Assembly: GCA_044220955.1 (NCBI GenBank)
Contig: JBGAQA010000090.1
Location: 1 to 26,418 of the forward strand
From: Sandaracinaceae bacterium
GTDB taxonomy: Bacteria; Myxococcota_A; Polyangia; Polyangiales; Sandaracinaceae
Length of the DNA stretch: 26,418 nt
Reading direction: 5' to 3'
A program made the translations under genes and the position numbers. This document shows, in pieces, positions 1 through 26,418 of this stretch. The notes under the pieces were generated by a model. The model did not search any database. It had not been told where the DNA came from and was given only the letters and a program-made list of their open reading frames with translations. The stretch's first letter is position 1. Each line of letters begins with the position of its first letter.

Positions 1-286
1 CGTCGTTCGTGCGGGCGGTCTTGACGGCGACCTCGCGCGAGAGCGAGCGCTGCTCGGCGAGGTGGACCACGCCCATGCCCCCACGCGCGAGCTCGCGCAC
101 GATCGCCAGGTCGGTGTCCGGGTCGGGGACGAGCGAGACGCGCGGCAAGGGCGCCCTGCTCGGCACCGACGGCCCGCGTCGCGGCAGCGTCGCCGACGTG
201 ACGCCGAGCTCGGTGGGCGCGATCGCCAGGCGCCCGAGCGTGCTCGCGATCTCCTGCTCGGCCCGCTCTCGCTCCATCCTGCGCAT
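1..286 (-). CDS. Ser/Thr protein kinase (Hanks type), N-terminal part; runs off the left edge
   Basis: Manual translation of the minus strand from the ATG at 286 (alternative 277) gives ...DLAIVRELARGGMGVVHLAEQRSLSREVAVKT. This contains the Gly-rich loop (subdomain I) and VAVK (subdomain II). An in-frame stop lies upstream at 326-328. Not in the ORF track because it is truncated. Confidence 0.85.
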   Translation of the reverse strand, partial: MRRMERERAEQEIASTLGRLAIAPTELGVTSATLPRRGPSVPSRAPLPRVSLVPDPDTDLAIVRELARGGMGVVHLAEQRSLSREVAVKTARTND

Positions 287-379
287 GGTAGCCGACGCGA
301 CCGCACCATCAGTCGGGCTGATGGCTCACATGAATCCATCCGATTTCCCGCGGCACCCGCTCCGGCGCACGATGACGTG

Positions 380-1429
380 ATGCATCGCTTTCTGGCTCTG
401 GCCTCGGTCGTCGCGCTCGCTCTGCCCGGCTGCTCGGGCGCACACACGCTCCCGTCCGAGGACGCCGGAGCGCCGTCCGGCGACGCCGACGCCCCCGTGC
501 CGCGGGCCTGTCGCCTCGCCAGCCCCGCGCCGGCGCCTGCGTTCGCGGGGCAGGGCTGCTACTGCGACGGCCCCTTCGTCGTCCGCGGCACGCTCGCGTA
601 CCGGCAGTCGTACGAGCTGGAGGTGATCGACGTGTCCGTGCCCGGCGCGCCGCGCCTCGTGACGTCGGTGCCGCAGCAGGCGGTCTTCTCGACCGACGTG
701 GACGTCGTGGGCGAGGTGCTCTTCGCGTCGGGCGGCGTGCTCGAGCGCTTCGACCTCGCCGATCCGATCGCGCCCGTCTCGCTCGGCGTCACCGACGTCG
801 GCGGCCACGTCGAGGCGATGGCCACGCTCGGATCGCGCATGGTGGTCTCCATCACGCGCGAGGATCGCTCTCACGCGATCGTGCCCATCGACGTGACGGA
901 CCCGCGCCGGCCCGTCCTCGGCACGCCGGTCGAGCTCGGCACCCTCGGCGCTGGCTCGGTCGCGATGCGCGGGACGATCGCGCTCGCGGCGGCGCTCGAC
1001 ACGAGCGTCGCCTCCGGTCCGGCCCGCCTCGTCGCCATCGACGTCGCCGACGTGCGCGCGGCGCGGGTGGTCGGCGCGCTCGAGACGACCTCGAGCTTCC
1101 TGTCGAGCGTCGCCGTCCACGACCAGCGCCTCTTCGTCGGCGGCATCGAGACGGGCGTCCGCGCGTTCGACGTGAGCGACCCGGCCGCGATGCGCGACCT
1201 CGGCATCGTCGTGCCGAGCACGCCCGGCCAGCAGGCGGTCACGATCAGCGGCGATGTCCTCGTCGTGTCCGGGCAGGGCCTCGGTCTCTACGATCTGTCG
1301 GCGCCCGGACTGCCCTTCCTCGGCCGAGCCGATCCGACCTCCGACAGTCCGCACGCGCAGCTCGCCGGGGCGCAGCTCCTGGGCTCCGGCGGCAACAACA
1401 TGTTCTCCGTGCCGCTCACCTGCGACTGA
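380..1429 (+). CDS. LVIVD-repeat beta-propeller lipoprotein
   Basis: ATG at 380 gives MHRFLALASVVALALPGC (signal peptide with lipobox). Repeated LEVIDVSVPGAP / IVPIDVTDPRRP / LVAIDVADVRAA / VRAFDVSDPAAM units match LVIVD repeats. The ORF-track extension to 62 is Arg-rich shadow sequence. Confidence 0.8.
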   Translation: MHRFLALASVVALALPGCSGAHTLPSEDAGAPSGDADAPVPRACRLASPAPAPAFAGQGCYCDGPFVVRGTLAYRQSYELEVIDVSVPGAPRLVTSVPQQAVFSTDVDVVGEVLFASGGVLERFDLADPIAPVSLGVTDVGGHVEAMATLGSRMVVSITREDRSHAIVPIDVTDPRRPVLGTPVELGTLGAGSVAMRGTIALAAALDTSVASGPARLVAIDVADVRAARVVGALETTSSFLSSVAVHDQRLFVGGIETGVRAFDVSDPAAMRDLGIVVPSTPGQQAVTISGDVLVVSGQGLGLYDLSAPGLPFLGRADPTSDSPHAQLAGAQLLGSGGNNMFSVPLTCD

Positions 1430-1453
1430 GGTCGAGGCAGCGCGCGGCCGGGG

Positions 1454-2341
1454 TCAGGCGGCGGCGAGCTCTGCGCTGCTCGACTGCGCGGGGAGCGCGG
1501 GCGGCTTGCTCAGTCCCGTGACCAGCCCGAAGAACCAGTCGGTCACGAACGTCGGGACGAGCGCCATGAGCACCGGGCCCATCGCGTTGTAGAAGGGCGC
1601 GACGTAGCGTGCGCGCGGCAAGCGCGAGACGGCCGCGCTCTCGATCGCCCGGCATACGCTCGCGGGGCCGACGGCGAAGCGCTCCGAGCCCTTCCCGGCC
1701 TCGGCGACGCGCTGCAGGATCGGCGCGTAGGGTGAGCGCGGGTCGGCGGCGTACTTCTCGACGTAGGCCATGGTCGTCGCGGTGAAGTCGCTCTTGATGT
1801 AGCCGGGCTCGATCACCGACACCTTCACCCCGAAGCCGCGCAGCTCCATGCGGAGCGCGTCGCTCATCGCCTCCACGGCGTACTTGGTCGCGTGGTAGGC
1901 GCCGCCGAGCGGGAAGGTCATACGACCGCCGACGCTCGAGACGTTCACGATGCGGCCGCTCCGCCGCTCGCGCATCGCGGGGAGGAACGCGCGCGTGACG
2001 GCGAGCAGGCCGAACACGTTGGTGTCGAACTGCGCGCGCACGTCGGCGTCGCTCAGCATCTCGAGCGGACCGGCGAGGCCGTAGCCGGCGTTGTTCACGA
2101 GCACGTCGAGCCCGTAGCCGTTCGTGAGGCGATCGACCTCGGCCTTCGCGGTGTCGATCGAGCTCTGGCGGGTGACGTCGAGGGCGAGCGCCTCGATGCC
2201 GGCGGCGCGCAGCTCGGCGAGGGCCTTCTCGTTGCGGCCGGTGCCGATGACGCGATGGCCCCTGGACCGAAGGTGGAGGGCGGCAGCCTTGCCGATGCCT
2301 GCGGTCGCGCCGGTGACGAGGATCGTGAGTGAGCGGGCCAT
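1454..2341 (-). CDS. Short-chain dehydrogenase/reductase (classical SDR)
   Basis: TGATAGIG (TGxxxGIG), NNAG, catalytic Ser in NVSS and YHATK (YxxxK). RBS AAGGAG upstream of the ATG. Confidence 0.95.
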   Translation of the reverse strand: MARSLTILVTGATAGIGKAAALHLRSRGHRVIGTGRNEKALAELRAAGIEALALDVTRQSSIDTAKAEVDRLTNGYGLDVLVNNAGYGLAGPLEMLSDADVRAQFDTNVFGLLAVTRAFLPAMRERRSGRIVNVSSVGGRMTFPLGGAYHATKYAVEAMSDALRMELRGFGVKVSVIEPGYIKSDFTATTMAYVEKYAADPRSPYAPILQRVAEAGKGSERFAVGPASVCRAIESAAVSRLPRARYVAPFYNAMGPVLMALVPTFVTDWFFGLVTGLSKPPALPAQSSSAELAAA

Positions 2342-2386
2342 GGTCGTTCTCCTTCTTTCTATCGAGCGATACGGGTTTGGTCGGAC

Positions 2387-2403
2387 TGAATGTTCATTCC
2401 ACG
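2387..2403. promoter_or_regulatory. Putative TetR operator upstream of the SDR gene
   Basis: TGAATGTTCATTCCACG, 16/17 identical to the site at 3045-3061. AT-rich near-palindrome about 46 bp upstream of the SDR start. Confidence 0.7.
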
Positions 2404-2452
2404 AACAGGGACAGAAAAGCCGGTGACTGGCGGACGCCAGACACCGGCGGGC

Positions 2453-3055
2453 TCAGGCGCGCAGCGCTTCCCAGGTCAGCAGCTCGAACCGATCGAGCAC
2501 CTCGGGCGAGAGGTCCAGCATCCCCTGCCGGGCGCAGCGGATCAGCTGGATGAGGCCGCCCCACACGAGCGAGATGAGCAGCGCCGGATCTTCGTCGCGC
2601 GTGGCCTTGAGGATGCGGCTCGCGCCCAGGATCGACTGCGCGAGGGTGAGCACCCGGTTCTCGAGAGCGCGGCTCTCGTCGTCGAGATACGGCGCGTGGT
2701 GGTGTAGCTCGAGAAAGTCGAATGCCTGCGGGTTCTTCTGAGCGAAATCCACAGCGCGTCGGAAGACATGAGACCACTGGGCGCGGGTCGTCTTCTCCAC
2801 CGGGAAGTCCGCGCTGACGCCGTCGATGAAGGCCATCTTCCAGCGGCGGTAGAGCGCGTTGACGAGCGCCTCCTTGCTGGCGAAGTAGCGGTAGATCGTG
2901 CCTGCGCCGACGCCCGCTCGCTCGGCGACGAGGGGGACGGGCGTGCCGTGGAACCCCCGCTCGGCGAAGAGCGAGAGCGCGGCGTCGAGGATGCGCTCGC
3001 GCTTGTCGCTCGGCTCGCTGCGGTGCGTCGCGGTGGCCACGGTATGAACGTTCAT
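2453..3055 (-). CDS. TetR/AcrR family transcriptional regulator
   Basis: RERILDAALSLFAERGFHGT...VAERAGVGAGTIYRYFASKEAL is a TetR HTH. The start is either ATG 3055 or GTG 3040. Confidence 0.92.
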   Translation of the reverse strand: MNVHTVATATHRSEPSDKRERILDAALSLFAERGFHGTPVPLVAERAGVGAGTIYRYFASKEALVNALYRRWKMAFIDGVSADFPVEKTTRAQWSHVFRRAVDFAQKNPQAFDFLELHHHAPYLDDESRALENRVLTLAQSILGASRILKATRDEDPALLISLVWGGLIQLIRCARQGMLDLSPEVLDRFELLTWEALRA

Positions 3056-3061
3056 TCCACG
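3044..3061. promoter_or_regulatory. Putative autoregulatory TetR operator
   Basis: Perfect 12-bp palindrome ATGAACGTTCAT (3044-3055) overlapping the tetR start region. A TTGACG -35-like hexamer lies on the minus strand at 3074-3079. Confidence 0.72.
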
Positions 3062-3110
3062 CGCGCGTGCCGGCGTCAAGGATTTCTTGTCCCCAGCAGG
3101 TGGAGGAATC

Positions 3111-3153
3111 GGGGTGGCCAATCCCCGAGCCAGTGGGGGGGCCTGACGACCCC
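3111..3153. promoter_or_regulatory. Tandem GGGG-N8-CCCC boxes, candidate upstream activator sites
   Basis: GGGGtggccaatCCCC (3111-3126, extends to TCGGGG...CCCCGA) and GGGGcctgacgaCCCC (3138-3153), upstream of a sigma54-like promoter. Confidence 0.4.
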
Positions 3154-3189
3154 ACCTACGATCTGCGCGGTTTCCTGCGGACGTCGGGG

Positions 3190-3204
3190 CGGCACGCACG
3201 TTGC
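3190..3204 (+). promoter_or_regulatory. Sigma54 (-24/-12) promoter
   Basis: CGGCACGCACGTTGC: GG at 3191-3192 and GC at 3203-3204 with the exact N10 spacing. It matches the YGGCAC-N5-TTGC consensus and lies 14 bp before the ATG at 3219. Confidence 0.7.
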
Positions 3205-3218
3205 GGAAGCGCTGCGAC

Positions 3219-4250
3219 ATGCGGTCCTTCATCCCCCTCGCGGCCCTCGTCCTGCCTCTCTCCTCCTGCGCGCCGCACGCGGCCTCGCGCGGCGCGGGCG
3301 CCGACCCGGCCTATGCGCTGGACGCGTACTGCGCGATCGCCGGGACGGAGGGGCTCTTCGACTGGACCGGCGGCGCGCTGGTGGCGTGCCCCGGCCTCGC
3401 GTCCGGGTCGGGCGAGGCGGAAGAGGATGGCAGCGGCTGCGGCGTCGCGACGATCGACGCGAGCGGGCGCGCGCACGAGACGACGTTCGGCGACGCGCGC
3501 GGCGCGCAGGTGCTAGCCGACGGTCGCGTGCTGGTCTGGGGTTTCGACGGCTCGCTCACGCTGCGCAGCGGCAGCGCGCCGACGCGGGTGATCGCCGAGG
3601 TCGCGCTCGATCCCTGGCTCGACGCCGCGAGCAACCGCATCGCTTACGTCGCGCCCGCCGCCGGAGCGACGGCGATCGAGCCCGGCGACGACCGCCGCGT
3701 CGTCGTCTACGACGTCGCGACGCAGACCGAGCTCGAGGTGCTCGCCGACGCGACGGCGTCGTCGCCCGTCGTGATCCCGGGCACCGACGAGGTCCTCTAC
3801 GTGTCGAGCGCCGCCGGGACCGCCGCGGTCTTCCGTGCGAGCGCGCGGGTGGCTGCCGCCGACCCGACACCCGACCCCTGCGAGGGCGGGCGCACCGGCG
3901 ACCCGAGCGATCCGGCGAGCGAGTGCACGCCGGCCGACTCGAGCACGACGTTCGTGCAGATCACCAACCTCACGCCCGAGATCCCGCAGACGAACCTGCC
4001 GCCGTTCGGCCGGCAGCACCTCTTCGTGGGCGAGGGCGACACGCTGCGCCTCGTCTTCGCGGCCCTCGTGCCGACCGAGTCGGGCGCGCTCGCGAGCGAG
4101 GTCTTCGCGCTCGACCCGCGCACCGGCGAGGCCGAGGATCTCGGTCCGGGCAGCTTCCCGCAGCGCGGCGCCCGGGGCTCGGTGCTCGCGCGCACGGGCG
4201 AGAGCAGTTGCGTCGCCGTCCAGTACCTCGGCGCGGGAGCGACGCCATGA
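3219..4250 (+). CDS. Hypothetical lipoprotein, probable TolB-like beta-propeller
   Basis: MRSFIPLAALVLPLSSC signal/lipobox. Blade-like segments (LDPWLDAASNRIAYV, SSPVVIPGTDEVLYVS, VFALDPRTGEAEDL). The stop overlaps the next ATG (ATGA). Confidence 0.7.
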   Translation: MRSFIPLAALVLPLSSCAPHAASRGAGADPAYALDAYCAIAGTEGLFDWTGGALVACPGLASGSGEAEEDGSGCGVATIDASGRAHETTFGDARGAQVLADGRVLVWGFDGSLTLRSGSAPTRVIAEVALDPWLDAASNRIAYVAPAAGATAIEPGDDRRVVVYDVATQTELEVLADATASSPVVIPGTDEVLYVSSAAGTAAVFRASARVAAADPTPDPCEGGRTGDPSDPASECTPADSSTTFVQITNLTPEIPQTNLPPFGRQHLFVGEGDTLRLVFAALVPTESGALASEVFALDPRTGEAEDLGPGSFPQRGARGSVLARTGESSCVAVQYLGAGATP

Positions 4251-6589
4251 GCCGCGCGCGCATCGCCGCGGCCCTGGCCGCCGTCCTCGCCCTGGCCTGT
4301 CAAGCGCAGCCCGGCGACTTCGCCGTGGCCGCCGAGGGCGACATCCACTCGGAGTGCGCGACCGGCGCCACGACCCGGGGCATCGACGTCTCGGCCTGGC
4401 AGGGCGCCATCGACTGGCGCCGCGTCGCCGCGAGCGGCGTGGAGTTCTCGTTCATCCGCGTCTCGGACGGCACGCACTCGATCGACAGCCGCTTCACGCA
4501 GAACTGGTCGGGCGCCCGCTCGGCCGGCGTGCTGCGCGGCGCCTACCAGTTCTTCCGCGCCGGGCAGGACGTGCGGGCGCAGGCCAACATCATGATCGAC
4601 GCCCTGCGCGCCGATCCGGGCGAGCTCGCGCCGGTCATCGACGTCGAGGGCGAGTCGATCCAGGGGCGCTCCGCGGCGCAGGTCGTGGCGGCCGTGCGCC
4701 AGTGGATCGAGCTCGTCGGCGCGGCGACCGGCACGACGCCGATCATCTACACGGGCACCTACGTCACGGGCTCGAGCTCGCCGATGTACTCGTCGAACCC
4801 GCTCTGGGAGGCGGCCTACTTCCTCGACTACACGTCGTCGCACTGCCCTCGGATCAACGACAACTGGGATCGCTGGACGTTCTGGCAGTACTCCGACCGC
4901 GGTCACGTGCCCGGCATCACCGGCAACGTCGACATGGACGTGTTCAACGGCACCAGCGAGGAGCTCGCGGCCTTCGCGGGCGGTCGCGCGCCGATGCCGC
5001 CGCCGCCGCCGACGGCCGGCTCGGGCGACCTCTCGTACCCGACCGACGCGCACGTCGTGAGCTCGTACGTCTCGCACCGGCAGGGGAGCGGCCTGGTCCG
5101 CTACGACTGCGGCTCGATCTCGCGCTCCGGGCACAAGGGAACGGACTTCGCCGTGCCGCGCGGGACGCCGGTGCACGCGTCGGCGCCGGGCGAGGTGATC
5201 CGCGCGGTCGACGGCTGCGTGGAGGGCGCGTCGTCCTGCGGCGGCCAGTTCGGCAACCACGTGATCATCCAGCACGCGAGCGGTCGTGCGACCCTCTACG
5301 CGCACATGACGAACGGCTCGGTGCGCGTGCGCGCCGGTCAGCGCGTCGAGTGCGGGCAGGAGCTCGGCCTCTCGGGCAGCACGGGCCACTCGACGGGGCC
5401 GCACGTGCACTTCGAGGTCCGCGATGGCGTCACGGGCATGGGCAACTACTACGACCGCACCCCCACCGATCCCTTCGGCGGCCACTGCTCCTCGCAGCCG
5501 CACGATCTCTGGGGCGACGCGTGCCGGCCGACGGAGGCGCGCGACGACGCGCGCTACGTGTCGAGCACCTACCCGCGCCAGATCACGGTGACGCCGGGCC
5601 AGACGATCACGCAGGCGTGGCGCCTCGAGAACACGGGGACGACGACGTGGACCGACGAGGAGCACTACGCCCTCGTGCGCACGAGCGGCCCGAGCTTGAT
5701 GGGGCTCGCGCGCGCGGCGGTGCCGTCCCGCGTCGCCCCGCACGCGCAGATGCGCTTCGAGGTGACCTTCCAGGCTCCGACGGAGCCGGGCAGCTACGTC
5801 GTCACCTACCAGATGTCGCACGGCACGAGTCAGTTCGGCGACGTGGTCCAGCTCTCGATCCGCGTGCCGGGCGCGGCCTCGTGCCACTCGGCGACGCTCG
5901 GCACGAACGTGCCCTCGGGCACCTGCGTGCAGGTCGCCTACGCCGGCTGCGGGCAGTCGAGCTGCGGGTGGTACGCGTGCAACGGTGGCGCGTGGACCTG
6001 CACGAGCCCGAGCGCGTGCACCGGCGAGAGCCACCCGAACGAGGCGTGCGCGCCGCCGCCTCCGCCGCCCTCGAGCGGCGCGTGCGAGACGCTCTCGTGC
6101 GGCGACTGTGTCGCGACGCCGGACTGCACCTTCTGTCCCGGCAGCGGGCAGTGCGTCGCCACGGCCGATGCGGGCAGCTGCGCGGGAGGCACGACGAACA
6201 GCGTCGGGGCGTGCGACGAGTGCCACCCCGTCGGGTTCACCTGTACGGACCGCTTCGACTGCTGCGGCGCGACGACGAGCTCGGACATCCAGTGCATCCA
6301 GGGCTTCTGCGAGGACACGACGATGTGCGAGATGAACGGCGACACGTGCGCGCCGGGCGACACCAACACGCACTGCTGCGGTCTCGGTCTCTGCGGCCAG
6401 GACACCGGCGGGAGCTGGGAGTGCTGCCTCGCGCCGAACAACCAGTGCGCGTCCGACGCCGACTGCTGCGGGTTCGAGCGCTGCACCGGCGGCGTCTGCC
6501 AGGCGCAGGCGGTCGGGCAGAGCTGCATGAACACGCAGGAGTGCGACGGCGCGAGCTACTGCCTCGACGATCACACCTGCGGGTTCTGA
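4247..6589 (+). CDS. Multidomain peptidoglycan hydrolase lipoprotein: GH25 muramidase + M23 peptidase + NBR1-like Ig domain + Cys-rich tail (780 aa)
   Basis: Signal MSRARIAAALAAVLALAC. GH25 motifs GIDVSAWQG, GAYQF, IDVE (DxE), WQYS, VDMD. M23 motifs HKGTD (HxxxD), YAHM, STGPHVHFE (HxH). Ig-like PGQTITQAWRLENTGTTTW. 38 Cys in the C-terminal ~235 aa. Confidence 0.9.
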   Translation: MSRARIAAALAAVLALACQAQPGDFAVAAEGDIHSECATGATTRGIDVSAWQGAIDWRRVAASGVEFSFIRVSDGTHSIDSRFTQNWSGARSAGVLRGAYQFFRAGQDVRAQANIMIDALRADPGELAPVIDVEGESIQGRSAAQVVAAVRQWIELVGAATGTTPIIYTGTYVTGSSSPMYSSNPLWEAAYFLDYTSSHCPRINDNWDRWTFWQYSDRGHVPGITGNVDMDVFNGTSEELAAFAGGRAPMPPPPPTAGSGDLSYPTDAHVVSSYVSHRQGSGLVRYDCGSISRSGHKGTDFAVPRGTPVHASAPGEVIRAVDGCVEGASSCGGQFGNHVIIQHASGRATLYAHMTNGSVRVRAGQRVECGQELGLSGSTGHSTGPHVHFEVRDGVTGMGNYYDRTPTDPFGGHCSSQPHDLWGDACRPTEARDDARYVSSTYPRQITVTPGQTITQAWRLENTGTTTWTDEEHYALVRTSGPSLMGLARAAVPSRVAPHAQMRFEVTFQAPTEPGSYVVTYQMSHGTSQFGDVVQLSIRVPGAASCHSATLGTNVPSGTCVQVAYAGCGQSSCGWYACNGGAWTCTSPSACTGESHPNEACAPPPPPPSSGACETLSCGDCVATPDCTFCPGSGQCVATADAGSCAGGTTNSVGACDECHPVGFTCTDRFDCCGATTSSDIQCIQGFCEDTTMCEMNGDTCAPGDTNTHCCGLGLCGQDTGGSWECCLAPNNQCASDADCCGFERCTGGVCQAQAVGQSCMNTQECDGASYCLDDHTCGF

Positions 6590-7665
6590 TGCGGCGTGTC
6601 CTGGCTCTCGCTCTCGTCTCGGCGTGCGGATGCGCGAGCCCGGGGATCGACGCGCGGCGCGGCGCGGACGCGGCCCCCGCCGACGCGCGCGCCCCGGAAC
6701 CGGACGCGCGGGACGCATGGACCCTCGTGGACGCCGTCCCGGCGGTCGATGGGCCCGTGCCCGTCGACGCCGCGAGCCCTCTCGACGTCGCGCCGCCGCT
6801 GCCCCCGGCTCGCTCCTGCGCGTACCGCTCGACCACGTTCGACGCCGCGATGCTCGAGCTCGACGCGGACCCGAGCTCGGCCACGCGCCTGCGCTTCGAG
6901 GTCGCGGACGTGCCCGCCCCTGCGCTCGTCGATCATGCGACGCTCGTCTTCGAGAGCTACGACGCCGATCACCCGGGAGACGAGGGCGTCGTCACCCTCA
7001 ACGGAGCCGGCCCGTTCCCCATCCCTGCGATGAGCGCCTGGGACAACGCCGCCGGCACGGGCAGCATCGACGTGACCGGGACGCTCGTCCCCGGGACGAA
7101 CCGGATCGAGTTCGGGCCGGGGCCCCTGCCACGCAGCTTCTTCCGCATCGGGGCCGTGCGGCTCGACCTCGAGGTGAGGATCGACGCGTGCGCGCCGCCG
7201 CCGACGTCGGCGCCCGTCGAGCGGCGCCTGCACTTCCACGAGGGGACCTTCACGAACCGCGCGACCTGGGTGGTGCCCTGTCCCCCGGGCCACCCGCGCT
7301 TCGCGGCGATCCGCGACTACGCCTTCACGGCGAGCGGCGCCGAGCACGAGCCCACCGACTGCGATGGGCTCTATCGCGCCGGGAGCGGCGAGCGGGGTAC
7401 GGCGACGTACGTGTTCGACGCAGTGACCGCCGCGACCTACGGCATCTACGTCTCGTTCCGCACGAGCGGCAACCGCAACCCGCGCGGCGCCCTCTTCGTG
7501 GTGAACGGGGAGGAGCGGCGCATCGATCAGGTCGACGCGTCGGGCGCATTCCGCGAGGTGCTCTGGGGCGAGCGCGCCCTCGCCGGCATGGTGACCGTCG
7601 TGCTCGACTCGTCGCGGGAGGCCGAGAGCGACTCGGTGACCGAGATCCGCCTCGTCCCTCGTTGA
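6589..7665 (+). CDS. Hypothetical lipoprotein with two beta-sandwich domains; C-terminal domain golvesin/xanthan-lyase CBM-like
   Basis: ATG overlaps the upstream stop (TGATG). MRRVLALALVSACGC lipobox followed by an Asp/Ala/Pro linker. C-terminal YGIYVSFRTSGNRNPRGALFVVNG..RRIDQ resembles the golvesin/Xly C-terminal domain. Confidence 0.7.
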   Translation: MRRVLALALVSACGCASPGIDARRGADAAPADARAPEPDARDAWTLVDAVPAVDGPVPVDAASPLDVAPPLPPARSCAYRSTTFDAAMLELDADPSSATRLRFEVADVPAPALVDHATLVFESYDADHPGDEGVVTLNGAGPFPIPAMSAWDNAAGTGSIDVTGTLVPGTNRIEFGPGPLPRSFFRIGAVRLDLEVRIDACAPPPTSAPVERRLHFHEGTFTNRATWVVPCPPGHPRFAAIRDYAFTASGAEHEPTDCDGLYRAGSGERGTATYVFDAVTAATYGIYVSFRTSGNRNPRGALFVVNGEERRIDQVDASGAFREVLWGERALAGMVTVVLDSSREAESDSVTEIRLVPR

Positions 7666-7779
7666 GCTCCCGCGGGCCCGACCTGGACATCTCCAGGTTG
7701 GCAGCCCCAACCGTCACCGTTCGGCCTCGTGCGAGCGGGTCACGCTTCTCGACGAAGAAGCAGAAACGCACGCGGGAGT
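7666..7779. other. Structured intergenic element (multi-hairpin; bidirectional terminator or small ncRNA candidate)
   Basis: Terminal inverted repeat CTCCCGCG (7667-7674) / CGCGGGAG (7771-7778) encloses hairpins at 7681-7698, 7717-7738 and 7744-7761. Lies between convergent genes. Confidence 0.4.
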
Positions 7780-7781
7780 GG

Positions 7782-9038
7782 TCAGGTCGCGGGGGCCGAC
7801 GCGCGAGCCCGTTCGCGCGGGACGCGCGGCACCAGGCGCTCGATCTCGTCGGCCGCCGCTGCGGCGCCTCCCGCGCGTCGGAACCCGTCGGCGACGCGCG
7901 CGGCCCCCTCGCGCTTGCCCACGGCGCTCTCCACGGCGTCGCGCAGACGACGCGCGCCGAGCCTCGCCGCCGGCAGGCGGACGCCGGCGCCCGCGATCTC
8001 GACGTGGCGCGCGACCTCGACCTGATCCCGACCGAACGGGACGACGCAGACGGGCACGCCCGCGGCGAGCGCCTTCTGCGTGATGCCCATGCCGCCGTGA
8101 CAGACGACGCACGCGGCGCGCGCGAGCAGCGGTCCGTGCGGCAGGAATCGCGCGACCTGCGCGTTGGCCGGAGCGCGGAAGAGCGCGGGGTCGATCGCCG
8201 CGGTGGTCGCCACGACCCGGAAGGGCGCGTCCGCGAGGGCCGCGAGCGCGACCTCGATGAGCTTGCCGTCGTTCTGGAACTCGGTGGAGCAGGTCACGAG
8301 GACGAGCGGTCGCGTGTCCTCGGCGACCCGCGTCGCTTCGCCCGCGGAGGGCGGCTCCCACGTCCCAGGCCCGACCAGCTTCACGTTCTCGGGCCACGCA
8401 CGCGCGTACTCGAAGGGCTCCGCCGTGTACGCGAAGATGCGAGGCGCCGAGACGAAGTCGCGGACGTGCCCGTATCGCGCGGCACCCGCGCCGGTGCGAA
8501 CGCGGTTCAGGTCGGGCAGGACGCGATCGAAGAGCAGGTCCACGACGGGCCAGAGCAGCGCGTCGCGGAGCCGGCCGAGCGGGCCGCGCAGAGGCGCGAG
8601 GCCCAGGCCCCAGGGCGGGACGCCGGGCGCGCGGACGGGGAGAAAATACGGCGCGAACACCGCCCACGGCAGCCCCGATGTCTCGGCGACGGCCGCGGCG
8701 CCCCAGCAGTTCACGTCGACGTAGAGCAGCTCCGCGTCCTCCGCCGTGATCGCAGCGCGCAGGTCCTCGACCTCGACGCGCGCGCGATCGACGAAGGTGC
8801 GCGCGGCCCGGACGAGCGCCGCCGGTGGCGAGCTCGCCTTCCAGTCGTCGAGCGTGCGCGCCTCGACGGCCGCGTCGATCGGTCCCGCAGCAAAGCCCAT
8901 CGCGCGTAGCCGCGGCACCTCGGACGCGAGCGTGCGGACGCGGACGTCGTGCCCGCGACGCGCGAGCTCGAGGAGCGTGGGAACCAGCGGGAACAGGTGC
9001 CCGCGGGCAGGTGAGGTGTAGACCAGGATGCGTGCCAC
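7782..9038 (-). CDS. UDP-glycosyltransferase, GT1/MGT (macrolide glycosyltransferase-like)
   Basis: N-terminal ARGHLFP (catalytic His) and C-terminal sugar-nucleotide box FLPHGPLL...CHGGMGITQKALAAGVP...DQ. GTG start with a GAGGAG RBS. Confidence 0.92.
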   Translation of the reverse strand: MARILVYTSPARGHLFPLVPTLLELARRGHDVRVRTLASEVPRLRAMGFAAGPIDAAVEARTLDDWKASSPPAALVRAARTFVDRARVEVEDLRAAITAEDAELLYVDVNCWGAAAVAETSGLPWAVFAPYFLPVRAPGVPPWGLGLAPLRGPLGRLRDALLWPVVDLLFDRVLPDLNRVRTGAGAARYGHVRDFVSAPRIFAYTAEPFEYARAWPENVKLVGPGTWEPPSAGEATRVAEDTRPLVLVTCSTEFQNDGKLIEVALAALADAPFRVVATTAAIDPALFRAPANAQVARFLPHGPLLARAACVVCHGGMGITQKALAAGVPVCVVPFGRDQVEVARHVEIAGAGVRLPAARLGARRLRDAVESAVGKREGAARVADGFRRAGGAAAAADEIERLVPRVPRERARASAPAT

Positions 9039-9051
9039 GTTCGGTTCCTCC

Positions 9052-9651
9052 TCAGTCGACGATCGACTCCACCAGCTCGTGCAGCGCGCGGCGCGTCGCA
9101 GCGGCGTCGAGCCCGCGGTCGCGCCGCAGGATCTTCCAGACGTAGACGTCGGTGATCGCGACGAGCTGCGCGCTCAACCGCGTGCGCGCGGCTCCTCGGC
9201 GCCGCGCGATCCAGGGCGCGAACACGCGCTCGACCCACGCGCGGTGCAGCGCGCGACCGGCGTCGGTCACCCGCCGCATCGCGGGAACGCGCTCCTCCTG
9301 CGCGAGGAAGCGCAGGCTCCGCTCGCCCCACGCCTCGTAGTGCTCGGAGAGGTTGGCGATCGCGGCCGCGAGGTCGCCCACCTCCGCCTCGCTGCGCGCG
9401 CTGCGGACCTGCTCGAGACCGAGGGCGGCGGCCGCGTCGACGAGGCCCTCCTTCGAGCCGTGGCGGCGCAGCAGCGTCTGCACCGTCACGCCGGCCTCCA
9501 CGGCCACGTCGTCGAGCGACACGTCGTCGTAGGGCCGTGCGCCGAAGAGCCGCGTCGCCGCCTCGAGCACGCGATCGCCGGTGGCCTTCGAGGCCTCGGC
9601 GCGCGCGGACATGCGATAGGGGCGCCGCTTCTTCGGGCGCTCATATTTCAT
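9052..9651 (-). CDS. TetR/AcrR family transcriptional regulator
   Basis: RRPYRMSARAEASKATGDRVLEAA...VSLDDVAVEAGVTVQTLLRRHGSKEGL is a TetR HTH. Likely ATG at 9651, 13 bp intergenic gap to the GT1 gene. Confidence 0.9.
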   Translation of the reverse strand: MKYERPKKRRPYRMSARAEASKATGDRVLEAATRLFGARPYDDVSLDDVAVEAGVTVQTLLRRHGSKEGLVDAAAALGLEQVRSARSEAEVGDLAAAIANLSEHYEAWGERSLRFLAQEERVPAMRRVTDAGRALHRAWVERVFAPWIARRRGAARTRLSAQLVAITDVYVWKILRRDRGLDAAATRRALHELVESIVD

Positions 9652-9667
9652 GTGAGTGCGATTAACA
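9651..9667. promoter_or_regulatory. Putative TetR operator (imperfect palindrome)
   Basis: TGTGAGTGCGATTAACA = TGTnAnT-N3-AnTnACA, in the AT-rich patch abutting the tetR start codon. Confidence 0.5.
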
Positions 9668-9805
9668 GCAAAAGCGTCCCGTGTCCAGCGCGCGTCGGGC
9701 GCGTGCTCTCTCGGCATGAGAGTGCGGGCCGCGACGCGGTGCCGGCGACCACGTGCGAACGTCGTCCCCCCACCGCGGTGCACCGGCCCCGACGAGTCGG
9801 ATAGG

Positions 9806-12800
9806 ATGGGTCCGATGCGACACCTGCTTCGATCGCCTGCGCTCGCGCTCCTCGTCGCCACCTTCGCCGCGGCGAGCGCCGGATGCGACTGCGCGGGCGG
9901 ACCGACTCCGGGGACGTGCACCACGTCGACCGACTGTCGCGCCGGGCAGAGCTGCATCGACGGCCGCTGTCGCGCGACCCCCGACGCGGGCCCGCTGCCC
10001 GACGCCGGCCCGGGGAACGACGCGGACCGCCCCGACGCCGTGGTCGTCCCGGACACGGGTCTCGACGGCGGGCCGACGTGCGCGGGCGTGACGTGCGATC
10101 CCGGCGAGCGCTGCGCGATCGTCGCCGGCGCACCCTCGTGCGTCCCGAACACGTGCGCCGACCTCGCGTGCTCCGTGACGGAGCGCTGCGAGCCCGCGCC
10201 GGTCGGCATGGGCAACGTCTGCGTCGACATCTCGTGCACCGACGCGATCGACTGCGCGCCGGACGAGTACTGCAACGGCACCATCTGCGTCGCCGACCTC
10301 TGCACCGCCGGGGTGGGCACCTGCGACGCGATGAGCGTGAGCGTGTGCGTCGACGACGGGAGCACGTCCACGGTGCGCTACACGTGCGGCAGCACGACCC
10401 ACTTCACGAGCAGCTGCACGACCGACGCACGCGGCGCCTACTGCCCCTGCGAGGACGACTGGGACTGCCCCGCCAACACGCGCTGCGAGGTCGGTCGCTG
10501 CGAGGGGACGGGCGTCGCGCCGACCTGCCGCCTGGCGCCGCAGCCCTTCACCAGCGTCCTTCCGACCAACGAGATCACCTGGGGCGGCGTCAGCGCGGCC
10601 ATGCACGACGCCGTCGGCCGGCCCTTCCCGCCGAGCGCGCAGGTGTCGGCCACGCCCGTGGTCGTCAACCTCGACGACGACACCGGCGACGGTCGCATCG
10701 ACGAGCTCGACATCCCCGAGATCGTCTTCCAGACGTACTGCGGCACCGACGTCTCGACGAACGGCGCGCTCCGAGCGATCCACGGCGGCGGCACGCACCG
10801 CGGCGAGGACTTCTTCGCCGTGATGGGCCCCACGGTCTGGCACGAGGGCGACCCGCTCCCGGCCACCACGACGTGCGCGAACGGCGACCTCAACTCGACG
10901 TCGGGCATCGCTGCCGGGGATCTCGACGGCGACGGCGTGCCCGAGATCGTGGCGATCACGGAAGGGGACGGCGTCGCGATCCTGTCGAACACCGGCACGC
11001 GCATCGCCACGTCCGCGACCGCCCTGTGGCCGGCGGGGTACGTCGACCCGACGCCCGCGATCGCCAACCTCGATCACGCCGGGCTGCCCGAGATCGTCGT
11101 CGGGCGTGTGGTCCTGACGATCCGGCGCGATCCCGGCATGCCCATCGTGTTCCAGGACACGTTCTCGGGGGCGCTCATGAGCGGACAGAACGGCCAGGGG
11201 CCGATCTCGTGCCTCGGTGACGTCGCCGGCGGTGACGAGCTGGAGGTGGTCGCAGGCAGCACCGTCTACCGTCTGCCCACACCGCCGGCCGGCGTGACGC
11301 GACGCTCGATGTGCGCCGTGGGTGACACGAGCAACTTCTGCGGCGGTCGCCTCGACGTCGTGTGGGACGGGCAGACGGTCAACGGAGCGACGCTCGTCCC
11401 GACGGCCCAGCGCGACGGATTCTGCGCGCTCGCCGACGTGCTGGGCGTCGATCCCGTCGCTGCGCCGGGCCCGACGAACCCGCTCGACGGGCAGCCGGAG
11501 GTCGTGCTCGTGGCCAACGGCTACCTCGTCGTCTACTCGGGCGACACCGGTGTGCGCCGTCGCTTCATCAACCTCGGCGCAGGCACGGACGGCGGGGCGC
11601 CGAACGTGGACGACTTCGACGGCGACGGGTTCCCCGAGGTCGGGACCGCGTTCGGCCTGCGCTACATCGCGATCGATCTGCAGGCGCCGACGGCAGCCTG
11701 CCCCGCGTGGCCGAACGCCTTCAACGACGCGATGACCGGTCTGCAGGGCAACCCGATGCGGACCCCCCCGGCCACGGCATGCACCGCGGACGCCGACTGC
11801 GGCGACCCTCAGTTCGCGTGCAACGAGACCATCGGCCGGTGCGTGTGCTTCCACAACGGATGGATGCGCATCACGGAGGACGACTCGAGCCGCGTCACCG
11901 GCTCCACGGTGTTCGACTTCAACGGCGATGGTGGCGCCGAGATCGTCTACAACGACGAGTGCTACTTCCGCGTCTACGACGGGGTGAACGGTACGGTCCT
12001 GTTCCGCGGACCGAGCTCGAGCCGCACCCGCGTGGAGAACCCCGTCGTCGCCGACGTCGACAACGACGGGAACGCCGAGATCGTGTTCCCGAGCAACAAC
12101 GACGCGAGCGCGTGCAGCGTGGGCGAGACGAACAACGGCATCGAGGTCTGGGGCGACGCGAGCGACTCCTGGGTCAGCGCTCGCAGGATCTGGAACGAAC
12201 ACGCGTACCACGTGACCAACGTGCTCGAGTCGAGCGGTGTGCCGTCGTACGAGCCACAGAGCTGGCTGACCTACGCCGGCCGCTCGTACGACACGTACCG
12301 TTCGCAGCCGCGCAGCGCGGGCGTCGCGCCCGATCTCGTGATCGATCGCGTGCAGGCGAGCTCCCCGGACGCGGCGTGCGGGACGCTCGGCACGATGCTC
12401 GACATCGTCGTCCGCGTCGTGAACCGCGGTGACCTCCGCGTCGGCCCCGACGTGATGGTGGCCTTGTACGGGGAGTGGCCGACCGTTCCCTTGAGCGAGG
12501 CGCTGCACGCCGACGCGCTCGGCACTCCGCTGAGCGCCCGTCTCGGGACGACGCTCGAGCCCGGCGCCTCGACGCTGGTGTCCGTGCGCTACGTGGCCGC
12601 GAACAACTCGCCCGGAGTCCTGCCCGCCATGATCCGCGTGGTCGTCGACGACGCGATGGCCGAGCGCGAGTGCGTCGAGACCAACAACACCGTGTCGATC
12701 GCGGTCGATCCGGGCTCGACCGCCCCGGATCTCGCGGTGGACCTGGGCGCGACCGGTGGCGTGTGTCCGGCGCAGACCTTCGTCACCACGATCGAGAACG

Positions 12801-13069
12801 TCGGCTCTGCGGCGGCGAGCGACGTCGTCGTTCGCTACTACGTGGGCGACCCGGCCGCGGGTGGACTCGCGATCCACGACGAGGTGTTCCCCGGCGTGCT
12901 GGCGCCAGGCGCGTCGATGATGCGCACGGTCACCATCAACCCCTTCCCGATGGGGCCCCTCTCGATCGTGCACGCGGTCGTCGATCCCGACGACGTGGTC
13001 GCCGAGTGCAACGACGGGAACAACGACGATCAGACGGCCAATCGCGTCGGCTGCCAGGTCGTGATCTGA
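9806..13069 (+). CDS. Large Cys-rich lipoprotein with FG-GAP/VCBS (integrin-alpha-like) beta-propeller and two CARDB domains
   Basis: Signal ...LLVATFAAASAGC (ATG 9806 or 9815). Cys repeats CxxxxDCxxxxxCxxxxC. Ca-binding loops DLDGDGVPEI, DFDGDGFPEV, DFNGDGGAEI, DVDNDGNAEI. CARDB signatures PDLV...VVNRG...ECVETNN and PDLA...IENVG...ECNDGNN. Confidence 0.88.
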   Translation: MGPMRHLLRSPALALLVATFAAASAGCDCAGGPTPGTCTTSTDCRAGQSCIDGRCRATPDAGPLPDAGPGNDADRPDAVVVPDTGLDGGPTCAGVTCDPGERCAIVAGAPSCVPNTCADLACSVTERCEPAPVGMGNVCVDISCTDAIDCAPDEYCNGTICVADLCTAGVGTCDAMSVSVCVDDGSTSTVRYTCGSTTHFTSSCTTDARGAYCPCEDDWDCPANTRCEVGRCEGTGVAPTCRLAPQPFTSVLPTNEITWGGVSAAMHDAVGRPFPPSAQVSATPVVVNLDDDTGDGRIDELDIPEIVFQTYCGTDVSTNGALRAIHGGGTHRGEDFFAVMGPTVWHEGDPLPATTTCANGDLNSTSGIAAGDLDGDGVPEIVAITEGDGVAILSNTGTRIATSATALWPAGYVDPTPAIANLDHAGLPEIVVGRVVLTIRRDPGMPIVFQDTFSGALMSGQNGQGPISCLGDVAGGDELEVVAGSTVYRLPTPPAGVTRRSMCAVGDTSNFCGGRLDVVWDGQTVNGATLVPTAQRDGFCALADVLGVDPVAAPGPTNPLDGQPEVVLVANGYLVVYSGDTGVRRRFINLGAGTDGGAPNVDDFDGDGFPEVGTAFGLRYIAIDLQAPTAACPAWPNAFNDAMTGLQGNPMRTPPATACTADADCGDPQFACNETIGRCVCFHNGWMRITEDDSSRVTGSTVFDFNGDGGAEIVYNDECYFRVYDGVNGTVLFRGPSSSRTRVENPVVADVDNDGNAEIVFPSNNDASACSVGETNNGIEVWGDASDSWVSARRIWNEHAYHVTNVLESSGVPSYEPQSWLTYAGRSYDTYRSQPRSAGVAPDLVIDRVQASSPDAACGTLGTMLDIVVRVVNRGDLRVGPDVMVALYGEWPTVPLSEALHADALGTPLSARLGTTLEPGASTLVSVRYVAANNSPGVLPAMIRVVVDDAMAERECVETNNTVSIAVDPGSTAPDLAVDLGATGGVCPAQTFVTTIENVGSAAASDVVVRYYVGDPAAGGLAIHDEVFPGVLAPGASMMRTVTINPFPMGPLSIVHAVVDPDDVVAECNDGNNDDQTANRVGCQVVI

Positions 13070-13243
13070 AGGGCCGAGGGCCACCGAGGCCTTCGCTCTG
13101 CCGTCCGGACGCGCTTCGCGGCCGACGTGGTCGCGCGCTCCGACGCCTCGCTCGCGACCGGCGGGGCGCGCCCACGAGCTGCTCGCGCATGTGCCCGGAG
13201 GTCGGGGGCTCTGCCTCGCGTCGAGTGCGAGTACGATGGGTCC

Positions 13244-13864
13244 GTGGCCGACGCATACGAGCGCGAGCACATGTCGGGCAAGGGCGCGGTCCTGCATCGC
13301 CAGAAGGTGCAGGCGCCGCGCTGGGCGCTCGCGCTCGTGGCTGGCCTGCCCGCGGCGCTCCTCGGCGTCCTGGGCGCAACGCTCGCAGCGGGTGGTGCGC
13401 CCTGGGAGGCGATGTTGCCGCCGGTCCTCGGAGCCCTCGTCTACGGGGGCGCGATGACAGGGCTCATGCTCGCTCTCGCGGGGGGCCGGATCGCCGTGTC
13501 CGAGGGCGAGCTCCACGTCCAGATCGGCCCGTTCGGTCCGCGCATCCCGATGGAGGAGATCGCGTCGTGCGAGCTCGGCGCGAGCGGCGTGCGCAGCTAC
13601 GGTCTCGGCGCGCAGAAGCTGCTCGACGGCACGACCATCTACAAGATGCTGGGCGACAACGCGAGCGCGGCCCGGATCACCAAGAGCGACGGACGGAAGC
13701 TGGTGGTGGTGTGCCCGGACGCGCAGCGGCTCGTCGCCGCGGTGCAGGAGGCGATGCGGCGGCGGGCCGTTCCGAGGACGAGGGTCGAGATGGAGGGCGG
13801 GGCAGAGGACGCTGCGGAGAACGAGCGAGAGAGCGACCGAGCGGACGACCGGCGGCGCGGCTGA
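13244..13864 (+). CDS. Hypothetical membrane protein (2 TM helices plus a possible bacterial PH-like domain)
   Basis: Two hydrophobic segments followed by IAVSEGELHVQIG...RIPMEEIASC. Start uncertain (GTG 13244 or ATG 13271). Confidence 0.65.
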   Translation: MADAYEREHMSGKGAVLHRQKVQAPRWALALVAGLPAALLGVLGATLAAGGAPWEAMLPPVLGALVYGGAMTGLMLALAGGRIAVSEGELHVQIGPFGPRIPMEEIASCELGASGVRSYGLGAQKLLDGTTIYKMLGDNASAARITKSDGRKLVVVCPDAQRLVAAVQEAMRRRAVPRTRVEMEGGAEDAAENERESDRADDRRRG

Positions 13865-13991
13865 CGCGCTCCCGGCCTCCCGACTGCGGCGGACGTCGTG
13901 CCGGCTCGCCGGTCGTCGAACGGGCGCCCGAGCCCACAATCCACGGCCGTGTCCGGCCGGTCCGATCTATCGTCGGCTGCGTGAGGACTGC

Positions 13992-15554
13992 GTGAGGATC
14001 GCGCTCCCCCTCGCGATCCTGGGGATCGCGCTCGGGTGCGGCGGCACACCCCCCGGCCGGGCGACGGTCGCTCCTTCGCCCGCCACGTGCGAGCGTCAGG
14101 CCCCTCGGCGCGGCCCTCTCGTGCGTCTCGCGCCCGCCGAGTACGACGCGACCGTGCGCGACCTGCTCGGCGACGACTCGCAGCCCTCGTCGGCGTTCCC
14201 GCGCGAGCCGGAGGCGCTCGCGCCCGACGGCGCTCCGGTCTCGCCCGTCCTGGCGGGAGCGTATCTCCGCGCAGCCGAGACCCTCGCGGAGCGGGCGTCG
14301 GCGGAACGGCTCGAAGCGATCGCCCCCTGCGTGGCCGGGGGCGACGAGAGCGACGCTTGCGTGCGCACGTACGTCGCCGCGTTCGGGCGCCGCGCGTACC
14401 GGCGACCGCTCACCGATGCGGAGGTCGAGCGCTTCGTGGCGATCCACCGAGAGGGCGGCGTTCGCCTGGTGCTCGTCGCGATGCTCGTGTCACCGCACTT
14501 TCTCTACCGCGTCGAGCATGCGGGTGTGCTCTCGATGTACGAGCGCGCGAGCCGGCTCAGCTACCTGCTCTGGGGCTCCATGCCCGACGAGACCCTGTTC
14601 GCGGCCGCCGGCGCGGGCGCGCTCGGAACGGCCGACGCGATGGAGGTCGAGGCGCGCCGCATGCTCGCCGACCCGCGTGCACGCCCGCAGCTGGTGCGCT
14701 TCGTCTCGAGCTGGCTCGAGCTCTCGCTCGACGACGTGACGAAGGACGACGTTGCGTACCCCGAGTGGCGGCCCGAGCTCGCGCGGGCCATGCGGGACTC
14801 GTCGTCACGCTTCGTCGAGCACGTCCTGTTCGAGTCGACCGGTACGCTCGACGAGCTCTTCCGGGCGCCCTACGCCTTCGTCGACGACTCGCTCGCGCCG
14901 ATCTACGGCGTGCCGCCGCCGGGCTCGGACACGCTCGTCCGCGTCGCGCTGGATCCTCGCGCGCGGGCCGGGATCTTCACCCAGCCGGCGTTCCTCGCAG
15001 CGCACGCGAGCGCCGATGGAAGCTCACCCGTCCTGCGGGGGCGCGCGCTGCGCGAGCGGGTCTTCTGCCAGGCGCTGCCGGCCCCGCCCGACGACGTGAG
15101 GCCGCTCGCGCCCGTCGGACCGGCGCGTCCGACCACGCGCGCACGCTTCGAGGCGCACGTCGAGGACGCAGGATGCGCGGGTTGCCACACGCTGATGGAC
15201 CCGCTGGGCTTCGCGCTCGAGCACTTCGACGGACTGGGCCGCTTCCGGGCCGACGAGAACGGCGAGCCGATCGACGCCGGCGGGGAGATCTTCGGAACCG
15301 GCGCGACCGACGGACCCGTGGACGGCGCGATCGCCCTCGCGGGAGCCCTCGCGAGCAGCCAGGACGTGTCGCGCTGCGCCATGGAGCAGGCGTGGCGCTT
15401 CGCGCTGCGGCGCCCCTCGGAGGAGGCGGACGCCTGCGATCGTGAGGCGCTCGCCGGGTCCTGGGCTCGATCGGGCGGCGAGCTGCGCGAGCTCCTGGTC
15501 GCCATCGTGCGCTCGGACGCTTTCGTCGCGCCGGGACCGGAGCTGCCGCGATGA
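13992..15554 (+). CDS. DUF1592/DUF1588/DUF1585-family (PSD) lipoprotein with a c-type heme motif
   Basis: Lipobox IALGC. Family motifs RL...EYDATVRDLLG, RRAYRRPL, SPHFLYR, ASRLSYLLWGSMPD, SSPVLRG, and CAGCH (CxxCH, 15174-15188) followed by MDPLGFALEHFDGLGRFR. Confidence 0.9.
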   Translation: MRIALPLAILGIALGCGGTPPGRATVAPSPATCERQAPRRGPLVRLAPAEYDATVRDLLGDDSQPSSAFPREPEALAPDGAPVSPVLAGAYLRAAETLAERASAERLEAIAPCVAGGDESDACVRTYVAAFGRRAYRRPLTDAEVERFVAIHREGGVRLVLVAMLVSPHFLYRVEHAGVLSMYERASRLSYLLWGSMPDETLFAAAGAGALGTADAMEVEARRMLADPRARPQLVRFVSSWLELSLDDVTKDDVAYPEWRPELARAMRDSSSRFVEHVLFESTGTLDELFRAPYAFVDDSLAPIYGVPPPGSDTLVRVALDPRARAGIFTQPAFLAAHASADGSSPVLRGRALRERVFCQALPAPPDDVRPLAPVGPARPTTRARFEAHVEDAGCAGCHTLMDPLGFALEHFDGLGRFRADENGEPIDAGGEIFGTGATDGPVDGAIALAGALASSQDVSRCAMEQAWRFALRRPSEEADACDREALAGSWARSGGELRELLVAIVRSDAFVAPGPELPR

Positions 15555-16882
15555 GGCGGCGGGCGCTGCTCGCGGGCCTCGGGCTCGGCGCGCTCGGGCT
15601 CGCCGGCCTCTCCGTCTCGGGGCCGCGCCTCCGCGTGCACGCGCAGCAGGGAGCGCGCCTGCGCTTCGTGGTGATCGTCACGCCCTGCGGGACGATCCGG
15701 AGCGCCTGGGGGACGCGCCGGAGCGACGCCGACTTCGGTCTCGGAGAGATCCTGGCGCCCTTCGCTCCGCTGCGCGACCAGCTCCTCGTGCTGCAGGGGA
15801 CACACATGCGCGTCGCGCGCACCGGCCCCGGGAGTGGGCACCAGCAAGGCATGGGGGCGCTCCTCACCGGAGAGCCGCTACTGCCAGGCGCGTTCTGCGG
15901 TGGCAACGACTGCTTCAACGGGACGAGCGGCTGGGCGGCGGGGCCCTCGATCGATCAGAGGATCGCCGAGGGGGCGGCGGGCGGCGCGCGCTTGCGTTCG
16001 CTCGAGCTCGGCGTGCGCCTCGGCGGCGCCAACAACCGTCATCGCGTCGCGTACCGCGGCGCGGACGATCCGCTGCCGCCCGAGGACGACCCCGCCCGCG
16101 TCTACGAGCGTCTGTTCGCGGGCAGCGGGACCGACCTCGAGCTGCTGCGCAGGCGTCGCGCCGAGCGCGCCAGCGTGCTCGATCTCACGCGCGCCGAGCT
16201 CGCCGACCTGCGGGGTGACCAGGACGCGCAGGGACGCCTGGCGCTCGACGCTCACCTCGACTCGATCCGCGACGTCGAGCGCGAGCTCGATCGCGAGGCC
16301 GAGGCCAGCGCGTGCGCGCCGCCCGCGCTCGGCGAGGCGTTCGACTCGCACGAGAGCCGCCGCTATCCGCAGAGCTCCCGTCTCACCCTCGACCTGCTCG
16401 CCACCGCGCTCGCCTGCGACGCGACGCGCGTCGCCACGGTGGTCTACTCCGGCGCGGCCAGCATGCAGACGTTCCGCTGGCTCGGCGTACGCGAAGCGCA
16501 CCACACGCTCTCGCACGAGCCCGACTCGAACGAGGAAGCGCGCGAGAAGCTCGTGCGGATCGACGCCTGGTACGCGGGGGAGATCGCGCGCTTCGCGCAG
16601 CGCCTCGCGTCCATCCCCGAGGGCGAAGGCACGCTGCTCGACCACACGATCGTCCTCTGGGGCAACGAGCTGTCGAAGGGGAACCTCCACTCGCACGAGA
16701 ACATGCACTTCGTCGTCGTGGGCGGTTCGCGGGCGGGCTTGGGTCTGGGCCGCTGGCTCGATCTCGGAGATCGCCCCCACGCCGATCTCCTGCTCACCCT
16801 CGCCAGGCGGATGGGGTGCACGCTCGATACGTTCGGCGCCGAGGGCTTCTGCACGGGGCCGATCGACGCGCTCGGCGGGTAG
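15551..16882 (+). CDS. DUF1552 domain protein (Tat-exported, His-rich)
   Basis: Twin-Arg signal MRRRALLAGLG. Motifs SIDQRIA, HLDSIRDVE, CDATRV, AHHTLSH, TLLDHT, GNLHSH. ATGA overlap with the upstream DUF1592 gene, its usual partner. Confidence 0.9.
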   Translation: MRRRALLAGLGLGALGLAGLSVSGPRLRVHAQQGARLRFVVIVTPCGTIRSAWGTRRSDADFGLGEILAPFAPLRDQLLVLQGTHMRVARTGPGSGHQQGMGALLTGEPLLPGAFCGGNDCFNGTSGWAAGPSIDQRIAEGAAGGARLRSLELGVRLGGANNRHRVAYRGADDPLPPEDDPARVYERLFAGSGTDLELLRRRRAERASVLDLTRAELADLRGDQDAQGRLALDAHLDSIRDVERELDREAEASACAPPALGEAFDSHESRRYPQSSRLTLDLLATALACDATRVATVVYSGAASMQTFRWLGVREAHHTLSHEPDSNEEAREKLVRIDAWYAGEIARFAQRLASIPEGEGTLLDHTIVLWGNELSKGNLHSHENMHFVVVGGSRAGLGLGRWLDLGDRPHADLLLTLARRMGCTLDTFGAEGFCTGPIDALGG

Positions 16883-16945
16883 GACCGTGCGCGGCGCCAC
16901 ACTTCTTTGCAGTCGGCGGGGCCGGGATGGAGCACGCTAGGCCCC

Positions 16946-17200
16946 ATGGAACGCCCCACCTCGATCCCCGGCCTGGCCCTCCACCTCGTCCGCACGCGCT
17001 GGCAGGCGCTCTCGTCACGCGGCCGGATGCTCACCGTCGCCGTCGGCGCCACCGCACTGCTCGGGGGCGCCTGGGGCGCGCACGCGATGAGCGGCGGCTG
17101 CTGCGCGAGCCACTGCGCGAGCGGCGGTTGTCCGATGCAGCACCACGCGGCGCAGGCGGACGAGGGCGGCGAGGGCGGCTGTCCCTTCCACCGGCACTGA
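16946..17200 (+). CDS. Small Cys/His-rich membrane-anchored protein with two GGCP motifs (84 aa)
   Basis: MERPTSIPG... one hydrophobic helix, then GGCCASHCASGGCPMQHH...GGCPFHRH. GC3-rich codon usage like neighbouring genes. Confidence 0.65.
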   Translation: MERPTSIPGLALHLVRTRWQALSSRGRMLTVAVGATALLGGAWGAHAMSGGCCASHCASGGCPMQHHAAQADEGGEGGCPFHRH

Positions 17201-17263
17201 TCCCAGCACGCGGGGCGCGCTCCGGGTCGAGCGCGGCGCGCCGGCGCGAGACCGTCGTCACCG

Positions 17264-18175
17264 TCACCCGACGACGACGCGATTGCGGCCCTGCTCCTTG
17301 GCCTTGTAGAGCGCACCGTCGGCAGTCGCGAGCAACGCCGCGACGTCCTCGAAGTCGCGCTCCGGGCCGAGCGTCGCGACTCCGATGCTGACGGTGAACG
17401 CGATCTTCTCGTCCTCGTGCGCGACCTCGAGCGCTTGTACGCCGGCCCGGATGCGCTCGGCGAGCCCGGCGACCTGCGCGGCGGTGCTGCCGCGGATCAC
17501 GAGGACGAACTCCTCGCCGCCGTAGCGCGCGACGACGTCCTCGCCGCGCACCGAGGCCATCAGCAGCTTGCCGAGCGCGACGAGCACCGCGTCCCCGCCC
17601 GCGTGGCCGTGGGTGTCGTTGACCTTCTTGAAGTGATCGGCGTCGACGAAGAGCACCGAGAGCGGCGAGCCGTTGCGCCGCGCGTAGCTGAGCTCGGCCT
17701 GGATGCGCTCGTCGAGGAAGTGACGGTTGTAGGTCCCCGTGAGCTTGTCGCGCACGGTGGCCTCGTAGAGGCGCTTCTGCTCCTCGATCACGGCGTCGTC
17801 CTGCAGCTCGAAGCGCACGACCGTGTCCTTGCCGAGCTGGATGCGCGCGCCCGGCTCGAGGAAGCAGGGCTCGGTCAGCCTCTTGCCGTCGACGAACGTG
17901 CCGTTCGTGCTCTTCAGATCCTCGATCGCGTACTTGCCGGCGAGGCGGAAGAAGCGCGCGTGGCGTCGCGAGAGCGAGTCGTCGTCGATCGTGTGCGAAG
18001 CCTCCGAGGTCCGGCCGACCACGAAGTCCTGTCCCTCGCCGATCACGATCATCCCCCCGGGGCGCGGTCCCGACAGGAGCACCAGCACGCCTCGCCGCGC
18101 GCTCTTCTCACCCTGCGTCGGCGCGGGCGTGACGGCCACTTGCATCGTCGCTTGAGGGGGGCGGTTGGGCTTCAT
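17264..18175 (-). CDS. FHA-domain diguanylate cyclase (FHA-GGDEF)
   Basis: FHA residues VGR, SRRH, STNGT. GGDEF domain D.LTG.YNR, DADHFKKVND.HGH..GD, RGED (RxxD I-site) and RYGGEEF. Confidence 0.95.
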   Translation of the reverse strand: MKPNRPPQATMQVAVTPAPTQGEKSARRGVLVLLSGPRPGGMIVIGEGQDFVVGRTSEASHTIDDDSLSRRHARFFRLAGKYAIEDLKSTNGTFVDGKRLTEPCFLEPGARIQLGKDTVVRFELQDDAVIEEQKRLYEATVRDKLTGTYNRHFLDERIQAELSYARRNGSPLSVLFVDADHFKKVNDTHGHAGGDAVLVALGKLLMASVRGEDVVARYGGEEFVLVIRGSTAAQVAGLAERIRAGVQALEVAHEDEKIAFTVSIGVATLGPERDFEDVAALLATADGALYKAKEQGRNRVVVG

Positions 18176-18274
18176 GGACGTCTCTGACGCTACCCAACTG
18201 GGCGCCGAGTTGCCACTCCGAAGCGGTCGGCGAGCACGCCGGGGACCGCGTCCGCTTCCGGCGGATCTCGGCCC

Positions 18275-18640
18275 TCAGCCGGGAACGGCGGGCACCTCGT
18301 GCAAGAGGTCCGGATCGCCACGCGCGAGCGTGATCGCGAGCGTGCCCTCGACCTCGGCCGGGCTCTGCTCGCTCGCCGCGCGCTCGAGGGCGGCGAGGCT
18401 CTCGGGGTCGAGCTCCACGCCGGCCCGCGCGATCTCCGCCGCGAGACGTCCGAGCGCCTCGCGCGCGATCTCGAACGTCAACACGGTGTGGACGCCGGCG
18501 AAGAAGTGAACGTCGACGATCGATGCGCGCGCCTCCCCGAACGCGTCGTCCACGCGGGCGATCGTCGCGTGGGGGTCGCCGCGTCCGATTCCTCTCAGAC
18601 GGAGGCCACGGGCCGCGCGATCGAGAAAAGCCCAGGTCAT
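18275..18640 (-). CDS. Hypothetical protein (possibly ACT-like fold)
   Basis: About 121 aa with normal composition, alternating beta/alpha pattern and C-terminal GDPDLLHEVPAVPG. Fills the gap between two real genes. Confidence 0.6.
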   Translation of the reverse strand: MTWAFLDRAARGLRLRGIGRGDPHATIARVDDAFGEARASIVDVHFFAGVHTVLTFEIAREALGRLAAEIARAGVELDPESLAALERAASEQSPAEVEGTLAITLARGDPDLLHEVPAVPG

Positions 18641-18719
18641 GACCACAACTTCGGCACGGACCCGGGTCGCGCAAGGGCGTGGTGGTAGGCTCTCGAGCGC
18701 ACACAGAGGGAGGCGATCG

Positions 18720-19849
<1,130 letters not shown>

Positions 19850-19853
<4 letters not shown>

Positions 19854-20458
19854 GGGCTCCGTTCGCCTTCGACTACGGTGGGGTCCGCCGCTGGGTGAAG
19901 GAGAGCGGGCTCGACGCGGTGACGATCGAAGAGACGGGTCGCGTGGTGTTCGCCACGTTCGACACCAACCCTGCCGTCGCCGCTGGTGTGGTCTTCGCCG
20001 AGGCGTCCTTCGACGAGGTCGCGGACGGCGCGGTGCGCGTCGCGCCGGAGCTGTGGAGCGACGCCGCCGCGCGCCTGCGCGCGGTGCGCCGGCCCGGGAC
20101 CACTTCGTGTCTCGTCGTCTGCACGGCCCGCCTCGGTGCTCGCTCGCGCGTGGTGCCGTGGGAGTGGACGGTCGACGGCGAGCGCGTGAGCGCGCCCCAC
20201 GTTCCCGGCCCCGCGTACGCCGGCACGATCGACGAGCGGCCGCCTCTCGCCGAGGGCGTGCCCTTCGTGATCGCCGTGCGTCCCGGCGCGCGTCGCCTCG
20301 CCGGAATGGTCCGCGTCCATCCCGACGGGGCGCCTGCGACGGACATCGCGTTCGAGCTCGGCGTCGAGGTGGCCGAGGGACGCGCGATCGACGTGCTCCT
20401 GACGCGCGATCCGCGCGCACCTGGCGCACTCGTGGCCCGGCTCGCCGCCCCCGCGTAG
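19850..20458 (+). CDS. Hypothetical protein
   Basis: ATG at 19850 overlaps the upstream stop (ATGA). About 202 aa, no recognised motif. Confidence 0.55.
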
Positions 20459-20470
20459 TACGCTCGGCCC

Positions 20471-21868
20471 GTGCACGTCCGCCCGACCCACGCGATCCCC
20501 GGCTTCGTCACCGCCGTCGTCGTCGTCGCGGCGTGTGCGACGCCCGTGCCGAGCGGGACCTGTACGCGCAGCACCGACTGCGCGGCCGGGCTCGCCTGCG
20601 TCGACGGCCGCTGTGCGGTGATCCCGGACGCGAGCGTGGACGCGTTCGTCGCCCCGGACGCGGTGTGCGCCTGCACGGCGGGCGAGACGTGTGCATCCGG
20701 GCACTGCGTCGCCGACTGCGGCGACCCGCGCGCCGTCCGCTGCGGCTCGGGGACCGAGTGCGACTACGCCACGGGACGCTGCGGCCCCACGGGCACGGCC
20801 GCGCTCACGGGACCGGGTGTTCGCTGCGGGGGCGCGGCCGGGCCGCTCTGCCTGCCCGGGACCGAGTGCACGCTCGCGGGTGCGTGCGAGCCGGCGCCGC
20901 CGTGCGGCTCGATGCACTGCGTGTCCGGCGACGGTACGTGCTGGGGTGCGAGCTGCCTTCCCTCGCGTCCGGTCGCGTCGTGCAGTCCCGCGCCGCTCGC
21001 CCGGATGCAGATGCCCGACTTCCTGCTCGGCGGCGACAACGGGATCACCGACCTCGAGCTCGACGACGCGTGCAACGCGTACGGCGTGACCGTCATCTCG
21101 GGCCCCGACTACCTGCGGCAGCTCGCGCCCGACGGGACGCTGACCGTCACGACCGGCGTCACCAACCTCAACATGGGGGAGGTGGCGGTGCTGCGGCCCT
21201 ACGACGGCGAGTTCGGCAGCTCGCCCGGCGAGGTCGCGCTCACCTACACCTGCTGCGTCACGTGCGGCTGCATCGGCGCCGACCCGCAGGGCGTCGCGCA
21301 CCTCGATCGCACGGCGAGCACGCTGCCGATGGTCGTCACCGCCATGCCCTCGACCGGCACCGGCCCCTTCGGCGTGAGCGTGCTCGACTCCGGGCCCTAC
21401 GGCCTGGCGTGGGGGCGTGACCGGACGCTCTACGTCGGCAACGTCGAGCACGAGGGGGACTTCGTGCGCGCCGATCTCGCCGCCGGCACGAGCGCGAGGA
21501 TCGCCGACCTGGGCAGTCGCGTCTACGCGACCGCGACCTTCGACGCGGCCTCGCTCCTGGTCGCGCTGGCCGACGGGACGATCGAGCGCGTGTCGACCGA
21601 TGGCGTCCACGTCTCGTCCTGGGCGACGCTCACGCCCGTCGCGACGAGCCTGGTCCGCGACCCCTTCCTCGGCGTCGTGTACGTGTCACTCGCGGATGGC
21701 TCCGTCGTGACGTACGCCGCCGACGGGACGGCCGGGGCGACGCTCGCGCCCGCCGGCGCCGCGGGTCGCGTCGCGTACTCGCCCGACGGCGCCCTCTACT
21801 ACCTCCGCACCGGCTTCGGGCACGGCGTCACGCTCGAGCGGATCGACCTGCCCACGACCCTGCCGTGA
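20471..21868 (+). CDS. Cys-rich lipoprotein with C-terminal beta-propeller (SMP-30/NHL-like)
   Basis: Lipobox VVAAC and a Cys-rich N-terminal third. Blade motifs GITDLELDDACNAY, GPYGLAWGRDRTLYV, GRVAYSPDGALYY. Confidence 0.78.
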   Translation: MHVRPTHAIPGFVTAVVVVAACATPVPSGTCTRSTDCAAGLACVDGRCAVIPDASVDAFVAPDAVCACTAGETCASGHCVADCGDPRAVRCGSGTECDYATGRCGPTGTAALTGPGVRCGGAAGPLCLPGTECTLAGACEPAPPCGSMHCVSGDGTCWGASCLPSRPVASCSPAPLARMQMPDFLLGGDNGITDLELDDACNAYGVTVISGPDYLRQLAPDGTLTVTTGVTNLNMGEVAVLRPYDGEFGSSPGEVALTYTCCVTCGCIGADPQGVAHLDRTASTLPMVVTAMPSTGTGPFGVSVLDSGPYGLAWGRDRTLYVGNVEHEGDFVRADLAAGTSARIADLGSRVYATATFDAASLLVALADGTIERVSTDGVHVSSWATLTPVATSLVRDPFLGVVYVSLADGSVVTYAADGTAGATLAPAGAAGRVAYSPDGALYYLRTGFGHGVTLERIDLPTTLP

Positions 21869-21885
21869 CGCGCTAGACCTCGGCC

Positions 21886-22722
21886 GTGTCGTCCCGCGGT
21901 GCACGCTTCGGCTCTCCCCGGTGGACCCGCATCGTCCTGATGGGCGCGCTCTTCGCGCTCTTCTTCTTCGGCAGCCCGATCCTCGCGCTCACGCTCTTCC
22001 CCGCGCTGAGGCTCGCGTCGCGCACGCGCGAGACGTACCGGCGGCGCTGCACGACGCTGCTCGCGCACGGGATCCACCTGATCCTCTGGACCGCGCGCTT
22101 CGTCGGCGTCGTGGACTACGAGCTCTCGCCGCTCCCGCCCGGCATCGATCCGGGCAAGCCCTACGTGATGATCTCGAACCACCCGACCTTCGTCGACATG
22201 ATCGTGGTGATGGGCGCATTCCGGGAGCTGACCTGTGTCACGCAGGGCAGCTGGTCGCGACACTGGGCACTCGGCCGCCTCTTGCGCTCCACGAATTACC
22301 TGCCTGGTCCGGGGAGCGGGCTGCCCGAGAGCGAGCAGATGCTCGACTCGATGGTCGCGCACCTCCGCGCGGGGTTCCCGCTCCTGGTGTTCCCCGAGGG
22401 CCATCGCTCGATGACGGAGCGCTTGCTGCGCTTCCGGCGCGGCGCCGTGGAGGCGGCGACGCGCGCCGGCGTGCCCATCGTGCCCTTGTTCCTGGCTCTC
22501 GACCGGCCCTACCTCACGAAGGACGTCCCGCTCACGCGCCCGCCGCGTGTCGCGCCGAGGTACACGTTCGAGTGGTTCGACGTCGTCCAGCCCGGCGCAC
22601 TCGGCGGCGACGCGAAGAAGATCCACGATCACCTCGTCGCGCAGTACGAGGCGCGCTTCGAGCGGCAGCGCCTCGCCTACGAGGCGCTCGATCCGAGTCA
22701 GGGCGCGCGCCAGAAGTCGTAG
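21886..22722 (+). CDS. Lysophospholipid (PlsC-like) acyltransferase
   Basis: NHPTFVD (HxxxxD) and VFPEG motifs, FRRGA, N-terminal membrane helix. Confidence 0.9.
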   Translation: MSSRGARFGSPRWTRIVLMGALFALFFFGSPILALTLFPALRLASRTRETYRRRCTTLLAHGIHLILWTARFVGVVDYELSPLPPGIDPGKPYVMISNHPTFVDMIVVMGAFRELTCVTQGSWSRHWALGRLLRSTNYLPGPGSGLPESEQMLDSMVAHLRAGFPLLVFPEGHRSMTERLLRFRRGAVEAATRAGVPIVPLFLALDRPYLTKDVPLTRPPRVAPRYTFEWFDVVQPGALGGDAKKIHDHLVAQYEARFERQRLAYEALDPSQGARQKS

Positions 22723-23642
22723 AAGTTGAACCAGTTGTCCGGCGCCATGCGCGCGTAGTGCTCGAGGCGCTCCGCGTAGCGAGACACGTAGCGCGCGAGC
22801 GCGGCCTTGCGGTCGCCGCGCGGCAGCTCGATCCGATCGGCGAAGGGCTCGCAGAAGAGGTCGTAGCGATTGCGACCCCGGCTCAGGCCGAACGTCAGGT
22901 AGACGGGCGCCTTCAGCATCGAAGCGATGAGGAGCGGCCCAGCGGGGAAGGGCGCCTCGGCCCCGAGGAAGGGCACGCTCACGACCCGCTCGGCAGACGC
23001 CTTCGCGGGGATGCGATCGCCCAGGATCGCCACGATCGCGCCCTGCTCGAGGAGCTCCCGGATCCGCAGCATCGAGTCGAGGCTTCCCTCGGCGTCGAGC
23101 TCGACCAGGTGCGCCGAGCCGTCCGGGTCGAGCTTCTCGAGCGCGTCGTTCAGCATCCGCGCGTTCTTCGTGAACACGAGCGCATAGAGCGGCACCCGCT
23201 CGGTCGCGCTCTGGCCGCGCATCGCGTAGAAGCTTCCGAGGTGGGCGCCGAGCAGGATCGCCCCCTTCTTGCCGTCGCGCAGCGCGCGTACGTGATGGTC
23301 GCCGGTGCAGGTGATCTCGAAGCTCGAGAGCTTCCCCTGCACGAAGAAGAAGGCATCGAGCGTGCAGTGCACGAATCGCAGGAGGTGCCGGTACACGGCG
23401 AAGAACGAGAGCGGCGGAGCCGAGGGGTCCAGGCGCGCGCGGAAGCCCCGGATCGCGCGCCGCGCCTGGGGCGCGGTCAGCGTGAAGTAGAAGGCGACGA
23501 AGAGCGCGACGAAGCGGCCGACGGCGCGGCCGAAGACGGTCACGAGGAGCACCGTCGCGCGGATCGCCAGCACGCCGCCCCGCTCGCGGGCGTCGAGCCA
23601 CCCCTCTGGCTTCTTCTCCGCGCCCGTCGACGGAGTGCTCAT
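22698..23642 (-). CDS. LpxL/HtrB-like acyltransferase of the aryl-polyene/flexirubin-cluster type
   Basis: N-terminal W....ERG, GAHLGSF, ILGDR, FLG..APFP.GP and C-terminal PDNWFNFYDFW. The ATG at 23642 overlaps the stop of the upstream mini-ORF. Convergent 25-nt overlap with the PlsC gene. Confidence 0.85.
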   Translation of the reverse strand: MSTPSTGAEKKPEGWLDARERGGVLAIRATVLLVTVFGRAVGRFVALFVAFYFTLTAPQARRAIRGFRARLDPSAPPLSFFAVYRHLLRFVHCTLDAFFFVQGKLSSFEITCTGDHHVRALRDGKKGAILLGAHLGSFYAMRGQSATERVPLYALVFTKNARMLNDALEKLDPDGSAHLVELDAEGSLDSMLRIRELLEQGAIVAILGDRIPAKASAERVVSVPFLGAEAPFPAGPLLIASMLKAPVYLTFGLSRGRNRYDLFCEPFADRIELPRGDRKAALARYVSRYAERLEHYARMAPDNWFNFYDFWRAP

Positions 23643-23803
23643 GCGCGGAGCCACACCAGGCGCGTGTGCGTCTCGGCCGCGCCGCTCGCGTCGTCGTCGA
23701 CCACCACCTGGGGCCGGATCGCGCGCGCGGCGAGCGCGACGTCCCGGATCGTGCGCGGGTCGTCGTGGAGCGGGATCAGGACGCAGGGCCGGAACGTGGT
23801 CAT
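23639..23803 (-). pseudogene. Internally deleted family-2 glycosyltransferase remnant (54 aa)
   Basis: Manual translation: MTTFRPCVLIPLHDDPRTIRDVALAARAIRPQVVVDDDASGAAETHTRLVWLRA*. The GT2 N-terminal motifs (PCVLIP..., VVVDD.S) join directly to an HTRL C-terminus. No nucleotide-binding core or DxD region. Confidence 0.7.
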
Positions 23804-23859
23804 GGCCGGGGCGCCGGTCTTATCACGACGCTCGGCGCTGGCCCGTCACACGAGCTGGG

Positions 23860-26418
23860 TCATCGCGTCAGGAAGATGGGGTTGGTCACGCCGAAGGGCA
23901 GGCGCCCGGGGTGAACCGGCTCGAGCTCGGCGTCACCCGTGACCGCGACGACGACCCACGTGCGCCCGGTCGCGGCGACGTCCACGTCGATCACGTCGTC
24001 GAAGCGGACGATCGGATCCGATGCCACGATCGGCGCGTCGGTCGTGACCTCGCCGTCGACGAACACACGCAGCCGGTCGACGTCGACCCAGCTGGGCGCC
24101 TGCACGACGACGTGCATCGACGCCGTGGCGCCGACGCCGCTCACGTGATGGCCAGGGCCCTGCCCGCCCACGTCGGCCTTGACGTAGATGCCGCCGCCCA
24201 CGGTGGCGTGACCCGCGGTGACGGCGTCGCGGAGCACGCCTGCGCCCATCGCGCGTAACGCGGCCGGGTCGTCGGTGCCGACGTCCACCCACGTGCGCGG
24301 GTAGCCGACGGGCGAGTCGGTGATGCCGTGCGAGTCGCTCGACCCGACGGCGAACATGTCGCGCCCACCGCTCAGGAACGCGAACCAGTCGCGCACGCTC
24401 GAGTCGAAGTTGTGATCGAACCCGGAGTCGTTGAAGACCTCGATCACCGAGAAGGAGTCGTCCCAGCGGGCGGTGTCGCTCGCGGTGAGCGTCACCGGAT
24501 CGAAGCCGACCTCGTCGAAGTACGCGAAGATCGCCCCCGCGGGGCCGCCTTGCCGCGGGTGGTTCACCACGATCGCGGGACTTCCCCAAGCGCTCGTGCG
24601 CGACGCCACGTCGGCGAACACGTCGTGCGGGTCGCGGAACGCCCAGTCCACCGCCCCGCCGTTCGGGAGCGTGCTCGCCGGCTCCATCGGAAACACGCCG
24701 AAGTGCCCCCACGCGAACGTGGTGAGCTCGAGCGAGCACACGCCGTACACGAAGGGATCGAGGCCGAGAGCATGCACCTCTGGCTCGAAGTCGTTCACCC
24801 ACTCGTGGTCCGAGCGGAGCGGGACCTCGAGCCCCTCGGCCGCCGCGCCGGCCACCTTGCGCGCGCCCGAGTCGGGCGAGTCGGGCGACCGACTCGTGTG
24901 GATGTGGAGGTCCGTGCAGAGGTGGTCGTGCGTGTCGAGCGATCGCACGAGCGTCGCCGCGACCTCGCCCGTGTCCCCGGCGGCGAGCGTCACCCGCTGG
25001 TCGTGGATCTCGTACTCGTAGCCGCGCGATACGACGATCCGGTGCGAGCCCGCCGGGACGCGCAGCGTCGCCTCGCCGGTCGGCTCGAACGCGAGGTGCA
25101 GGCGCCCGCCGGCCTCGAGCCGCTCGCCGAACGAGGCGGGCGGCCGCGCGAGCATCGCCTCCGGGATCACCTGGATGCGGGAGGGCAGGGCGAGGCCGGT
25201 CTCGTCGTACGTCGTCACGTGGAGCGTGGCGAACGCCGGCAGCGCCAGCGCTGCGCTCGCCTCCGTCGCCGCCAGGGCGCGGCCCGTCACGAGGAGCTGG
25301 CCGTCTCGCACGGTCGAGATCGTCATGGCCTCCGCGGGCAGATCGAGCGTCGCGTGGCCGCTCGCGTCCGTTCGCGCGCGCACCCACACGCTCGCGTCGG
25401 CGCGCTGGGCGACGACGTGGACGCCCTGCGCAGGAGCGCCTCCCGCCTCGGTCACGCTCACGTCCACGCCGCGCAGCGTCTGCCCGGCCTCCTCGGCGAG
25501 CGCGCGCCGGAGCGGCGAGAGGCCTGGGCCCGCGATCGTGACGTAGCCGTAGACGTGCTCGGTCCGCGTGCAGCCCTCCGCGTCGAAGGGCTCGGCCGTG
25601 TAGATCCCGGCTCCGCCCGCCTCGATGGTGCGCGCGATCGCTCCGTCGGCGCTGCGCCACGCGTAGCTCGCGCCCTCTTCGTCCTCGAAGAGCAGCGCCG
25701 GTACGCGGGTCGCCGCGCCGGTGTCGAAGCCCACGGGGTCGACGAGCGGCTGCATGCGGCTCGACTGGACGATCACCTGAGCGGGGTGGGCGACGTGGAA
25801 GCGTCCTGGCCGGTCCGGCGCGAGCGTGAAGCGCACCTCGACCGTGCGCGCTCCCGGGGCGAGCGCGTGATCGATCGCCACGCGCAGTCCGTCGTAGCGA
25901 CCGAAGAGGTGCCCGGCGAAATCGGCGAGAAAGGGGATCAACGTCATCGTGCCGATCGAGCGCACGACCGCCTCGCCTCCGTCCGAGCCATCGTGGAGCA
26001 CCGTCACGCTCTCGGTCTCGAGCGTGTAGAGGCCGAGCCCCGGGATGATCTCCTCGAAGTCGGCGGTGTGCACGATGTGGCCGCCCTGCATCAGGCCGAC
26101 GCCGACGAGCTTGCCGCCGAAGGGATCGAAGAGGTCCGAGGGGCCGGCGTCTTCGACGATCGCGGCGACGTGCTCGTTCGCCAGCACGAAGTCGCCGGCG
26201 GCCCACGTCGCGAGGCCCGTCCGGTCGGCGGGCAGCTCGCTCGCGGCGAGGCGGCCAGCGCGCGCCTCGCCGGGCGGGACCGCGAGCGGGCTCGGATGTC
26301 CATCGGGCGCGCCGGCGGGGATCACGACGGCCATCGCGCAGGATGCCGGCGCGTCCGACGCCGCGTCGGCCCCCGCGTCGTCCGCGGCGGCGTCGACCGG
26401 CGGCGGCGCGTCCGGCCC
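23860..26418 (-). CDS. CehA/McbA-family PHP-domain metallohydrolase, probably exported; 5' end beyond the window
   Basis: PHP metal ligands DLHIHT, SDHE, GHFG, NHP, GSSDSH. SRGYEY carboxypeptidase-regulatory-like sandwich. The frame stays open to 26418 through a DAAADDAGADAASDAP linker. Confidence 0.88.
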   Translation of the reverse strand, partial: GPDAPPPVDAAADDAGADAASDAPASCAMAVVIPAGAPDGHPSPLAVPPGEARAGRLAASELPADRTGLATWAAGDFVLANEHVAAIVEDAGPSDLFDPFGGKLVGVGLMQGGHIVHTADFEEIIPGLGLYTLETESVTVLHDGSDGGEAVVRSIGTMTLIPFLADFAGHLFGRYDGLRVAIDHALAPGARTVEVRFTLAPDRPGRFHVAHPAQVIVQSSRMQPLVDPVGFDTGAATRVPALLFEDEEGASYAWRSADGAIARTIEAGGAGIYTAEPFDAEGCTRTEHVYGYVTIAGPGLSPLRRALAEEAGQTLRGVDVSVTEAGGAPAQGVHVVAQRADASVWVRARTDASGHATLDLPAEAMTISTVRDGQLLVTGRALAATEASAALALPAFATLHVTTYDETGLALPSRIQVIPEAMLARPPASFGERLEAGGRLHLAFEPTGEATLRVPAGSHRIVVSRGYEYEIHDQRVTLAAGDTGEVAATLVRSLDTHDHLCTDLHIHTSRSPDSPDSGARKVAGAAAEGLEVPLRSDHEWVNDFEPEVHALGLDPFVYGVCSLELTTFAWGHFGVFPMEPASTLPNGGAVDWAFRDPHDVFADVASRTSAWGSPAIVVNHPRQGGPAGAIFAYFDEVGFDPVTLTASDTARWDDSFSVIEVFNDSGFDHNFDSSVRDWFAFLSGGRDMFAVGSSDSHGITDSPVGYPRTWVDVGTDDPAALRAMGAGVLRDAVTAGHATVGGGIYVKADVGGQGPGHHVSGVGATASMHVVVQAPSWVDVDRLRVFVDGEVTTDAPIVASDPIVRFDDVIDVDVAATGRTWVVVAVTGDAELEPVHPGRLPFGVTNPIFLTR

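Follow-up and report, generated by a model that had tools for sequence, protein, structure and literature searches.

Results

By sequence comparison, the conserved unit within a three-gene cluster of a Sandaracinaceae bacterium consists of two genes, not three: one encoding a TolB-like beta-propeller and, immediately downstream, one encoding an exported peptidoglycan hydrolase whose M23 peptidase domain carries a cysteine-bearing loop (Cys-loop M23). Our favored reading, to which we assign a probability of about 55%, is that the propeller, encoded by a gene of its own, acts as a cap and shields the cell's own wall from the hydrolase while the latter is exported. The cluster lies in the 26,418-nucleotide stretch of DNA analyzed here (contig JBGAQA010000090.1), referred to as the window, and its features are collected in Table 1. 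Current annotation describes the genes of the pair only as "TolB family" or hypothetical. A literature search covering open PMC and bioRxiv text found no description of a propeller and M23 pair.

Table 1. Coordinates of the window cluster and of the domains encoded by gene 2.
Feature	Position	Strand	Description
Sigma54-type -24/-12 motif CGGCACGCACGTTGC	3190..3204	+	Putative; predicted start 2-3 nt 5' of ATG (near-leaderless)
Gene 1	3219..4250	+	343 aa, TolB-like beta-propeller, putative lipobox Cys17; predicted cognate M23 partner (fold, linkage, complex model)
ATGA stop/start overlap, genes 1/2	4247..4250	+	Read in sequence; 4-base overlap in 62/62 paired loci
Gene 2	4247..6589	+	780 aa, exported modular peptidoglycan hydrolase: GH25 - M23 - NBR1-type Ig - Cys-rich tail
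GH25 muramidase domain	4382..4918	+	D47, D132-x-E134; swappable, among pair loci examined only in genera g1 and g12
Cys-loop M23 peptidase domain	5033..5530	+	H296-x3-D300, H386-x-H388; constant element of pair
Loop V321-N337 with C324 and C331	5207..5257	+	Predicted main propeller docking site (complex model)
NBR1-type Ig domain	5567..5866	+	Pfam
~60-aa domain, 8 conserved Cys	5876..6061	+	Found alongside long propeller form in family
Cys-rich tail	6062..6586	+	Without MYXO-CTERM match
Gene 3	6589..7665	+	358 aa, putative lipoprotein, two CBM35/CBM6-like jelly-roll domains; local neighbor outside conserved unit

Genes, overlaps and promoter of the cluster

All three reading frames are open (GC3 0.92-0.97), and the three genes with their ATGA and TGATG overlaps, as described in the first-pass annotation, were confirmed in the sequence, the latter being a 1-base overlap of genes 2 and 3 at 6587-6591. 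By themselves such overlaps are weak evidence because, on the 12 longest contigs of the genome, a 4-base overlap occurs in 147 and a 1-base overlap in 31 of 869 same-strand neighbors; the paired loci described below, by contrast, have the 4-base overlap without exception. By eye, each gene encodes a hydrophobic N-terminus with a cysteine at its end. A lipobox had been proposed for all three products, and by eye those of gene 1 (LSSC) and gene 3 (VSAC) fit, whereas that of gene 2 (ALAC) does so only loosely.

The -24/-12 motif noted earlier ahead of gene 1 is present and conserved across the genus as a putative promoter. It is the sole such match within the window, a result that 8 of 100 shuffled sequences also give. 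A GGCA(C/T)-N5-TTGCG element is located 28-29 nt 5' of the ATG in the window and, at the same spacing, in all five congeners; the GG-N10-GC sigma54 consensus occupies the conserved position, and a gene for a sigma54 DNA-binding domain is present in the genome. The promoter search found no sigma70-like promoter. A single terminator-like match falls within gene 2.

Domains of the hydrolase

Pfam identified the product of the middle gene as a GH25 and M23 enzyme, in agreement with the first-pass annotation. The GH25 match (PF01183) covers residues 46-224 (E 5e-38, 131.7 bits) and includes the DxE motif (D132-V-E134), while the M23 match (PF01551) covers residues 295-393 (E 7e-27, 94 bits against a cut-off of 28.7) and includes HxxxD and HxH. 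Both sets of catalytic motifs are intact. An NBR1-type Ig domain, absent from the earlier description, occupies residues 441-540 (E 8e-15), and 38 cysteines lie beyond residue 545. Searches with TIGR03901 and TIGR03382 detected no MYXO-CTERM tail on the enzyme of the window; the tails of 7 of 11 hand-picked relatives passed the cut-off. MYXO-CTERM proteins reach their folded state in the periplasm, ahead of type II export (PMC11980579).

The dual GH25 and M23 layout, which had been regarded as the core of the system, did not hold up across genomes: among the pair loci examined, GH25 is confined to two genera and elsewhere is swapped or missing. As judged from domain composition, GH25 is an exchangeable add-on and M23 the constant part of the pair. 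No partner gene is dedicated to the GH25 domain. At three loci (L045, L047, and L048), GH25 is replaced by an N-terminal domain that gave no match in Pfam, PDB sequences or PHROGs and looks "lysozyme-like" by eye only. An RlpA-like insert scores under the cut-off. At paired loci the M23 model begins a median of 32 residues past the start codon; pro-regions are common among M23 enzymes (PMC9662197, in part).

The product of gene 1 is a single propeller

As the first-pass annotation had anticipated, gene 1 encodes a propeller-like protein: its model is a beta-propeller (pLDDT 82) whose top structure matches are TolB (Z 16.3 and 15.9, rmsd 3.4 and 4.0 A over 225 and 227 residues). Neither Pfam nor the TolB family model matched the sequence. 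We considered a true TolB and rejected it, as the model is a single propeller with no N-terminal alpha/beta domain and no TolB family match. No tol-pal genes were recognized by Pfam among 30 window ORFs. Many members of the gene 1 family are partial propellers of 150-260 aa.

The propeller gene is linked to Cys-loop M23 genes across Myxococcota

Homologs of gene 1 sit just 5' of Cys-loop M23 genes across Myxococcota, Myxococcaceae included. At all 23 family loci the propeller gene precedes an M23 gene, which is next in 18 and separated by one small gene in five. The same order was found for 26 of 33 phylum matches, where generic PD40-repeat proteins account for six of the seven exceptions, and for all 11 matches in the Archangium violaceum family (10 of 61 genomes). 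In the reverse direction, the propeller was directly upstream at 62 of 74 Cys-loop M23 loci and at no other position in any. By comparison, it occupied that place at 3 of 80 loci in a broad sample of M23 genes, all three with high scores against the Cys-loop profile. Linked pairs served to build the profiles, and related loci are not independent. A scan with the M23 alignment, which relied on a generic motif and gave at least 600 matches, was used as a control only. In the genome of the window itself, a propeller gene adjoins each of the three Cys-loop M23 genes but none of 11 other M23 genes. The neighborhood search with gene 1 homologs that the first-pass annotation had suggested thus places them consistently upstream of M23 genes.

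The pair is patchily distributed and multi-copy (44 of 121 genomes of the order, up to five copies). Of the 74 Cys-loop M23 loci, 12 had no adjoining propeller (in one case the sequence is cut 476 nt upstream); ten strong unpaired genes are intact, and their genomes also hold another, paired copy. Eight loci from two clades (L034, L036, L040, L049, L062, L063, L065, and L079) lack the Zn motifs of M23 yet keep the propeller. At locus L038 the only M23 type seen beside the propeller before the contig ends is the second one, described below, and L087 has a propeller without M23. Searching the phylum with the propeller of M. xanthus gave matches in 1 of 251 genomes, a sample apparently without Myxococcaceae. 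MXAN_6494 is an M23 gene whose expression differs between prey (PMC10196010); in the portion of that source available, including one supplementary file in which there was no match, we found no tie to the Cys-loop M23 family.

The propeller is predicted to bind beside the M23 active site

Complex prediction, another suggested follow-up, was run for genes 1 and 2 and gave a predicted interface with the M23 domain. The ipSAE was 0.82, compared with 0.00 for the best control; the mark used was reached by 116 of 157 solved pairs and by 2 of 215 mismatched ones, a calibration that is rough here, with our own alignments. Model runs share at least 84% of contacts, and partner pLDDT is at least 77. Predicted contacts include the Cys loop and the groove rim (G295, K297, H381, T383, G384, and the Zn ligand H388), the lowest-error ones being on loop 321-337, away from the zinc. 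Conservation of the predicted interface columns is barely higher than elsewhere (0.42 against 0.38). Together with the phylum-wide upstream position, the predicted binding agrees with the earlier view of gene 1 as a dedicated hydrolase partner.

A second M23 subfamily has a different partner

At 22 of 24 new loci, M23 genes of a second subfamily are accompanied by another, small partner. None of the 24 has the propeller, and the small partner is found at 0 of 74 Cys-loop M23 loci. Four hydrolases with both M23 domain types have both partner genes, and ordinary M23 genes form a separate set without partners. There is thus one partner family per M23 subfamily, a double dissociation.

Gene 3 is outside the conserved unit

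The gene 3 model contains two jelly-roll domains (pLDDT 69) and best matches CBM35 (Z 11.4, rmsd 2.7 A, 120 residues aligned); Atlas leads also point to CBM35/CBM6, and sugar binding is putative. The CBM-like end reported earlier agrees with the fold match, with two such domains, but no Pfam family profile matched. With this query, gene 3 was found in none of five congeners (genomes 81-97% complete), its homologs, in the loci fetched for them, had neither an M23 nor a GH25 nor a propeller gene nearby, and homologs were likewise absent from every pair locus examined. By gene content, gene 3 is a passenger beside the pair, and a three-gene complex was rejected.

Discussion

If the propeller is a cap, the products of genes 1 and 2 would both cross the inner membrane by Sec, and the disulfide-rich enzyme would fold next to the cell's own peptidoglycan. 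The propeller, docked as the model predicts on the Cys loop and groove rim of the M23 domain, likely keeps that domain inactive as long as the hydrolase is in the periplasm and would replace the pro-region that is missing from most of these M23 proteins. Freed at or beyond the surface, the enzyme would digest foreign wall, with GH25 serving as a lineage-specific second blade. Myxobacteria are a group of bacterial predators, and prey lysis by the pair is a plausible candidate function. Some wall hydrolases are known to have a lipoprotein inhibitor encoded upstream (PMC6536674), and one known hydrolase inhibitor is a partial propeller (PMC3391265). More broadly, chances appear even that the phylum holds a set of separately encoded M23 inhibitors, comprising two unrelated, subfamily-matched partner families gained domain by domain; they would be pro-domains in trans for safe folding and export by a Gram-negative predator.

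The propeller could instead be a dedicated folding or export chaperone, a pilot that docks on the Cys loop and brings the disulfide-rich M23 protein to the surface without inhibiting it. Although we find this rather unlikely, it ranks as the main rival because eight loci with a catalytically dead M23 domain retain the propeller. The best predicted contacts sit on the Cys loop, strict gene coupling would suit a chaperone, and the myxobacterial SitB, whose accessory gene lies upstream, increases toxin delivery (PMC8546572). However, the model also contacts groove residues as well as a Zn ligand, a partner family unrelated to the propeller takes the same position in the second M23 subfamily, and a dead M23 domain may still bind wall and need masking. 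It is less probable still that the working enzyme includes the propeller as a subunit for activation or tethering, which would open the Cys loop or hold the enzyme at the surface. Stoichiometric coupling of the two genes, a putative lipobox on both window proteins, and the position of the Cys loop at the groove, where such loops shape M23 specificity (PMC9662197, in part), would suit that role, but intact Cys-loop M23 genes occur without an adjacent partner and many of the enzymes have a MYXO-CTERM anchor of their own.

The sigma54-type motif suggests regulated expression, as might be expected if the pair remodeled the cell's own wall in division, gliding or development, with the propeller as regulator and no prey involved. 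The patchy, multi-copy distribution, the swapping of catalytic add-ons between lineages, the existence of separate ordinary M23 genes without partners, and the occurrence of surface-sorting tails make this decidedly improbable. Least credible of all is the complex of three lipoproteins from the first-pass annotation, with gene 3 as a glycan-targeting subunit: the one-base overlap with gene 2 and the CBM-like folds are in its favor, but gene 3 was not found with this query in the congeners, nor beside any pair examined.

As in effector-immunity systems, an exported partner gene is co-encoded beside a periplasm-acting hydrolase. Going by the available text of PMC3391265, the Pseudomonas aeruginosa T6SS pair Tse1/Tsi1 likewise combines a peptidoglycan peptidase with a co-encoded periplasmic propeller-type partner, and Tsi1 blocks the Tse1 active site. 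However, Tse1 is an NlpC/P60 enzyme injected by the T6SS, whereas the window enzyme is an M23 protein with its own signal peptide; its partner is TolB/PD40-like and, unlike Tsi1, inhibitory by prediction only. The X-Tfe/X-Tfi pairs of Xanthomonadales share the upstream lipoprotein partner gene and modular enzymes, M23 being among the effector domains, but X-Tfe are T4SS substrates (PMC6536674, in part), while the window enzyme is probably Sec-exported and its relatives either carry a MYXO-CTERM tag or consist of a free single domain. Pfam and NCBIfam detected no T6SS or T4SS targeting domain in the gene 2 product, which by eye has a hydrophobic N-terminal signal. The M23B peptidases LytM, lysostaphin, LasA, ShyB, and Csd3 have the same fold, Zn motifs and need for latency; theirs are cis pro-regions, whereas most paired members begin right after the signal peptide and their candidate latency factor is encoded separately. 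The account of M23 latency in the available part of that source covers only same-chain pro-regions (PMC9662197). TolB of Tol-Pal is the nearest sequence profile and structure match to gene 1, although identity is only 11-14% and gene 1 lacks the N-terminal domain and tol-pal context. SitB-SitA-SitI also joins a myxobacterial lipoprotein enzyme to an upstream accessory gene, but SitA toxins are C-terminal nucleases that act in the cytoplasm (PMC8546572, in part), and the window enzyme has no nuclease.

Two candidate partner families and one predicted binding loop are now named. Cultured Myxococcaceae have a minimal version, with an M23 protein of about 215 aa and a 288-aa propeller, and Myxococcus xanthus strains contain the propeller; the pair is therefore directly testable. 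A partner might ease production of these enzymes, and the pair bears on the way in which myxobacteria avoid damage to themselves when they export wall-lytic enzymes.

Gene content of the window

The window corresponds to contig C291 in an assembly of 7.5 Mb and 72.5% GC. The three open reading frames and both overlaps reported by the first-pass annotation are present in the sequence, and Pfam and a motif check confirmed its GH25 and M23 assignments for gene 2, with catalytic motifs intact. Pfam places an NBR1-type Ig domain behind these, followed by a Cys-rich tail; genes 1 and 3 have no match in Pfam or NCBIfam. Profile searching, structure modeling and fold matching identify the gene 1 product as a TolB-like propeller. 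TolB itself was considered and rejected, the fold notwithstanding. A −24/−12 motif recurs 28–29 nt ahead of the ATG in all five same-genus genomes (congeners), and a sigma54 domain is encoded in the window's genome; the spacing of this putative promoter would leave a leader of 2–3 nt. No obvious Shine-Dalgarno sequence precedes these genes.

Gene 3, predicted by structure model and fold match to form two CBM35-like jelly rolls, matched 9 of 60 relatives, in two cases through the N-terminal linker only. Its proposed membership in a three-lipoprotein unit found no support: with gene 3 as query, homologs were found in 0 of 5 congeners, where other genes lie downstream of the hydrolase; the ten gene 3 homolog loci retrieved lack M23, GH25 and propeller genes alike; and none of the pair loci scanned has a gene 3 homolog. 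Gene 3 is a neighbour of the pair.

Features of the window and of compared loci (G000, the window's own genome; L numbers, loci retrieved for comparison)
Location	Feature	Remarks
window 1454-3055	Divergent TetR regulator and short-chain dehydrogenase	Arrangement shared by four congeners, ahead of gene 1
window 3219-4250	Gene 1	Propeller
window 4247-6589	Gene 2	GH25 and M23 hydrolase
window 5876-6061	8-Cys domain without assigned family	Candidate wall-binding module; tandem copies on second M23 subfamily (L081, L082, L083, L084)
window 6589-7665	Gene 3	
window 9815-13069	Large exported protein	FG-GAP repeats and CARDB (Pfam)
window 13992-16882	DUF1592/1588/1595/1585/1587 gene, then DUF1552 gene	Pfam
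G000:C82:3-2230	Propeller and Cys-loop M23 pair	4-base overlap; MYXO-CTERM-like tail by eye
G000:C234:37171-39128	Propeller and Cys-loop M23 pair	4-base overlap; MYXO-CTERM-like tail by eye
G000:C243:33832-35882	Small partner directly upstream of M23 of the second subfamily	Further examples, L275-L299
L043:5651-7946	Frameshift splitting hydrolase gene at M23 domain start	Either sequencing error or decay
L048:5531-6115	~195-aa domain in place of GH25	Also L041, L043, L045, L046, L047; no database match; lysozyme-like motif by eye only

Linkage of the propeller to one M23 subfamily

The expectation that gene 1 homologs lie upstream of peptidoglycan hydrolases was borne out in 23 of 23 loci, where an M23 gene comes next or after one small gene. 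Strong gene 1 homologs and the 8-Cys domain co-occur in 19 of 30 published family genomes, and both are absent from the other 11; an unpublished genome (G026), with which the count would be 20 of 31, was left out. A phylum-wide profile search (400 genomes, no more than five candidates scored in each) returned 33 matches outside the window: 26 with M23 directly downstream, six generic PD40 proteins and one orphan. The Archangium violaceum family yielded 11 propeller matches in 10 of 61 genomes, all 11 paired with M23, and the closest eight adjoin a single-domain M23 of 212–216 aa. Homologs in Myxococcus xanthus (protein records alone), Corallococcus and Stigmatella are annotated "TolB family," and one relative is labeled Sandaracinus amylolyticus in the protein collection, which marks the source of the window as a myxobacterium. 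Short homologs retain the blades bearing the G-x-A motif of the modeled interface. What sits alongside M23 differs among pair loci. GH25 is confined to two genera among those examined; the alternatives are a domain of unassigned family, a weakly matching RlpA-like insert, another M23 domain, or no companion at all.

From the M23 side, the propeller's partners have in common a two-cysteine loop ahead of the GN motif. A profile of this Cys-loop subfamily gave 88 matching sites, spread over 44 of the 121 genomes of the order. After removal of 14 (three from the window's genome, two unpublished, and nine family loci that had entered the counts above), 74 remained. A propeller homolog lies directly upstream in 62 of these and at no other position in any locus, and all 62 pairs share an in-frame 4-base overlap. 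These counts and those below, taken across related genomes with profiles seeded from pairs, are not independent tests. Of the remaining 12, two match the profile weakly; the other ten are intact enzymes whose genomes contain another, paired copy. Among 80 broadly sampled M23 loci, three have a propeller upstream, and all three score high on the Cys-loop profile. Within the window's genome, the propeller accompanies 3/3 Cys-loop M23 genes versus 0/11 other M23 genes.

Several loci deserve separate mention. In one genome (G030; L041 and L042), one contig breaks off within a hydrolase, and another opens with the end of a hydrolase ahead of a further pair; the unit has probably been duplicated in tandem. 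L062, L063, L065 and L079 form a clade of MYXO-CTERM-type proteins combining Golvesin_C with an M23 lacking Zn motifs, the propeller still coupled. L133, a typical pair in myxobacteria-like DNA, comes from a record titled Enterobacterales, a label that may be wrong. Three more GH25 proteins of the window's genome (contigs C275, C111 and C229) have differing C-terminal modules, MYXO-CTERM-like tails by eye and no common upstream partner.

A second partner family

A second M23 subfamily was followed in 24 new loci, drawn from 30 returned loci (34 result rows). In 22 of the 24 a ~140–180-aa protein comes before the M23 gene; the propeller does so in none. This small partner has no convincing Pfam match, is present in 0 of 74 Cys-loop loci, and represents an undescribed family. 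Four hydrolases combine the two M23 types, and each has both partner genes ahead of it, so that partners track with domains rather than with genes.

Predicted complex and possible functions

Modeling gene 1 with gene 2 residues 263–605 gave a complex score of 0.82, against 0.00 for the best control; the score mark, which 116 of 157 solved pairs but only 2 of 215 mismatched ones attain, applies here roughly because our own alignments were used. Modeled contacts agreed in at least 84% across runs, with partner pLDDT of at least 77. In the best of them, loop 321–337 of gene 2 meets the propeller at its conserved G-x-A motif and residues close by; others involve G295, K297, H381, T383, G384 and H388, plus the Ig and 8-Cys domains. 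The models support binding of gene 1 to gene 2 at the M23 domain, and such a complex is compatible alike with an inhibitor and a helper.

We favor, at a probability of roughly 0.55, a coupled propeller that caps the M23 groove and would thereby solve the problem of self-damage. An inhibitory pro-region is common in M23 enzymes according to PMC9662197, and the M23 domain of paired loci begins a median of 32 residues after the start. A MYXO-CTERM tail occurs on 7 of 11 picked partner enzymes, the window's own lacking it, and PMC11980579 describes MYXO-CTERM proteins as folding in the periplasm ahead of type II export. By analogy, Tsi1 and X-Tfi proteins guard against self-damage (PMC3391265, PMC6536674); there, a partner restrains an injected wall hydrolase. 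The cap reading is weakened because the propeller is kept beside an M23 without Zn motifs in eight loci, because interface conservation in alignment columns is unremarkable overall, and because GH25 has no partner gene. A helper, as compatible with the complex model as a cap, might instead be a chaperone or pilot for the M23 enzyme, which we consider a distinctly less likely role, or its activator, which seems improbable.

The pair is laid out like effector-immunity pairs, but its delivery features set it apart from T6SS, T4SS and Sit systems. We found no description of it in open PMC and bioRxiv text, and passages of PMC12419801, PMC10800785, PMC10196010, PMC12510463 and PMC8546572 give no account of it. 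Polyangiales bins carry many M23 genes, for which PMC11821767 presumes a lysis role, with no test. Signals for export, a patchy distribution with multiple copies, and the swapping of domains lead us to infer that the propeller and M23 pair may serve predation.
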